Assembly: GCA_020635995.1 (NCBI GenBank)
Contig: JACJYS010000001.1
Location: 512,712 to 576,711, forward strand
Direction of reading: 5' to 3'
DNA length: 64,000 nt
Source of the DNA: Chitinophagales bacterium
GTDB lineage: Bacteria; Bacteroidota; Bacteroidia; Chitinophagales; UBA8649
The notes beneath the pieces are model-generated. The model was not told the DNA's origin. It worked only from the letters and a program-made list of their open reading frames with translations, and made no database searches. This document shows, piece after piece, positions 1 through 64,000 of this stretch; position 1 is the stretch's first letter; each line of letters opens with the position of its first letter. A program made the position numbers and the translations under genes.

Positions 1-1
1 C

Positions 2-106
2 AAAGGGCGAGATGTAGAAATTGGCATGTACGCTTGGATGATAAATGCCCAAACTAAAGACAAGGAAAAAATAACCAAATCAGGTAATATTACGATAATT
101 AGGTAA
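2..106 (+). CDS. 3' end of an unidentified CDS (partial, enters from upstream of the window)
   Basis: Open frame from position 2 (KGRDVEIGMYAWMINAQTKDKEKITKSGNITIIR*). The TAA at 104-106 overlaps the next ATG (TAATG), suggesting coupling to the cytochrome c gene. Too short to name. Confidence 0.4.
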   Translation, partial: KGRDVEIGMYAWMINAQTKDKEKITKSGNITIIR

Positions 107-432
107 TGAGAAATATACTTATTGCTACTACTATTTTATTAGTGCTGGTTTCCTGCTCTTCAAATGGGCAATATGAAGCCCCTAACGCAGAAAACAGAGA
201 ACCAATGACGGGCAAAAAAGTTTTTGCAACTTACTGCGTAGCCTGCCACGGAGCAGATGGCAAAATGGGATTTTCTGGTGCAAAAGATTTATCTGTAACC
301 CAACTTAGCCATGAAGATAGAGTAAAAGTAATAACTTATGGCAAAGGCGTAATGAATCCTTTTAAAGACGTTTTAAGTATAGAAGAAATACAAAAAGTGG
401 CTGTTTATATAGATAGCTTAGCGATAAAATAG
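106..432 (+). CDS. small class I c-type cytochrome, probable lipoprotein
   Basis: 108 aa. Signal peptide ends LVSCSS. Single CxxCH haem motif (CVACH) followed by a GKGVMNPF Met-ligand region. Confidence 0.85.
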   Translation: MRNILIATTILLVLVSCSSNGQYEAPNAENREPMTGKKVFATYCVACHGADGKMGFSGAKDLSVTQLSHEDRVKVITYGKGVMNPFKDVLSIEEIQKVAVYIDSLAIK

Positions 433-530
433 TACCGATTGTTAATATTATATTTAGTACAATAATGAATTGACTATTATATATTCCTAATCGGTATAAC
501 TAAACATTGTAAAGCTTCAATTTCTAAAAA

Positions 531-960
531 TTAAAAACATATCACTCCGTTCTTCAAACAGTTTAATTTTTTACGGAGTTTTCGGTTAATGGGTACCCCG
601 CTTACAAACTTAAGGTGCACTTTTAACTGACCTTAATCAAAAATACGTTAGGAAATGATGTAAAACAGGCATCCAAAATGAATGAAATTATAAAACAATA
701 AACAGACAAATTAGTATGCTCCTTCAATTGAAAATACTTTAGTAAAACTGAAATTGAGCATACATTAATTTGTCATCGTCTGTTTTATGGCATTTTAGCA
801 TTTTTGATTACAGTCTTGATTTTTTGTTACTTTTGTATCAAGACAAAAGTAAAAGACTACGAGCTGTAACTCAAATTACTTAAACGTCCAAAAAATTCTA
901 TTTCAGAACATAATTTATTGGTATAAGACGGATGGTCATAAAACAAATAAAAATTTTTAA
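531..960 (+). repeat. copy A (5'-truncated) of a dispersed ~0.5-kb structured non-coding element
   Basis: Aligns by eye at roughly nine positions in ten with 43636-44037. Lacks the 5' module. Ends at the anmK ATG. Confidence 0.85.
803..835 (+). promoter_or_regulatory. candidate promoter inside repeat copy A (TTTG, 21-nt spacer, TACTTTTG), facing anmK
   Basis: Motif match only. The same arrangement is conserved in copy B (43901-43933, TACCTTTG). Confidence 0.35.
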
Positions 961-2033
961 TGTCAAATAAGTATTACGCCATAGGTTTAATGTCGGGTAG
1001 CTCATTAGATGCTTTAGATATGGTTTATGCATCTTTTACATACTCTGATAAGTGGAATTATGAAATACTTAAAACAAAAGGTGTTTCTTTAAATACTTGG
1101 TCTAATATTTTACCTAATGCAATAAATTTCACCAAAAAAAATTTAGATAATTTAAGCCTAACATTTGGAAATTTTATAGGAGAAGAAACGCAAAATTTTA
1201 TAAAAGAAAATAATATAGAGCAGATAGATATTGTGGTTTCTCATGGACACACTATTTTTCATTATCCCGAAAAAGGAATTACTTGCCAAATAGGAGATGG
1301 GCAAGCCATAGTAGATATTTTGAAATTACCGGTTTTAAATAATTTACGACAAAAAGATATAAATGCAGGAGGGCAAGGAGCACCTATTGTACCCATTGGA
1401 GATTTGCACTTATTTTCTCAGTACAAATTTTGTTTAAATATTGGTGGAATTGCCAATATTAGCATTAAACAAAAAGATAAAATTATAGCTTATGATATTG
1501 CCGTAGCCAATCAAATATTAAATTATTATAGTGATATGTTAGGGGCTGATTTTGATACTAATGGAAATTGGGCAAGAGAAGGAGTTATTAATTTTGAGCT
1601 AATAAAACAGTTGGAAGAATTAGATTTTTATAAAAAAGAAGCACCTAAATCTTTAGACAACGGCTATAAGGAGGAAATAAAAAAAGTGATACATTTTTAT
1701 AATTTATCTCCTAAAAATGCTTTAGCTACATATACGCATCATTTAGCAGATATAATAGCCAAAGAAGCTAATAAATATTGCATTACAAAAAATGATGAGA
1801 TGCTTATAACTGGAGGTGGAGCGTATAATTCCTATTTAATTGAATTAATTGCAGAAAAATTTAACGGAAAAATTGTTGTTCCTACTTCTAAAATTATTGA
1901 AAACAAAGAAGCCTTAGTGATGGCTTTTATGGGTGTGTTGTATTTAAGAAATGAAGTAAATGTGCTGGGTAGTGTAACGGGTGCAGAGTATGATACTGTT
2001 TGCGGAGAGCTGTATAATTTTAATAAAAATTAA
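960..2033 (+). CDS. anmK: anhydro-N-acetylmuramic acid kinase
   Basis: 357 aa. The N-terminal GLMSGSSLDALD and the GGQGAPIVP motif are typical of AnmK. Confidence 0.9.
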   Translation: MSNKYYAIGLMSGSSLDALDMVYASFTYSDKWNYEILKTKGVSLNTWSNILPNAINFTKKNLDNLSLTFGNFIGEETQNFIKENNIEQIDIVVSHGHTIFHYPEKGITCQIGDGQAIVDILKLPVLNNLRQKDINAGGQGAPIVPIGDLHLFSQYKFCLNIGGIANISIKQKDKIIAYDIAVANQILNYYSDMLGADFDTNGNWAREGVINFELIKQLEELDFYKKEAPKSLDNGYKEEIKKVIHFYNLSPKNALATYTHHLADIIAKEANKYCITKNDEMLITGGGAYNSYLIELIAEKFNGKIVVPTSKIIENKEALVMAFMGVLYLRNEVNVLGSVTGAEYDTVCGELYNFNKN

Positions 2034-2088
2034 AAAAAATATGACTGTCCGTAAAGATGCCAAAAAATATTTTTATTAACTTTAATTC

Positions 2089-2784
2089 ATGCAACAAATA
2101 CCACTCCACCAATTACTATATTTTGATGTAGAAACAGTAAGTCAGCAAAAAGATTTTGCCGACATAAGCCAAGAACTTCAAGAACTGTGGCAACACAAAC
2201 ATCAATTTTTAAGAACCGAAGAAGATGAAACTTATGATGTTTCCTATCAAAATAATGCAGCCATATATGCCGAATTTGGCAAGATAGTTTGTATTTCTTG
2301 CGGATTTTTTAATGGCAAGGAGTTTAGGCTAAAATCTTTTTTTGGAGATGATGAAAAACAGTTGCTAATGGAATTTTCTACTTTATTAAACAGTACAAAG
2401 TTGTATTTGTGTGGGCACAATATTAAGGAGTTTGATGTGCCTTATGTGTGCCGTAGAATGTTAGTAAACGGAATAAAACTGCCTAATGCATTGGATGTAG
2501 CGGGCAAAAAACCATGGGAAGTTAATTTTGTAGATACCTTGCAATTATGGAAGTTTGGAGATTATAAAAGCTATACCAGCTTAAATTTGTTAGCAACAAT
2601 TTTTAATATTCCTACTCCCAAAGACGATATAGACGGCAGTATGGTAGGCAAAGTTTACTGGCAAGATAATGATTTGCCACGTATAGTGCAGTATTGCCAA
2701 AAAGATGTGATAACAGTAGTAAGACTATTACAAAAATGGCAGCAGCAGGTATTGTTAAAAGATGAGGAAGTGGTAATTGTATAG
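2089..2784 (+). CDS. DEDDy-type 3'-5' exonuclease related to the PolB exonuclease domain
   Basis: 231 aa. Contains LYFDVET (DxE), HNIKEFDVPY and YCQKDV motifs in the order expected for ExoI-III. Confidence 0.75.
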   Translation: MQQIPLHQLLYFDVETVSQQKDFADISQELQELWQHKHQFLRTEEDETYDVSYQNNAAIYAEFGKIVCISCGFFNGKEFRLKSFFGDDEKQLLMEFSTLLNSTKLYLCGHNIKEFDVPYVCRRMLVNGIKLPNALDVAGKKPWEVNFVDTLQLWKFGDYKSYTSLNLLATIFNIPTPKDDIDGSMVGKVYWQDNDLPRIVQYCQKDVITVVRLLQKWQQQVLLKDEEVVIV

Positions 2785-2939
2785 GAAAATGAAGTTTCGC
2801 TGAATGGTCAAGTATATGATGGGTAGGGCATTTCAGAGTTGTTACTTGTCTATTGGGTAAAGTTTGTTGAACCAAGAACTTACTGGAAATACTATTCTTC
2901 TTATATTTTTACCAATTATTATGTAGCGTTTTTATTTTT

Positions 2940-3674
2940 CTATTTATTCAATAATGTATTGACCAAAGTTATTATTCCAATAATTAATATAAGGCTGAGC
3001 GAAATTTGTTTAAACTTATCTTGGGGAATATAGTTTAGAATTTTTTTACCAATTAATGTTCCTACAATTCCAATAATTATCAAAAATGGCACATAAATTA
3101 AGTCATGTTTATGAATGTACCCATTGTAATAATATACAAATGTTCTTGAAAAATCTATCATAAAATCTATGAATGCAGATGTGGCAATAAATACCGTTTT
3201 TTCTAAATTAAAGGCACTCATAGTTAGTCCTCGTATTGCACCACCTGTTCCCAAAAGTCCTGCCGAAAATCCCGATAAACTACCGCCAATTATGGCATTT
3301 CGCTTAATAGGATTTATTACCAATTCTTTTTTAATAAGAAATAAGAGTGCCAAAATGATAAGGAATACTCCAAGAAATAATTCAAGATATGAATTGTTAA
3401 ATACCTTTGTTAATAATCCACCTATTATAACAAATATTACTGATGGAATGCCAATATTTATTAGTAATTTTTTATCAAGTCCTTTTTTGAACAAAACAAT
3501 CTTACTCAAATTGCTAGAAAGGTGATAAATAGCTGTTATACCTAAAACCGATTCAAAGTTGAAATAAAAATTTGCAATTGGAACAAAAAATACTGATGAA
3601 CCAAATCCTCCTATTGTTCCAAATATTTCGGCAATTAAAGATAAAAGTAGGAATAGGTAACTTAAATTTTTCAT
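2940..3674 (-). CDS. TauE/SafE family sulfite/anion exporter-like membrane protein
   Basis: 244 aa polytopic membrane protein with Gly-rich helices (GGFGSSVFFVP, GLLGTGGAIRG), as in the TauE/SafE family. Confidence 0.7.
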   Translation of the reverse strand: MKNLSYLFLLLSLIAEIFGTIGGFGSSVFFVPIANFYFNFESVLGITAIYHLSSNLSKIVLFKKGLDKKLLINIGIPSVIFVIIGGLLTKVFNNSYLELFLGVFLIILALLFLIKKELVINPIKRNAIIGGSLSGFSAGLLGTGGAIRGLTMSAFNLEKTVFIATSAFIDFMIDFSRTFVYYYNGYIHKHDLIYVPFLIIIGIVGTLIGKKILNYIPQDKFKQISLSLILIIGIITLVNTLLNK

Positions 3675-3831
3675 TCAATATTTTGTGGTAAAGTGCTATT
3701 TTTTAATGCTACACAAGTCATAGCTAAAAAATTGTTTTAATTTTTTGTAGTGAATTTAGTTTATTTCTTTTTAAATGTCAAGTGTTTTGTTAATGTATTT
3801 TCACTATCCAATGGGTTTCAGCCCATTGTGC

Positions 3832-5673
3832 TTAATACCCCATATACCTATCAAAAACATACTGAAAATAAGCCCCACTTTTTAATAAGCAAGAGTCTGT
3901 TTCTTGGTATAAATTATTGGGAATTTCATAGTTGAGAAAACAAAAATTATCAGGTAGAATAAGATCGTGCCCATGTATATGAGTGAAAGTAGAAAACGGT
4001 GGACTGTATGGGCTAAAAATATCTTTGCTAAACTCAAAATATTGCTTTTTTAAACTCAGCTGTTTGCTTAGGCTATATGGTATATCCGTTTGATTAACTA
4101 ATTGTTCTGTTTTCTTTCCTTTAAATTCATTTTTAAGTGCATTGCCAAATAAGATAAAAGGTATATGAAACCGTTCTTTGTCATTGTACCAATAATCGCC
4201 AGGATATTTATGAGCATGGTCTGATGACAAAATAAACAAAGTATTATCAAACCACGGCATATTTTTGCACTGCTCATAAAAAACACCTAAGATACTATCC
4301 ACATATATTACGGCATTGTCGTAGCGTTTTATATCTTTATGTTCTCCTTCATTAAAAGGCATATCATAAGGTTCGTGAGTGGTTTGGGTTAGTACTAAGT
4401 TAAAAAAAGGCTCTTTAGCATTTTTAGTGTCTTCAATAAATTTGGCAAATAAAAATTCATCCGGAGCACCTAATTCTTGAGTAAGTTGCTCTTTAGGATA
4501 ATCTTGTAATCCATAAACTTTCCCAAAACCATTATATTTTAAAAAAGCTTTAAAACTGCCAAACTCAGGTTCTCCTGCAAAGAAAAAAGTATTAGTATAT
4601 CCTTCTTCTTTAAGTGCTAATGATAAGGAAGGTAAGTGCTGAAATTTTTCGGGTTGAGCTCCAATAGTATGAAAAGGCATAGCCGGAAATCCGCTAATTA
4701 TAGAAACCAAACCTTGGTCGGTACGCAAGCCCGAAGCGTACATTTGCTTAAATGTATAGCCTTCTTTTATAAAATTTTCAACATTTGGCATCAGCACGCC
4801 CCAGCTATTGTATTCTTTTATGCAGTTGGCATTTACGCCCTCTAAAGCAATGTATATAATATTCGGTCGCTTTATATTCAGTATATTTATTAAAGTATCC
4901 TTTTCTTGATGGTATAAATTTTTAAAAATTTCTTCGGCTTTGGCTTCATCCATTACTTTGTAAGGGTTTGTTTTTAAACTGTTGTTGTTTTGAAAAAGTA
5001 CATTTCCAAAATTCCAAAGCGAATTAACTCCAGCTACATTTAGCGTATTATCGTCAGAAAAATAAGCATCACTTTGGTTAATAGGTATTACTCTAAAACC
5101 ACCTCTTAATCCCAATATTGCCAAGCCACTTAACAATAAGAAAGCAGGGAGATATAAGTACCATTTTCTTGTGTTAATTTCTTGTTTTTTAATTAAAATT
5201 TTAAGCACTTTATAAGAGATATAAGTTAATACAATAGCTACTATAAAAAGTATTAAAACCTGCCATTTTCCGGCCGATTTTAGGGACATTAGTGGCGTAT
5301 TCAAATAAAATAGAGCCTTGGCACTTAGCTTAGAACTCCAATAAGAAAACAGCCTAATATCTATAAAGTTTATAGCTACTGCAATAAAAGAAACACAAGT
5401 AAAATAAGCTATTAAAAAAGGATGTAAGATGTTTTTTTTTATAAAAATTTGAATTAAAAAAACCGTTAATGGAAGGAGTGAGATATAACATACTACTGCA
5501 AAATCTATAGAAAAGCTATTAGTGAAAACCAACCATAGATTTTTGGCATCTTTATATCGTATATCATTAAAATTGACAAATAAAAAAAGTGCTTTTAAGA
5601 AAGCAAACAGCAATAAAAAGTAAATGGCAGGTTTTACAAAATAATTATAGATAGTTTTTAAAACTACTACCAT
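3832..5673 (-). CDS. LTA synthase / sulfatase-family phosphoglycerol transferase-like membrane protein
   Basis: 613 aa. Five N-terminal TM helices plus an extracytoplasmic alkaline-phosphatase-superfamily domain (TQTTHEPYDMP, SSDHAH). Confidence 0.8.
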   Translation of the reverse strand: MVVVLKTIYNYFVKPAIYFLLLFAFLKALFLFVNFNDIRYKDAKNLWLVFTNSFSIDFAVVCYISLLPLTVFLIQIFIKKNILHPFLIAYFTCVSFIAVAINFIDIRLFSYWSSKLSAKALFYLNTPLMSLKSAGKWQVLILFIVAIVLTYISYKVLKILIKKQEINTRKWYLYLPAFLLLSGLAILGLRGGFRVIPINQSDAYFSDDNTLNVAGVNSLWNFGNVLFQNNNSLKTNPYKVMDEAKAEEIFKNLYHQEKDTLINILNIKRPNIIYIALEGVNANCIKEYNSWGVLMPNVENFIKEGYTFKQMYASGLRTDQGLVSIISGFPAMPFHTIGAQPEKFQHLPSLSLALKEEGYTNTFFFAGEPEFGSFKAFLKYNGFGKVYGLQDYPKEQLTQELGAPDEFLFAKFIEDTKNAKEPFFNLVLTQTTHEPYDMPFNEGEHKDIKRYDNAVIYVDSILGVFYEQCKNMPWFDNTLFILSSDHAHKYPGDYWYNDKERFHIPFILFGNALKNEFKGKKTEQLVNQTDIPYSLSKQLSLKKQYFEFSKDIFSPYSPPFSTFTHIHGHDLILPDNFCFLNYEIPNNLYQETDSCLLKSGAYFQYVFDRYMGY

Positions 5674-6446
5674 GATATTTTTTCTTTGTTTAAAAAAGAT
5701 GCAATTCCTTTTTTGCAGTCTTCATTTCCTCTTCCTTTGGCATTCATTTCAGCAGCATAATTAAAACCATCTGTAAGCGAAATTTGCTGTACTTTACTTA
5801 TCATTTCTTTAGTGTTGGCTATAGATTGTGCCGAAGTTGAAATTGCCAAATCAATAGCTATTTCGTGTACTTTTTCATCTATTTCTTCTTCGGAAAAAAT
5901 GTGAGTTATTAAACCTAAATTTAAAGCTTCTTCGCTTGAAATTAGCTTGCCTGTAAGTAACAGTTCTTTGGCTTTGCCCTCATTAATTTTCCTTAGTAAA
6001 AATACCATAACAATAGCCGGAATAAAACCTATTTTTACTTCGGTATAACCCATTAAAATATCAGGTACGGCATAAGAAAAATCGCAAACAGTGGCTAAAC
6101 CTGCACCTCCGGCTATGGCGTGTCCTTTTATTTTGGCTATAGTTATTTTGCTACAAGTATATATTTGTTGGTATAGCTCTTTTAAATTATTAGAATCGGC
6201 TAAATTTTCTTCGTAAGTATATTTTTGCAGCGATTGTAAGTAAGCTAAATCGGCACCCGCACTAAATGCTTTTCCATTACCACTTAATACTATTATTTTT
6301 ACTTGTTCTTCTTGTTCCGCATGAGCAAAAGCTAATTTTAACTCGTTGACTAACTGTTCGTTAAAAGCATTGCGTTTTTCGGGTCTATTTAGGCTTATGT
6401 AAGCAATTCTGTCTTTTATGGTATATTCTACAAGTTCTAAATTCAT
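5667..6446 (-). CDS. enoyl-CoA hydratase/isomerase (crotonase) family protein
   Basis: 259 aa. Has the crotonase oxyanion motifs AFSAGADL and GHAIAGGAGLA. Confidence 0.85.
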   Translation of the reverse strand: MNLELVEYTIKDRIAYISLNRPEKRNAFNEQLVNELKLAFAHAEQEEQVKIIVLSGNGKAFSAGADLAYLQSLQKYTYEENLADSNNLKELYQQIYTCSKITIAKIKGHAIAGGAGLATVCDFSYAVPDILMGYTEVKIGFIPAIVMVFLLRKINEGKAKELLLTGKLISSEEALNLGLITHIFSEEEIDEKVHEIAIDLAISTSAQSIANTKEMISKVQQISLTDGFNYAAEMNAKGRGNEDCKKGIASFLNKEKISW

Positions 6447-6449
6447 ATT

Positions 6450-8534
6450 CTATAGTTTTTCTACAAATGCACTCTGCTCTGTAACAAAATAACAGTCCAA
6501 ATTTAAAGAATCGCAGTCCTTTTTCCAATATTTGTTATAATAGCTTTTGTTTGAGCTGTCAAAAATGTATTTTTTGGCTTTTATTTTTTTAGTAAAACTA
6601 CTCAAATACAATTTTTGCTGATGTTTTAAAATACAATAATCCGTTTCTACAGTTTGCTTAGGTAAAGTAAAATTTGAATCAACAAAAAGTATTTCCTTAT
6701 TTTTAAAAGTAATAATATCTATAGGCGTATTACTTTGTTTAAATGTTTGTTTTGTGGTGTATGTGCCCCACCAGTTGTGTTTTACTCTAAATAAAAGTTG
6801 ACTATCATTTTCTTTAAAATCTTTATCAAAATAGGAGTATCGTGTATTGCCGTTATTTAGTTCTACAGCACTTTGTTTAGGAACATAATAAACAGTTAAA
6901 TACGAAAGGCTGCCATTACTTAATTTATGATAGCTTAGCGATATAGTAAAGAACAATGTGCTTGCCAAAGCTACTTTTAGGGCATTTTTATTTTTGTATG
7001 CTAAAGCTATTGAAAAAGCAATAATAAATAAGTAAATCAGATAGCATTCTAACAAAGAGATATGTAAGCCGGAACTTAACGAGTAAGGCAACTTGTCTAT
7101 AAAACTTACAGAATAATTTAGAATAAATATAACTTTAGAAAGTATGAAGCCGATAATGCCGGCTAAGGGATGAATAAAACTAAACACAAACAGGCTTACG
7201 CCTAAAAACACAATAGCAAAGGCTACAGGTATTACAATTAAATTAGAAACAAAGAAAAAATTAGGAAACTGATGAAAATATAATATTCCCAGCGGGAATG
7301 TGGCAATTTGTGCAGAGATAGATACGGCTGTTATAGCCCAAGTTTTATCAAGGATATAGTTTTCTGTATAAAGTAAATTATAAATTTTGGGTTGCAAAAA
7401 TATAATGCCAATAACAGCCAAATAAGAAAGTTGAAAACCTACTTCTGTAATAATATATGGATTTACTAAAATTAAAAGTAAAGCCGATGCGGCAATGGTG
7501 TTGTAAATATTGACATACTGTTTAAAAGAAGTGCCTATGGCTATAAAAGAAAACATAGTAGCAGCTCTTAATACCGAAGGAGAAGCACCCGTAAGAATAG
7601 CGTACAACCAAATAAGAAGTACTAAAATTATTGATTTTAAAACTTTTGTTTTTCTGTTATTAAGAAAAAATAGCAAGCTATTAAAAATAAGATAAACAAT
7701 ACCTACATGCAGTCCACTTACGGCTAAAACGTGCATAGCTCCGCTTGTAGAATAAGCTCTTATAAGTTCATAATCCAATAAATCTTTTTTACCTATAAGA
7801 ATGGCATTGGCTATGGCTTTTTCATTGTTGCCTGCTATATATTTATCTATTACATTATATAAATAGTTTCTAAGTTTAAAAAGTTTACCAACTATAAAGT
7901 TGCCGCTATCTTGTTTTATGAGTTTCCAATTTTCAGAGGATAAATATGCTGTTTGAAAAATGTTATGAAACTTTAGGTAATCTTTATAATTGAACTCAAA
8001 TGGATTTCTGGGTGGTTCTATGCTATTTATAAAAGTTTTGCCTATTAGTACATCTCCATATTTTAACTTTTCAGAAATACTATCTTTTTGAATGTAAACC
8101 AATAGCTTTCCCGTTGTGTGATAAGTTTTATCATTTTCCAGTACTTCAATAACTTTTCCTGTTATTTTTTGGCTGTTCTCTTTAGCAATAGGGTTGTCTA
8201 TTATTTGAATTTTTATGAGATTTTCCTCTTTTATATATTTTGTAAAATGGCTTTTGTTTTTAGAGGAGTTAAACAAAGCACTTAGCGTAAAAGCTACAAA
8301 AAATAACGATAGGAATAAAAGACTACTTACCCATTTTATTTGTGAGCTTAGTGATGTTAATTTATATCTTAGTCTAATTATTTGAGCAAAAATTAGTAAA
8401 CAGATTGCTATACACAAAAGAAACAATATCAAAGTATTACGCTGAAAATATATTCCGGTTGTAACGCCTAATATAACAATAGAAGTAATTCTTACTAAGG
8501 GTATGTTCTTTAATATGTTTAGTTTGGTATTCAA
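6450..8534 (-). CDS. comEC: ComEC/Rec2 family competence membrane protein
   Basis: 694 aa polytopic protein with the ComEC core motif (AMHVLAVSGLHVGIV). No C-terminal metallo-beta-lactamase domain is evident. Confidence 0.8.
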   Translation of the reverse strand: MNTKLNILKNIPLVRITSIVILGVTTGIYFQRNTLILFLLCIAICLLIFAQIIRLRYKLTSLSSQIKWVSSLLFLSLFFVAFTLSALFNSSKNKSHFTKYIKEENLIKIQIIDNPIAKENSQKITGKVIEVLENDKTYHTTGKLLVYIQKDSISEKLKYGDVLIGKTFINSIEPPRNPFEFNYKDYLKFHNIFQTAYLSSENWKLIKQDSGNFIVGKLFKLRNYLYNVIDKYIAGNNEKAIANAILIGKKDLLDYELIRAYSTSGAMHVLAVSGLHVGIVYLIFNSLLFFLNNRKTKVLKSIILVLLIWLYAILTGASPSVLRAATMFSFIAIGTSFKQYVNIYNTIAASALLLILVNPYIITEVGFQLSYLAVIGIIFLQPKIYNLLYTENYILDKTWAITAVSISAQIATFPLGILYFHQFPNFFFVSNLIVIPVAFAIVFLGVSLFVFSFIHPLAGIIGFILSKVIFILNYSVSFIDKLPYSLSSGLHISLLECYLIYLFIIAFSIALAYKNKNALKVALASTLFFTISLSYHKLSNGSLSYLTVYYVPKQSAVELNNGNTRYSYFDKDFKENDSQLLFRVKHNWWGTYTTKQTFKQSNTPIDIITFKNKEILFVDSNFTLPKQTVETDYCILKHQQKLYLSSFTKKIKAKKYIFDSSNKSYYNKYWKKDCDSLNLDCYFVTEQSAFVEKL

Positions 8535-8641
8535 AACATATTAAAGATAAGTAATGTAAATTGTTAATGCAAAATAGTTTAAACTATTTTGTGTTTTACA
8601 ATGGTAAATGCCGTTAGCGGTGGTGTTGAGAAAAATCGTTT

Positions 8642-8676
8642 TACTCGTGGCACGACTTGGAGTCGTGCCACGAGTA
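8642..8676. repeat. perfect 16-bp GC-rich hairpin (TACTCGTGGCACGACT tgg AGTCGTGCCACGAGTA)
   Basis: Read directly. Lies in a GC-rich intergenic island with two further hairpins (8705-8722 and 8725-8747). Confidence 0.8.
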
Positions 8677-8805
8677 CTGTGCCACCCCCACTTATTATAT
8701 TGAACCTGCTGCGGCAAGCAGGCGAAGTGAAATATCCACCTTCACTTGAATTGCGTCTATCAATTTATTTTTTGGACTATTATGTACTTCTAATCGGTAT
8801 AAAAT

Positions 8806-8837
8806 AAAAATGCCCCGAAAAAAATCGGGGCATTTTT
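8806..8837. terminator. bidirectional intrinsic terminator (AAAAATGCCCCGA aaaaaa TCGGGGCATTTTT)
   Basis: GC-rich 8-bp stem flanked by A5 and T5. Lies 22 nt past the stop of the minus-strand T9SS cargo gene. Confidence 0.85.
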
Positions 8838-8858
8838 AAATAAGATATTTATTAAAAA

Positions 8859-11800
8859 TTACTTAACAATAACTCTTTTAGTTGTATAAGCACCTTCAGA
8901 AGAAATGTTGATGAAGTAAACTCCAGCAGCATTTTTATCTAAGTTAAATTCTACTATTTCTTTAGCATTAACATTAGTTAATTCTTTAGTAGCAATGGTA
9001 GTACCTATTACGTTAGTTATTTCTATTTTAATGTTATCGGCTTTAATATCAGCTATTTCTACATTCACTAATCCTTTAGTTGGGTTAGGATAAACAGAAA
9101 TAGAAGCATCTAATTCATTTCTATCAGCTATACCAGAAATAGTTACTGTTTTACATTCTTGCTGAGCTGTTTTATTAAATGGAGCGTCATTAAATCTATT
9201 TTTAGCTGTTAAACAAACCGTATAAGTTTGTCCCGCCATATATGTAGGAACACCAGGTGTAGAGTTTGGAGAAGTACTGGTTTGTCCATTTCCAAAATCC
9301 CACAAATATGAAGTTGGATTTCCTGTAGATGTGTTCGTTACAACAATACTATTAGATGTAGCAAAATATGTGAAATTTGGAGTTGGTTCAGTACCTACTC
9401 TAACTGTTAGGTTTTGGCTAGTACTATTTCCATTTTCATCTGTAGCAGTTACTACGGCAGTATAGTTTCCTGCTGTAGATGTGTTAACACTTGCATCATT
9501 AACAGTTACGTTTACAGTTTGACCACTACAGTTAGGGTCTGAAGCTGAAACTGAAGGAGCTACAAAGTTAGTGCCCACATAAGTATAGTTAACACCACCT
9601 TCTGTATAAGAATCGGCAGGAGTAACTAAGTCATTGTCATCTTCTACTGTTAATAATGGGGCGGTGTTATCTTCTACATAAACAGTTCTTGTAAACGTAG
9701 ATGTATTTGGAATAGGTGCATAGTCCGATGCAGTATAAGTTACAAGGTAACTACCTACAACATTTATATTTACAGCACTTGAATTTATAGTTACCGGCAC
9801 AGTATAATCTACTAAGTCAAAAGCGGTAGCACCTTGCTCATCGTAAGAGGTACAAACTTCTACAGAATCTGTAGCACCACCAGTTAACGTAATAATTGGA
9901 CCTTCTGTATCGTTAGAAATAATTTCTACATATCTAACTGCACTTGTTGAATTACCAGCATTATCTACTATTGTATATACATACGTAGCTAAACCTAAAC
10001 CTGTTGTTAAAGTAGGGTTAACATTGTCAGTTGTAGAAGGAGCAGCAGCAGGGTAGCAACCATTATCGTCATAGTTAATTCCCGGGTCAACATAAGTATC
10101 ACCAATAATAACCTGTAAAGTATCTGGTCCTATAAAAGTATATGTAGGTGGTGTATTATCCGGTGCTACGGTAACATTAATTTGAACAGTATCACTAACG
10201 TTTCCGGCATTATCTACTAAATATAAGTCATATAATCCGGAACCTGTAATAGAGCCTTGTACAAAGTTAACCATGTTTGTGTCTGGACCTTGAGGCACAT
10301 CATCAAAAACTAATATTTCTTCATAATCTTCAGCACTTGGATTACATCCTTGAGAAATAGTTAAATTATTAATACCTGGATCAAGTAATGCTAAAGTAGG
10401 GCAAGTTTCATCTAAAGGAGTAACTATGCTTGATAAAGGTATTTCATCATACATAATATCATTACTTAAATAAGGATGAGAGTAACCTGTAGGTGGTTGT
10501 AAAGCATTGCCTGGCAACGCATCTTGCATCCAAATTACAGGAATTGTGTTGTTATAAAATTTTCTTGGTAAACCAGGAAAAGCACATTCTAAAGTATCTT
10601 GGTTAGAAACATTAAATGGTCCTTCCCAAGTAGCACCACCGTCAGCAGATTTTAATAAATAAACATCTTTAAAGAAATAACCATCAGGAGATGCATTTAA
10701 TACTGAACTATCTAAAGGATCAATAATAGCGGTTCTCATTCTTGTATATGCTACTACTAAATTGCCGGCAGCATCATAAGATGCACTTGGTTGAGAAACT
10801 AAAGAAGATCTATATAAACCAAACTGAGTAAATTCAGGATCATTTATAACTGCACTTGTATATAAAGGATTACAGCCGGCATTTGCTTCTACTGTAAATC
10901 TTGAAGCATGTAAAATTACAGGCTCACTCATGCTTTCATTCCAATACATTAACCCTTCAGAAAAAGGATATACTGAACCGTCAGCATTAGGGTCATCTTT
11001 TAAATAATCTAAACGACCGGCCCAAACGTGAACATTATCATTATCGTCAACAATTACACTAAATGATTCATCTAAAATATCTTGTCTTTCTGCTGATTCT
11101 CCAGCTGCACCAGAGTAATTGTTAGCATTAGGATTGCCGTTGATATCTGTACTTCTTACTACGTCATGAGCCGTCCATGTTAAACCAAAATCTGTAGATT
11201 TTAGCATAAAAGTATTATATCTTCCTACTACAATAGCTACTGTTCCGTTTTGATTGGCATCTATGTCATAAACATCTCCACCTACATTTACAAAGTTGCT
11301 ACCATTTACAAATGGAATAAAAGACTGTGTCCATGTAGTTCCACCATCTGTAGAACGATGCATAAACATACCTCCGTCAACTCCGTTAACTAAAGTTCCT
11401 GTTTGTGCAGCACTAATTACTAAAATAGAATCGCCTGTTATAGCTACTCTTGGCCATGTGGCATCATCGGAAAATGAACCAGAAACGTTATTTGAGTTTA
11501 ATTCAGTAATATTCCACGCTGCACCAGAACCTAATGCTCTTTGCATAACTTGAATACCACCAAACGAAGCTGTGTTTCCAGCAAAGTGAGAAACAACAAT
11601 TTCATTTCCATTGTTTAAAATTCCAACGTTAGGCCAACCTGTTCTATCTAAGTCAGGTCTTTGATTGTTCCAGCCGTTTGTAGGTGCTGTTGTTGCAAAT
11701 GTTGGCTCAGACCAAACGCCAGAAGTGTTTTTGTAGTTGTAGCCTGTTCCACGGTCATCTGCCGCTTCTGAATATGTGTAACTTCTTGTGTAAGTTATTA

Positions 11801-11948
11801 CAACTTCTCCGGCAGCATTTGTAACTACCCTTCTGCAGTTTGAATTGTTAGTTTGAAGGTCATAAGTTGTCATACCCACTTTTGTTTGAGCAAACAAAGC
11901 TATAACCGCTAAACTAAACAAGTTTAATAGTAATGTTTTCTTCATCAT
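8859..11948 (-). CDS. large secreted T9SS cargo protein (BNR/Asp-box region, Ig-like repeats, PKD domain, type-A C-terminal sorting domain)
   Basis: Start trimmed to MMKKTLLL (signal peptide). Asp-boxes STDGGTTW, STDFGLTW and SADGGATW. PKD signature WDFGNGQTS. C-terminal ISVYPNPTKG...YFINISSEG...KRVIVK resembles the T9SS CTD. Confidence 0.85.
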   Translation of the reverse strand: MMKKTLLLNLFSLAVIALFAQTKVGMTTYDLQTNNSNCRRVVTNAAGEVVITYTRSYTYSEAADDRGTGYNYKNTSGVWSEPTFATTAPTNGWNNQRPDLDRTGWPNVGILNNGNEIVVSHFAGNTASFGGIQVMQRALGSGAAWNITELNSNNVSGSFSDDATWPRVAITGDSILVISAAQTGTLVNGVDGGMFMHRSTDGGTTWTQSFIPFVNGSNFVNVGGDVYDIDANQNGTVAIVVGRYNTFMLKSTDFGLTWTAHDVVRSTDINGNPNANNYSGAAGESAERQDILDESFSVIVDDNDNVHVWAGRLDYLKDDPNADGSVYPFSEGLMYWNESMSEPVILHASRFTVEANAGCNPLYTSAVINDPEFTQFGLYRSSLVSQPSASYDAAGNLVVAYTRMRTAIIDPLDSSVLNASPDGYFFKDVYLLKSADGGATWEGPFNVSNQDTLECAFPGLPRKFYNNTIPVIWMQDALPGNALQPPTGYSHPYLSNDIMYDEIPLSSIVTPLDETCPTLALLDPGINNLTISQGCNPSAEDYEEILVFDDVPQGPDTNMVNFVQGSITGSGLYDLYLVDNAGNVSDTVQINVTVAPDNTPPTYTFIGPDTLQVIIGDTYVDPGINYDDNGCYPAAAPSTTDNVNPTLTTGLGLATYVYTIVDNAGNSTSAVRYVEIISNDTEGPIITLTGGATDSVEVCTSYDEQGATAFDLVDYTVPVTINSSAVNINVVGSYLVTYTASDYAPIPNTSTFTRTVYVEDNTAPLLTVEDDNDLVTPADSYTEGGVNYTYVGTNFVAPSVSASDPNCSGQTVNVTVNDASVNTSTAGNYTAVVTATDENGNSTSQNLTVRVGTEPTPNFTYFATSNSIVVTNTSTGNPTSYLWDFGNGQTSTSPNSTPGVPTYMAGQTYTVCLTAKNRFNDAPFNKTAQQECKTVTISGIADRNELDASISVYPNPTKGLVNVEIADIKADNIKIEITNVIGTTIATKELTNVNAKEIVEFNLDKNAAGVYFINISSEGAYTTKRVIVK

Positions 11949-12077
11949 ATTTTGTTTAATTATTAATAATGTTAATTCAGCCTCTAAAGTTACTAAAAAA
12001 ACAAAGACTTGCAATTTTTTTTACAACATTAATGTGTTAAAATGTAATAAGAAGTTAAAATTGACGGAAAAATGACT

Positions 12078-13955
12078 TTATTTTTTCTTTTTTTGTTGTT
12101 CTTGTATCTGTTGTTGCTGTTTATATATTTCTTCCATTTTAGCAGCAAAACCTGATTTTTTCTTAGGCTTTTTCTTGTTTTCTTGTATTTGTGCGTGCAA
12201 TTTATCTTCGTCAATAAAAAATTTATTGATAACAATTTGTTGCCCAAATGTTATCATGTTTGATAAGAAGTAATAGTACGTTAAAGCTGCCGGAAAATTG
12301 TTAAATAAAAACAACAAGAAAAATGGGAATATATATGGCATATATTTCATCATTTCCATGCCGGGCTGTGCCGGCTGCGATTGCATTTGAGGATTAAACC
12401 TTGCCATTAAAAGCGAAGATGCTGTCATTAGCAAAGTAAATATACTTAAATGATGCCCCAACAAAGGAATGCTTTTAGCCCATGTTAAAAATGGCACGGT
12501 ATCAAATGTAGATAAATCTTGTGCCCACAAGAAACTTTCTTGTCTTAACTCTATAGAAGAAGGGAAAAAGTAAAACATTGCCAGTAAAAACGGCATTTGT
12601 AATAACATAGGCAGGCAACCGCCAAACATACTTACTCCCGCCTTGCTGTACAGCTCCATTTGTGCTCTTGAATAGCCCGCAGAATCGTCCTTGTATTTTT
12701 CTTTTAGCTCTTCCAGCTCTGGTTTTAAAAGCTTGGTTTTAGCCATTGAAACATAAGATTTTAATGTTAAAGGCATTAATAAAAGCTTTATTATTAAAGT
12801 CATTATTAAAATAATGATACCATAGTTGGGTATAAATTTTTCTAAGAAATTAAATAGCGGAATAATTAACCATGCGTTTATCCATTTAACCCATCTAAAT
12901 AAAAAGAAATCGGCACTTAAATCTACTATGTTTTGCATGCCGTTTTTCATTTTCTTTAATAAACGGTAGTCATTTGGTCCATAATATAATTGTAGTGCAT
13001 ATTCTGAACTTGAGTTTTCAACGGTTACAGGCATGTTTATTTTGCCATCAAAATGGGCTACCACAGTAGTGTCATTATTATCTATGTTAGAAGCTACATC
13101 TATATTGTTAAATAATGATGCATTGTTTAAAAGTGTAACGTTAAAAAAACGTTGTCTAAAACTCAACCATTTAGATTTACTTTCTACTTTTTCATCTTTA
13201 GAACGTCCTATGGCTAAATGGCTAACTTTATCATCTTCGGTTTTCCAAAAAGCAGTAGATTTTTGCTTTTCACTTTTAATATCTTGCTCGTGTATTTGGG
13301 TGCTTAATTGCCAGTTTAAAGCTATATTTTGTGTGTTAGAACTTAGCTCGCTATTTAAGTTTTTAAAATTGACATTATAATCTACTAAATAAGATTCAGG
13401 AGCAAGTGTATAGTTTATTTCTATTGATTTTCCATTGCCTAAAGGTGTTGAAAATACTACTGAATTTCCATTTTGTTTAGCGGTAAAATATAAATCTTTA
13501 GTTTGTATTTTATTGCCCGTTTTTGTATCAAAAGCATAGTTTATTTCTTGCGAATTTTCTACAAGCATTAAAGGGTTTTGGCTAAAATCTTTAAACTTTT
13601 TTAATTCTACTTCTTTTACTTGAGCTCCTTTAGAACTTAATACTACTTTTAGTAGCTCATTTTCTATGCTAAAAGTTTCTTCGTTTCCGGTAGAGTATTG
13701 AGCAAAATCGCCAAACTGATTGCTTAGTTTTTGATTTTCTAAAAAGGCTTTTGTAGAATCTGATATAGTATCTGAATATTGTACGGTTTCTTCAAGAGTA
13801 GTATCTACAGCGGTAGAATCTGTTTGTTCAGTATTAGTTGTGGTAGTATCATTGGTTTGTTTTTCCGGAGCACATGTTCTTAACATTATGATGTACACCA
13901 AAATACTAATCAAAATAATACCTATGTATTGTCCTTTCCCTTCGTTCATTGACAA
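12078..13955 (-). CDS. yidC: membrane protein insertase YidC
   Basis: 625 aa. N-terminal TM, a large periplasmic domain, then the conserved 5-TM core (GIIILIMTLIIKLLLMPL). Q/K-rich tail. Confidence 0.9.
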   Translation of the reverse strand: MSMNEGKGQYIGIILISILVYIIMLRTCAPEKQTNDTTTTNTEQTDSTAVDTTLEETVQYSDTISDSTKAFLENQKLSNQFGDFAQYSTGNEETFSIENELLKVVLSSKGAQVKEVELKKFKDFSQNPLMLVENSQEINYAFDTKTGNKIQTKDLYFTAKQNGNSVVFSTPLGNGKSIEINYTLAPESYLVDYNVNFKNLNSELSSNTQNIALNWQLSTQIHEQDIKSEKQKSTAFWKTEDDKVSHLAIGRSKDEKVESKSKWLSFRQRFFNVTLLNNASLFNNIDVASNIDNNDTTVVAHFDGKINMPVTVENSSSEYALQLYYGPNDYRLLKKMKNGMQNIVDLSADFFLFRWVKWINAWLIIPLFNFLEKFIPNYGIIILIMTLIIKLLLMPLTLKSYVSMAKTKLLKPELEELKEKYKDDSAGYSRAQMELYSKAGVSMFGGCLPMLLQMPFLLAMFYFFPSSIELRQESFLWAQDLSTFDTVPFLTWAKSIPLLGHHLSIFTLLMTASSLLMARFNPQMQSQPAQPGMEMMKYMPYIFPFFLLFLFNNFPAALTYYYFLSNMITFGQQIVINKFFIDEDKLHAQIQENKKKPKKKSGFAAKMEEIYKQQQQIQEQQKKKK

Positions 13956-14072
13956 ATTTTATATAAAGAGTTATTTTCTAATATCAGGAGCAAGTATATC
14001 AAATTATTTATAGCAAAAGATATACACCCCTTGTTTTAAGCAGGCAAAGGTAAGGTTTTTATTATAATGAAA

Positions 14073-15419
14073 TTAAAAAATACCTACATAGTTGCTGGGA
14101 GAAATGGCTTTTAACTCTTTTTTTAAATTATCGTTAATTTTTAAAGCATCTATAAAAGCATGAATTTCTTGTTTTCCTACTTTTTGGTTTGTTCTTGTTA
14201 AATCTCTCAGCTGCTCATAAGGATTAGGTATGCCTTCTCTTCTAAGTACAGTTTGTATAGCTTCGGCTACTACCAGCCAGTTTTGTTCTAAATCATCGGC
14301 TATTTTAGCTTTGTTTATCAGTAATTTATCTAAACCTTTAAGTATGGCTTGCAGGGCTATTTGAGTATGAGCTATAGGTACGCCTATATTTCTAAGCACA
14401 GTAGAATCGGTTAAATCTCTTTGCAAACGAGATATAGGAAGCTTGCTTGATAAATGCTGGTATAAAGCATTGGCAATACCTAAATTTCCTTCTGCATTTT
14501 CAAAATCTATAGGATTTACTTTATGAGGCATGGCAGATGAGCCTACTTCTCCTTTTTTAATTTTTTGTTTAAAATAATCCATAGAAATATACGTCCATAT
14601 ATCTCTACAAAAATCTATTAGTATGGTATTTATTCTTTTAGAAGCGTCAAAATAAGCCGCCAAAAAATCGTAATGTTCTATTTGAGTAGTGTATTGGTAG
14701 CGGTATAAACCTAAGCGTTCCTCTACAAAATTATTGGCAAAATCTGTCCAGTTTTTATTGGGATAAGCTACGTGGTGGGCATTAAAATTTCCTGTAGCTC
14801 CACCAAATTTAGCCGCTATGGGCAGTTCAGAAATAATGTCAATTTGATTAACCAATCTCTCTACAAAAACCATAATTTCTTTTCCCAATTTTGTAGGGCT
14901 TGCCGGTTGCCCGTGTGTGCGTGCCAGCATGGGAATATCCATCCATTCGTTTGCTATTTCTTGCAAAGTATCTGTAAGTTCTTTTAGTTTGGGCAACATA
15001 ACTTTTTCATCGGCATTTCTTAGCATTAAAGGGAAAGCAGTATTATTTATGTCTTGAGAAGTTAAGCCAAAATGAATAAATTCTTTAAAATCGGACAAAC
15101 CAAGTGCATCAAATTTTTCTTTTATAAAATACTCCACGGCTTTAACATCATGATTAGTTATTTTTTCTGTGGCTTTAATTTTTTCGGCATCTTGCAAACC
15201 AAAATTTTCGTAAATACTTTTAACCGCTTTTGCTTTAGCTTTTGGAAAATTTTTAAGCTGTGGAATATTAAAATCTATAAGTGCTAAAAAGTACTCTATT
15301 TCTACTACTACACGATATTTTATTAGTGCAAATTCAGAAAAATAATCGGCAAGTTGGTTAGTTTTATTTTGGTATCTGCCATCTATAGGAGATATGGCTG
15401 TGAGAGCTGAAAATTCCAT
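14073..15419 (-). CDS. purB: adenylosuccinate lyase
   Basis: 448 aa. Fumarate-lyase signature GSSAMPHKVNP and the N-terminal SPIDGRY motif. Confidence 0.92.
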   Translation of the reverse strand: MEFSALTAISPIDGRYQNKTNQLADYFSEFALIKYRVVVEIEYFLALIDFNIPQLKNFPKAKAKAVKSIYENFGLQDAEKIKATEKITNHDVKAVEYFIKEKFDALGLSDFKEFIHFGLTSQDINNTAFPLMLRNADEKVMLPKLKELTDTLQEIANEWMDIPMLARTHGQPASPTKLGKEIMVFVERLVNQIDIISELPIAAKFGGATGNFNAHHVAYPNKNWTDFANNFVEERLGLYRYQYTTQIEHYDFLAAYFDASKRINTILIDFCRDIWTYISMDYFKQKIKKGEVGSSAMPHKVNPIDFENAEGNLGIANALYQHLSSKLPISRLQRDLTDSTVLRNIGVPIAHTQIALQAILKGLDKLLINKAKIADDLEQNWLVVAEAIQTVLRREGIPNPYEQLRDLTRTNQKVGKQEIHAFIDALKINDNLKKELKAISPSNYVGIF

Positions 15420-15566
15420 TGAGTATTTTAAATTTTAGCACAAAAATAGTGTTTTAAAGAACTAAAACTGGTGTAAAATTTGTTAGAAATTAAATAATTA
15501 TCATAATAATTTTAAAAAGTAAAATTACATTTGTTGAAAATTTTGCAATAATAAACCATCAAAAGC

Positions 15567-17897
15567 ATGTCTAAAAAGCTCGTAATAGTAGAGTCTCCTT
15601 CAAAAGCTAAAACCATTCAAAAATATTTGGGTAATGATTATATAATTGAATCTTCTTACGGTCATGTAAGAGATTTGCCTAAAAAAGATATATCTATAGA
15701 TATAGAAAACAACTTTAAACCAAAATATGTTGTAAGCAACGATAAAAAAGAAGTTGTAAAAAAATTAAAGAAATTAGCCAAAGAAGTAGATGAAGTGCTG
15801 TTAGCTACGGATGAAGACCGTGAGGGAGAAGCTATTTCGTGGCATTTGTGCGAAATTTTAGGATTAAACCCTGAAGATGCAAAGAGAATTACATACACCG
15901 AAGTAACAAAAGATGCTATTGTTAGAGCTATTCAAAATCCCAGAAAATTAAATATGGGATTGGTAAATGCTCAGCAGGCAAGAAGAGTTTTAGACAGAAT
16001 AGTAGGTTACGAACTTTCGCCTGTTTTATGGAAAAAAGTAAAGCCGTCATTATCGGCAGGTAGAGTGCAGTCTGTAGCTGTGCGTATAATAGTAGAGAGA
16101 GAAAGAGAAATTACCAATTTTACTACAGAAAATTATTTTAATGTATCTGCTCAATTTGTTGTGTTAGATAAAAAAGGCAATAAATCAATATTATATGCAA
16201 AATTGCCTGAAAAACTGCAAACTGAAAAAGAGGTAGAAGACTTTTTAGAAGCTTGCAAAAAAGGAAAATTTAGTATAGCAGATATTGAGAAAAAACCTTC
16301 GTTTAGAAATCCTTCAGCTCCGTTTATAACTTCTACTTTGCAGCAAGAAGCAAGTAGAAAATTGAGCTTTTCGGTAAGTAAAACCATGTCGGTAGCACAG
16401 CAACTGTATGAAGAAGGGCATATAACTTATATGAGAACAGATTCTGTAACACTGTCTCAAACCGCCATAAGCCAAGCAGCAGCTATAATAGAAAGTAATT
16501 ATGGCAAAGAGTATGTAAATACCCGACAGTTTACCACTAAAAATAAAGATGCACAAGAAGCTCACGAAGCTATACGACCTACAAATTTTGCAAGTGATAA
16601 AGCCGGAACAACAAGCGACCAAAAACGCCTTTACGATTTAATATGGAAAAGAGCTATTGCTTCGCAAATGGCAAAAGCTAAATTAGAAAGAACCATTGTT
16701 TCTGTTAAAGCCGATACTACTTCTAAAATTTTTGAAGCAAAGGGAGAAGTACTTTTATTTGACGGATTTTTAAAAGTATATTTAGAAGGAAAAGATGATG
16801 GCGATGAAGAGGAAGAAATGGACGGCATATTGCCTCCAATAAGTGTAGGGCAGGAGCTTGGTTTAAAACAAATACAAGGTGTAGAGCGTTTTACCCGACC
16901 AGGAGCAAGATATACCGAAGCCAGTTTAGTAAAAAAATTAGAAGAATTAGGTATAGGACGACCTTCAACTTACGCTCCTACTATTTCTACTATTCAAAAA
17001 AGAAATTATATAGAAAAAACAAGCAGAGAAGGAGAGGAAAGAAAATATAGAGTGCTTACGCTTGAAAATGATAAAATTTCTGCTAAAACTGAAACAGAAA
17101 TAACAGGAGCAGAAAACAATAAACTTTTTCCTACCGATATAGGAATGGTAGTTAATGACTTTTTAATAGAACATTTTAAAGACATTATGGACTACGATTT
17201 CACGGCACAAATGGAGCAATCTTTTGATAATATAGAAGAAGGAAAAACCAAATGGAGTGCTATGGTTTCTAAATTTTATAAGCCATTTCACGATAATGTA
17301 GAAAAAACCTTAGAAGAAGCCGATAGAGCTTCGGGAGAAAGAATATTAGGCACTCATCCTCAAAATGGAAGAACCGTGTTAGTGCGTGTAGGTCGCTATG
17401 GACCAATGGCACAAATAGGCACACCGGAAGATGAAGAAAAACCTGAATTTGCAAAACTTTTGCCTACTCAAAGTATAGAAACCATTACTTTAGAAGAAGC
17501 ATTGGAGTTGTTTAAATTGCCAAGAGATTTAGGCGAGTTTGAAGGAAAAGTAATAAAAGCTTCAATTGGCAGATTTGGACCGTATGTTTTGCATAACAAA
17601 GTGTTTGTTTCTATACCAAAGGCAAGTGGGTTAGACCCAAATACTATAAATGTGCAAGAAGCCGTAGAACTGATAAAAGCAAAACGTGAAGCAGATGCCA
17701 ATAAATTTATAATGGCATTTGAAGAAGAAGATATTCAGGTGCTAAATGGAAGATGGGGACCTTATATTAAAAAAGGAAAACAAAATTTTAAAATTCCTAA
17801 AGGTGTAGAAGCAGAAAAATTGACTTTAGAAAAAGTAAATGAAATAATAGCTAATCAACCGCAAAAGAAAAGAGGCGGAAGAGCAAGGAAGAAGTAG
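15567..17897 (+). CDS. topA: DNA topoisomerase I
   Basis: 776 aa. TOPRIM N-terminus LVIVESPSKAKTIQKYLG and the catalytic-Tyr region ITYMRTDS. Basic C-terminal tail. Confidence 0.93.
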   Translation: MSKKLVIVESPSKAKTIQKYLGNDYIIESSYGHVRDLPKKDISIDIENNFKPKYVVSNDKKEVVKKLKKLAKEVDEVLLATDEDREGEAISWHLCEILGLNPEDAKRITYTEVTKDAIVRAIQNPRKLNMGLVNAQQARRVLDRIVGYELSPVLWKKVKPSLSAGRVQSVAVRIIVEREREITNFTTENYFNVSAQFVVLDKKGNKSILYAKLPEKLQTEKEVEDFLEACKKGKFSIADIEKKPSFRNPSAPFITSTLQQEASRKLSFSVSKTMSVAQQLYEEGHITYMRTDSVTLSQTAISQAAAIIESNYGKEYVNTRQFTTKNKDAQEAHEAIRPTNFASDKAGTTSDQKRLYDLIWKRAIASQMAKAKLERTIVSVKADTTSKIFEAKGEVLLFDGFLKVYLEGKDDGDEEEEMDGILPPISVGQELGLKQIQGVERFTRPGARYTEASLVKKLEELGIGRPSTYAPTISTIQKRNYIEKTSREGEERKYRVLTLENDKISAKTETEITGAENNKLFPTDIGMVVNDFLIEHFKDIMDYDFTAQMEQSFDNIEEGKTKWSAMVSKFYKPFHDNVEKTLEEADRASGERILGTHPQNGRTVLVRVGRYGPMAQIGTPEDEEKPEFAKLLPTQSIETITLEEALELFKLPRDLGEFEGKVIKASIGRFGPYVLHNKVFVSIPKASGLDPNTINVQEAVELIKAKREADANKFIMAFEEEDIQVLNGRWGPYIKKGKQNFKIPKGVEAEKLTLEKVNEIIANQPQKKRGGRARKK

Positions 17898-17932
17898 GGA
17901 GTATAGAGTACTTACTATTGAATAAAGAAACA

Positions 17933-18802
17933 ATGAATAACCATTCAGAAATACAAGCTTTAATAAGTCTTTTAGATGACGAGGACGAAGAAATAATAGA
18001 AAATGTTTCTAATAAGCTTATTTCTTATGGCAAACCTATATTGGCTACATTAGAAGAAGCGTGGGGCTGCCAAGATTATTCTGCTTTGCACTTTGAAAAA
18101 ATAGAGAAAATAATAGCTAAAATACACTTTGATGATATTTATCAGCAGTTAAATATTTGGCTTAAAGATGATTTTGCTACTTTAATTGACGGAGCGTTAA
18201 TTATAGCTCAACTTTTTTATCACGATTTAGATAAAGACAAGTTTAATGAAGAATTAGCCAAACAAAAACAAAAAATTTGGTTAGAACTCAATAACAACTA
18301 TACGGCTTTAGAAAACATAAATATATTTAATCAAGTATTTTATAATGTATTAGGATATAAAGGTGTAAAAACTAAAGAATTTCAGTACAATCATTTTTGT
18401 GTAAACAATGTTTTAGATACCAGACAAGGTGCTCCTATAGCTTTAGGAATTTTATATATTTCATTAGCTCAGCAGTTAGATTTGCCCGTTTATGGGGTTA
18501 ATTTATATAAGCACTTTGTATTAGCTTATCAAAAGAATTTTGTTTACGATTTCACTCAAGAAAATTCAAGTGAAACAATTTTTTACATGAATCCTTCTAA
18601 TAAGGGCGTGTCTTTTTTTAAGAAAGAGATATTAAGTTATTTAGCATCTTCAAAAGTAGAACCTAAAACCGTGTATTTTGAACCGGCATCTCCGTTTGCT
18701 ATAATTAAAGAGTTGTTGCGATATTTATATTACACTCATGTAGCTCAAAATGATGAAAGCAAAGTGCATCAAATAAAATTGTTGGTGCAGCTTTTTGATT
18801 AG
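17933..18802 (+). CDS. SirB1/transglutaminase-like family protein
   Basis: The core RQGAPIALGILYISLAQQLDLPVYGVNLYKHFVL resembles the SirB1 (UPF0162) motif. ATG at 17933 is preferred over the TTG at 17918 used in the ORF track. Confidence 0.7.
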   Translation: MNNHSEIQALISLLDDEDEEIIENVSNKLISYGKPILATLEEAWGCQDYSALHFEKIEKIIAKIHFDDIYQQLNIWLKDDFATLIDGALIIAQLFYHDLDKDKFNEELAKQKQKIWLELNNNYTALENINIFNQVFYNVLGYKGVKTKEFQYNHFCVNNVLDTRQGAPIALGILYISLAQQLDLPVYGVNLYKHFVLAYQKNFVYDFTQENSSETIFYMNPSNKGVSFFKKEILSYLASSKVEPKTVYFEPASPFAIIKELLRYLYYTHVAQNDESKVHQIKLLVQLFD

Positions 18803-18803
18803 A

Positions 18804-19586
18804 TTATGCAATAAACTCCACATCAAAAAGATGTAAACCCGATTGTGGAGCTATAAAATTCCATTGTTTGCCATCATTATTTTTGGCAATAGAATGTTTA
18901 AACTCAGTTATAGAAATTTCTCTCTCTCCTATTTTAGCCAATACAGCCATCATATATCTAATTTGATAACGCAAAAATCCGGCTCCTTTTACCACCAAAA
19001 CATAAGATTGCTTAGGAAAAAAACTTCCTGTCAAATAAACGTTTTCATTTAAGTGGCAAGTTGTTATTTCTCTTTCTAAAATGGTATTTTCTGTGGGCTG
19101 GCAACAGTATTTTTTAAAATGGTGTGTTCCTTCAAAAAAAGTAGCAGCATTTTTCATGGCATCTAAATCTGCTATATTATTAAAGTTAGACATAAACGGA
19201 GCAGCATAAGGGTGCAATTTTTCATTTATGGCAAAATAATAGTGGTAAGTTTTTATTTTAGGAGCGTTTATAATGGCAAAATCTAAACTGCAAGGTTCAA
19301 TATTTAAGCATTTAAAATCATTAGGGCAGTTTTTGTTGAATGATATAATAAATGCAGCATCTTCTATTTTTTCATTACAAAACAACTGTAAAGGATAATT
19401 TTGAGCCGAAACCATAGCATCTAATCTTCCTGCTCCTATGGTTTTAAAGTTAGTATGCTTAAAAACAAAACTCAATGTTTTATCTACGCTATCGTGTATG
19501 GTTTTTAGCCCGGGTTGTTTTTGCCAGCCATGAAATCTAAAGCCTAAAAATTGAATTCTTATTAAATATGAGTACTGATATTTCAT
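18804..19586 (-). CDS. divergent TruA-family tRNA pseudouridine synthase
   Basis: 260 aa. FHGWQKQPG and GAGRLDAMVSA align to the TruA GWQ.Q and GAGRTDAGVHA motifs. The catalytic Asp is kept but the rest of the motif is divergent. Confidence 0.65.
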   Translation of the reverse strand: MKYQYSYLIRIQFLGFRFHGWQKQPGLKTIHDSVDKTLSFVFKHTNFKTIGAGRLDAMVSAQNYPLQLFCNEKIEDAAFIISFNKNCPNDFKCLNIEPCSLDFAIINAPKIKTYHYYFAINEKLHPYAAPFMSNFNNIADLDAMKNAATFFEGTHHFKKYCCQPTENTILEREITTCHLNENVYLTGSFFPKQSYVLVVKGAGFLRYQIRYMMAVLAKIGEREISITEFKHSIAKNNDGKQWNFIAPQSGLHLFDVEFIA

Positions 19587-19671
19587 TAAAAACGTAAAAA
19601 TAGGACAAAATAAATGGTTTTTTTATCGCTTTTACTTTGTAGTTTTGCAGAATAATCACTATAATAATCAA

Positions 19672-20202
19672 ATGAAAAGAATAACCTTACTACTTATTGC
19701 TTCTATTTTATTAGGGGCTTGTAAAAATTCTACAACCGAAAATGGAGACACAGAAGGGACAAAAACCGATAGTGTTGCTGTAGAAAAAACCACTGAAAAT
19801 ATTCAGCCCGCAGATTTAATTCAAGAAAAGGATGTAAACCAGCTAAACGAAGCTCAAAAACAAGTGCAATTACTTTTAGAGAGTTGTGTAGAAAAAAATT
19901 ATGCTGTTGCAGGAGAAACCATTATGTACCGTGGTGCCGATGAAAAAAGAATGGGCAATGATAATTTTGATGTTAACAATGCTAAAGAATTAGGCACTGT
20001 AAAAACTACCTGCGATGTATTAACAGAGTGGCTGGGTGCTTCAAAAGACTATGAGTTTGTATCGTACAAAGCAGATACTATAGGTACAGAAATACAGTAT
20101 GAAGTGGAAGTAATGTTTAAAAACAAAAAATTAGGCATGAACCGACATTTCTTTTATTACAAAAACACGGGAGCAGGGCTTTTGTTGTTTAATATGCTGT
20201 AG
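19672..20202 (+). CDS. hypothetical lipoprotein
   Basis: Start trimmed to MKRITLLLIASILLGAC (lipobox). No recognisable domain. Confidence 0.6.
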   Translation: MKRITLLLIASILLGACKNSTTENGDTEGTKTDSVAVEKTTENIQPADLIQEKDVNQLNEAQKQVQLLLESCVEKNYAVAGETIMYRGADEKRMGNDNFDVNNAKELGTVKTTCDVLTEWLGASKDYEFVSYKADTIGTEIQYEVEVMFKNKKLGMNRHFFYYKNTGAGLLLFNML

Positions 20203-20227
20203 GAAAGTTATACCAATTATTTGCTTA

Positions 20228-21973
20228 CTACTTTTTTATTTGCAAGCCTAATTCATCAAGCTGTGCTTGGTCTATAACGCTTGGCGAGTCTATCATTAAA
20301 TCTCTACCAGCATTATTTTTAGGGAAAGCTATAAAATCTCTAATAGTTTCTTGCCCTCCTAAAATTGCTACAAATCTATCTAAACCAAAAGCAATACCTC
20401 CGTGTGGTGGTGCTCCGTATTCAAAAGCATTCATTAAAAATCCAAACTGGTCTTTAGCTTGCTCTTCGGTAAAACCTAAGTGTTTAAACATTAAAGCCTG
20501 CGTTTCTTTATCGTGTATTCTTATAGAACCGCCACCTATCTCATTGCCGTTAAGCACAAGGTCGTAGGCATTGGCACGTACAGCTCCCGGGTCAGTATCT
20601 AATTTAGCTATATCCTCTTTTTTAGGCGAAGTAAAAGGGTGGTGCATAGCATGATAGCGTTGTGTTTCTTCATCCCATTCTAATAATGGGAAATCAACTA
20701 CCCAAAGTGGAGCAAATTCATCTTTTTTACGCAAGCCTAATCTTTCGGCTAACTCCATGCGTAAGGCACTTAACTGCCCACGTACTTTATTGGCTTCACC
20801 AGAAAGCACACAAATTAAATCGCCTGCTTTAGCTCCTGTTTTTTTAGCCCATTTAGCTAAATCTTCTTGGTCGTAAAATTTATCTACCGATGATTTAAAA
20901 GTGCCGTCTTCGTTATACTTAACATATACCATTCCTAAAGCACCTATTTGAGGGCGTTTTACCCAATCTATAAGTCCGTCTATTTCTTTACGGCTATATT
21001 CAGATGCTCCGGGCACTGCTATTCCTACCACAAGCTCTGCATTATTAAATACACTAAAATCTTTGTGCTGAGCTACATCGTTCAACTCGCCAAATTTCAT
21101 CCCAAACCTAATATCCGGTTTGTCATTTCCATAAGTTTTCATAGCTTCATCATAAGTCATTCTTGGAAATTTATCTACTTCAACATTATTTAGTTTTTTT
21201 AATAAATATCGGGTTAAGCCTTCAAAAACATCTAAAATGTCTTCTTGCTCTACAAAACTCATTTCGCAGTCTATTTGCGTAAACTCCGGTTGACGGTCGG
21301 CACGCAAATCTTCATCTCTAAAACATTTTACTATTTGAAAATATTTATCCATACCTGCCACCATAAGCAGTTGCTTAAAAGTTTGTGGCGATTGAGGCAA
21401 AGCATAAAAAGTGCCTTGGTTCATACGTGAAGGCACCACAAAATCTCTTGCTCCCTCAGGTGTAGATTTTATTAAATAAGGTGTTTCTACCTCTACAAAA
21501 CCTTGACCAGAAAGATAATTTCTAACCTCAAGAGCCGTTTTATGTCTAAACAATAAATTGTTGCGAACTTTATCTCTCCTAATGTCCAAATATCGGTATT
21601 TCATTCGCAGTTCTTCGCCACCGTCAGTATCATCTGCAATGGTAAACGGAGGCGTTTTTGCTTTATTTAATACATTTAATTCTTCTACATTTATTTCAAT
21701 ATCGCCTGTAGGCATTTCCGGGTTTTTAGAGCTACGCTCTACTACTTTTCCTTTTATTTGAATAACATATTCTCTACCCAATTTTCTTGCTTGCTCGCAT
21801 AATTCTTTGTTGGTATCCATATTAAATACCAGTTGCGTTTTGCCGTATCTATCTCTTAAATCTATAAAAGTCATACCACCCAAATCTCTTGATTTGTGCA
21901 TCCACCCGGCTAAAGTTACGGTGTTTCCAATATGCTCTTTTCTAAGCTCGCCACAGTTAAAAGTTCTGTACAT
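20228..21973 (-). CDS. aspS: aspartate--tRNA ligase
   Basis: 581 aa. Class II aaRS motifs ([34 protein letters not shown]) and an N-terminal OB fold. Confidence 0.93.
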
Positions 21974-22133
21974 TATTAATCAATTTTATTTAAAAGATTG
22001 CAAAAATAAGTATTTATTAAAGGAAAAAATGATGAGGCTTAAAATAATTTTCTAAAAAAAAATGACGTTTTACATTTGTATTATGTTAATAAAATGTATC
22101 TTTATTCCTTACATACATTTAACCTTGTAGAAT

Positions 22134-23204
22134 ATGATGAAAAAAATACTAACATTTTTAGCTGTAGCTATTACATTTTCAAGTCTTAAAGCACAAGATC
22201 CACACTTAACTCAGTTTTATGCAGCACCTTTGCAATTAAACCCGGCTCTTACCGGAGTAATGAAAGGAAACTATAGAGGTAGCTTTTTGTATAGAAGCCA
22301 ATGGGGAGAAGTAATGCGTGATGAATCTACAAGACAATTTAGAACCATGACCGCTGCTGTAGATTTTAGAATACCTATAAATAAGAATGCTTTGGGTATA
22401 GGTGTAGAAATGATGAACGATAAAGCCGCAGAAAGCGATTATGCTACTACCAGAGCCGGATTAGCACTTAGCTATCAGCAAAGTATAGATAAATGGAATA
22501 GACATTATTTAGTTATAGGTTTGCAAGCAGATGTTATACAACGTAGCTTTAGCTTAGACGGTTTGCGTTTTGGAAATCAGTGGAATGGCATTGAATACGA
22601 CCCTACTTTAGTACAAGATAATCCTGCTTATTTAGCTACCTTAAATCAAAAGCGTTTATTTTTTGATGCAAGTGCCGGTTTGTTATACTTTGTGCGTGCC
22701 AGAAATAAACGAACTACAGCTTATGCAGGCTTTAGTGCTCAGCACTTAAATATGCCTAATGAATCATTAGGAGGTTCTACAGCTAAATTGCCTATTAAAT
22801 ACTCTATTCATTCAGGAGTAAACTTTCCTATAGCTAAGCAGTTTGATTTACTGCCTAAGTTTTTATTTCAGTTACAAGGAAACCATACAGAATTATTATT
22901 AGGTACAGATATCCGTTTTATATTTAATGATGGCGACCCTATGGGCAATGCTTTCCGTTTTGGAGCATTATATAGAATGGTGGGCGGATTAAATGCCAGT
23001 AATAATCCGGGATTTAATAGTGAATCAGTAGCACTATTGGCAGGAGCCGATTATAAAGGTTTATCTTTTGGAGCCGCCTACGATATTAATATTTCTCAGT
23101 TTCAGCCGGGTACTTTTAAAAGAGGTGGTTTTGAAGTTACCTTAGCATACACGGGCAGTTGGGAAAGAAAAAATAAAATTAGTGTAGCTTGTCCGGAGTT
23201 TTAG
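22134..23204 (+). CDS. PorP/SprF family type IX secretion system membrane protein
   Basis: 356 aa. Signal peptide, then AQDPHLTQFYAAPLQLNPALTG, the hallmark PorP/SprF N-terminus. Paralogous to 35963-37021. Confidence 0.85.
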   Translation: MMKKILTFLAVAITFSSLKAQDPHLTQFYAAPLQLNPALTGVMKGNYRGSFLYRSQWGEVMRDESTRQFRTMTAAVDFRIPINKNALGIGVEMMNDKAAESDYATTRAGLALSYQQSIDKWNRHYLVIGLQADVIQRSFSLDGLRFGNQWNGIEYDPTLVQDNPAYLATLNQKRLFFDASAGLLYFVRARNKRTTAYAGFSAQHLNMPNESLGGSTAKLPIKYSIHSGVNFPIAKQFDLLPKFLFQLQGNHTELLLGTDIRFIFNDGDPMGNAFRFGALYRMVGGLNASNNPGFNSESVALLAGADYKGLSFGAAYDINISQFQPGTFKRGGFEVTLAYTGSWERKNKISVACPEF

Positions 23205-23219
23205 AAATAACCCTTTGCT

Positions 23220-23648
23220 ATGATGAAAATTGCATCAATTTTATTAATTTTTTTATTACTACTTGGTGTTAATTCTTGCTGTACTGAAATGTATTGTTTA
23301 GGTGTAGAAGACATCAACATTAAACTTCAAGATTTTTCTTTAGCAGAATTAGAATCTGTTACACTTGTTAATGCAAATAATAATTACATTTTAAATACCT
23401 ATATAGATATTCAAGATGAAAATGGATTTTTTCTTAGACTTAATGAAGCATTTTATATTGGGAACAACTATATTTTGAGTATAGACTCTGGCAATCTTTC
23501 TTATACACTATCTGATTTTAAAACTTCAAAAGAGAAGTGTAATACAGGCTTTATGTGTCGCGATTATATTGAACATTTAGAAAGTTATAAAGTAAATGGT
23601 GTAGCATATAGTGCTAATAATCGTGATTTAATAGTTGTTAATAGGTAA
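23220..23648 (+). CDS. hypothetical exported protein (possible lipoprotein)
   Basis: 142 aa. Signal peptide ending GVNSCC. Its stop overlaps the next start (TAATG). Confidence 0.55.
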   Translation: MMKIASILLIFLLLLGVNSCCTEMYCLGVEDINIKLQDFSLAELESVTLVNANNNYILNTYIDIQDENGFFLRLNEAFYIGNNYILSIDSGNLSYTLSDFKTSKEKCNTGFMCRDYIEHLESYKVNGVAYSANNRDLIVVNR

Positions 23649-24322
23649 TGGTGAAAAAAGGAATTTATTTATTAGCAATATTATTTTTCTGTTATAACAA
23701 TTCTTATAGCCAAATTAAAGAAAATATTGACTTTCAAGATTTTATGAAGGAAATACAAATTTGGCAAAAAAATGAAAATAAAATGAATCTCATTTGGTGG
23801 TTACCGTCAAATTATTGGGAGATTACAAAGCAAATGAATCCAGGAGTCTCCGAAGAAGGATTTAAGATTTTTGAAGATGCGTTTCAAGACTATTATTTAG
23901 TCTTTACTCTAAGTGCTGAAATTGTAGGAGCAGATTTTTCATACCGAAGTTATTCAGCAATTTTTGATAATTTAAAGCTAATAGATTCAAAAGGAAGAAC
24001 GTATTTACCAATTAATGAAATTAATTTGCCAACTAAGACCGTAAATATTATGGCAGTATTTAAACCAATTATAGAGAAAATGATTGGTGGAGGATTAGGT
24101 AAAGGGATTCAATTTTATTTATTTCCAAAAAAAGACAATAAGGGAAGTTTTATTATTGATGAAGATTCTCAAACAGAATTTGCATTTACTCTTTTTCAAA
24201 ATAAGTTTACTTATAATTTACCTCTTGTTTCTTTAATGGAAGACAAATATTGTCCAGTTGATAATAAAATAATGAAAGGAAATTGGGAATATTGTCCTTT
24301 CCACGGGGTTAAATTAGATTGA
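23648..24322 (+). CDS. hypothetical exported protein with C-terminal CxxD...CPxH element
   Basis: 224 aa. Signal peptide ...NNSYSQ. C-terminal KYCPVDNKIMKGNWEYCPFHG looks like a zinc-ribbon knuckle pair. Confidence 0.55.
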   Translation: MVKKGIYLLAILFFCYNNSYSQIKENIDFQDFMKEIQIWQKNENKMNLIWWLPSNYWEITKQMNPGVSEEGFKIFEDAFQDYYLVFTLSAEIVGADFSYRSYSAIFDNLKLIDSKGRTYLPINEINLPTKTVNIMAVFKPIIEKMIGGGLGKGIQFYLFPKKDNKGSFIIDEDSQTEFAFTLFQNKFTYNLPLVSLMEDKYCPVDNKIMKGNWEYCPFHGVKLD

Positions 24323-24491
24323 TTACCTATAGATATTGACAAAACTGTCAGGTTAATTTAGATGAAGTTGTGTAGTACGAATATGGCAAATCTTCTCAAA
24401 TCTAACTACCTAAAATTACCTTTAACACTAATTAACCGCACATTTTTTATATGCTTTCATAAATTTGCATTTAGCAAAAAAATAAAATGTA

Positions 24492-25490
24492 ATGGAAAGC
24501 ACATCGGTAGATATTAGAGCACTTAATGAAAAAATAGAAAAAGAAAGTGGATTTATTGATTTAATCAATATGGAAATTGGCAAATCAATAGTAGGGCAAA
24601 AGAAAATGGTAGAACGTCTTATTTTAGCCATGCTTGCCAATGGACATATACTATTAGAAGGTGTTCCGGGTTTGGCAAAAACCTTAGCCATAAAATCGCT
24701 TTCAAGTGCGGTAGATGCTAAATTTAGCAGAATTCAGTTTACCCCAGACTTATTGCCTGCCGATATTTTGGGTACTATGATTTACAATCAAAAACTGAAT
24801 GATTTTAGCATAAAAAAAGGTCCCGTATTTGCCAATTTTGTGCTGGCAGATGAAATTAACCGTGCTCCGGCAAAAGTGCAAAGTGCTTTATTAGAAGCCA
24901 TGCAAGAAAAACAAATAACTATTGGCGATACAACTTTTAAGCTTGATGAACCTTTTTTGGTGTTGGCAACGCAAAACCCTATTGAGCAAGAAGGGACTTA
25001 TCCGTTACCGGAAGCACAAGTTGACCGTTTTATGCTAAAAGTAAATATTACTTATCCTCAAAAAGAAGAAGAGCGTCAAATTATCCGTATGAATATAGGT
25101 AATGAAAAAAGAACTATTAATCCTGTGGCGGCAACAGAAGCTATAATGAGAGGTAGAGAATTAGTGCGAGAAATTTATATGGATGAAAATATAGAGCAGT
25201 ATATTTTAGATATTGTTTTTGCAACAAGAAACCCGGCAGAAAACAACTTAAAACAAATTGCCCCATTAATAACTTATGGTGGTTCGCCAAGGGCAAGTAT
25301 AAATTTAGCTATGGCAAGCAAAGCTATGGCATTCATGAAAAAACGGGGTTATGTTATTCCAGAAGATGTTAAAGCTATTTGCCACGATGTAATGCGACAC
25401 CGTATAGGACTAAGCTATGAAGCTGAAGCTGAAAATGTAACGGCAGATGAATTGGTAAGCGAAGTACTTAATGCAGTAGAAATACCTTAG
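24492..25490 (+). CDS. moxR: MoxR-family AAA+ ATPase
   Basis: 332 aa. Walker A GVPGLAKT, Walker B FVLADEINRAP, and LATQNPIEQEGTYPLPEAQVDRF typical of MoxR. Confidence 0.92.
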   Translation: MESTSVDIRALNEKIEKESGFIDLINMEIGKSIVGQKKMVERLILAMLANGHILLEGVPGLAKTLAIKSLSSAVDAKFSRIQFTPDLLPADILGTMIYNQKLNDFSIKKGPVFANFVLADEINRAPAKVQSALLEAMQEKQITIGDTTFKLDEPFLVLATQNPIEQEGTYPLPEAQVDRFMLKVNITYPQKEEERQIIRMNIGNEKRTINPVAATEAIMRGRELVREIYMDENIEQYILDIVFATRNPAENNLKQIAPLITYGGSPRASINLAMASKAMAFMKKRGYVIPEDVKAICHDVMRHRIGLSYEAEAENVTADELVSEVLNAVEIP

Positions 25491-25538
25491 TTAGATTTAA
25501 GATGTAAGACATAAGATTTAAGACGTAAGATATACTAA
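25491..25538 (+). repeat. tandem heptamer array NTAAGAY (TTAGAT TTAAGAT GTAAGAC ATAAGAT TTAAGAC GTAAGAT ATACTAA)
   Basis: Read directly. Starts on the nucleotide after the moxR TAG stop. Confidence 0.8.
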
Positions 25539-25555
25539 CGACCACCGACTAAAAA

Positions 25556-26434
25556 ATGACAACCGAAGAACTTTTAAAACAAGTACGTAAGATAGAAATC
25601 AAGGCAAAAGGCTTGAGCAATCAGGTATTTGCGGGTAGCTATCATTCTGCATTTAAGGGTAGAGGCATGTCGTTTAGCGAAGTGCGTGGCTATAATTACG
25701 GAGATGATGTGCGTAATATAGACTGGAATGTTACCGCCCGTTTTGATGCTCCTTTTGTTAAAGTTTTTGAAGAAGAACGCGAGCTTACCGTTATGCTTTT
25801 GGTAGATATAAGCAAGTCAACATATTTTGGTACTTATGGCACATTTAAAAACAAAATGATGGCGTTAATTTCGGCAGTTTTATCTTATTCAGCTATACAA
25901 AACAATGATAAAGTAGGCGTACTTTTTTTTAGCGATAAAGTAGAAATGTATATTCCGCCAAAAAAAGGTAAAGGACATATTTTGCGAATAATTAGAGAGT
26001 TGGTTAATATAGAACCAAAGGACAGTGGTACTAATTTAGGCGTAGCACTGCAATATTTTAACAACTTAGTAAAGCGTAGAAGCGTAGCTTTTGTTTTATC
26101 CGATTTTATAACAGATGATGATTATGAAGATGCCCTTAAAATAGTAAGGAAAAAACACGATATAATAGGTTTGCATATTTTTGATAAGTTTGAAAAAGAA
26201 TTGCCGGATTTAGGCTTGGTTCAGCTAAATGATGCCGAGTTAAATAACAAAAAATGGATAGACACTTCATCTAAAGAAGAAAGAAAAAGATATACCGAGT
26301 TTTTTGAAAATAATTTGCAAAGCAATAAAAAGACATTTATTAAAAATAAAGCCGATTTTATTAGTTTAAATACAGAAGAAAACTATGTAAATGCCTTACT
26401 TCAACTGTTTAAAAGAAGGGGGAGTAGAAGATGA
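25556..26434 (+). CDS. DUF58 domain protein (MoxR-associated, VWA-like)
   Basis: 292 aa. RGYNYGDDVRNIDWNVTAR is the DUF58 signature. Sits in the standard position after moxR. Confidence 0.88.
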   Translation: MTTEELLKQVRKIEIKAKGLSNQVFAGSYHSAFKGRGMSFSEVRGYNYGDDVRNIDWNVTARFDAPFVKVFEEERELTVMLLVDISKSTYFGTYGTFKNKMMALISAVLSYSAIQNNDKVGVLFFSDKVEMYIPPKKGKGHILRIIRELVNIEPKDSGTNLGVALQYFNNLVKRRSVAFVLSDFITDDDYEDALKIVRKKHDIIGLHIFDKFEKELPDLGLVQLNDAELNNKKWIDTSSKEERKRYTEFFENNLQSNKKTFIKNKADFISLNTEENYVNALLQLFKRRGSRR

Positions 26435-26451
26435 TGAAAACAAGTTTAAAT

Positions 26452-26496
26452 CGTCATTCCGCAATTTCGGTTGAAAATCGGAATATGCGGAATCTC
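26452..26496 (-). repeat. REP-like hairpin unit GAG-ATTCCGCA...TGCGGAAT-GACG
   Basis: 8-bp perfect arms with family flanks. Lies between the DUF58 stop and the signal-peptide start of the next gene. Confidence 0.8.
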
Positions 26497-26505
26497 TTTC
26501 AAGGA

Positions 26506-27402
26506 ATGAAAATAATAGCTATAATTCCACTATTATTTTCATGTGTTTTTGCTCAAAATTTAAGCATTACTTTAGATAAAGATACCATACTTATAGGTGA
26601 CCATATCAACTTAGATATTACCATAAAAAATACTAATAACGATAAAGTACTTTTTCCTGTTTTTGCAGATTCTATAAGCACTTTTGATGTTATAAACAGC
26701 TACCCTATAGACACTTTAAGCGATGGATATAACAAGCGATACAGCATAACGCAATTTAATGCAGGAAACTATCAATTTGGGCAAATTCCTACAGTGGTGG
26801 TTCATAGCAATGGTGTGATGGATACTTTGTATTCTAACAATGTAAATTTAGTGGTTAACACTATAGAAGTAGATACTACACAAGCTATTAAGTCTATAAA
26901 AACCGTAAAATCTTTGCCTTTTCCGTGGAAAGAATTTTTGAAAAAATGGGGTATTCCTCTATTGCTTTTACTCATTGCTTTAGGCGTTTTGATTTATTAT
27001 ATAGCCAAACGCAAAAAACTTTTTGTGAAAGAAGAAAAGCCAAAAACTATGCTTGATTTTTATGAAGAAGCATTGCAAAAATTAGACGAAATAGATCAAA
27101 AGAAAATGTGGCAAAACGACCAAATTAAAGAATATTATTTTGGTATTTCGGAGGTGATGCGTACCTATTTAGAAGGTAGATTTGGCATAAACGCCATGGA
27201 AAGTACTACGGATGAGATTAAGGACGAGTTATTTTTAGAAACAGGGTTAAAAAATAAAGTAACAGATATTTTAGCACAAGCAGATTTAGCCAAATTTGCC
27301 AAATTTAAACCACTTAATGATGAAAACATGAGTGTAATGAAAAAAGCTAAAGATTTTGTGCGACATACAAAACCTAAAGAAATAAAAAAAGAAGATGTTT
27401 AG
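26506..27402 (+). CDS. Bat-operon membrane protein (BatD-like N-terminal domain + TM + DUF4381-like C-terminal domain)
   Basis: Start moved to MKIIAIIPLLFSCVFAQ (signal peptide), because 26452-26496 is a REP-like hairpin. Central TM IPLLLLLIALGVLIYYI. The C-terminal helical part resembles DUF4381. Confidence 0.65.
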   Translation: MKIIAIIPLLFSCVFAQNLSITLDKDTILIGDHINLDITIKNTNNDKVLFPVFADSISTFDVINSYPIDTLSDGYNKRYSITQFNAGNYQFGQIPTVVVHSNGVMDTLYSNNVNLVVNTIEVDTTQAIKSIKTVKSLPFPWKEFLKKWGIPLLLLLIALGVLIYYIAKRKKLFVKEEKPKTMLDFYEEALQKLDEIDQKKMWQNDQIKEYYFGISEVMRTYLEGRFGINAMESTTDEIKDELFLETGLKNKVTDILAQADLAKFAKFKPLNDENMSVMKKAKDFVRHTKPKEIKKEDV

Positions 27403-28405
27403 CGGTTGGTACGATATACATTTTGCACATCCAAATTTACTTTGGTTGTTAGCTGTTTTGGCAGTATTAGCCGGCTTGTGGTTTTATTTTAGATACAAAA
27501 AAAACTATGGAAGCATGCAGGTGCCCAGCCTTAGTATGTTTAAAGATTATACTTCTTTAAAAGCTATGCTTTTGCCGTTATTGCCCATCTTAAGATTTTT
27601 AGCTCTTGCCGCCATAATAGTAGCTTTAGCTCGCCCTCAGTCTTCCTCTACACAGCACCGTATAAGTTCTTATGGTATAGATATGGTTATATCTATGGAC
27701 GTATCTGCCAGTATGCTGGCACAAGATTTTAAACCCGATAGGCTTGAAGCCGCTAAAGATGTGGCATCGCAGTTTATAGAACAAAGAACAAATGATAGAA
27801 TAGGTTTGGTTATTTTTTCGGGAGAAAGTTTTACTCAAGTTCCCATTACTACCGACCATAAAATAGTGCAAAGTCAGCTACAGAAAATAAGAAATGGCGT
27901 GCTTGAAGATGGAACAGCTATAGGTATGGGTATTGGTACTGCTGTAAACAGGCTAAAAGATAGCAAAGCAAAAAGTAAGGTTATTATTATAATGACAGAC
28001 GGTGTTAATAATACAGGGTTAGTTGACCCACTTATGGCAACAGAAGCCGCTATGCAATACGGCATTAAAATTTATACCATAGGTATAGGCACTAAAGGGA
28101 AAGCCTATATGCCGGCATACAAACTACCTGATGGAAGCATACAATACGATTATTTAGACGTGGATATAGATGAAGCATTAATGCGGAAAATAGCTGAAAT
28201 GACAGGCGGTAAATATTACAGGGCTACAGATAAAAAGAGCCTCAAAGAGGTGTATAAAGAAATAGATCAACTGGAAAAAACAGAAATAGAATCTTCACAA
28301 TCGGTAAGAGTGGCAGAATTGTTTTATCCTTGGGCGGCACTTGCCTTGTTATTAATAGCAGTAGAGCAAATTTTAAAATACACTTTGCTTAGAACCTTCC
28401 CTTAA
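27395..28405 (+). CDS. batA: BatA-like VWA domain membrane protein
   Basis: 336 aa. Two N-terminal TMs, a VWA MIDAS motif (DVSASM ... TDGVNN) and a C-terminal TM. Confidence 0.88.
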   Translation: MFSGWYDIHFAHPNLLWLLAVLAVLAGLWFYFRYKKNYGSMQVPSLSMFKDYTSLKAMLLPLLPILRFLALAAIIVALARPQSSSTQHRISSYGIDMVISMDVSASMLAQDFKPDRLEAAKDVASQFIEQRTNDRIGLVIFSGESFTQVPITTDHKIVQSQLQKIRNGVLEDGTAIGMGIGTAVNRLKDSKAKSKVIIIMTDGVNNTGLVDPLMATEAAMQYGIKIYTIGIGTKGKAYMPAYKLPDGSIQYDYLDVDIDEALMRKIAEMTGGKYYRATDKKSLKEVYKEIDQLEKTEIESSQSVRVAELFYPWAALALLLIAVEQILKYTLLRTFP

Positions 28406-28414
28406 TGCCACAAA

Positions 28415-28446
28415 TTTGTAAAACACATTGATTTTCAATACTTTTG
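28415..28446 (+). promoter_or_regulatory. candidate Bacteroidetes sigma-A promoter for the MscS-family gene (TTTG, 20-nt spacer, TACTTTTG)
   Basis: -33 TTTG at 28415-28418 and a TAnnTTTG -7 box at 28439-28446, 27 nt before the ATG. Confidence 0.5.
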
Positions 28447-28472
28447 CAGTTTATTAAAACAAAGAAAAATTT

Positions 28473-29291
28473 ATGGACAAATTAAAAGAAATTTTTAATT
28501 CTATTAATACTTATTTAAGTGAATACGGCTTTGTAGCCAAAATAGTGTATGCTTTAGCTCTCTTAATTATTGGATGGTTGACAGTAAACTTAATAGTAAA
28601 TCTAATAGGAAAATTATTAAAGAAAAGAAACTTTGATGAAACGTTATTACCTTTTATTAAAAGCTTGGTACTGTGGCTATTAAGAGTAGCCTTACTAATT
28701 TCTGTAGCGGGGATAGTGGGTATAGAAACGGCTTCGTTTATAGCTATATTGGGAGCTGTAGGTTTTGCTATAGGTATGGCTATGCAAGGAGCTTTAGGAA
28801 ATTTAGCCGGAGGAGCTTTAATTTTAATTTTTAGACCATATAAAGTAGGCGATTTAATAGAAAGTCAAGGCAGATTAGGCGTAGTAAAAGAAATACAGAT
28901 ATTTACTACCATATTGTTAAGTCCGGAAAATAAAACGATTATTTTACCCAATGGGCCTGTGGCTAATAATGATATTGTTAACTATACTGTAGAGGGTGTT
29001 ATAAGAGTAGATTGCAGTGTAGGTATAGCCTATCATGAAGACATAGCTAAAGCAAAAGAGGTGCTTATGAAAGTTTTAGAAAGCGATGAAGATGTGCTTA
29101 AAACACCAGCTCCTTTTGTGGGCGTTTCTGAGTTGGCAGGTAGTTCTATTGACTTAGCTGTGAGAGGTTATGCTAAACCGGCTAAGTATTGGGATGTGTT
29201 TTTTAGAGTTAATGAAAATATGAAAATAGCTCTGGACAAAGCAGGAATTGAAATACCATTTTCTCAAATGGATGTTACGATTAAAAAATAA
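28473..29291 (+). CDS. MscS-family mechanosensitive ion channel
   Basis: 272 aa. Three TMs plus the beta-domain motif YKVGDLIESQGRLGVVKEIQIFTT...ILPNG. Confidence 0.88.
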   Translation: MDKLKEIFNSINTYLSEYGFVAKIVYALALLIIGWLTVNLIVNLIGKLLKKRNFDETLLPFIKSLVLWLLRVALLISVAGIVGIETASFIAILGAVGFAIGMAMQGALGNLAGGALILIFRPYKVGDLIESQGRLGVVKEIQIFTTILLSPENKTIILPNGPVANNDIVNYTVEGVIRVDCSVGIAYHEDIAKAKEVLMKVLESDEDVLKTPAPFVGVSELAGSSIDLAVRGYAKPAKYWDVFFRVNENMKIALDKAGIEIPFSQMDVTIKK

Positions 29292-29333
29292 TGTATCTTT
29301 AGCACTTATTTTTAACAATTAAAACTAAAAACT

Positions 29334-29735
29334 ATGGGAATGTTAAAGGAATTTAAAGAATTTGCCATGAAAGGCAATTTGGTAGATATGGCTATAGCCT
29401 TTGTAATGGGCGGTGCTTTTGCTAAAGTAACCAGTTCATTTATTGATGGCTTAGTTATGCCTCCAATTAGTTTGCTTACAGGCGGTGGCTTAGAGGGCAA
29501 AATAGTATTGAGAGATGCTGTTTTAGATGCCGCTGGAGCTGTTACTACTCCAGAAGTAGCCATGACTTATGGTGCTTTTTTGAGTGCTGTAATTAATTTT
29601 ATTGTAGTAGCTTTTGTAATGTTTCTTGTAATTAAAGCAATAAACAAAACCAAAAAAGCCGAAGAGCCTGCTCCACCGGCTGGTCCTTCTGACAATGATT
29701 TACTTACAGAAATTAGAGATTTACTTAAAAAGTAA
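29334..29735 (+). CDS. mscL: large-conductance mechanosensitive channel
   Basis: 133 aa. LKEFKEFAMKGNLVDMAIAFVMGGAF is the canonical MscL N-terminus. Confidence 0.93.
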   Translation: MGMLKEFKEFAMKGNLVDMAIAFVMGGAFAKVTSSFIDGLVMPPISLLTGGGLEGKIVLRDAVLDAAGAVTTPEVAMTYGAFLSAVINFIVVAFVMFLVIKAINKTKKAEEPAPPAGPSDNDLLTEIRDLLKK

Positions 29736-29752
29736 TAGCAATTAAACAACTT

Positions 29753-29782
29753 AAAAAGCCCCAAGAAATTGGGGCTTTTTTT
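29753..29782. terminator. bidirectional intrinsic terminator (AAAAAGCCCCAA gaaa TTGGGGCTTTTTTT)
   Basis: Lies between the convergent mscL and kynA genes. Confidence 0.85.
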
Positions 29783-29836
29783 ATAAAGACAGACAAGGTA
29801 GGGTTATGCCAATTGTTCATTTATACCTGAGTTCGG

Positions 29837-30892
29837 TTAAGATTTACTCCCGTAACTCAAAGCACGCACTAAATCTTCATCTAACTGAGGAAGTTTGCTG
29901 CGTTGCACTAAAAAAGAGGTTAAATCTGCTATTTCTTTAAAAATATAATGTTTGTTTAATGCTGCTTGCAAGTAATCTTTGCCTGTGCTACCACCAGTAC
30001 CCACTCTGGCACCTATCATGCGGTGTACCATATTGATGTGTCTAAAACGCCAAGTAGCCATTTGCTCGTCTATATCTAATAATAAATTTAGCAACTGGTA
30101 AGGCATTTGCAATAATGGATAATCTCTGTACAGCATAATAAATAGTGCCGCTCTATTGGCTTTTGCCGATAATCTTCTACCTAAATTATTATTGTCATTT
30201 AAGCATATTTCTTTAAATTTTTCTACATTGTTTTTTTCTGAATCGGACAGGCTATTATCGTAAGTTTTTAAATAGTCTTGCCAAAATACATGCAAAGATT
30301 CGTCTGTATTATCGTATCTTTTTATAAAACTGTCCCAATATTCATCTCCTGCCCAAAAAGGCATACGCTCTAACCAAGTGTTTATTTGTTCTATAAATGT
30401 TACTTCATTTTCTAACGATTCAATATAGGCTTTATCTTTAGGTTTAAGTTGAGAAGTGTAATATTGTTTGCCAAATCTTTCTTCCATACGCAAGCCCAGC
30501 ATGGCTTCTACTTGTTTAAACTGTATGCTTTGAAAACCCGAAGCCGGACGCAATAAATCTCTATAGTCTAAAAAATCTAAAGGAGTCATGGTTTCTAAAA
30601 TATCAATTTGCTTTACGGCAACTTCTAATATTTTAACTACACGCTTTAAGCGGTGTACTACCACTTGTAGGTCTGGCGAAGAATCGGCTATGGAAGGCTT
30701 ACTAAATACTTTGTGTGCCGATTTTATTTCGTGCAATATTTGCTTAAACCAAAGTTCATACGATTGATGAATGATAATAAAAAGCATTTCGTCATGAGCT
30801 TCATTGCCGTGCAAAGCACTTTCGGGTTGCTGTGCGTTTAAAATCTTATCTAATTGTAGGTATTCGGGATAATAAACTCCTTTATATTCCAT
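29837..30892 (-). CDS. kynA: tryptophan 2,3-dioxygenase
   Basis: 351 aa. YLQLDKILNAQ and HDEMLFIIIHQSYELWFKQ match conserved bacterial TDO motifs. Confidence 0.85.
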   Translation of the reverse strand: MEYKGVYYPEYLQLDKILNAQQPESALHGNEAHDEMLFIIIHQSYELWFKQILHEIKSAHKVFSKPSIADSSPDLQVVVHRLKRVVKILEVAVKQIDILETMTPLDFLDYRDLLRPASGFQSIQFKQVEAMLGLRMEERFGKQYYTSQLKPKDKAYIESLENEVTFIEQINTWLERMPFWAGDEYWDSFIKRYDNTDESLHVFWQDYLKTYDNSLSDSEKNNVEKFKEICLNDNNNLGRRLSAKANRAALFIMLYRDYPLLQMPYQLLNLLLDIDEQMATWRFRHINMVHRMIGARVGTGGSTGKDYLQAALNKHYIFKEIADLTSFLVQRSKLPQLDEDLVRALSYGSKS

Positions 30893-30935
30893 ATTTTAAA
30901 AGGTTTGATGAGGTGTAAAGATACGATTATTACTT

Positions 30936-32075
30936 TTAATTTGATTTACTTAATATCTCGTAATAATAATTTTCATAAATAGGCAGTATGTTTTTTATGT
31001 CAAATTTTCTGGCATGAGCTACGGCTCGCTGCTTGTATTCAAGAAGTGTATCGCAATCAATTAAAATTTTAATAGCGTTATTTGCCATTTCTTCAATATT
31101 GCCTACATCACTTAAAAATCCTGTTTTTCCTTGTATATTTATTTCCGGTATTCCTCCGGTATTGCTTGATACCACAGGAACTTCACAAGCCATGGCTTCT
31201 AAAGCTGCTAATCCAAAACTTTCGCTTTCTGAAGGCATTAAATACAAATCGGCAATAGCCAATAATTCTTCTACGGCATCTTGCTTGCCTAAAAATAATA
31301 CATCTTTTTCTACTTTTAAATCTCTTGCCAACTGTTCGGCATAGGCTCTTTCCGGACCATCGCCAACCAGCAAAAGTTTTGCCGGCATTTTCTTTACTAC
31401 TTTTTCAAAAATTTTAATGGTATCTTCTACTCGTTTTACTTTTCTAAAGTTTGAAGTATGAATTAATACACGCTCTTCATTGGGAGCTATTGCTTTTTTA
31501 AAATGTGCTTTATCTAATTTAGTAAAACGGTCAAAATCTATAAAATTGGGTATTACCCTTATGTCTTTTTTTATTTCAAAATTTTTGTAGGTATCGTTTT
31601 TTAAACTTTCCGATACCGTTGTTATTCCGTCAGATTGATTAATAGAAAAAGCTACAACACTTCTGTATGCAGGTGCTTTGCCTACTAAAGTTATATCTGT
31701 GCCGTGCAAGGTGGTTATAACAGGTATGTTAACGCCTTTTTCTTTAAGTATTTGCTTAGCTATATATGCTGCCGAAGCGTGGGGAATAGCATAATGAACG
31801 TGCAATAAATCTAACTGCTGGTATTTTACTATATCTACCATATTAGAGGCTAATGCAGTTTCGTAAGGAGGATACTCAAATAAAGCATAGTTTTGAAAAC
31901 TCACTTCGTGAAAAAAAGTATTAGGCTGAAAAACATCTAAACGCGGTGGACGCGAATAGGTAATAAAATGCACCTGATGACCCTCTTTAGCTAAAGCAAT
32001 GCCCAACTCTGTAGCCACTACACCGCTACCGCCATAAGTAGGGTAGCAAACTATGCCTATTTTCATTTTTTTCAT
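30936..32075 (-). CDS. bshA: N-acetyl-alpha-D-glucosaminyl L-malate synthase (bacillithiol biosynthesis GT4 glycosyltransferase)
   Basis: 379 aa. MKIGIVCYPTYGGSGVVATELGIALAKEGHQVHFITY is the typical BshA N-terminus. GT4 EX7E region (ESFGLAALEAMACEVP). Confidence 0.85.
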   Translation of the reverse strand: MKKMKIGIVCYPTYGGSGVVATELGIALAKEGHQVHFITYSRPPRLDVFQPNTFFHEVSFQNYALFEYPPYETALASNMVDIVKYQQLDLLHVHYAIPHASAAYIAKQILKEKGVNIPVITTLHGTDITLVGKAPAYRSVVAFSINQSDGITTVSESLKNDTYKNFEIKKDIRVIPNFIDFDRFTKLDKAHFKKAIAPNEERVLIHTSNFRKVKRVEDTIKIFEKVVKKMPAKLLLVGDGPERAYAEQLARDLKVEKDVLFLGKQDAVEELLAIADLYLMPSESESFGLAALEAMACEVPVVSSNTGGIPEINIQGKTGFLSDVGNIEEMANNAIKILIDCDTLLEYKQRAVAHARKFDIKNILPIYENYYYEILSKSN

Positions 32076-32088
32076 TTGTTTAAAATAT

Positions 32089-32661
32089 TTACTTATACCA
32101 ACCCATTTCTTTTATATATCGTTCCACTTCTTTGGGTACTAAATAAGTAATGGGTTTATTATCTTTAAGTTGTTCTCTTATATACGAGGCAGAAAGCAAT
32201 ATTTGTGGCGTTTCTAATATTTTTATATTTTCAGCATATTTTTTTTCGTCTAAATTAGTGCCGGATCTGTTATATACATATATAGTATAGTCTTTTATTA
32301 GCACATCGGCATTTTTCCATTTGTGTAATGTAGGCAAATTATCGCCACCCATTATTAACGAAAATTCGTAGCCGGGATATTTTTCTTTTAAATAAACTAA
32401 AGTATCTATGGTATAAGAAGGTTTGGGTAAATTAAATTCTATATCGCAAGCTCTTAGTTTATCGTTATCTTCTATGGCAATATTTACTAAATGTAGTCTG
32501 TCGTATTCAGAAAGTAATCCGGCTTTGTTTTTAAAAGGGTTTTGTGGCGAAACTACCAGCCATACTTCATCTAAATTAGTATAATGAGCCATGTGGTTAG
32601 CTATAAACAAATGCCCTGTATGTACAGGATTAAAAGAACCAAAAAATAAACCTACTTTCAA
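32089..32661 (-). CDS. nadD: nicotinate-nucleotide adenylyltransferase
   Basis: 190 aa. GLFFGSFNPVHTGHL (HxGH nucleotidyltransferase motif) and the ISASYIR-type C-terminal motif (LSASYIRE). Confidence 0.9.
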   Translation of the reverse strand: MKVGLFFGSFNPVHTGHLFIANHMAHYTNLDEVWLVVSPQNPFKNKAGLLSEYDRLHLVNIAIEDNDKLRACDIEFNLPKPSYTIDTLVYLKEKYPGYEFSLIMGGDNLPTLHKWKNADVLIKDYTIYVYNRSGTNLDEKKYAENIKILETPQILLSASYIREQLKDNKPITYLVPKEVERYIKEMGWYK

Positions 32662-32780
32662 ATTATTTTATTTTTCTGTTGATAAAACTAACAAAAGAGC
32701 TAACAAATATAAATGTTTAAAATTTCGTTGTAAATAAAAGCAAGAAATATTAACAAGTAAATTATTTTTGCTTCGCTTTT

Positions 32781-33143
32781 ATGGAAAAGTACTTTAACCT
32801 ACATCTTAAATATGCTTTTATAGCAATTGTTCTTTTAGTGGCTATTATGTATGTTTCGCTATTACCTAAAATAGAACTGCCTAAAACAAACATTTTTCAA
32901 GCAGATAAAATTGTTCATTTTAGTATGTATTTCATTTTAAGTGTAGCTTTATTTAAAGGATTTTTTAACGTTAATCTTAAAAAATCTTTGACATTTGCAT
33001 GTGTTTTGTCATTTTTATATGGATTTATTGTAGAAATTTTGCAATATTCTTTAACAAGTACTAGAATGTTTGATGTTTTTGATATATTCGCAAATGGAAT
33101 GGGTGCAATATTTGCATATTTGATAGTAAGTAAATATCTTTAA
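32781..33143 (+). CDS. VanZ-like family membrane protein
   Basis: 120 aa, 4 TM, DKIVHFSMYFILS motif. Confidence 0.7.
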   Translation: MEKYFNLHLKYAFIAIVLLVAIMYVSLLPKIELPKTNIFQADKIVHFSMYFILSVALFKGFFNVNLKKSLTFACVLSFLYGFIVEILQYSLTSTRMFDVFDIFANGMGAIFAYLIVSKYL

Positions 33144-33162
33144 ACCGTTAATTAAAAAAATT

Positions 33163-34011
33163 ATGTTACAATTAGGATTAGTATTAGCCGGAATCATTGT
33201 AGGAATTATAGTGGCAGGTTATTTTATAGCAAATTTTTTGCTATCGGGTGGGAAAAGCCTAAGCCAGATTGCTGATAAGTACAAAGGAACTGAAGAGGCT
33301 AAATCGGTATTTTTAAAAAAATATGCCGAAGCAGATTTATCTAATGTTCGTACTGCCATATTAGCATTTGGAGCTATTGCGGCATTTTCTTCATCTATTT
33401 ATGCTTTAAGCTGGAGAGATAAACCCGAGAAAGTTCAGGCATTAGAAATGGAAGTGGTAGAGGATGATTTTGAAATAGAACCACCTCAAACAGAGCAAGT
33501 AAAACCACCGCCACCACCGCCACCGCCACCAGAAATTCAAGTGGTAGAAGATGACGTTATTTTAGAGGACGAACCGGAAATTCAAGAAGTAGAAATTGAA
33601 GAAGATGAAGTAATTGAGGTTCCTGAAGTAATAGAAGAAGAAGAGCAAGTGGTAGAGCAAGAAATTTTTACCATAGTGGAGGATATGCCTAAATTTAAAG
33701 GTTGCGAAAATTTAAAAGGTACAGAAGCCGACCAATGCACACACAAAGGCATTCAAACTTTTATTAAAAACAACTTTGATTATCCGAAAATAGCTGTAGA
33801 AAACGATATAGAAGGAAAAGTTTATGTACGGTTTGTGGTTGACCCTAAAGGAAAAGTTACAGACGTAACTGTAGCCAAAGGAGCTGACAAATTGTTAAAC
33901 GATGCGGCTGTTGCATTAATAAACAAAATGCCACCGTTTACACCTGGTAAACAAAGAGGAAAAGCTGTAAAAGTACAGTATGTAATTCCTATTAGTTATC
34001 AGTTGCAGTAA
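33163..34011 (+). CDS. tonB: TonB family energy transducer
   Basis: 282 aa. N-terminal TM, a Pro/Glu-rich linker (PPPPPPPPPE, EEV repeats) and a TonB C-terminal domain (IEGKVYVRFVVDPKGKVTDV). Confidence 0.85.
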   Translation: MLQLGLVLAGIIVGIIVAGYFIANFLLSGGKSLSQIADKYKGTEEAKSVFLKKYAEADLSNVRTAILAFGAIAAFSSSIYALSWRDKPEKVQALEMEVVEDDFEIEPPQTEQVKPPPPPPPPPEIQVVEDDVILEDEPEIQEVEIEEDEVIEVPEVIEEEEQVVEQEIFTIVEDMPKFKGCENLKGTEADQCTHKGIQTFIKNNFDYPKIAVENDIEGKVYVRFVVDPKGKVTDVTVAKGADKLLNDAAVALINKMPPFTPGKQRGKAVKVQYVIPISYQLQ

Positions 34012-34033
34012 AATTTGATAGATTAATTTTTTG

Positions 34034-34065
34034 AAAAGCCTAAGCAGAAGTGTTTAGGCTTTTTT
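34034..34065 (+). terminator. intrinsic terminator after tonB (AGCCTAA ... TTAGGCT + T6)
   Basis: 7-bp stem with a 10-nt loop and a T-run, 23 nt after the tonB stop. Confidence 0.75.
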
Positions 34066-34155
34066 GTGAAAAAAGCGAGATATATGAAATTATACCAATT
34101 GTCAACACAAAATAGACTATACTATTTTAGGTTGGTATTATAAACCACCTTTATT

Positions 34156-34203
34156 GAGATGGCGGATAAGGTCATTCGTTCCTCATGCCTTTCCGCCATG
34201 ACA
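34156..34203 (+). repeat. REP-like hairpin unit GAG-ATGGCGGA...TCCGCCAT-GACA
   Basis: 8-bp perfect arms with family flanks. Confidence 0.75.
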
Positions 34204-34223
34204 GTTTACGCTTTATGTTGATT

Positions 34224-34247
34224 CGTCATTACGATGAGTGTAATCTC
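34224..34247 (-). repeat. short REP-like hairpin unit GAG-ATTAC...GTAAT-GACG
   Basis: 5-bp arms with family flanks on the minus strand. Confidence 0.55.
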
Positions 34248-34257
34248 TTACTTTATT

Positions 34258-34347
34258 GAGATTGCCACAAAAATTATTCCTCCGTCATAATTTTCTCGCA
34301 AAGACGAGTACCTGTTGATTCGTCTTGCTGACGGTAGGAAGCATCTC
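34258..34347 (+). repeat. REP-like unit GAGATTGC...CTCGCAAAGACG extended into a ~90-nt imperfect long hairpin
   Basis: Nested pairings GAGATTGC/GCATCTC, CCTCCGTCA/TGACGGTAGG and CGCAAAGACGA/TCGTCTTGCTG, each with a single bulge. Confidence 0.65.
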
Positions 34348-34387
34348 TTTTTTTAGATACAAGATGTAATACCAATTAAGATTGGTA

Positions 34388-35878
34388 TTAAACCCCATAA
34401 ATTTTGCCGTACTTATTTTCAGCATATTGCATAAAATAGCTAAAGTTTAGTGGTTCGCCAGTTGCCTTTTTGCATAAATCGTTTGAGTAGTAAAATCTAC
34501 CATATTGATGTACATTTTTTCTTAACCAATTCAAGACATTGCTTAAATTATTGTTTTCTATATCGTTTTGATAATTAGCTAATTCTGTATGTATTTTGGC
34601 ATCAAACTGTGCGGTATAAAAACTACCTAATGAGTATGTAGGGAAATAGCCAAAACTGCCATGACTCCAATGTATATCTTGCAGTATTCCTTTGCTATCG
34701 TTAGGAACATCTATGTTTAAATACTCTTTATATTTTGCATTCCACGCTTCTTTGGCGTCTTTTACATTTAAAGTACCTTCTATTAGTTGCTTTTCTAACT
34801 CGTAGCGTATCATTATATGAAAATGGTACGTCAATTCGTCAGCATCTGTTCTTATTAAAGAAGGTTTAACTATGTTAATGGCTTTATAAAATTCATCTAA
34901 ACTAACTTTAGCAAAAGCATCGGGGAATACTTTTTGTAAATCTTGATAATTGGCTTTCCAAAAACTAAATGACCGCCCTAAGTTGTTTTCATAAAACCTT
35001 GATTGACTTTCATGTATGCCTAAAGAAACTGCTTCGCCACAAGGTAAGCCATATTCTTCAGCAGGTAATCCTTGTTCATATAAAGCATGACCACCTTCGT
35101 GTATGCAACTCCACAGCATATCGTAAAAATTGCTTTCGTCTATTCGGGTGGTTACCCGCACATCTTGCGGACTAAAAGTAGTAGTAAATGGGTGTGCAGA
35201 AATATCTTGCCTTCCGGCATCCATATCGTAGCCCATTTTTTTTAGTATTTCTATGCCAAAATTCCATTGTTTATCCTTATCAAAATGTCCGTACATAAAA
35301 CTATCATCTACTTGTTGAGCAGCCATAATTTTATTTAATAATGGTTGTAGTTTTTGTCTAACATCAGCAAACAAAATATCTATATCTGCTACTTTAGCAT
35401 TAGGTTCGTAATCATCCATTAAAGCATCGTAAGGATGCTGTTCATATCCTACAATATCTGCTTTTTTACGCTGTAAATCAATGATTTGTCCAAGCTCTTT
35501 TTCAAAAAGTTTAAAATTATTTTCTTTTTTAGCAGTCATCCAAGCGTGGTAAGCATTAGAAATAGCGTTAGAAAGTTCTACAATAAAACTACCGGGTATT
35601 TTTTTAAGTTTTTCAATGTCTATTTTTAAAAGTTCAACATTTCGTTTTTCCGTTTCAGAAAGATTTTTGGTGTCAATTTTATAAAGCAAATCATTATATT
35701 CTTTAGCTGTAAATTTATTGTGAGCTAATTCACTTAAAGTGGCTATTTGCTGTGCTCTAAACTGTTTTCCTTTAGGAGGCATATAGGTTTCTTGATCCCA
35801 ACTTAGCACACTTAAAGCATACTTAATGTCAGCAATTTTAGAATTTTGAGCTTTAAGTTCTTGATATAAATTATTCAT
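34388..35878 (-). CDS. M32 family carboxypeptidase (Taq-like)
   Basis: 496 aa. Contains HEGGHALY (HExxH), HPFTTTF, DVRVTTR, IRTDADELTY and GILQDIHWSHG, the full M32 motif set. Confidence 0.9.
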   Translation of the reverse strand: MNNLYQELKAQNSKIADIKYALSVLSWDQETYMPPKGKQFRAQQIATLSELAHNKFTAKEYNDLLYKIDTKNLSETEKRNVELLKIDIEKLKKIPGSFIVELSNAISNAYHAWMTAKKENNFKLFEKELGQIIDLQRKKADIVGYEQHPYDALMDDYEPNAKVADIDILFADVRQKLQPLLNKIMAAQQVDDSFMYGHFDKDKQWNFGIEILKKMGYDMDAGRQDISAHPFTTTFSPQDVRVTTRIDESNFYDMLWSCIHEGGHALYEQGLPAEEYGLPCGEAVSLGIHESQSRFYENNLGRSFSFWKANYQDLQKVFPDAFAKVSLDEFYKAINIVKPSLIRTDADELTYHFHIMIRYELEKQLIEGTLNVKDAKEAWNAKYKEYLNIDVPNDSKGILQDIHWSHGSFGYFPTYSLGSFYTAQFDAKIHTELANYQNDIENNNLSNVLNWLRKNVHQYGRFYYSNDLCKKATGEPLNFSYFMQYAENKYGKIYGV

Positions 35879-35962
35879 TGTAAAAAAAATGCTTTTGATT
35901 TGTTGGAAAATAAATGTAAATTTATACCTTTATAGCTTAAGAACTTAACTAAACCTATCAAC

Positions 35963-37021
35963 ATGAAAAAAAATTACCTTTTTTTAGCATTTTTTTCCCT
36001 TGCAATTTTTGGACTAAAAGCTCAAGATGTACACTTTTCGCAGTATTATACTTTTGCACAAGCCTTAAACCCTGCATTAACCGGAAATTTTGATGGCTCA
36101 TATAGAGTAGCTGTCATTTATAGAAACCAATGGAGCTCATTTTTAAATAAAAATGCGTTTGTTACGCCAGGTGCTGCTGTTGATTTACCTTTGTTTGAAG
36201 GGCAATTAAAACACGATAAACTCGGTTTGGGTATAATGTTTTATAATGATAGAATAGGAGAAGCTTCGTTAACTACCAATAATGTAGCATTATCATTAGC
36301 TTATCATAAAGGATTGGGAAAGCAAGGAAATCATAGAATATCATTGGGTGCTCAGGTGGCTTTTGTGCAAAGAGGAATGGATAGAGATAGTTATGTTTTT
36401 TATGATCAATTTGATGTTATTAGCCATAGCGGAATGGGAACAAGTCAAGAATTTGATGTAAATTCTTTTGACAGAGGTTCTTTCTTTTATTTTGATTATA
36501 ATTTTGGATTATACTGGAAATCTAAATTTACTAAACGATTTGGTATGCAAGGTGGATTTGCAGTTTCTCACATGAGTCAGCCAAAACAATGGTTTATTTC
36601 AGAAAACAATAACATATATTTACATAGAAAATATCAGGGAGATTTAGGTTTACAAATATTTTTAGATAAAAATTTAAAATTAGCTTTAGAGCCGGATGTG
36701 TTATATCAAAAACAAGGCGAAGCCCAAATGATATTAGCAGGAGGTGCTTTGGGGTATTACTTTAACTCTGGATTTAGAAACAAAACAAGTATTCATGTAG
36801 GTTCAAGATATAGAATAAGTCCTGTAAATGGAGATGCTGTGGTAGTATTAACACAAGTAGAATTTAGAAACTTTAGAGTAGGAGGTTCTTATGATGTTAA
36901 TTTATCTAATTTGAAAAATTCATCAAACTTAAAAGGAGCATTTGAAGTATCATTAACCTACACAGGCGAAAGTATAAGAAGCTTTAAAGCTAATAAGTCA
37001 TTACCGGCACGTAGATTCTAA
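35963..37021 (+). CDS. porP: PorP/SprF family type IX secretion system membrane protein
   Basis: 352 aa. AQDVHFSQYYTFAQALNPALTG N-terminus. Lies immediately upstream of the PorE-like gene. Confidence 0.88.
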   Translation: MKKNYLFLAFFSLAIFGLKAQDVHFSQYYTFAQALNPALTGNFDGSYRVAVIYRNQWSSFLNKNAFVTPGAAVDLPLFEGQLKHDKLGLGIMFYNDRIGEASLTTNNVALSLAYHKGLGKQGNHRISLGAQVAFVQRGMDRDSYVFYDQFDVISHSGMGTSQEFDVNSFDRGSFFYFDYNFGLYWKSKFTKRFGMQGGFAVSHMSQPKQWFISENNNIYLHRKYQGDLGLQIFLDKNLKLALEPDVLYQKQGEAQMILAGGALGYYFNSGFRNKTSIHVGSRYRISPVNGDAVVVLTQVEFRNFRVGGSYDVNLSNLKNSSNLKGAFEVSLTYTGESIRSFKANKSLPARRF

Positions 37022-37041
37022 ACCTAAAACATTCCTCTTTT

Positions 37042-39360
37042 ATGAAAAAAATTGTAGCAATACTTATTGGTGCTTTGTTTATAAGTTCTTTTACTTTTGC
37101 CCAAATAGATAAAGAAAAAGCATTAAAGCCACGAGTTGAACAAAAGTTGGCGGATTTACTATATGCTCAAAGCCATTATTATTCGGCATCGGAGTATTAC
37201 AAAGAAGTTATTAGGTCAAAACCAGAGTGGCGTTATCCAAGATATTGGTTAGCTATGTCAACATTAAAAGCTAATGACTATGAAAACGCAGTTAAATACT
37301 TTAAAAGTTTTGACCAGCAAAGATTACCCGATAAAAAGAAAAAAATTAAACGAATAGAAAAGGAAAATAAGGAAATTTATGGATTATCTGACTATTACTA
37401 TGGTGTGGCTTTAAAACACGTAGGGCAGTATGACGATGCCATAAAAAGATTTCAAAAGTTTAAATCTGCTTACGATTTAAAAGATAAAGATGAGTGGTCT
37501 AAAAAAGCATTAAATGAAATAAAAGGAGCAGAATGGGCTATTGCTAATCCAGGTACTAAAAAAGTAAAAGTTAAATCTTTGGGCGATTTAATAAATACAG
37601 GCTATGAAGATGCAGGACCAATGCCCATTAATGATTCTACAATGTACTATACTTCATTGCAAGAAAATGATTTAATATTTGTAAATAATAGAAAAGATAT
37701 TCCTCCTTATAGATTATATCAATCTACTAAAGTAGATGGACAATGGCAAAAAGGAAAAGAACTGCCTACTGTTTTGCAGGATAAAAAATTTGGGACAACT
37801 AATGCCGCTTTATCAGAAGATGGCAATAGACTTTATTTCTGCAAATGTTATAATAATGAGATTGATGAAATAATATGTAACATGTTTTTATCGGAAAAAA
37901 CAAAAGGTGGCAAATGGGGCGAAGCTGTTAAATTGAACGAATCTATAAATAATCCAAAATATACAAGTACACAGCCTACAGTAAGATCTTCTGGCGATGA
38001 TATGGAGATAGTTTACTTTGTGAGCGATAGAGAAGGTGGTGTAGGCGGAATGGATATTTGGTATTTTATAAGAACCGCCAAAGGAGATTTTAAAGGTCCC
38101 AAATTGCTTAAAGGTGGAATTAACACAGTAGGTGATGAACTTACACCTTTTTATGACAACTCTAATGAGAAATTTTATTTTAGTAGTAATGGACATCCTT
38201 CTATAGGCGGGTTTGATATTTTTGCCAGTACAGAAAACGAAGAATTAGGCTGGACAGAGCCCGAAAATGTTGGTATTCCAATTAACTCTACTGCCGATGA
38301 TTTATATTATAGAAGAGAAAGTGGAAAAACCAGCGGATATTTAGTGTCAAACAGAGATGGAACTACTAAAATAGACAATAAATATAGAGGAGATGATATT
38401 TACTCTTTTGAAGATTTTAAATACGGCTTAGAAGGTTTTGTATTTAAAGATGAAGGAAAAGGAGAAGAAACCGTAGAAAATGCCATTGTGAGATTATACA
38501 AACTTGATGAAAATGGAGAAGATGTACTGGTAGAAGAATTAACGGATGTTAATGAACAATACTTTTTTAAATTAAAACCAGACCAAGATTATAAAGTAGA
38601 AGTGGTAAAACCTGGGTATTCAAGTAACTATGAATATATTACTACCAAAAATATTCCTTATGAGGATACATTGAACCAAAATTTATTAGTTAACAAAACA
38701 AACGTTATAGCTTTTGGTAGTTTGTATGCAGATAATGATACACTAAAAAAGAATAAACTTGATGATGCTATATTGGTATTAAATGCTATAAATCCAGATG
38801 GTTCAAAAACTACTTTAACTACTAAAAAAATGCCGGCAGGTACATTTGATTATAAATTTGACTTAGAAATAGGTAAAAAGTATGAAATAGATGTAACAAA
38901 AGACGGCTATTTTAAAGGAGTAATACCTATAAATACAGCAGGAGTAAACTCTGATAAAATGCAAGCCGATGGCGTTTTATCAAAAATAGAAGTAGGGAAA
39001 TCTTATGAGTTAGAAAATATTTTGTACGATTTTGGTAAAGCAACGTTACGTTCAGAATCTAAAGTTGTTTTAGATGATTTAGTAACTATTTTAAGAGATA
39101 ATCCTTCAATTATTATAGAGTTAGCTTCGCATACTGATGCCATAGGCTCTGATGAAGCAAATTTAAAATTATCGCAGGCAAGAGCTCAAAGCTGCGTAGA
39201 TTATTTAATAGAAAAGGGAATATCTAAATCAAGACTTTCTGCTAAAGGATATGGCGAAGCCAAACCAATAGCTCCAAATGAAAAACCTGACGGTAGCGAT
39301 AACCCGGAAGGAAGACAGAAAAACAGAAGAACAGAGTTTAGTGTTATAGATAGTTTTTAG
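37042..39360 (+). CDS. porE: PorE-like T9SS component (TPR + TolB-like beta-propeller + carboxypeptidase-regulatory-like domain + OmpA_C peptidoglycan-binding domain)
   Basis: 772 aa. TPR-like N-terminus, PD40-type repeats (GGMDIWYF, GGFDIFAS), a CRD-like segment, and an OmpA_C end (ASHTDAIGSDEANLKLSQARA ... NRRTEF). Confidence 0.8.
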   Translation: MKKIVAILIGALFISSFTFAQIDKEKALKPRVEQKLADLLYAQSHYYSASEYYKEVIRSKPEWRYPRYWLAMSTLKANDYENAVKYFKSFDQQRLPDKKKKIKRIEKENKEIYGLSDYYYGVALKHVGQYDDAIKRFQKFKSAYDLKDKDEWSKKALNEIKGAEWAIANPGTKKVKVKSLGDLINTGYEDAGPMPINDSTMYYTSLQENDLIFVNNRKDIPPYRLYQSTKVDGQWQKGKELPTVLQDKKFGTTNAALSEDGNRLYFCKCYNNEIDEIICNMFLSEKTKGGKWGEAVKLNESINNPKYTSTQPTVRSSGDDMEIVYFVSDREGGVGGMDIWYFIRTAKGDFKGPKLLKGGINTVGDELTPFYDNSNEKFYFSSNGHPSIGGFDIFASTENEELGWTEPENVGIPINSTADDLYYRRESGKTSGYLVSNRDGTTKIDNKYRGDDIYSFEDFKYGLEGFVFKDEGKGEETVENAIVRLYKLDENGEDVLVEELTDVNEQYFFKLKPDQDYKVEVVKPGYSSNYEYITTKNIPYEDTLNQNLLVNKTNVIAFGSLYADNDTLKKNKLDDAILVLNAINPDGSKTTLTTKKMPAGTFDYKFDLEIGKKYEIDVTKDGYFKGVIPINTAGVNSDKMQADGVLSKIEVGKSYELENILYDFGKATLRSESKVVLDDLVTILRDNPSIIIELASHTDAIGSDEANLKLSQARAQSCVDYLIEKGISKSRLSAKGYGEAKPIAPNEKPDGSDNPEGRQKNRRTEFSVIDSF

Positions 39361-39611
39361 GTTTCATTTAGTTTTATTCATAACCTTTCTTTCCTAAAGT
39401 GCAATATTTTGGGGAATATGTGTTGTCCATATTCTTCTATAAATAAGGCAATGAATGTGCAAAAGTTGGTGTTTAATCAGCTATAATTCAAATATTTTTT
39501 TTCTATAAAAAATATGTATAATTGGTTTATATATACTATGTGCAAATTAATATGCGTTAATTTATAAAAGCATCAATATTTTCTTATTCTTTAAAAAATA
39601 AATTAAAGCTT

Positions 39612-40301
39612 ATGAATACGCTAAAAAAAAGTATAGTATTACTCTTGTTTTCGGTTTTGTGCTTTAGTCAACTTTTAGCACAAGATTCTCTTGCCACCAA
39701 GAAAAAGCAAAGAGATATACCCCTGCGTTCTCAAGGTGGATATTTTTCATTAGGTGTTAGAAGTACCATTAGTAGTTTTTCTCATGGGAATATGAAAGGT
39801 GTGGGCATAGGTGCAGGAGGGCATTTTAGACTACAACTTATAGATAGACTAAATACCGAATGGTTTGCCGATGTTTTTTCTAATAATATTGACAATAAAG
39901 CACATCGTTTTGATTATCACATAGGGTGGAGTGTTATGTTTTATTTATTGAATCCCAACGAGTTTAATAGAAAATTTACGCCTTATATTATGGCAGGTCA
40001 TTGTTTTGATTTGTCGGTAGTGAAAATAAATGGCGAAAATGGACAAAAGGCTTCTCGATTTAGTTCGGCAGTGCAAGCAGGAGTGGGATGTAGTTATAAT
40101 ATTAATCCAAAATTTGACATTACACTTTCTACCCAATATATGCTTCATTTAGGTGAAGAACTGGATGTACACGAACATTCAGACGGAAGTATGTTTATTG
40201 AATCGCACAAGCATGCGGGCTGGGAAGGTCATCTGCTAGTAAGTTTAAGTGTTAATTATAAAATAGTAAAGCTATGGAAACGAGAGAGAAAACAAATGTA
40301 A
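39612..40301 (+). CDS. hypothetical small outer-membrane beta-barrel protein
   Basis: 229 aa. Signal peptide ...QLLAQ and an alternating hydrophobic beta-strand pattern. Confidence 0.6.
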   Translation: MNTLKKSIVLLLFSVLCFSQLLAQDSLATKKKQRDIPLRSQGGYFSLGVRSTISSFSHGNMKGVGIGAGGHFRLQLIDRLNTEWFADVFSNNIDNKAHRFDYHIGWSVMFYLLNPNEFNRKFTPYIMAGHCFDLSVVKINGENGQKASRFSSAVQAGVGCSYNINPKFDITLSTQYMLHLGEELDVHEHSDGSMFIESHKHAGWEGHLLVSLSVNYKIVKLWKRERKQM

Positions 40302-40927
40302 TTATAGCATTGTGCACTGTGTTTTTGCTACAATTTTTTGTGCCTCATATTAATGCTCAAAAAATATGGGAAGTACGAAAAGGAACAATAAGGGCACAAG
40401 GAAATTTAGCTCCGGGGTATTTATTTTCTCAAAAACATTTTGCAGCTTATGTTACCGGAGATATGGATTTATTTTTAGACGACCGAGCTGCTTTTACAGG
40501 GTCAGTTTGGGTGTCTTTTAATACTGCCCCCGAAAATAAAGAGGGCTTACGGGCTAATCATTCCCTTTTTGGAGGTATGAATTACCACTTTTTAAAGCCT
40601 CAAAGATTTGACCCTTATGTGGGATTAACTCCGGGTGTGGCTTTGGTTAGGTCAGCGTATTATGACGATAGTTATACTTTAACAAAAAGTAATTTTTCTA
40701 TTGCTCCACTTATTTCTTTATATACAGGTTTTAATTACTATGTGGGTAGTTTTTTTCATTTTTTTGTTAAAGCACAAGGTGTTGTAGGTCAAACATTTGG
40801 AAATGCACCAAGTCCAAGCAGGCTTGACGAATTAAAAGTTACATTAGGTTTAGGTTGGAATTTTAGAGCTTGGAAACCGAAGAAAACCGATGTATGGAAA
40901 CAGAAAAAACAAAGTGTCAAAATATAA
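40274..40927 (+). CDS. hypothetical small outer-membrane beta-barrel protein
   Basis: 217 aa. Signal peptide ...PHINAQ and a beta-strand pattern. Overlaps the upstream gene by 28 nt in another frame. Only one Met is available as a start. Confidence 0.55.
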   Translation: METREKTNVIIALCTVFLLQFFVPHINAQKIWEVRKGTIRAQGNLAPGYLFSQKHFAAYVTGDMDLFLDDRAAFTGSVWVSFNTAPENKEGLRANHSLFGGMNYHFLKPQRFDPYVGLTPGVALVRSAYYDDSYTLTKSNFSIAPLISLYTGFNYYVGSFFHFFVKAQGVVGQTFGNAPSPSRLDELKVTLGLGWNFRAWKPKKTDVWKQKKQSVKI

Positions 40928-40930
40928 AAT

Positions 40931-42481
40931 TTAGTGGAGTTTTTTCTCCTTAATATTGTCTAAATTATAGAATCCACCTTTGTTTACTTTTCTTTTAATT
41001 GATTGATTTATAATTAGAAAAGCAACGTTTATCATATTTCTTAATTCGCAAAGTGGAAGTGTTGTTTTATGTTTCTTATATAGTTGCTCAACTTCTTCAG
41101 ATAGTTGATTTACATCTTTAGCGGCAGTTTGTAAATCTTTATTGTTTCTAATAATACCTACTTTATTTCTCATTAAAGATTGAAGTTTTTCTTTGTAATT
41201 ATCTACAATGTCATTTGATAGTAATTCAGTATTGTTGTTCGTTAAATTTATAATTTCAATGGCAGAATTACTTTCTTTTTTATTGCTAAGACTTAAAAAA
41301 ATATTATGAGCAAAAACAATAGCTTCTAACAATGAATTGGAAGCTAATCTGTTAGCCCCGTGCAATCCTGTTCTGCTACACTCACCACAGGCGTATAAAT
41401 TTTTAATAGAGCTTTCGCCAAATTTATTTACATCTATTCCTCCGCATATATAATGAGCAACAGGAACCACAGGAATCCAATCTTTTTCAATATCAATATT
41501 TTCGCTTAAGCATTTTGAGTAAATGTTAGGGAAATGAGATTTGAATTGACTAATATTAAGATGAGTGCAATCTATATAAACACAGGAATCTCCAGAATTT
41601 TTAAGTTCGTTGTATATACTTTGCGAAACAATATCTCTTGAAGCTAATTCTGCTCTTTTATCATAGTTAAGCATAAATCTTTCGCCATTTTTATTTCTTA
41701 AATAAGCTCCAAATCCTCTTACTGCCTCTGAAATTAGGAAAGCCGTTTTATTATTTTTATCGTAAAATGCCGTAGGGTGAAATTGTACAAATTCCATATC
41801 AGAAATTTTGGCATTAATACGAAAAGCCATGGCTATACCATCTCCTGTTGCTATTATTGGGTTAGTGGTATGTCCATACACTTGCCCTATTCCACCCGTA
41901 GCTAATACGGTATTGTCTGCTTTAACAGTAATAATATTTCCCGTTTTTTGGTCTAAAATATATGCACCAAAGCAAGAAGATTTTTTAGCATTTTTACTAC
42001 TTATTAAATCTACGGCAAAATGATGTGTCAGTATAGAAATATTAGGAGATAGATGTACTTGTTTTAGTAATGTTCTTTCAATTTCATAACCGGTTATATC
42101 CTTGTGGTGTAAAATTCTGTTTTCCGAATGACCGCCTTCTTTTCCTAAGTTGAAATCGCCATTATAATTTTTATCAAAATGAGTACCCCAAGTTAGCAAT
42201 TCATCTAATCTTTTATTACCATCTTTAACTACCATTTCTACAATATCTCTATCGCATAAATCATCTCCGGCAATTAAGGTATCTTCTATATGTTTTTTGT
42301 AAGAATCTTTAGTTTTATCGGTTACTACAGCAATGCCACCTTGAGCATATTTAGTGTTAGATTCATCTTCATTGGCTTTGGTAACTACCGTTATTGTTCG
42401 TTCAGGAAATTTTTCTGCCAGTTTTAAAGAAAGCGTTAGCCCTGCAATACCAGAGCCTATTATTAAATAATTTGTTTCCAT
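40931..42481 (-). CDS. nadB: L-aspartate oxidase
   Basis: 516 aa. FAD motif IIGSGIAGL and conserved HYICGGI and ACGECSRTGLHGANRLASNSLLE. Confidence 0.92.
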   Translation of the reverse strand: METNYLIIGSGIAGLTLSLKLAEKFPERTITVVTKANEDESNTKYAQGGIAVVTDKTKDSYKKHIEDTLIAGDDLCDRDIVEMVVKDGNKRLDELLTWGTHFDKNYNGDFNLGKEGGHSENRILHHKDITGYEIERTLLKQVHLSPNISILTHHFAVDLISSKNAKKSSCFGAYILDQKTGNIITVKADNTVLATGGIGQVYGHTTNPIIATGDGIAMAFRINAKISDMEFVQFHPTAFYDKNNKTAFLISEAVRGFGAYLRNKNGERFMLNYDKRAELASRDIVSQSIYNELKNSGDSCVYIDCTHLNISQFKSHFPNIYSKCLSENIDIEKDWIPVVPVAHYICGGIDVNKFGESSIKNLYACGECSRTGLHGANRLASNSLLEAIVFAHNIFLSLSNKKESNSAIEIINLTNNNTELLSNDIVDNYKEKLQSLMRNKVGIIRNNKDLQTAAKDVNQLSEEVEQLYKKHKTTLPLCELRNMINVAFLIINQSIKRKVNKGGFYNLDNIKEKKLH

Positions 42482-42484
42482 TTT

Positions 42485-43408
42485 TTATGAAAATTCTAAC
42501 ATTCTTTGAATAGGTACTAATGCTTTTTTTATTACTTTTTTAGGTACGGTAATTTGTGGTGTTTCATATTTTAAGCAATCATAAAGCTTTTGCATTGTAT
42601 TCATTTTCATGTATTTACACTCACTGCAAGCACAAGTATTATTTTCAAATGAAGGAGCTGGTATTAGTTTAGAATTAGGAACTTCTTTTTGCATTTTATG
42701 CAAAATACCTGCTTCAGTGGCTACTATATAATTTTCATTAGGGTGCGATTTTACATAGTTTATCATACCGGCAGTAGAACCAACATAGGTTGCTAATTGA
42801 AGCACAGGCTCTTCCGATTCCGGGTGAGCAATAATAATATGTTCGGGATTTTCTTCTTTAAGTTTATGTAGTTTTTCTAACGAAAAAGCTTCATGAACCA
42901 TACAACTTCCGTCCCAAATAAGCATTTTTCTTCCTGTTAGTTTTTCTATATATTTTCCAAGATTTTTATCGGGAGCAAATATAATTGGTTTGTCTTCCGG
43001 AATAGATTGTACTATTTTTAAAGCATTGGAAGATGTGCAAATAATATCGCTAAGTGCTTTAACTTCTGCTGAGCAATTAACATAAGTGATGACAAGGTGG
43101 TCAGGGTGTTCTTTAGTAAATTTCTCAAATTTATCTGGCGGACAAGAATCGGCAAGAGAGCAACCTGCGTTTAAATCGGGCAATAATACTTTTTTATTGG
43201 GATTTAAAATTTTAGCTGTTTCAGCCATAAAATGTACTCCTGCAAACACAATGGTTTCAGCATCCGTTTCCGCTGCTTTTTGCGAAAGTCCTAAACTGTC
43301 GTCTACATAATCGGCAATATCTTGTATTTCAGGTACTTGATAATAATGTGCTAATATGATAGCATTTTTTTCTTTTTTTAAAAGCTTGATTTCTTTTTTG
43401 ATGTCCAT
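42485..43408 (-). CDS. nadA: quinolinate synthase
   Basis: 307 aa. ILAHYYQ, GVHFMAETAKIL and Cys ligands in the expected spacing. Confidence 0.92.
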   Translation of the reverse strand: MDIKKEIKLLKKEKNAIILAHYYQVPEIQDIADYVDDSLGLSQKAAETDAETIVFAGVHFMAETAKILNPNKKVLLPDLNAGCSLADSCPPDKFEKFTKEHPDHLVITYVNCSAEVKALSDIICTSSNALKIVQSIPEDKPIIFAPDKNLGKYIEKLTGRKMLIWDGSCMVHEAFSLEKLHKLKEENPEHIIIAHPESEEPVLQLATYVGSTAGMINYVKSHPNENYIVATEAGILHKMQKEVPNSKLIPAPSFENNTCACSECKYMKMNTMQKLYDCLKYETPQITVPKKVIKKALVPIQRMLEFS

Positions 43409-43516
43409 TTTTAGAATAATTTATTTATAGATGTATATAAATAGAACAAATAACGGACACAAATATCTTAAATAAAACTGATAAACCTGTTTTTAGGTAT
43501 AAAAAAAGAGGACTTT

Positions 43517-44037
43517 AATACTAATTGTTTTTGTAAAAGGAATTTGGGATTCCGTATAAATTTTTCCGTTTCACTACAAAATTTTAGGATGACGCCCCCG
43601 ATATGATGATTTTTTTGAACTTTTAGTTCAAAAAAATCATCTCTCCGTTCTTCAAACAGTTTAATTTTTTACGGAGTTTTCGCTTAATGAGTGCCCCACT
43701 TGCAAACTTAAGGTGCACTTTTAACTGACCTTAATCAAAAATACGTTAAGAAATGATGTAAAACAGACATCAAAAATGAATGGAATTATAAAACAGTAAA
43801 CAGACAAATTAGTATGCTCCTAAAAATAAAAATACTTTAGGAAGACTGAAATTGAGCATACATTAATTTGTCCTCGTTTGTTTTATAGCATTTTAGTGTT
43901 TTTGATTACAGTCTTGACCTTTGGTTACCTTTGTGTCAAGACAAAGGTAAAAGGAATACAAAGTGTAACTAAAATTACTTAAACGTCCTAAAATACTATC
44001 TTTAAGTATAAAGAATTGGTGTAAAACAATTTTTAAT
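43517..44037 (+). repeat. copy B (full length) of the dispersed structured non-coding element
   Basis: Shares 43517-43767 with the reverse complement of 57303-57560, and 43636-44037 with 531-960. Contains six or more strong stems and no conserved long ORF. Confidence 0.85.
43546..43594 (+). repeat. decayed REP-like unit GGG-ATTCCGTA...TAGGAT-GACG inside repeat copy B
   Basis: Counterpart of the perfect unit at 57477-57527. Confidence 0.6.
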
Positions 44038-44043
44038 ATTGAA

Positions 44044-45282
44044 CTACATTTCTATTTCTATCATATTCCTTGTTATGTCCTCCATATCTTCGCGTTTGCG
44101 TATTAAATGGTCTTGCCCATTATAAATAAGCACTTCTGCGGGTCTAAAACGCGAGTTGTAATTGCTTGCCATACTCATACCGTAAGCACCGGCATTATGA
44201 AAAGCTATAATATCGCCTTCATTAACTTCTGCTATTTTTCGGTCGGGAGCCATTGTGTCGCTTTCGCAAATATAGCCCACTACAGAATATATACGCTCTA
44301 TACCTTGTGGGTAGGTTACATTGCTAATTTCATGGTGGGCATTGTATAATTTAGGGCGAAGCAAATGATTCATTCCTGTATCTAAACCTACAAATACCGT
44401 AGCGGTGGTTTGTTTTACTACATTTACTTTAGCTATAAAAATACCGGATTCACTAACTAAATATTTTCCGGGTTCAAAAAATAAATCTAATTCTTTGCCG
44501 TAGTTTTTACAAAATTCATTAAATCTTTTGTTTATTTTTTTACCTAATTCATTTACATCTGTAGTAATATCATCATGCCAATAAGAAACTTTAAAACCAC
44601 TTCCTAAATCTATAAAATCTAAATCGGGAAAATCTTGGGCAATATCAAATAAAATTTCTGCTCCACGTATAAACACATCAACATCTAAAATATCGCTACC
44701 CGTGTGCATGTGCAGTCCTCTTACTTTTAGTTTTGTGTGTTCTACTATTCTCATTACATGACGAAGCTGATGTATAGAAATACCAAATTTAGAGTCAATA
44801 TGTCCTGTACTAATTTCGTAATGCCCACCTGCCATTATATGAGGGTTTATTCTTATGCACACAGGAATAGTATTGCCATATTCATGCCCAAACTGTTCAA
44901 GCAAAGGAATATTATCTATGTTAATGATAACACCTTTTTCTACAGCCATTTTAACTTCGGCTAAAGAAACACAGTTGGGCGTGTATATAATTTCTTCCGG
45001 TTTAAAACCGGCTTTTAATCCTAAAAGCACTTCTTGGTAAGAAACGGTATCTAATCCTGCTCCTGCTTTTTTTAAAAGTTTAAGTACATTAATATTACTT
45101 AGAGCTTTTGCGGCATATTTTATCTTAGTGTTTTTATTAAAAGCTTTTTTTAGCTTATTGTATTGATTAACAATAACATTGGCATCATAAATATAAAGTG
45201 GTGTGCCGTATTTTTCGGCTAAATCGGTAATTTTTATTCCACCAAAATAACTTTCGTTGTTTTTAACTTCTATCTGTGTCAT
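44044..45282 (-). CDS. lysA: diaminopimelate decarboxylase
   Basis: 412 aa. Has TPLYIYD, the YAAKA PLP-Lys region, HMHTGS and GAYGMSMASNYN. Confidence 0.92.
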   Translation of the reverse strand: MTQIEVKNNESYFGGIKITDLAEKYGTPLYIYDANVIVNQYNKLKKAFNKNTKIKYAAKALSNINVLKLLKKAGAGLDTVSYQEVLLGLKAGFKPEEIIYTPNCVSLAEVKMAVEKGVIINIDNIPLLEQFGHEYGNTIPVCIRINPHIMAGGHYEISTGHIDSKFGISIHQLRHVMRIVEHTKLKVRGLHMHTGSDILDVDVFIRGAEILFDIAQDFPDLDFIDLGSGFKVSYWHDDITTDVNELGKKINKRFNEFCKNYGKELDLFFEPGKYLVSESGIFIAKVNVVKQTTATVFVGLDTGMNHLLRPKLYNAHHEISNVTYPQGIERIYSVVGYICESDTMAPDRKIAEVNEGDIIAFHNAGAYGMSMASNYNSRFRPAEVLIYNGQDHLIRKREDMEDITRNMIEIEM

Positions 45283-45305
45283 AAGCGTGCAAAGGTAATA
45301 TCAAA

Positions 45306-54501: not shown

Positions 54502-54784
54502 ACTGCACTTTAACCCACGATTTAAACTCAGGTAAAAGAACGGTAGAATCGCAAACGCCTATAGATTCTCCTTTGCATTCGTCTATTTCTTTATAAACTA
54601 TTTGAATTTTTGTGCCGTCAGCCACACCGTCTAAATCTTTTACATTGCAAACTCTAAAATTCTCATCGCCAGCTTTTAGGTATATAACATCGGTACACGG
54701 TATAGATATTTCAACTTCTTGTACATCTTTGCCACAAGAGAACATTAACAAACTTAAGCTGAATATTACAATTAATTTTTTCAT
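54491..54784 (-). CDS. hypothetical Cys-rich lipoprotein
   Basis: Start trimmed to MKKLIVIFSLSLLMFSCGK (lipobox). 97 aa. Lies 35 nt downstream of the TonB-dependent receptor. Confidence 0.6.
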   Translation of the reverse strand: MKKLIVIFSLSLLMFSCGKDVQEVEISIPCTDVIYLKAGDENFRVCNVKDLDGVADGTKIQIVYKEIDECKGESIGVCDSTVLLPEFKSWVKVQYQI

Positions 54785-54818
54785 TTTAGTATTTAGTTTA
54801 AAGCACAAATATAAGAAG

Positions 54819-57215
54819 CTATTTCTTTTTTTCTTTTCTTTTCTTTGCGTCTTGCTCTTTGTCAACAAGTTTCTTGCCAAAAAAATCTATATTAAAAGCT
54901 AATATTGGCAATATTCCCATTTGATATTTGTAGTCTATTTTGCCTGTATCTTTGTTATAAAACTCTCGTAATATGTTTTTATAATTTACAAAATTGGCTA
55001 AATCTAAAGAGAGTGTCCAAGAAAAATTTCGTTGGTTTTTCTTATAAGCAATTCTAAAATCGGGTCTAAAATAATTTTTGTATCGCTGTGTAAAAGCTAA
55101 GGAATCTATTTCCACTTCTTCATCTGCTATTTTTGAGGCATTTTCGTCTATTGGGGTATAATTAAACCCACCGGAGTATTGCAAACGCATACCTAATTCT
55201 AAAGAATTATTTTTCTTAAACTGAAATTCTTTGCCACCCATTAAAGCTAATCCAAAACGATTATCGTAAGCTGTAGAATACCATTTTTTGTCAATAGTTC
55301 GGTAAGAAGATTTAAAAACGGTAGCATTAAAATTTAAAAACCAATTTTTACTGTAGTATTTTTCTATATTTATATCTACGCCATAGTTCATACCCACACC
55401 TTTGCTTACTAATGAATCTAAAGCAAAACCATCTCTATCATTTAGCATCATATAGGTAGTGCCTGTTTGTGGCGTAATAGGCAAATGAAAAAGATATTGG
55501 AAGTAGGGTTCTACTTTTATTTTTAAATTATTAATAGGTAGCACTTCGTAGCCCAGTACAAAATGATTGTTTTTAATAAGTTTTAAATTTCTATTAGGAA
55601 ATGTATTGGGTATAGTTTTGCTCTCTGTAAAATAAGAGCCCAAAGGTAAATGCTGACTGTGCAAGCCATAGGCAAAAGTTAGGGTGTGGCGTTTACTTAT
55701 TTTTTGCTGAATAGAAATTCGGGGTTCTGCAAAAACAGAATTGTTTAAGGCTAAATATAAACCATGCACGCCACCTACGATGGTGGTGGTGGGCGTAGGT
55801 CTGTATTGCATTTGCACAAAAGGCTGTAGCAACGTAGTAGTTCCTTTTCCTTGTATTAATAAGTCTGTTTGGTTGGTTAAATTATTTAGTTCTGTTTCTT
55901 TAAACTTATAAAAAATTTGATGAGCTTCTAATCCTGCTTTTAAGTTTAGTCCTGCTTTTATTCTTAAATTGTAGGTAGAGTTTAGTCCTATTCTTGAATC
56001 TCGGTAGGCTCTGTATTTAAAATTGTGAAATTGAATATTGTTGCTCAGTGTATCGTAACTGTCAGTTATATCATTAAAAGAGCCGGCTACAACCGTTTTA
56101 ACGTAAGATTTTTTATTGATAAGTTGCGTCCACGATACGCCAACAATTCCCAAATTAGTTACAAAATCTATTTGAAGTTTATCGGAATAGCCTTCCCATT
56201 TTGTAGAATCTTTTTTGGCATAAGTAATTTCTGAACTCAAGCCTCCCAAGCCAAAAATATTAATATAAGCTTTCTTTTTAGTAGGTACATTAATGTTAAA
56301 AGCTACATCTTGAAAAACATTTTCTGTGTTTTCTCCCACTACGTTTAAGCCTATTTTATTAAGCAAACCTAAGGTAGAATATCTATAATTAAACAAGTAA
56401 GATGCTTTAGATTCTTTTTTAAAAGGTCCTTCTGCACCAAACTCTAAACCTATCATGCCCGCTTTAAAAGAAAACTCGTGGCGTTCATTATTTCCTTTTC
56501 GGTAAGAAATATCAAAAACTCCGGCTAAGGCATTTCCGTATTCTGCGGAAAAAGCCCCGGTAGAAAAATCGGAACCCCCCATTAAATGAGGCGAAAGTGC
56601 CGTAATACCACCACCCGAAGAACCCGGACGAGAAAAGTGGTTTACGTTAGGAACATCTATGCCTTCTAATCGCCAAAGTACGCCTACGGCTGAGTTGCCT
56701 CTTATCATCACATCATTATTGTTGTCTTGGTTGCTCATTACTCCGGGCGAGTTTAGTGCCACCCTGCCGGGGTCGTTTATGCTTCCGGCAAACCTATTAG
56801 TTTCTTTTATACTAAAAGATTTGGTGCTTATTTGTAAGCTTTCATTTTTTGGTAATCCTTGTTTTTTTGCCGTTACTACCACTTCTTCAGTTTGGTTAAC
56901 CATTTCTTGCATTTGTATATCTAAAGTTAGCTCTTTACCGGAGGTAAGTGTAAGTAAACCAGATGAATAGGGTTCGTATCCTAAATAACTACACTGCACA
57001 TTCACTCTGCCTACAGGCACATTTTTTAGCTTATAATATCCGTCAAAATCTGTGGTGCTTGAAATAATATCTTCTCCATTTTTAATAAAAACTGTAGCAC
57101 TGAGGAGTGGTTGTTGGGTTACTCCGTCAAGCACTCTTCCTTTTATAGTTTGGTTACTTTGAGCAAAAGAAAGCATAGAAAGTGTAGAGAATAAAAAAAA
57201 GTAAAATAATTTCAT
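54819..57215 (-). CDS. TonB-dependent receptor with N-terminal carboxypeptidase-regulatory-like domain
   Basis: 798 aa. Signal peptide, a CRD (IKGRVLDGVTQQPLLSATVFI), a plug and a 22-strand-type barrel. Last strand ...LAFNIDFF is followed by a 19-aa Lys-rich tail. Confidence 0.85.
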   Translation of the reverse strand: MKLFYFFLFSTLSMLSFAQSNQTIKGRVLDGVTQQPLLSATVFIKNGEDIISSTTDFDGYYKLKNVPVGRVNVQCSYLGYEPYSSGLLTLTSGKELTLDIQMQEMVNQTEEVVVTAKKQGLPKNESLQISTKSFSIKETNRFAGSINDPGRVALNSPGVMSNQDNNNDVMIRGNSAVGVLWRLEGIDVPNVNHFSRPGSSGGGITALSPHLMGGSDFSTGAFSAEYGNALAGVFDISYRKGNNERHEFSFKAGMIGLEFGAEGPFKKESKASYLFNYRYSTLGLLNKIGLNVVGENTENVFQDVAFNINVPTKKKAYINIFGLGGLSSEITYAKKDSTKWEGYSDKLQIDFVTNLGIVGVSWTQLINKKSYVKTVVAGSFNDITDSYDTLSNNIQFHNFKYRAYRDSRIGLNSTYNLRIKAGLNLKAGLEAHQIFYKFKETELNNLTNQTDLLIQGKGTTTLLQPFVQMQYRPTPTTTIVGGVHGLYLALNNSVFAEPRISIQQKISKRHTLTFAYGLHSQHLPLGSYFTESKTIPNTFPNRNLKLIKNNHFVLGYEVLPINNLKIKVEPYFQYLFHLPITPQTGTTYMMLNDRDGFALDSLVSKGVGMNYGVDINIEKYYSKNWFLNFNATVFKSSYRTIDKKWYSTAYDNRFGLALMGGKEFQFKKNNSLELGMRLQYSGGFNYTPIDENASKIADEEVEIDSLAFTQRYKNYFRPDFRIAYKKNQRNFSWTLSLDLANFVNYKNILREFYNKDTGKIDYKYQMGILPILAFNIDFFGKKLVDKEQDAKKRKEKKK

Positions 57216-57302
57216 TCAGTATGTTGGATTGGTTAAATCAAAACTACAAAAGTTTTTTTAAATAAAAACACCTGTTTAATTATAATAAAAAAATTATAAA
57301 TA

Positions 57303-57560
57303 TCTGTTATTACATCATTTCTTAACGTATTTTTGATTAAGGTCAGTTAAAAGTGCACCTTAAGTTTGCAAGTGGGGCACCCATTAACCGAAAACTCCGT
57401 AAAAAATTAAACTGTTTGAAGAACGGAGTGATGATTTTTTTGAACTAAAAGTTCAAAAAAATCATCACATTAGGGGCGTCATTCCATAAAATTTTGTAGT
57501 GAAACGGAAAAATTTATATGGAATCCCAAATTCCTTTTACGGAAACAATTATTAAATTGA
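57303..57560 (-). repeat. copy C (3'-truncated, inverted) of the dispersed structured non-coding element
   Basis: The reverse complement is near-identical to 43517-43767. Ends about 88 nt upstream of the TonB-dependent receptor start, in the same orientation as that gene. Confidence 0.85.
57477..57527 (-). repeat. REP-like hairpin unit GGG-ATTCCATA...TATGGAAT-GACG inside repeat copy C
   Basis: 8-bp perfect arms with family flanks. Confidence 0.8.
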
Positions 57561-57774
57561 TGTTCCGAACACCTGTGAGATTTTAATGGGTCGCTGAAAA
57601 CTTAGTGCGATTCCCTGACTGCCGTCACCTGTCTACCGTAGAGGTAGAGGCAAGTTTTGTAACTTTTCTTTAGAAGAAAAGTTAATGTAAAATACTTCAT
57701 AGGTATCTTTACAGATAGTTATAAAAATATTATATTAAAAAAACAATATGATAATATTTATGTAACAGAGTAGG

Positions 57775-58698
57775 TTACAACTCCGGCAAGAAAATTTCTG
57801 CCATCATACACCTGGCACTACCGCCACCTACTTCTTCTATAAAATTAATAGGCACGGTTATTATTTCTGTATGAGCTTCTATTTGGCTAAGTTGCTTTTC
57901 TGTCAGCGAGTCATAAGCACGCTGGCTCATAATTAAAAACAATTGTTTATCATCATTATAAACTTGTAGCATATTGCCTGCAAAATGTTGCTCTAATTGC
58001 TCTCTTGTTATTTCTATTATTTCTAAACCGTCTTCTTCTAAAGATGCTTTAACTTCTGTTCTTTCGGCTTTGTTGGTTATGGAATCTAAGCAAATTACGG
58101 CAAATTCATAGCCTATACACATTACTACATTAGTGTGATATTGCTCTTCGCCATTAGTTTTGTAGGCATGAAACTGTATTAAATCGTATTCTATTTCTTT
58201 GGCAAATTTTTTAAGCAGTTTTTCATTAGTTCTTGGTGAAATACAAGCATAAACTTTGCTGTGTAGATGGTCAAAAATCATACTGCCTGTTCCTTCTAAT
58301 ATTAATCCTTCATTTTCATAGTGCGACCAATCATTTACACTATTTACGGCAAAATTTTCTTTAATAAACTCAATAATTTCCGGGTCGCGTTCTACTCTTC
58401 TATTTTTGGTGAGCATGGGATACAAATAAATATCTCCATTTTGGTGCATGCTTATCCAGTTATTAGGGAAAATAGCGTCTGGTTTTTCCGGTGTTTCATC
58501 ATCTTCTACTACCCAAACATTTATGTTGTTTTCCTCTAAAATATCTACCATTTTATCAAACTCTTCTTGAGCTTTTGCTATGGTTTCAGCTTTGCTTAAA
58601 GCAGGTTTGTTTTGGTAATCGTTTGTTTTGGCTGTTTCTTCGTTATACTGGAAAGAAGCGGGTCTTACCATTAAAATATTAGAAGCACATTGTATCAT
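57775..58698 (-). CDS. amidinotransferase/arginine-deiminase-related (guanidino-group modifying enzyme superfamily) protein
   Basis: 307 aa. N-terminal ILMVRPASFQYN and C-terminal GGGSARCMMAEIF (catalytic Cys), typical of the CtlX/DDAH-like family. Confidence 0.8.
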   Translation of the reverse strand: MIQCASNILMVRPASFQYNEETAKTNDYQNKPALSKAETIAKAQEEFDKMVDILEENNINVWVVEDDETPEKPDAIFPNNWISMHQNGDIYLYPMLTKNRRVERDPEIIEFIKENFAVNSVNDWSHYENEGLILEGTGSMIFDHLHSKVYACISPRTNEKLLKKFAKEIEYDLIQFHAYKTNGEEQYHTNVVMCIGYEFAVICLDSITNKAERTEVKASLEEDGLEIIEITREQLEQHFAGNMLQVYNDDKQLFLIMSQRAYDSLTEKQLSQIEAHTEIITVPINFIEEVGGGSARCMMAEIFLPEL

Positions 58699-58701
58699 TT
58701 T

Positions 58702-59763
58702 TTATTGCAATTGTACGTTTAATAAAACAGGTTGATGGTCAGAATATTTAAAATCTATATTTACACCTTTTACTTCTTCTATTTTTACATTAGGAGAAAC
58801 TAAGTAAAAATCAATAAGCGTAGTAAAAGTTTCTCCTTTTATATACGGAGTGGCTAATTTTCGGTTAGTAGGAGTTGTGGTATCATAAGCCCAAAGCCAA
58901 CCTTCGGGCATAAAATCTTCTGCTATATTATCTTGGTAATAGTCATCGGCACTGCCTGCGGCAAAAGTAGCGTAATTAAAATTTGGCGGGCATTGATTCC
59001 AATCGGCTCCTACTATTACGTAGTTTCCTTTTTCGTATTCTGCCAACAAATGATTTCTTAAATACTCCATTTCTAAAGGCTTTAACTTGCCTCCATCGTA
59101 AGCCGAATTATGGGAGTTTATGACTATCAGTTCTTTCCCGTTTGCCACAGGAATTCTACTTTCTAACATACATCTATCTAAATGAAAAACCCTAACAGGC
59201 CAATCATAGCTACCCGGAAACTGGAAACGGGTAGTTTCAGTTACTTTATATTTGCTGTATGTAGCTACACCACTTTTTACTTTCCCTATTGGCGAAAAGC
59301 TAACTAATGGTTTTGGTACATATTTCACATTAAAGTTTAAGGCTATAGCATTGCTGTAATTATCTGCCAATTCATCTGCTATTCCTTGGTATTCATTGGT
59401 TTCGTAGCTTCTCTTTGAATTTACATCTACTTCTTGCAGCAAAATAAAATCGGTATTGCTATGTTCTGCTATGGTTTTTTTAATGCCATTAAAATATTCT
59501 TGATGAATAGCTTTACTCGGTCTTACCATTTTACCTCCATCCAAAAAGAAATCGCTTTTATCGCCCAAGCCACTGTAGCCAATATTCCATATCATAAAAC
59601 TTAAGTGGGCACTGTCTGCCACACTTTCTGTTCTATTGTTTTCGGTGCTGAGCTTAGTTACTTCCTGTGGCTTAAAATCATTGATAGTTCCATAAGCTAA
59701 TACGGCAGCCACATAAAGTCCGTAAGCCAAAATAGGTATCAATAAAAACTTTAGGTATTTCAT
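58702..59763 (-). CDS. endonuclease/exonuclease/phosphatase (EEP) family protein
   Basis: 353 aa. N-terminal TM/signal, LLQEVD and a C-terminal SDHQPV catalytic motif. Confidence 0.8.
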   Translation of the reverse strand: MKYLKFLLIPILAYGLYVAAVLAYGTINDFKPQEVTKLSTENNRTESVADSAHLSFMIWNIGYSGLGDKSDFFLDGGKMVRPSKAIHQEYFNGIKKTIAEHSNTDFILLQEVDVNSKRSYETNEYQGIADELADNYSNAIALNFNVKYVPKPLVSFSPIGKVKSGVATYSKYKVTETTRFQFPGSYDWPVRVFHLDRCMLESRIPVANGKELIVINSHNSAYDGGKLKPLEMEYLRNHLLAEYEKGNYVIVGADWNQCPPNFNYATFAAGSADDYYQDNIAEDFMPEGWLWAYDTTTPTNRKLATPYIKGETFTTLIDFYLVSPNVKIEEVKGVNIDFKYSDHQPVLLNVQLQ

Positions 59764-59820
59764 GGTGCTTTTGGTTTTATTTACTTACAAATATCTAATA
59801 TTCTTTCTAAAATAGAAATA

Positions 59821-59851
59821 AAAAAAGATAACACGTAAATGTTATCTTTTT
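59821..59851 (-). terminator. intrinsic terminator after the small membrane protein gene (AGATAACA ... TGTTATCT flanked by A/T runs)
   Basis: 8-bp stem. T-run on the minus strand downstream of the stop at 59882. Confidence 0.65.
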
Positions 59852-59881
59852 AACTTTATAATAGAGGGTTGATATTCAATA

Positions 59882-60106
59882 CTATTTAACGTCTGGTTCG
59901 GTACTAAATCTTAACAACAAAATACCGGCTACCATAATAAATGCCCAAAATACAGTTTGTGCTGCTAATCCCACATCTAATAAACCTTTTACAGAATCTG
60001 CCGGATTATATGGTAAATGTGCAGATGAGTTTAAATACAAAAATAAGTTTCCTAAACAAGCTAATGTGCCTACAAGAGCTAACATTGCACCTAATACTTT
60101 TGCCAT
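59882..60106 (-). CDS. hypothetical small membrane protein
   Basis: 74 aa, two hydrophobic helices. Followed by a hairpin terminator. Confidence 0.5.
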   Translation of the reverse strand: MAKVLGAMLALVGTLACLGNLFLYLNSSAHLPYNPADSVKGLLDVGLAAQTVFWAFIMVAGILLLRFSTEPDVK

Positions 60107-60246
60107 AGTTTTTCTTAATTTTAGGCAAAGTTAGTATAAATAGACAATTTTCTCAAAAAATTATTTTATAAATTCCAATATTAGCATAAACTTTTCTTGA
60201 AAAGGATATTTTTCCGTAACTTCAAACGCATAATTTTTACTTTGAA

Positions 60247-61512
60247 ATGGAAAGTTTAGCCCAAGCTTTAAATATTGGCATACCGCTTTTTTTAATTCTT
60301 ATAGCCATTGAGTTTTTGTATGGTTATTTTACACATAATCAAACTTTAAATTTGCCCGATACGGTATCCAGTTTAAGCAGTGGCATTACTAATATTACTA
60401 AAAGTGTTTTAGGCTTAATAGTAGCCATAGTTTCTTATGATTGGATAGAAAGAAATTTTGCTATTTTTAATCTGGAAGTTAAGTGGTGGATGTTTCCTGT
60501 TGTTTTTATTGCCAAAGATTTTTCGGGATATTGGATACACCGTTTTGAACATAAAGTAAATTATTTTTGGAACAGACATATTATACATCACAGTAGTGAA
60601 GAGTTTAACTTGCCTTGTGCTTTACGCCAATCTATTTCAGAAATTTTTTCCTTTGGAATTTTCTTTGTTTTTCCGCTGGCGTTTTTAGGTATTCCGTCAG
60701 AGGTTTTTGCTATTGTAGCTCCTATTCATCTGTTTGCTCAGTTTTGGTATCATACCCGCCATATAAATAAAATGGGGAAAGTGCTGGAGTATGTTATCGT
60801 TACTCCTTCGCACCACAGAGTACACCATGCTATTAATGATATTTATTTAGACAAAAACTTTTCTCAAATTTTTATTTTTTGGGATAGAATATTTGGTACT
60901 TTTCAAGAGGAATTAGAAAACGAACCGTGTGTTTATGGCGTAAAAAGGCAGGTAAATACATGGAATCCTATAATTATTAATTTTCAGCACGCCTTTTTGG
61001 TTTGGAAAGATTTTATTTTAACCAGAAGTTGGAAAGATAAATTTAAAATTTGGTTTATGCCCACCGGCTGGCGTCCTGCCGATAGAGAAGCGACAAACCC
61101 TATTGATTATATTAAAGACCCTTTTACCCAAGTTAAATATCAGCCTTTTATTAAAGTGTGGGTGCAGGCGTGGAGTCTTATACAAACTACAGTTACGGTT
61201 ATTATTGCATTAGTGCTTTTTAATCATATAAGCCTTATTCCTTTTTATCAGGCTCTTTTGGTGGGGGCATTTATTTTTTTAGAAGTATATAGCTACACTA
61301 CTATTATGGATGGCAAAAAACACGGTGCTGTTTTAGAAATTATAAAATCAATAATTGGTATAGTAGGTATTTATTATTTCACACAGAATTTAATACTTGA
61401 AAGTTGGGTTAGCAGTTTATTAATTGCCATTGCAGTATATTATGGCGTTTGTATTTTACTTTCTGCATATTATTTAGTAGATAAAACGGCTAAGGTAGAA
61501 ACCATTGTTTAG
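60247..61512 (+). CDS. sterol desaturase / fatty acid hydroxylase family membrane protein
   Basis: 421 aa. Histidine boxes HRFEH, HIIHH and HHRVHH. An extra C-terminal multi-TM region of about 180 aa. Confidence 0.8.
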   Translation: MESLAQALNIGIPLFLILIAIEFLYGYFTHNQTLNLPDTVSSLSSGITNITKSVLGLIVAIVSYDWIERNFAIFNLEVKWWMFPVVFIAKDFSGYWIHRFEHKVNYFWNRHIIHHSSEEFNLPCALRQSISEIFSFGIFFVFPLAFLGIPSEVFAIVAPIHLFAQFWYHTRHINKMGKVLEYVIVTPSHHRVHHAINDIYLDKNFSQIFIFWDRIFGTFQEELENEPCVYGVKRQVNTWNPIIINFQHAFLVWKDFILTRSWKDKFKIWFMPTGWRPADREATNPIDYIKDPFTQVKYQPFIKVWVQAWSLIQTTVTVIIALVLFNHISLIPFYQALLVGAFIFLEVYSYTTIMDGKKHGAVLEIIKSIIGIVGIYYFTQNLILESWVSSLLIAIAVYYGVCILLSAYYLVDKTAKVETIV

Positions 61513-61516
61513 CAAT

Positions 61517-62356
61517 TTACTCCTGATTTGCCATTAAGTTTAAAACTTGGCGTTTTACGTTTTTGCGTATAGCTTTTTCTATTTCTCTATTAGGTTGTTT
61601 AAGTGTAAACTGATACTTAAAAGCAATATGGTCGTTCTGTATTTCTTCAATTCTAAGATTAATTGATTTTTCTATTATGTTTTGTATGTTGTCTTTTAAG
61701 GTTTCGTACAATACCGCTTCTAATTCATCTGCCGATTTTAAAAATTTGGTATTCAACACAAAATCTATGCTTGTTTTTCTTATTTTTCGCTTAGAATAAT
61801 TAATAAAATCTGTGGAGTAAATAATGTTATTGGGAATATAAACTACATCATCATCATCGTTTAAAAGCACTACGTTAGATAAGTTTATTTCCTTTACTTT
61901 GCCTCTATGTTCTCTTATTTGAATGTTGTCATCAATTTCAATTTCTTTAGAAAAAACAGTAATTAAACCGCTAATAATATTGGCTAAATAATCTTTAGAA
62001 ACTACGGCAATAGCTGCCGCTACGATACTTAAAGAGGTAACAAAATTGATAAACTTTAAGTTGAAAAAACTTAAGATGGTTATAATTGTAGCAAAAAACA
62101 AAATGATGTAATGCAGGTTGTTAATGGCTTCAATTACATTATTTGTCTGATTATTTTTTAAGCCTTTTTTACGTCTATAATAATGAAAGAAAATGTGTTT
62201 AAACAACTCAGAAAATGCAGAAAAAGCTATAAACCATACAGAATAGTAAACAACCCGATATAGCCAATTAGCTTCTATAGTTCCCCAAGGAAAGAAAACT
62301 AATAGAGCTACCGTTGCTATAAAAGCTAATATTCTATATAAGATTCTAAAGTTCAT
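61517..62356 (-). CDS. MscS-like mechanosensitive channel family protein
   Basis: 279 aa. TM helices plus the beta-domain motif GKVKEINLSNVVLLNDDDDVVYIPNN. Confidence 0.7.
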   Translation of the reverse strand: MNFRILYRILAFIATVALLVFFPWGTIEANWLYRVVYYSVWFIAFSAFSELFKHIFFHYYRRKKGLKNNQTNNVIEAINNLHYIILFFATIITILSFFNLKFINFVTSLSIVAAAIAVVSKDYLANIISGLITVFSKEIEIDDNIQIREHRGKVKEINLSNVVLLNDDDDVVYIPNNIIYSTDFINYSKRKIRKTSIDFVLNTKFLKSADELEAVLYETLKDNIQNIIEKSINLRIEEIQNDHIAFKYQFTLKQPNREIEKAIRKNVKRQVLNLMANQE

Positions 62357-62366
62357 TTTTTGTTTT

Positions 62367-63644
62367 TTACTTCAAAACATCAAAACCTACATATTCTCGC
62401 AATGCTTTTGGTATGTTTATACCATCTTTTGTTTGGTTGTTTTCTAACATGGCAGCCATAATACGTGGCAAAGCCAAGGCACTTCCATTTAGTGTGTGTA
62501 CCAATGCTCGCTTACCGTCATTATTTTTATAGCGAAGTTTTAATCTATTGCTTTGGTAAGTTTCAAAATTTGAAATACTACTTACTTCAAGCCACCTTTT
62601 TTGTGCGGCACTATAAACTTCTATATCATAAGTTAATGCTGAGGTAAAGCCCATATCGCCACCACATAAACGCAATACTCTATACGGCAATTCTAAAGCT
62701 TGCACTAAACTTTCTACGTGAGCAACCATTTCTTCTAAAACGGCATAACTCTTTTCGGGATGAACTATTTGTACAAGCTCTACTTTATCAAACTGATGCA
62801 AACGGTTTAAGCCCCGAACGTGAGCACCATAAGAACCCGCTTCTCTTCTAAAACACGGTGTATATCCCGTTAATTTTATAGGCAGTTGATTTTCTTCTAC
62901 TATTTCATCTCTATAAATATTAGTTATAGGCACTTCTGCCGTAGGAATCATATAATATTGCTCTAACTTCATTTCGTACATCTGTCCCTCTTTGTCAGGA
63001 AGCTGTCCTGTGGCTTTTGCACTATCGGCATTAACCATTAAAGGTGGCACTATTTCCGTATAGCCGGCTTCTTCGGCTTTAGCCAAAAAGAAATTAATCA
63101 TTCCCCTTTGTAGTTTAGCTCCTTTACCCGTAAAAACAGGGAAACCGGCTCCCGTTAGTTTTACACCAAGTTCTAAATCAAAAATATTATACTTGGTAGC
63201 CAACTCCCAGTGTGGCAGTTCATTGTCTTCTGCCAATGTAGGAAAATCGCCCCAAGTGCGTACTACTTCATTATCTTCCGGTGTTTTCCCTTTAGGTACA
63301 TTTTTATGAGGTACGTTTGGCACTTGCAGTAAAGCCTCTTCCAGTTCTGCTAATATGTTATTTTGTTCTTCTTGTAGCTCTTTTGCTTTTTCTTTAAGCT
63401 CTGTGGTTTTTTCTCGCAGGGCATTTCCTTCTGCGTGCTTACCACTTTTAAAAAGTTCTCCTATTTCTTTAGAAAGATTATTTAATTGAGCTAATATTTC
63501 GTCTAATTCAGTTTGCGTACTTTTTCTTTTATCATCTACAGAAACTAAATTATTAAGTACTTCATCGGCATTTTCTATATTTCTTTTTAATAAACCTTCT
63601 TTGGCGGTTTCAAAATTTTCTCTTACAAAATTAATATCGAGCAT
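62367..63644 (-). CDS. serS: serine--tRNA ligase
   Basis: 425 aa. N-terminal coiled-coil arm and class II motifs (FRREAGS, GLNRLHQF, GSALA.PR). Confidence 0.93.
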   Translation of the reverse strand: MLDINFVRENFETAKEGLLKRNIENADEVLNNLVSVDDKRKSTQTELDEILAQLNNLSKEIGELFKSGKHAEGNALREKTTELKEKAKELQEEQNNILAELEEALLQVPNVPHKNVPKGKTPEDNEVVRTWGDFPTLAEDNELPHWELATKYNIFDLELGVKLTGAGFPVFTGKGAKLQRGMINFFLAKAEEAGYTEIVPPLMVNADSAKATGQLPDKEGQMYEMKLEQYYMIPTAEVPITNIYRDEIVEENQLPIKLTGYTPCFRREAGSYGAHVRGLNRLHQFDKVELVQIVHPEKSYAVLEEMVAHVESLVQALELPYRVLRLCGGDMGFTSALTYDIEVYSAAQKRWLEVSSISNFETYQSNRLKLRYKNNDGKRALVHTLNGSALALPRIMAAMLENNQTKDGINIPKALREYVGFDVLK

Positions 63645-63870
63645 TATTCATTATTTTGCCACAAAAATAGTTAGAAAAAAGATGTAGCAACACATAAAAA
63701 CCGCATAACATTGCAAAATTCCACTTTTTTTTAAATTTTTATTTGTAGAAACAAAAACTTTGCGTAACATTGCAACGGCTTTAAGGAGCTATGTGCAAGG
63801 TCTTGCACTTCAAAACAAAAAAACAATTCACTCTTTTTACTAAGAAAAAAATACTTCAAAATAGAAATTT

Positions 63871-64000
63871 ATGTATGACTTTAACCAGCTAAATGCTATG
63901 CTTGTGCCCGAATTGAAAGACTTGGGAGAAAAACTAAAGGTAAAAAACGCCAAAAAATTAAAAAAACAAGATTTAGTTCTTGCCATTTTAGATATTCAAG
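63871..64000 (+). CDS. rho: transcription termination factor Rho, 5' end (partial, continues beyond window)
   Basis: MYDFNQLNAMLVPELKDLGEKLKVKNAKKLKKQDLVLAILDIQ matches the Rho N-terminal helical domain pattern. Confidence 0.75.
   Translation, partial: MYDFNQLNAMLVPELKDLGEKLKVKNAKKLKKQDLVLAILDIQ

Follow-up and report, generated by a model that had tools for sequence, protein, structure and literature searches.

A composite intergenic repeat in a Chitinophagales genome contains a covarying structured unit with apparent relatives elsewhere in Bacteroidota

What is the hairpin-rich, apparently non-coding sequence that separates nadA from lysA in a Chitinophagales bacterium: a structured RNA, or a non-autonomous mobile element? 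Both had been suggested from the letters of a 64-kb stretch of DNA (the window; G+C 32.7%), among whose genes there is a Bacteroidota signature of T9SS sorting domains, PorP/SprF and SusC-like receptors. The full element (copy B, 43519-44027) is located between the lysA stop (44044) and the nadA start (43408); both genes are on the minus strand and copy B is antisense to them. LysA shares 100% identity with proteins recorded under a "Chitinophagales bacterium" MAG, one of which is on a 926-kb contig. The original prediction counted three copies in 64 kb, and this number was confirmed by a blastn search of 43401-44060 against the window: copy A (533-929) corresponds to B 43630-44027 (87.5% identity over 399 nt, E 5e-139), and copy C (57554-57300, inverted) corresponds to B 43519-43770 (94.1% over 255 nt, E 1e-109). 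Some 43 kb separate copies A and B, which have the same orientation. An all-against-all blastn comparison found no dispersed repeats besides A, B and C in the 64 kb. The parts of the three copies are as follows.

43519-43604, plus strand: copy B 5' module, REP-like with small hairpins, common to B and C only
43605-43641, no strand: copy B 37-nt palindrome GATGATTTTTTTGAACT-TTT-AGTTCAAAAAAATCATC, a 37-nt self inverted match
43642-43731, plus strand: copy B lineage-specific core with the stems CTCCGT/ACGGAG and TTAAGGT/ACCTTAA, present in A, B and C
43732-43955, plus strand: copy B structured unit, assigned to a Bacteroidota-wide family by a covariance model match (R2), the 5' motif and the minimum-free-energy (MFE) fold
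43909-43917, plus strand: invariant motif CAGTCTTGA, predicted single-stranded, in all units with T or C at one position
43925-43950, plus strand: terminal 10-bp hairpin (vi-b) TTACCTTTGT / GTCAAG loop / ACAAAGGTAA, from covariation
43956-44027, plus strand: copy B 3' tail, common to A at lower identity
544-633, plus strand: copy A core part, without 5' module and palindrome, from blastn and alignment
634-857, plus strand: copy A structured unit (R2 match 731-856), with CAGTCTTGA at 811-819 and the terminal hairpin at 827-852
858-929, plus strand: copy A 3' tail, from the A/B alignment
57306-57554, minus strand: copy C, 3'-truncated, 94% identical to B 43519-43770 by blastn
57554-57469, 57468-57428 and onward, minus strand: copy C 5' module, palindrome and then core
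57339-57306, minus strand: copy C 5' arm of the unit's closing helix, with no other arm; the alignment ends inside the helix

All the stems that had been listed for the element, including the 17-bp stem with its 9-bp extension and the overlapping pair at 43911-43950, were found where they had been placed, and the palindrome has a 17+3+17 architecture. The loop substitutions said to distinguish A from B (CTTCAATTG versus CTAAAAATA) are likewise present, with stem arms identical; to these we add a compensatory C-G to T-A change in each of the two overlapping stems. The 512-nt element folds far better than shuffled sequences on either strand (z = -6.6 and -6.4), with none of 100 shuffles as good.

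Examination of the borders bears on the modular pattern that had been described, in which A lacks the 5' part and C the 3' part. Both absences stand, but the copies are better read as 5'- and 3'-truncated versions of one composite than as freely shuffled modules. The left border of copy A is corrected to 543/544, directly 3' of the palindrome position, at which its 5' flank diverges from that of B; the A/B alignment stops at approximately 44027 (B) and 929 (A). The 3' end of copy C does not coincide with a module border: it falls 35 nt into the structured unit that begins at 43732 (B numbering) and retains one arm of the closing helix, and the copy is thus 3'-truncated. What looks modular is best explained by truncation, and by deletion at palindromes and short repeats, in a composite that combines separate elements. 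Similarly, the core of about 125 nt that had been singled out as best conserved is indeed nearly invariant among A, B and C, but relatives and covariation are found instead in the unit at 43732-43955, which overlaps that core by its last 35 nt. No relatives of the core (43642-43731) were found in the other loci fetched, nor of the 3' tail (43956-44027) in other loci.

Contig ends at an element's borders are the expected product of a genome-wide repeat. Four independent, short-read assemblies of the same species (flanks 98-100% identical) have contigs that end in just this way. One (L002) ends 41 nt upstream of nadA; three (L078, L079, L080) end 38-97 nt past the cytochrome c gene, the end of L079 falling at window position 543, exactly at the start of copy A; one (L073) ends inside copy B; and one (L144) ends in the hairpin-rich stretch adjoining copy C. 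A better assembly (L077) crosses copy B at 98.5% identity. Together these data suggest that the element is a genome-wide, strain-stable repeat. The new sequence gained outward from the window (9.6 kb and 2.6 kb) holds no further copies. The final ~60 nt of L073 are a further variant, from which the stretch between two T-runs has been lost. This variant of the 5' module resembles sequence beside a RAYT-like gene in L075, a likeness noted as a lead. By eye, the 5' module also resembles GTCATCCTGAGCG..GTAGTCGAAGG-type sequences that are common in Bacteroidota.

Two exact k-mers from the core gave chance matches only (one in GTDB species representatives, 70 in JGI metagenomes and none in IMG/VR), a six-frame pseudo-protein of the element matched nothing among 5.8 billion proteins, and neither PLSDB plasmids nor INPHARED phages had a blastn match to the unit. 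The stems at 43911-43950, on the other hand, had a match between genes of a second Chitinophagales MAG (L084, E 1e-11), and also in L085. A degenerate pattern based on the window, L084 and L085 sequences yielded further copies in IMG/VR; a covariance model of the motif yielded more within contigs already found; and a profile of the spurious peptide read from the motif yielded additional loci. The resulting alignment comprises 21 units, two of them from the window, with the remainder drawn from L084/L085, L089, phage-like head modules and a Bacteroidales-like contig.

The settings of these units are diverse. In L089 the unit is flanked by the csc2 and csc1 genes of a type I-D CRISPR-Cas operon. 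The head modules (L088, L097, L128 and L134-L141; four related modules) encode small and large terminase, a Mu-like portal, capsid E and cement protein, and have no tail genes. L142, a stretch of Bacteroidales-like chromosome that includes a capsule locus, carries four units in 7 kb; L143 likewise carries units, and L134 is another contig with several. Each phage-like contig has its units on a single strand, irrespective of how the genes are oriented; within the 7 kb of L142 units occur in both orientations.

Although the covariance model R2 was built without the window copies, it matches both: B at 43829-43954 (51.8 bits, E about 8e-10) and A at 731-856 (51.4 bits, E about 1e-9). The arrangement that typifies the family – CAGYCTTGA, 6 nt, and a 10-bp hairpin with an RTCAAG loop – is present at 43909-43950 and at 811-852, and the long closing helix (TT(G/A)CGTTAA(G/A)AAAT ... 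ATTTTAG(C/T)AA before the motif) is present in B. The apical helix and loop of the family, CUGUUUGAGCG..AGCGAGUU, are absent from the window copies, where there is a weak resemblance (CTGAAATTGAGCA); in these copies and in L084 the interior is of another kind, made of 17-bp stems with unrelated loops. Judged from their sequences, the window copies and L084 are divergent members of the family. At Rfam 15 gathering thresholds there are no matches in the window, L084, L088 or L089, and in E-value mode the window element, L128, L097 and L142 give chance-level matches of miRNA/snoRNA type only. Literature searches by topic, nucleotide string and peptide string found nothing relevant.

The unit is ~160-225 nt long and consists, from 5' to 3', of a long hairpin, a conserved motif and a 10-bp hairpin. 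Its 5' end, TT(G/A)CGTTAA(G/A)AAAT, opens the long closing helix and is followed by purine-rich internal loops; an inner helix covaries freely; and an apical helix (CUGUU/AGC(G)AG), with a nearly invariant U-G wobble, closes a loop of UGAGCG type. The closing helix ends at ATTTTAG(C/T)AA, after which come a T-rich linker of 8-12 nt, the invariant CAGYCTTGA, 6 nt (YYTTTKG) and the 10-bp hairpin. The hexaloop of this last hairpin, RTCAAG, shows complementarity to the CYTTGA within CAGYCTTGA. In copy B the closing helix is predicted to pair 43732-43766 with 43876-43909, enclosing the 17-bp stem (43803-19/43854-72), and the MFE structure of 43732-43955 alone reproduces closing helix, inner stem and terminal hairpin. 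Here AAAAATACGTTAAGAAATG (43737-55) would pair with CATTTTAGTGTTTTT (43889-43904), just 5' of CAGTCTTGA, and a 12-mer within it, ACGTTAAGAAAT (43743-54), is identical to that of the L142b/d units; R2 itself picked a nearer, weaker partner for the 5' motif in B than does the MFE closing helix.

A prediction of the structural hypothesis is that paired positions should change together, and in part of the suspected element the covariation is strong, as for a structured single strand. Over the full unit, 30 of the 44 pairs predicted by RNAalifold show compensatory changes. In the terminal motif 6 of 16 pairs have double changes and none a one-sided change; 99.1% of cells are paired compared to ~50% in slid controls, and none of 500 shuffles reaches the score. 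For hairpin vi-b alone, double compensatory changes affect five of the ten pairs, and 98.6% of cells are paired (again ~50% in slid controls). A second, possible helix (vi-a) would pair 43911-18 with 43935-42 and join CAGTCTTGA to the hexaloop of the next hairpin; its positions 43918 and 43935 covary (C..G in three of seven sequences, T..A in four; L142c is the exception). Because vi-a and vi-b share nucleotides and have similar predicted energies (vi-b versus vi-a: -12.3 versus -9.6 kcal/mol in B, -8.9 versus -8.6 in A), it is possible that they are alternative states, or that they form a compact pseudoknot of the kind seen in loop-loop complexes with the whole hexaloop paired.

In the long hairpin, G-U pairs outnumber A-C/C-A cells by 38 to 2 (G-A/A-G cells: 13). 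Two qualifications apply to this count: the alignment had been fitted to the model, a procedure that favours G-U, and a substantial share of the G-U pairs is contributed by one conserved column (9 of 10 seed sequences). Such asymmetry would be unexpected if both DNA strands were used equally and thus points to folding of the strand that bears CAGTCTTGA. Nearly all cells of the terminal hairpin are Watson-Crick pairs (207 of 210; G-U, 2 of 210), a composition that is also compatible with a hairpin in DNA, or with single-stranded DNA as the acting form.

How might such a strand be produced? Directly upstream of the units there is no conserved Bacteroidetes promoter (TAnnTTTG), the terminal hairpin is followed by a U-tract on neither strand, and units lie within operons or a few nucleotides from neighbouring genes. 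Taken together, these three features suggest read-through transcription rather than genes of their own. A reading of the terminal hairpin as a terminator was dropped, given the missing U-tract on both strands. Promoter candidates were also set aside: the one in the terminal hairpin (TACCTTTG/TACTTTTG, preceded in A and B by a TTG at a distance of 21 nt) is not conserved among the remaining units, and the other TAnnTTTG motifs of the core have directions relative to genes that are inconsistent across A, B and C. At copy B, read-through from the neighbours would yield the complement of the folded strand.

Signs of mobility are several but indirect: there are multiple units per region (L142, L134), a unit is located within a cas operon, and the family is spread across orders. 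The homologous head modules L128 and L097 differ in unit placement (presence/absence): L128 has a unit upstream of the capsid gene, following a 332-aa gene, and at this place in L097 there is just a spacer of 27 nt. At the borders examined there is neither a target-site duplication nor a terminal inverted repeat; a 9-nt match between the ends of copy B (AATTGTTTT/AAAACAATT) is not kept in A or C. Among the loci compared, no empty/filled site pair was found at nucleotide resolution, and lysA offers no orthologous empty site either, since a different gene lies downstream of it in relatives whose LysA is 79-90% identical. As originally noted, the window encodes no transposase or integrase; the Pfam searches of window ORFs and the gene tables of conspecific contigs on which this rests also show no reverse transcriptase.

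The explanation that we consider best, at roughly even probability, is that the element is an intergenic repeat of one Chitinophagales lineage, composite in build, non-autonomous and present in multiple copies, and that at its centre is a member of an apparently new structured family which works as a folded single strand, probably RNA. The composite joins lineage-specific pieces (a REP-like stretch, the palindrome of 37 nt, a core of 90 nt and a tail of 72 nt) to one copy of an independent structured unit. According to this hypothesis, the unit would act as the folded CAGTCTTGA-bearing strand, presenting a hairpin, an unpaired CAGYCUUGA and a 10-bp hairpin with a RUCAAG loop. The folded form would most likely be RNA, supplied by read-through from neighbouring transcription, and the repeat would most likely have spread as selfish DNA by means of an enzyme encoded elsewhere; copies A and C would then derive by truncation from a B-like composite. 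The repeat and its borders, the family membership of the unit, its covariation and the strand asymmetry are observations; that the folded strand is RNA rather than single-stranded DNA is inferred, as are mobility and any effect on neighbouring genes.

The unit might instead be a stand-alone, trans-acting RNA – an sRNA, a protein-binding scaffold or guide, or a ribozyme – spread by phage-like islands; the window composites would then be divergent or decaying gene copies. Several features would be at home in such a molecule: the conserved apical loop closed by covarying helices, with its invariant U-G wobble; the purine-rich internal loops; the single strand complementary to a hairpin loop; and the strong one-strand bias. 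For Bacteroides, sRNA families with several copies that are found in a phage as well have been documented (FopS; PMC11697453). However, the units have no conserved TAnnTTTG upstream and no U-tract terminator downstream, they sit inside an operon (csc2-csc1) or a few nucleotides from neighbouring genes, the window copies are without the conserved apical motif, and no Rfam family matches: we regard this alternative as unlikely. There is a small but appreciable chance that the unit represents a hitherto undescribed class of structured RNA that has its own biochemical task, whether as scaffold or guide for an enzyme of the islands, as a conformational switch, or as a ribozyme. In such a class, marked by a long hairpin whose apical helix includes an invariant U-G, the conserved strand would form a pseudoknot with the hexaloop of the 3' hairpin, or alternate with that hairpin; the class would be common to Bacteroidota chromosomes and tail-less, capsid-encoding islands, and the window repeats would be a divergent local form.

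A further alternative draws on the arrangement of units in L142, where two divergent inverted pairs (3951-4108, minus, with 4853-5009, plus; and 8832-8989, minus, with 10005-10161, plus) enclose 0.74 and 1.0 kb, one segment with a DUF6169 gene. Inverted similarity of these pairs runs ~100 nt further inward; L143 shows the same pattern with an inward extension of ~230 nt; and the outer ends lie 5-6 nt past the terminal hairpin. The unit could accordingly mark the termini of a larger transposon whose ends are long and inverted; the copies in the window would then be solo or rearranged ends. Yet there is no transposase between the pairs and no target-site duplication, the phage-like modules hold their units unpaired and on one strand per contig, and A and B, 43 kb apart, have the same orientation. 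Transposase binding sites should, moreover, conserve sequence rather than covary as helices. We consider a transposon of this kind improbable.

The original prediction had speculated about an IS200/IS605-type, palindrome-associated element with a guide-RNA-like scaffold, and in its more specific form this would be an omega-RNA-like scaffold mobilized by a Y1 transposase encoded elsewhere. Single-strand-specific folding, the uniform strand of units on phage-like contigs, an element end within a few nucleotides of a hairpin, and a Y1 transposase gene in a related genus (L075) are in keeping with it. That gene, the sole one seen, is nevertheless RAYT-like and flanked by unrelated REPs. No tnpA, tnpB or iscB (and hence neither Y1, TnpB nor IscB protein) is found in the window or beside any unit examined, and neither HEARO nor any other Rfam family matches. 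The occurrence of both orientations within 7 kb in L142 is unlike the expected strand bias, there is no conserved 4-5-nt target at the left end, and the two ends have no similar hairpins; the combination of one-strand bias with insertion 3' of a fixed short motif is not seen. The speculation is thus unsupported, and very unlikely to be correct.

Finally, the notion that the unit encodes a small protein (a hydrophobic peptide like those of type I toxins, with RNA structure controlling translation) was rejected as highly improbable: most units do have an open frame of 30-100 codons through GTC TTG A (..LFERSEF..FSxxFAVLIFCFFCIKTKE..) and 38 such ORFs are called hypothetical proteins in public data, but these are just 38 among 5.8 billion clusters, start codons are not conserved, the conserved CTGTTTGAGCG falls in two different frames among units, A and B differ by eight replacements, three synonymous changes and one frameshift, GTC TTG does not vary at its wobble positions, the residue that follows the conserved K (T/E/R/K) varies in step with the codon that is its base-pairing partner, the hydrophobic run is just ~10 residues in Bacteroidales units, and reverse-strand frames are long too. 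A conserved small hydrophobic ORF with a start codon and purifying selection, as in type I toxin-antitoxin systems, is therefore not what is observed, and the claim that the element has no conserved long ORF holds: its best open frame is without a start codon in A.

Repeats that are structured and dispersed influence how operons are expressed, cause breaks in assemblies and act as markers of mobile DNA; to our knowledge very few have been described for Bacteroidota. The family reported here combines unusually clear covariation and one-strand specificity with a distribution that extends from Chitinophagales to Bacteroidales-like contigs and includes a CRISPR-Cas operon and phage-like islands, and a working covariance model of it is now in hand. 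Should the unit be a functional RNA, or the structure recognized by an as yet undescribed mobility system, it offers a direct route to identifying that system; should it be merely selfish DNA, it explains why metagenome-assembled genomes of this lineage are fragmented at these sites.

Comparison with known systems gives partial likenesses. FopS/GibS are multi-copy Bacteroides sRNAs, of 65-70 nt in the case of FopS, with a single-stranded seed, a Rho-independent terminator and a canonical promoter for each copy; they are in Rfam, and the family occurs also in a phage (PMC11697453). A multi-copy, non-coding Bacteroidota family with occurrences in phage-like DNA is what we see too, but the unit is 160-225 nt long, has no evident promoter or terminator and matches nothing in Rfam, differences in size, signals and classification that exclude FopS/GibS as its identity.

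IS200/IS605 elements and the omega-RNAs of TnpB and IscB have single-strand-specific end hairpins and a structured scaffold of 150-300 nt. The element resembles them in being non-autonomous, with single-strand-specific hairpins near its end and a structure of scaffold size; it differs in having no tnpA, tnpB or iscB, no HEARO match, no flanking target and mixed orientation within 7 kb. ERIC (IRU) and Correia (CREE) elements are imperfect intergenic palindromes of 100-200 nt, co-transcribed as long hairpin RNAs and polymorphic for presence and absence, Correia elements having terminal inverted repeats and a TA duplication. Such ends are absent at the borders examined here, and compared to ERIC and Correia elements the unit is asymmetric (a hairpin plus a 3' motif), with G-U pairs that are specific to one strand.

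BIMEs (mosaics of REPs in enterobacteria) and BOX elements (boxA-boxB-boxC, Streptococcus pneumoniae) are gene-less intergenic composites of palindromic modules that occur in either orientation, inside operons, and are co-transcribed with neighbouring mRNAs. Our element, too, is an intergenic, gene-less, multi-copy composite of short palindromic modules. These modules are not, however, variants of one REP: the hairpins are dissimilar to each other, only the 5' module is REP-like, and there is no RAYT gene in the window, the RAYT-like gene of the related genus being accompanied by other REPs. What sets the element apart from BIMEs and BOX is a module of 160-225 nt with a long covarying hairpin, conserved loops and complementarity between loop and strand, and the occurrence of this unit in several Bacteroidota orders and in phage-like islands. 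Dispersed, structured intergenic repeats are thus known as a kind; a family with loop-to-strand complementarity appears to be new.

The lysA-nadA spacer that holds the full copy of the composite repeat (copy B) recurs at the end of a contig of the same species (L073, GCA_041392355.1, 11619-11676), where it carries a different 5' part, GATGCTTCTTCCGCTCCGCTTCATCAGCATGACGCTCC, together with a deletion between two T-runs. Downstream of this variant part several positions agree with copy A; either the copy here is recombinant or the contig end is chimeric. A 32-nt stretch similar to the variant 5' module is found in a related genus (L075, 15850-16950) near a gene for a 181-aa Y1 transposase (IS200-like/RAYT-like), which is flanked by 32-nt REPs organized as an inverted pair and by a 55-nt direct repeat.

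The spacer adjoining copy C, the inverted and 3'-truncated copy, contains a further hairpin-rich stretch (window 57560-57700, + strand). Within it are a REP-like sequence, GATTCCCTGACTGCCGTCACCTGTCTACCGTAGAGGTAGAGG, and a hairpin, AACTTTTCTT-TAG-AAGAAAAGTT (57662-57684), the latter similar to variant terminal hairpins of structured units in two contigs with phage-like head modules (L097 and L134). The stretch matches the covariance model of the structured unit weakly (20.6 bits), and one Logan contig from this species stops inside it, at approximately 57683.

Isolated near-perfect palindromes also occur in the window:

52238-52270, palindrome of 33 nt, 97%
8642-8676, palindrome of 35 nt, 91%

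The first is situated between two genes that converge on it, ending at 52233 and 52291, and therefore probably acts as a bidirectional terminator.

In one strain's structured unit (L085, from another Chitinophagales MAG) a G+C-rich 15-nt palindrome, TCCCGAAGCTTCGGG, is inserted directly after CAGTCTTG (3639-3653); one unit in L134 (3273-3373) has comparable small, G+C-rich hairpins inserted into its loop. The unit in L084, likewise from a Chitinophagales MAG, is bracketed by copies of a separate repeat, ..TCGACTGTTTTTCTAGTTAACTAGTAAACTAGTCATCTAATTTTC.., present five times in 21 kb:

11699-11757, repeat copy
12031-12126, repeat copy
13661-13787, repeat copy
15339-15454, repeat copy
15727-15842, repeat copy

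Downstream of the first copy the sequence of a conspecific contig, L086, differs.

In a type I-D CRISPR-Cas operon (L089, 2565-2715) a unit in sense orientation separates csc2 (Cas7d) from the gene that follows, and the unit's open frame continues into that gene. Divergent inverted pairs of units are found in a capsule-biosynthesis region of Bacteroidales-like contigs (L142, 3951-5009 and 8832-10161; L143, 1-478): similarity reaches approximately 100 nt further inward, and the enclosed DNA (0.23-1.0 kb) in one case includes a DUF6169 gene.

Contigs L134-L141, L088, L097 and L128 carry three to four units each, all on one strand, and have in common a compact module encoding small and large terminase, a Mu-like portal, capsid E, a cement protein and an M15 peptidase. 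No tail genes are found in this head-only module, which adjoins defence-type genes (MmeI-like methylase, SIR2, DUF87) and seems to be a capsid-forming Bacteroidota satellite.

Follow-up and report, generated by a model that had tools for sequence, protein, structure and literature searches.

Matched base changes in the palindromic unit of a dispersed intergenic repeat from a Bacteroidota genome

Two intergenic regions of the 64,000-nt stretch of DNA analysed here (hereafter the window) share a 40-nt sequence with two overlapping inverted repeats, and in each of these a C:G pair of one copy is matched by a T:A pair in the other. The question that this locus raises is what such matched changes mean: whether they betray an RNA structure, and with it a switch that acts on an adjacent gene, or whether they have another origin in the history of a repeated sequence. 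The host is a member of the Bacteroidota, as indicated by window genes for T9SS sorting domains, PorP/SprF proteins and a CarboxypepD_reg TonB-dependent receptor, and the organism that carries the element is detected in wastewater and activated-sludge runs.

The palindromic unit and its composite repeat

The unit and the larger repeat that contains it are laid out in the window as follows.

43911..43950, plus strand: 40-nt palindromic unit, copy B, of the B-type sub-family
43911-18 (GTCTTGAC) and 43935-42 (GTCAAGAC), plus strand: arms of stem 1 in copy B, 8 bp
43925-34 (TTACCTTTGT) and 43941-50 (ACAAAGGTAA), plus strand: arms of stem 2 in copy B, 10 bp with a 6-nt loop
43919-24, plus strand: spacer of copy B, 6 nt, the sole unpaired stretch
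813..852, plus strand: 40-nt palindromic unit, copy A, of the A-type sub-family
813-20 (GTCTTGAT) and 837-44 (ATCAAGAC), plus strand: arms of stem 1 in copy A
827-36 (TTACTTTTGT) and 843-52 (ACAAAAGTAA), plus strand: arms of stem 2 in copy A
43499..44035, plus strand: composite repeat copy B in the lysA-nadA spacer, boundaries +/- ~15 nt
Modules of copy B: module 0, ~43503-43630; module 1, 43631-43770; module 2, ~43770-43910; the unit; a variable right part, 43954-~44030
533..960, plus strand: composite repeat copy A (modules 1 and 2, unit and right part), between a cytochrome c gene and anmK
57300..57560, minus strand: partial copy C, modules 0 and 1 only, without the unit
43727..43910, both strands: long imperfect hairpin of module 2, inner stem GACAAATTAGTATGCTC / GAGCATACATTAATTTGTC
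43605..43641: perfect 16-bp hairpin of module 0, GATGATTTTTTTGAAC-TTTTA-GTTCAAAAAAATCATC, also in copy C

Stems 1 and 2 are perfectly complementary in copies A and B alike, and their positions and letters are exactly those given in the initial annotation of this DNA. That annotation had counted seven substitutions in 45 nt, with two C:G/T:A exchanges among them; the exchanges stand, but a recount gives 6 substitutions in the 40 nt (43918, 43919, 43923, 43929, 43935 and 43946) plus a 1-nt indel at 43954, 3' of the unit. Four of the 6 make up the two exchanges from C:G in B to T:A in A, at pairs 43918:43935 and 43929:43946, and the remaining 2 (43919 and 43923) fall in the 6-nt spacer. All changes between A and B in the unit are GC>AT. 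At 15%, the unit has diverged further than modules 1-2 (~9%), yet not one pair has been broken.

The 3' arm of stem 1 consists of the stem 2 loop together with 2 paired nt of stem 2, so that the two helices are mutually exclusive in full, as had been proposed from the first. The compact pseudoknot offered as the other possibility does not survive the geometry: the coordinates leave connecting loops of 0 nt (between the stem 2 5' arm and the stem 1 3' arm) and -2 nt (the 3' arms overlap), which makes a full H-type pseudoknot impossible. Calculated RNA hairpin energies for stem 1 versus stem 2 are -9.6 versus -12.3 kcal/mol in B and -8.6 versus -8.9 kcal/mol in A, with the same ranking under DNA energy parameters, and the two hairpins are predicted to be nearly isoenergetic. 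A third stem is possible between 43917-23 and 43942-48; because ACCTTTG occurs twice, the G>A change at 43946 also 'compensates' the C>T change at 43919. A model with stem 2 alone is simpler, having one compensated pair and leaving 43918 and 43935 as spacer and loop positions.

The composite repeat is ~400-520 nt long, modular and intergenic, with 87-90% identity between A and B over ~400 nt. An extra upstream module of ~110 nt is common to B and C, and over 140 nt the identity of copy C (57441-57300, minus strand) to A and B amounts to 95-96%; copy C shows that the element is modular. It ends 85 nt upstream of the TonB-dependent receptor gene (54819-57215). Self-complementarity of the element yields z-scores of -4.6 and -5.2, with no strand difference, and a hairpin near its left end, CTCCGT...ACGGAG at 43645-76, is unrelated in sequence to stem 2 (43925-50). 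Directly 3' of the unit (43953-43966), ~12-15 nt are hypervariable, followed by a conserved AACTnAAATTACTTAAACGT and later by ACGGAT(A/G)GTCATA. Rfam searches of the element returned chance-level hairpin matches only, at gathering and permissive thresholds alike; searches of it for tRNA, tmRNA, sigma-70 promoters and intrinsic terminators found none, and a check for spurious ORFs across the stems found no predicted protein.

Other repeated sequence lies close by. Left of copy A, at window positions 435-505, is another module, ATTATATATTCCTAA(T/G)CGGTATAA, inside a hairpin ACCGATT...AATCGGT, and this module recurs close to the tdk stop at ~915-951 of L005, an unrelated contig from a metagenome; intergenic DNA in this lineage has the look of a mosaic built from several repeat modules. 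A second strain, represented by contig L019 (1-218, aligned to window 43495-43712), is 98.8% identical overall and 96.8% identical in the locus B element, where it has the letters of copies A and C at several module-1 positions, a distribution which suggests gene conversion among copies.

Insertion, copy number and sub-families

Relatives of the host preserve both loci in the empty state. At locus B, lysA and nadA of a relative with ~90% DNA identity (L021) are separated by 140 nt that include a terminator hairpin, versus 636 nt in the window. This spacer (L021 3495-3634, aligned to window 43409-44043) holds the GC-rich terminator hairpin AAAAAAAGAGGACTTAAAGCCCTCTTTTTT, whose left half, AAAAAAAGAGGACTT, is the sole remnant in the window, at the left junction of element B. 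At locus A, the cytochrome c gene and anmK lie 52 nt apart in L022, whose AnmK is 94% identical, and 68 nt apart in a more distant relative (L025/L026), versus 528 nt in the window. The repeat is missing from both orthologous spacers of close relatives and is therefore an insertion; in all, ~70 kb of relatives' DNA contained no copy of it. Alignment of window 930-975 with L022 148-215 has the native 52-nt spacer and the first anmK codons replaced at locus A, and the protein begins MSNKYY in the window and MPIIKNKYY in L022; by this comparison, the upstream region and the start codon of anmK are now supplied by the element.

The manner of insertion has left few marks. TTTAATA flanks B on either side and is found a single time in the empty site, in AT-rich sequence, and ~20 nt of the empty site have no counterpart in the filled one; a target duplication at B is hinted at by these letters. 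Comparison of the left end with the reverse-complemented right end gave shuffle-level scores for all boundary choices, so that no terminal inverted repeats were found, and a Pfam scan of the 29 window ORFs found no transposase, RAYT, TnpA or TnpB. Plasmid and phage searches returned no match to the element. Neither did two pattern scans of genome contigs, the second with a pattern that included upstream composite sequence and so could not reach solo units. Viral scans returned only an unrelated conserved 20-mer in phage genes: GTTTTTGATTACAGTCTTGA (window 43898-43917) is found exactly in a conserved coding region of ~10 marine viral contigs (L007-L018), and because the sequence around it is unrelated the match is a coincidence, although one that can mislead short-pattern searches.

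The neighbourhood of anmK differs among these genomes in other ways as well. Between anmK and an exonuclease gene, L022 carries a toxin-antitoxin-type pair, Gp49 (HigB-like) and HI1420-downstream (HigA-like), at 1270-1857, where the window has 56 nt (2033-2089). Downstream of anmK in L025 (11895-18337) lies a restriction-modification island with RE_Alw26IDE, a DNA methylase, Eco57I and HTH regulators, which is absent in the window.

Copy number was estimated from contig depths in three activated-sludge metagenomes relative to a baseline of unique window genes (44100-47400; contig depth ~15, 70-78 and ~60-62 in runs X3, X8 and X14, respectively). Contigs identical to A over 811-851, a span with all six variable sites, have depths of 360, 1809 and 1504 in these runs, or 23.7, ~24 and ~24 times coverage; contigs identical to B over 43899-43949/52 have depths of 249, 1114 and 981, or 16.4, ~15 and ~16 times coverage. 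All of these are depths of single contigs, as binned depths sum overlapping 31-mers. The ratios are constant across two studies, which indicates fixed copy numbers in one genome, with about 24 exact units of the A-type and about 16 of the B-type, ~40 or more copies.

Haplotypes were typed from Logan contigs by their distance to four reference haplotypes, among the matches listed. This typing is blind to variants within ~20 nt of a contig end and leaves most intermediate contigs ambiguous (one contig of 66 nt, for example, has three possible states), and haplotype information consists mostly of contig depths, the full unit sequences read being n=4. A third abundant type differs from B solely at the two spacer positions. 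Among the matches listed, confidently typed right-half contigs read either C,G,G or T,A,A at 43929, 43935 and 43946, and this linkage is sub-family ancestry. Because the exact A and B types are themselves amplified, A and B are representatives of sub-families rather than independently diverged copies, and the 'compensation' consequently happened once, in the founder of a sub-family, and was then copied.

The unit also travels apart from the composite. In a 3,949-nt contig of X8 the sequence 812-852 is internal with both flanks unlike the composite, and many contigs diverge at 811-815 and at 849-853, from which it follows that the 40-nt unit also occurs solo, with its borders at the outer ends of the stems. 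Short-read assemblies of the same organism break at the element edges, a fragmentation that the repeat explains.

What the matched changes can and cannot support

A metagenome scan recovered only two further copies of the unit, L005 and L006, both on contigs that end inside the element. L005 has C:G in stem 1 and T:A in stem 2, and L006 has T·G in both stems. Across the four readable units (A, B, L005 and L006), pairing on the plus strand is 100% C:G, T:A or T·G and never C·A; in RNA of the opposite strand, the one read through from the neighbour gene, T·G of L006 becomes A·C. No contig identical to L005 or L006 was found among the matches listed for four deep runs, and the fully paired types are abundant. 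The four-gamete pattern at 43918/43946 implies recombination among copies or recurrent transition.

The statistical weight of these pairs depends on the null. When stems are predicted from B alone across the whole repeat, stems of at least 8 bp contain 2 compensated pairs versus 0.28 expected (P=0.03) and stems of at least 7 bp contain 3 versus 0.48 expected (P=0.013), under a null in which the 54 A/B substitutions were randomly re-placed on bases of the same kind. Within the 40 nt, a uniform null gives P=0.014 for two or more compensated pairs. Each stem has one double change among the four sequences, with 7/8 pairs invariant in stem 1 and 9/10 in stem 2. Linkage across copies is no evidence of pairing, because 43935 is linked with 43929 and 43946 no less closely than the proposed partners are with each other. 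RNAalifold applied to A+B gives compatible pairs on both strands by construction, and we discarded it as evidence. With P ranging from 0.01 to 0.09 by null, and with four sequences having no covariation power, the covariation is modestly above chance. The initial annotation had taken the two exchanges as independent compensatory changes in support of its stems; at these P values, and as changes that define sub-families, they are no statistical proof of an RNA structure. Of the further copies that it asked for, L005 and L006 keep their pairing, but shuffles of the 3' letters on the four sequences, which are blind to phylogeny, reached the observed values in 228-231 of 500 trials.

Could ~14% divergence in a T-rich sequence of low complexity with overlapping CTTTG repeats have yielded two matched transitions by chance? 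Whole-element MFE folds would allow it, in that ~0.9 compensated pairs are expected by chance and no excess is seen on either strand; so would the local null within the 40 nt, in which the types of the mutated bases are preserved, with P=0.09 for two or more pairs, and so would the fact that one G>A change 'compensates' two different C>T changes. We nevertheless consider coincidence very improbable, as the six changes spare all 18 pairs (P~0.002, post hoc), two further copies keep every pair and the abundant identified haplotypes are fully paired.

Mutation alone might also keep the arms matched. Intra-strand template switching (quasi-palindrome correction) would copy a change from one arm to the other whether or not the hairpin has a function, and the process is documented to create and to maintain perfect hairpins (PMC8794818, PMC5453318). 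In both exchanged pairs the partners are 17 nt apart within short perfect palindromes, T·G intermediates exist (L006), and the uniform GC>AT direction is the mutational direction expected in an AT-rich genome. With four sequences this upkeep is indistinguishable from selection, and it leaves unexplained why the amplified types are fully paired and the intermediates undetected, unless amplification followed correction by chance; we give it a small share of the probability.

The genes around the unit bear on whether it acts in cis. Copy A has anmK downstream and co-oriented, whereas the neighbours of B (lysA), L005 (tdk) and L006 (an MBL-fold hydrolase gene) are convergent; the neighbours are functionally unrelated and stand in either orientation, and all copies seen are intergenic. 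The gene-specific cis-regulatory switch that the initial annotation implied is difficult to square with ~40+ copies per genome next to unrelated genes, with a solo unit and with the absence of the element from the spacers of relatives. A cis-acting RNA switch, in which exclusive hairpins (or a pseudoknot) regulate the adjacent gene, would gain from the near-equal energies and mutual exclusion of the hairpins, from 100% pairing on the plus strand when G·U is included and from the presence of the element in a metatranscriptome. It must contend with dozens of recently inserted copies in both orientations, with pseudoknot loops of 0 and -2 nt, with the want of an Rfam match and of significant covariation, and with both 5' arms lying upstream of the transcript if this starts at the predicted promoter described below. 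We regard such a switch as highly unlikely.

That promoter is recognizable at the level of its motif, and the TAnnTTTG box that had been noticed at the stem 2 5' arm is indeed present, with TTTG 21 nt upstream.

43901..43933, plus strand: match to the Bacteroidetes promoter consensus, TTTG-N21-TAccTTTG, in copy B; the predicted -7 box coincides with the stem 2 5' arm
803-835 on the plus strand and 875-844 on the minus strand: matches to the promoter consensus in copy A, at motif level

Stem 2 contains TTACYTTTGT twice in inverted orientation, so that a -7 box is predicted on both strands, and both stem 2 arms of A read TTACTTTTGT in the 5'->3' direction, each on its own strand. Matches to the full consensus number 7 in the window, 3 of them inside units, versus 2.9 expected for 64 kb. 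One might propose a mobile promoter, with a palindromic pair of -7 boxes (TAnnTTTG) and a -33 TTTG contributed by module 2, of which the stems would be a by-product; the element would then spread promoters that read outward. Beyond the consensus matches, this proposal could appeal to locus A, where an insertion that replaced the spacer and first codons means that expression of anmK must start in the element or pass through it. In B, L005 and L006, by contrast, the plus-strand box faces the 3' end of a convergent gene. Moreover, 43929 and 43946 occupy the unconstrained 'nn' of the -7 box, and promoter function by itself therefore offers no explanation for the matched change between them, a point on which the initial annotation was right.

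Transcription adds no weight to the proposal. In one metatranscriptome (X5), whose contigs carry no strand or end information, the depth is 51.7 for the A-type unit, 20.5 for the B-type unit and 3.8-9.9 for lysA, so that RNA depth per copy (51.7/24 and 20.5/16) is not above that of lysA. An RNA contig of X5 spans the lysA 3' end and the right part of the element as far as 43923; copy B is therefore transcribed at least by minus-strand read-through from lysA. That the element is a mobile promoter and its stems incidental seems to us unlikely, though less so than an RNA switch.

A unit that is multi-copy and modular, inserted relative to close relatives, divided into sub-families and preserved in its complementarity with T·G intermediates is, in our judgement, probably the palindromic core of a species-specific, recently amplified and dispersed intergenic repeat of REP/BIME-like kind, whose foldability has been kept. 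The part maintained would be a hairpin, most simply that of stem 2, in the form of single-stranded DNA or of RNA. Foldable copies may have been the ones propagated, as in REP/RAYT systems or in the DNA-hairpin recognition of IS200/IS605-type elements; single-stranded recognition of the latter type would make complementarity a direct requirement of mobility. Alternatively, foldable copies may persist as RNA hairpins in read-through transcripts. A more ambitious version, which we think improbable, would join the promoter to the repeat: a tag-less REP-like family of Bacteroidota in which exclusive hairpins and palindromic -7 boxes form a mobile bidirectional promoter/insulator whose folding is selected. 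If this were true, the module would rewire expression wherever it lands, for example through the anmK spacer and start codon at locus A.

The amplified, foldable repeat that we favour carries a more general caution, namely that repeat copies which represent amplified sub-families can differ by matched changes that mimic RNA covariation. It also documents a recently expanded, modular, palindrome-bearing family in one abundant, uncultured activated-sludge lineage of the Bacteroidota, a phylum in which such elements are poorly catalogued. Should the hairpin be needed for mobility, or the promoters be active, the family would be useful for the study of recent genome dynamics and of promoter capture.

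Comparison with known systems

The motif in the unit resembles the Bacteroidetes sigma-A promoter (-33 TTTG, -7 TAnnTTTG, spacer of 19-21 nt) in its full consensus and 21-nt spacing, overlapping the stem 2 5' arm, and departs from it in that the box is part of a palindrome and hence present on both strands. Unlike a riboswitch, the unit has no consistent position upstream of functionally coherent genes (anmK is co-oriented; lysA, tdk and the MBL-fold gene are convergent; one unit is solo).

With MITEs and modular repeats (Correia/NEMIS of Neisseria; BOX and RUP of Streptococcus pneumoniae; the Porphyromonas gingivalis MITE, PMC4596501) the composite shares a length within ~100-500 nt and a non-coding, structured, modular and dispersed character; like them, it represents an insertion when compared with close relatives, and it may include an outward-facing promoter. 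It differs in having no terminal inverted repeats and a target duplication that is only hinted at, and it has no sequence similarity to entries in the collections searched. The ends of IS200/IS605 elements and their non-autonomous derivatives (PATEs) likewise have no terminal inverted repeats and place a hairpin near one end, whereas the present element has no similar hairpin at its left end, no match to Rfam RNA families and no TnpA/TnpB found in the window. Two further candidates were set aside: the RNA-guided transcription systems of Bacteroidetes (PMC13472631), as no such genes occur in the window, and a core site for a tyrosine recombinase. The latter, suggested by a 10-6-10 architecture, is implausible at dozens of copies per genome.

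The closest likeness is to the REP/BIME class, whose short palindromic units are repeated tens to hundreds of times, either singly or as parts of mosaics. The present unit is a short palindrome (REPs measure 20-40 nt), is intergenic and present in tens of copies, occurs solo or embedded in mosaics with other repeated motifs, and is often found downstream of convergent genes and within read-through transcripts. It also falls into sub-families with C:G, T:A or T·G at one pair per stem, a pattern known from REP families, whose sub-families have different stem residues that still complement each other and in which G·T pairs are frequent (PMC3733652). The differences are nonetheless clear. The unit carries no GTAG or CGTC (TGTC/CCTC) tag on either strand and no conserved tail by the hairpin, the flanks of stem 2 being TTTGG/AAAGG in B and TTTTG/AAAGA in A and those of stem 1 TTACA/AAAGG; in place of one stem-loop or a head-to-head dimer it has two interleaved inverted repeats (X..Y..X'..Y'); no RAYT gene lies within the 64-kb window; and the host is a Chitinophagales-like member of the Bacteroidota. 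The repeat is thus ordinary in kind and new as a family: a REP-like family that stands outside the described GTAG/CGTC super-families.
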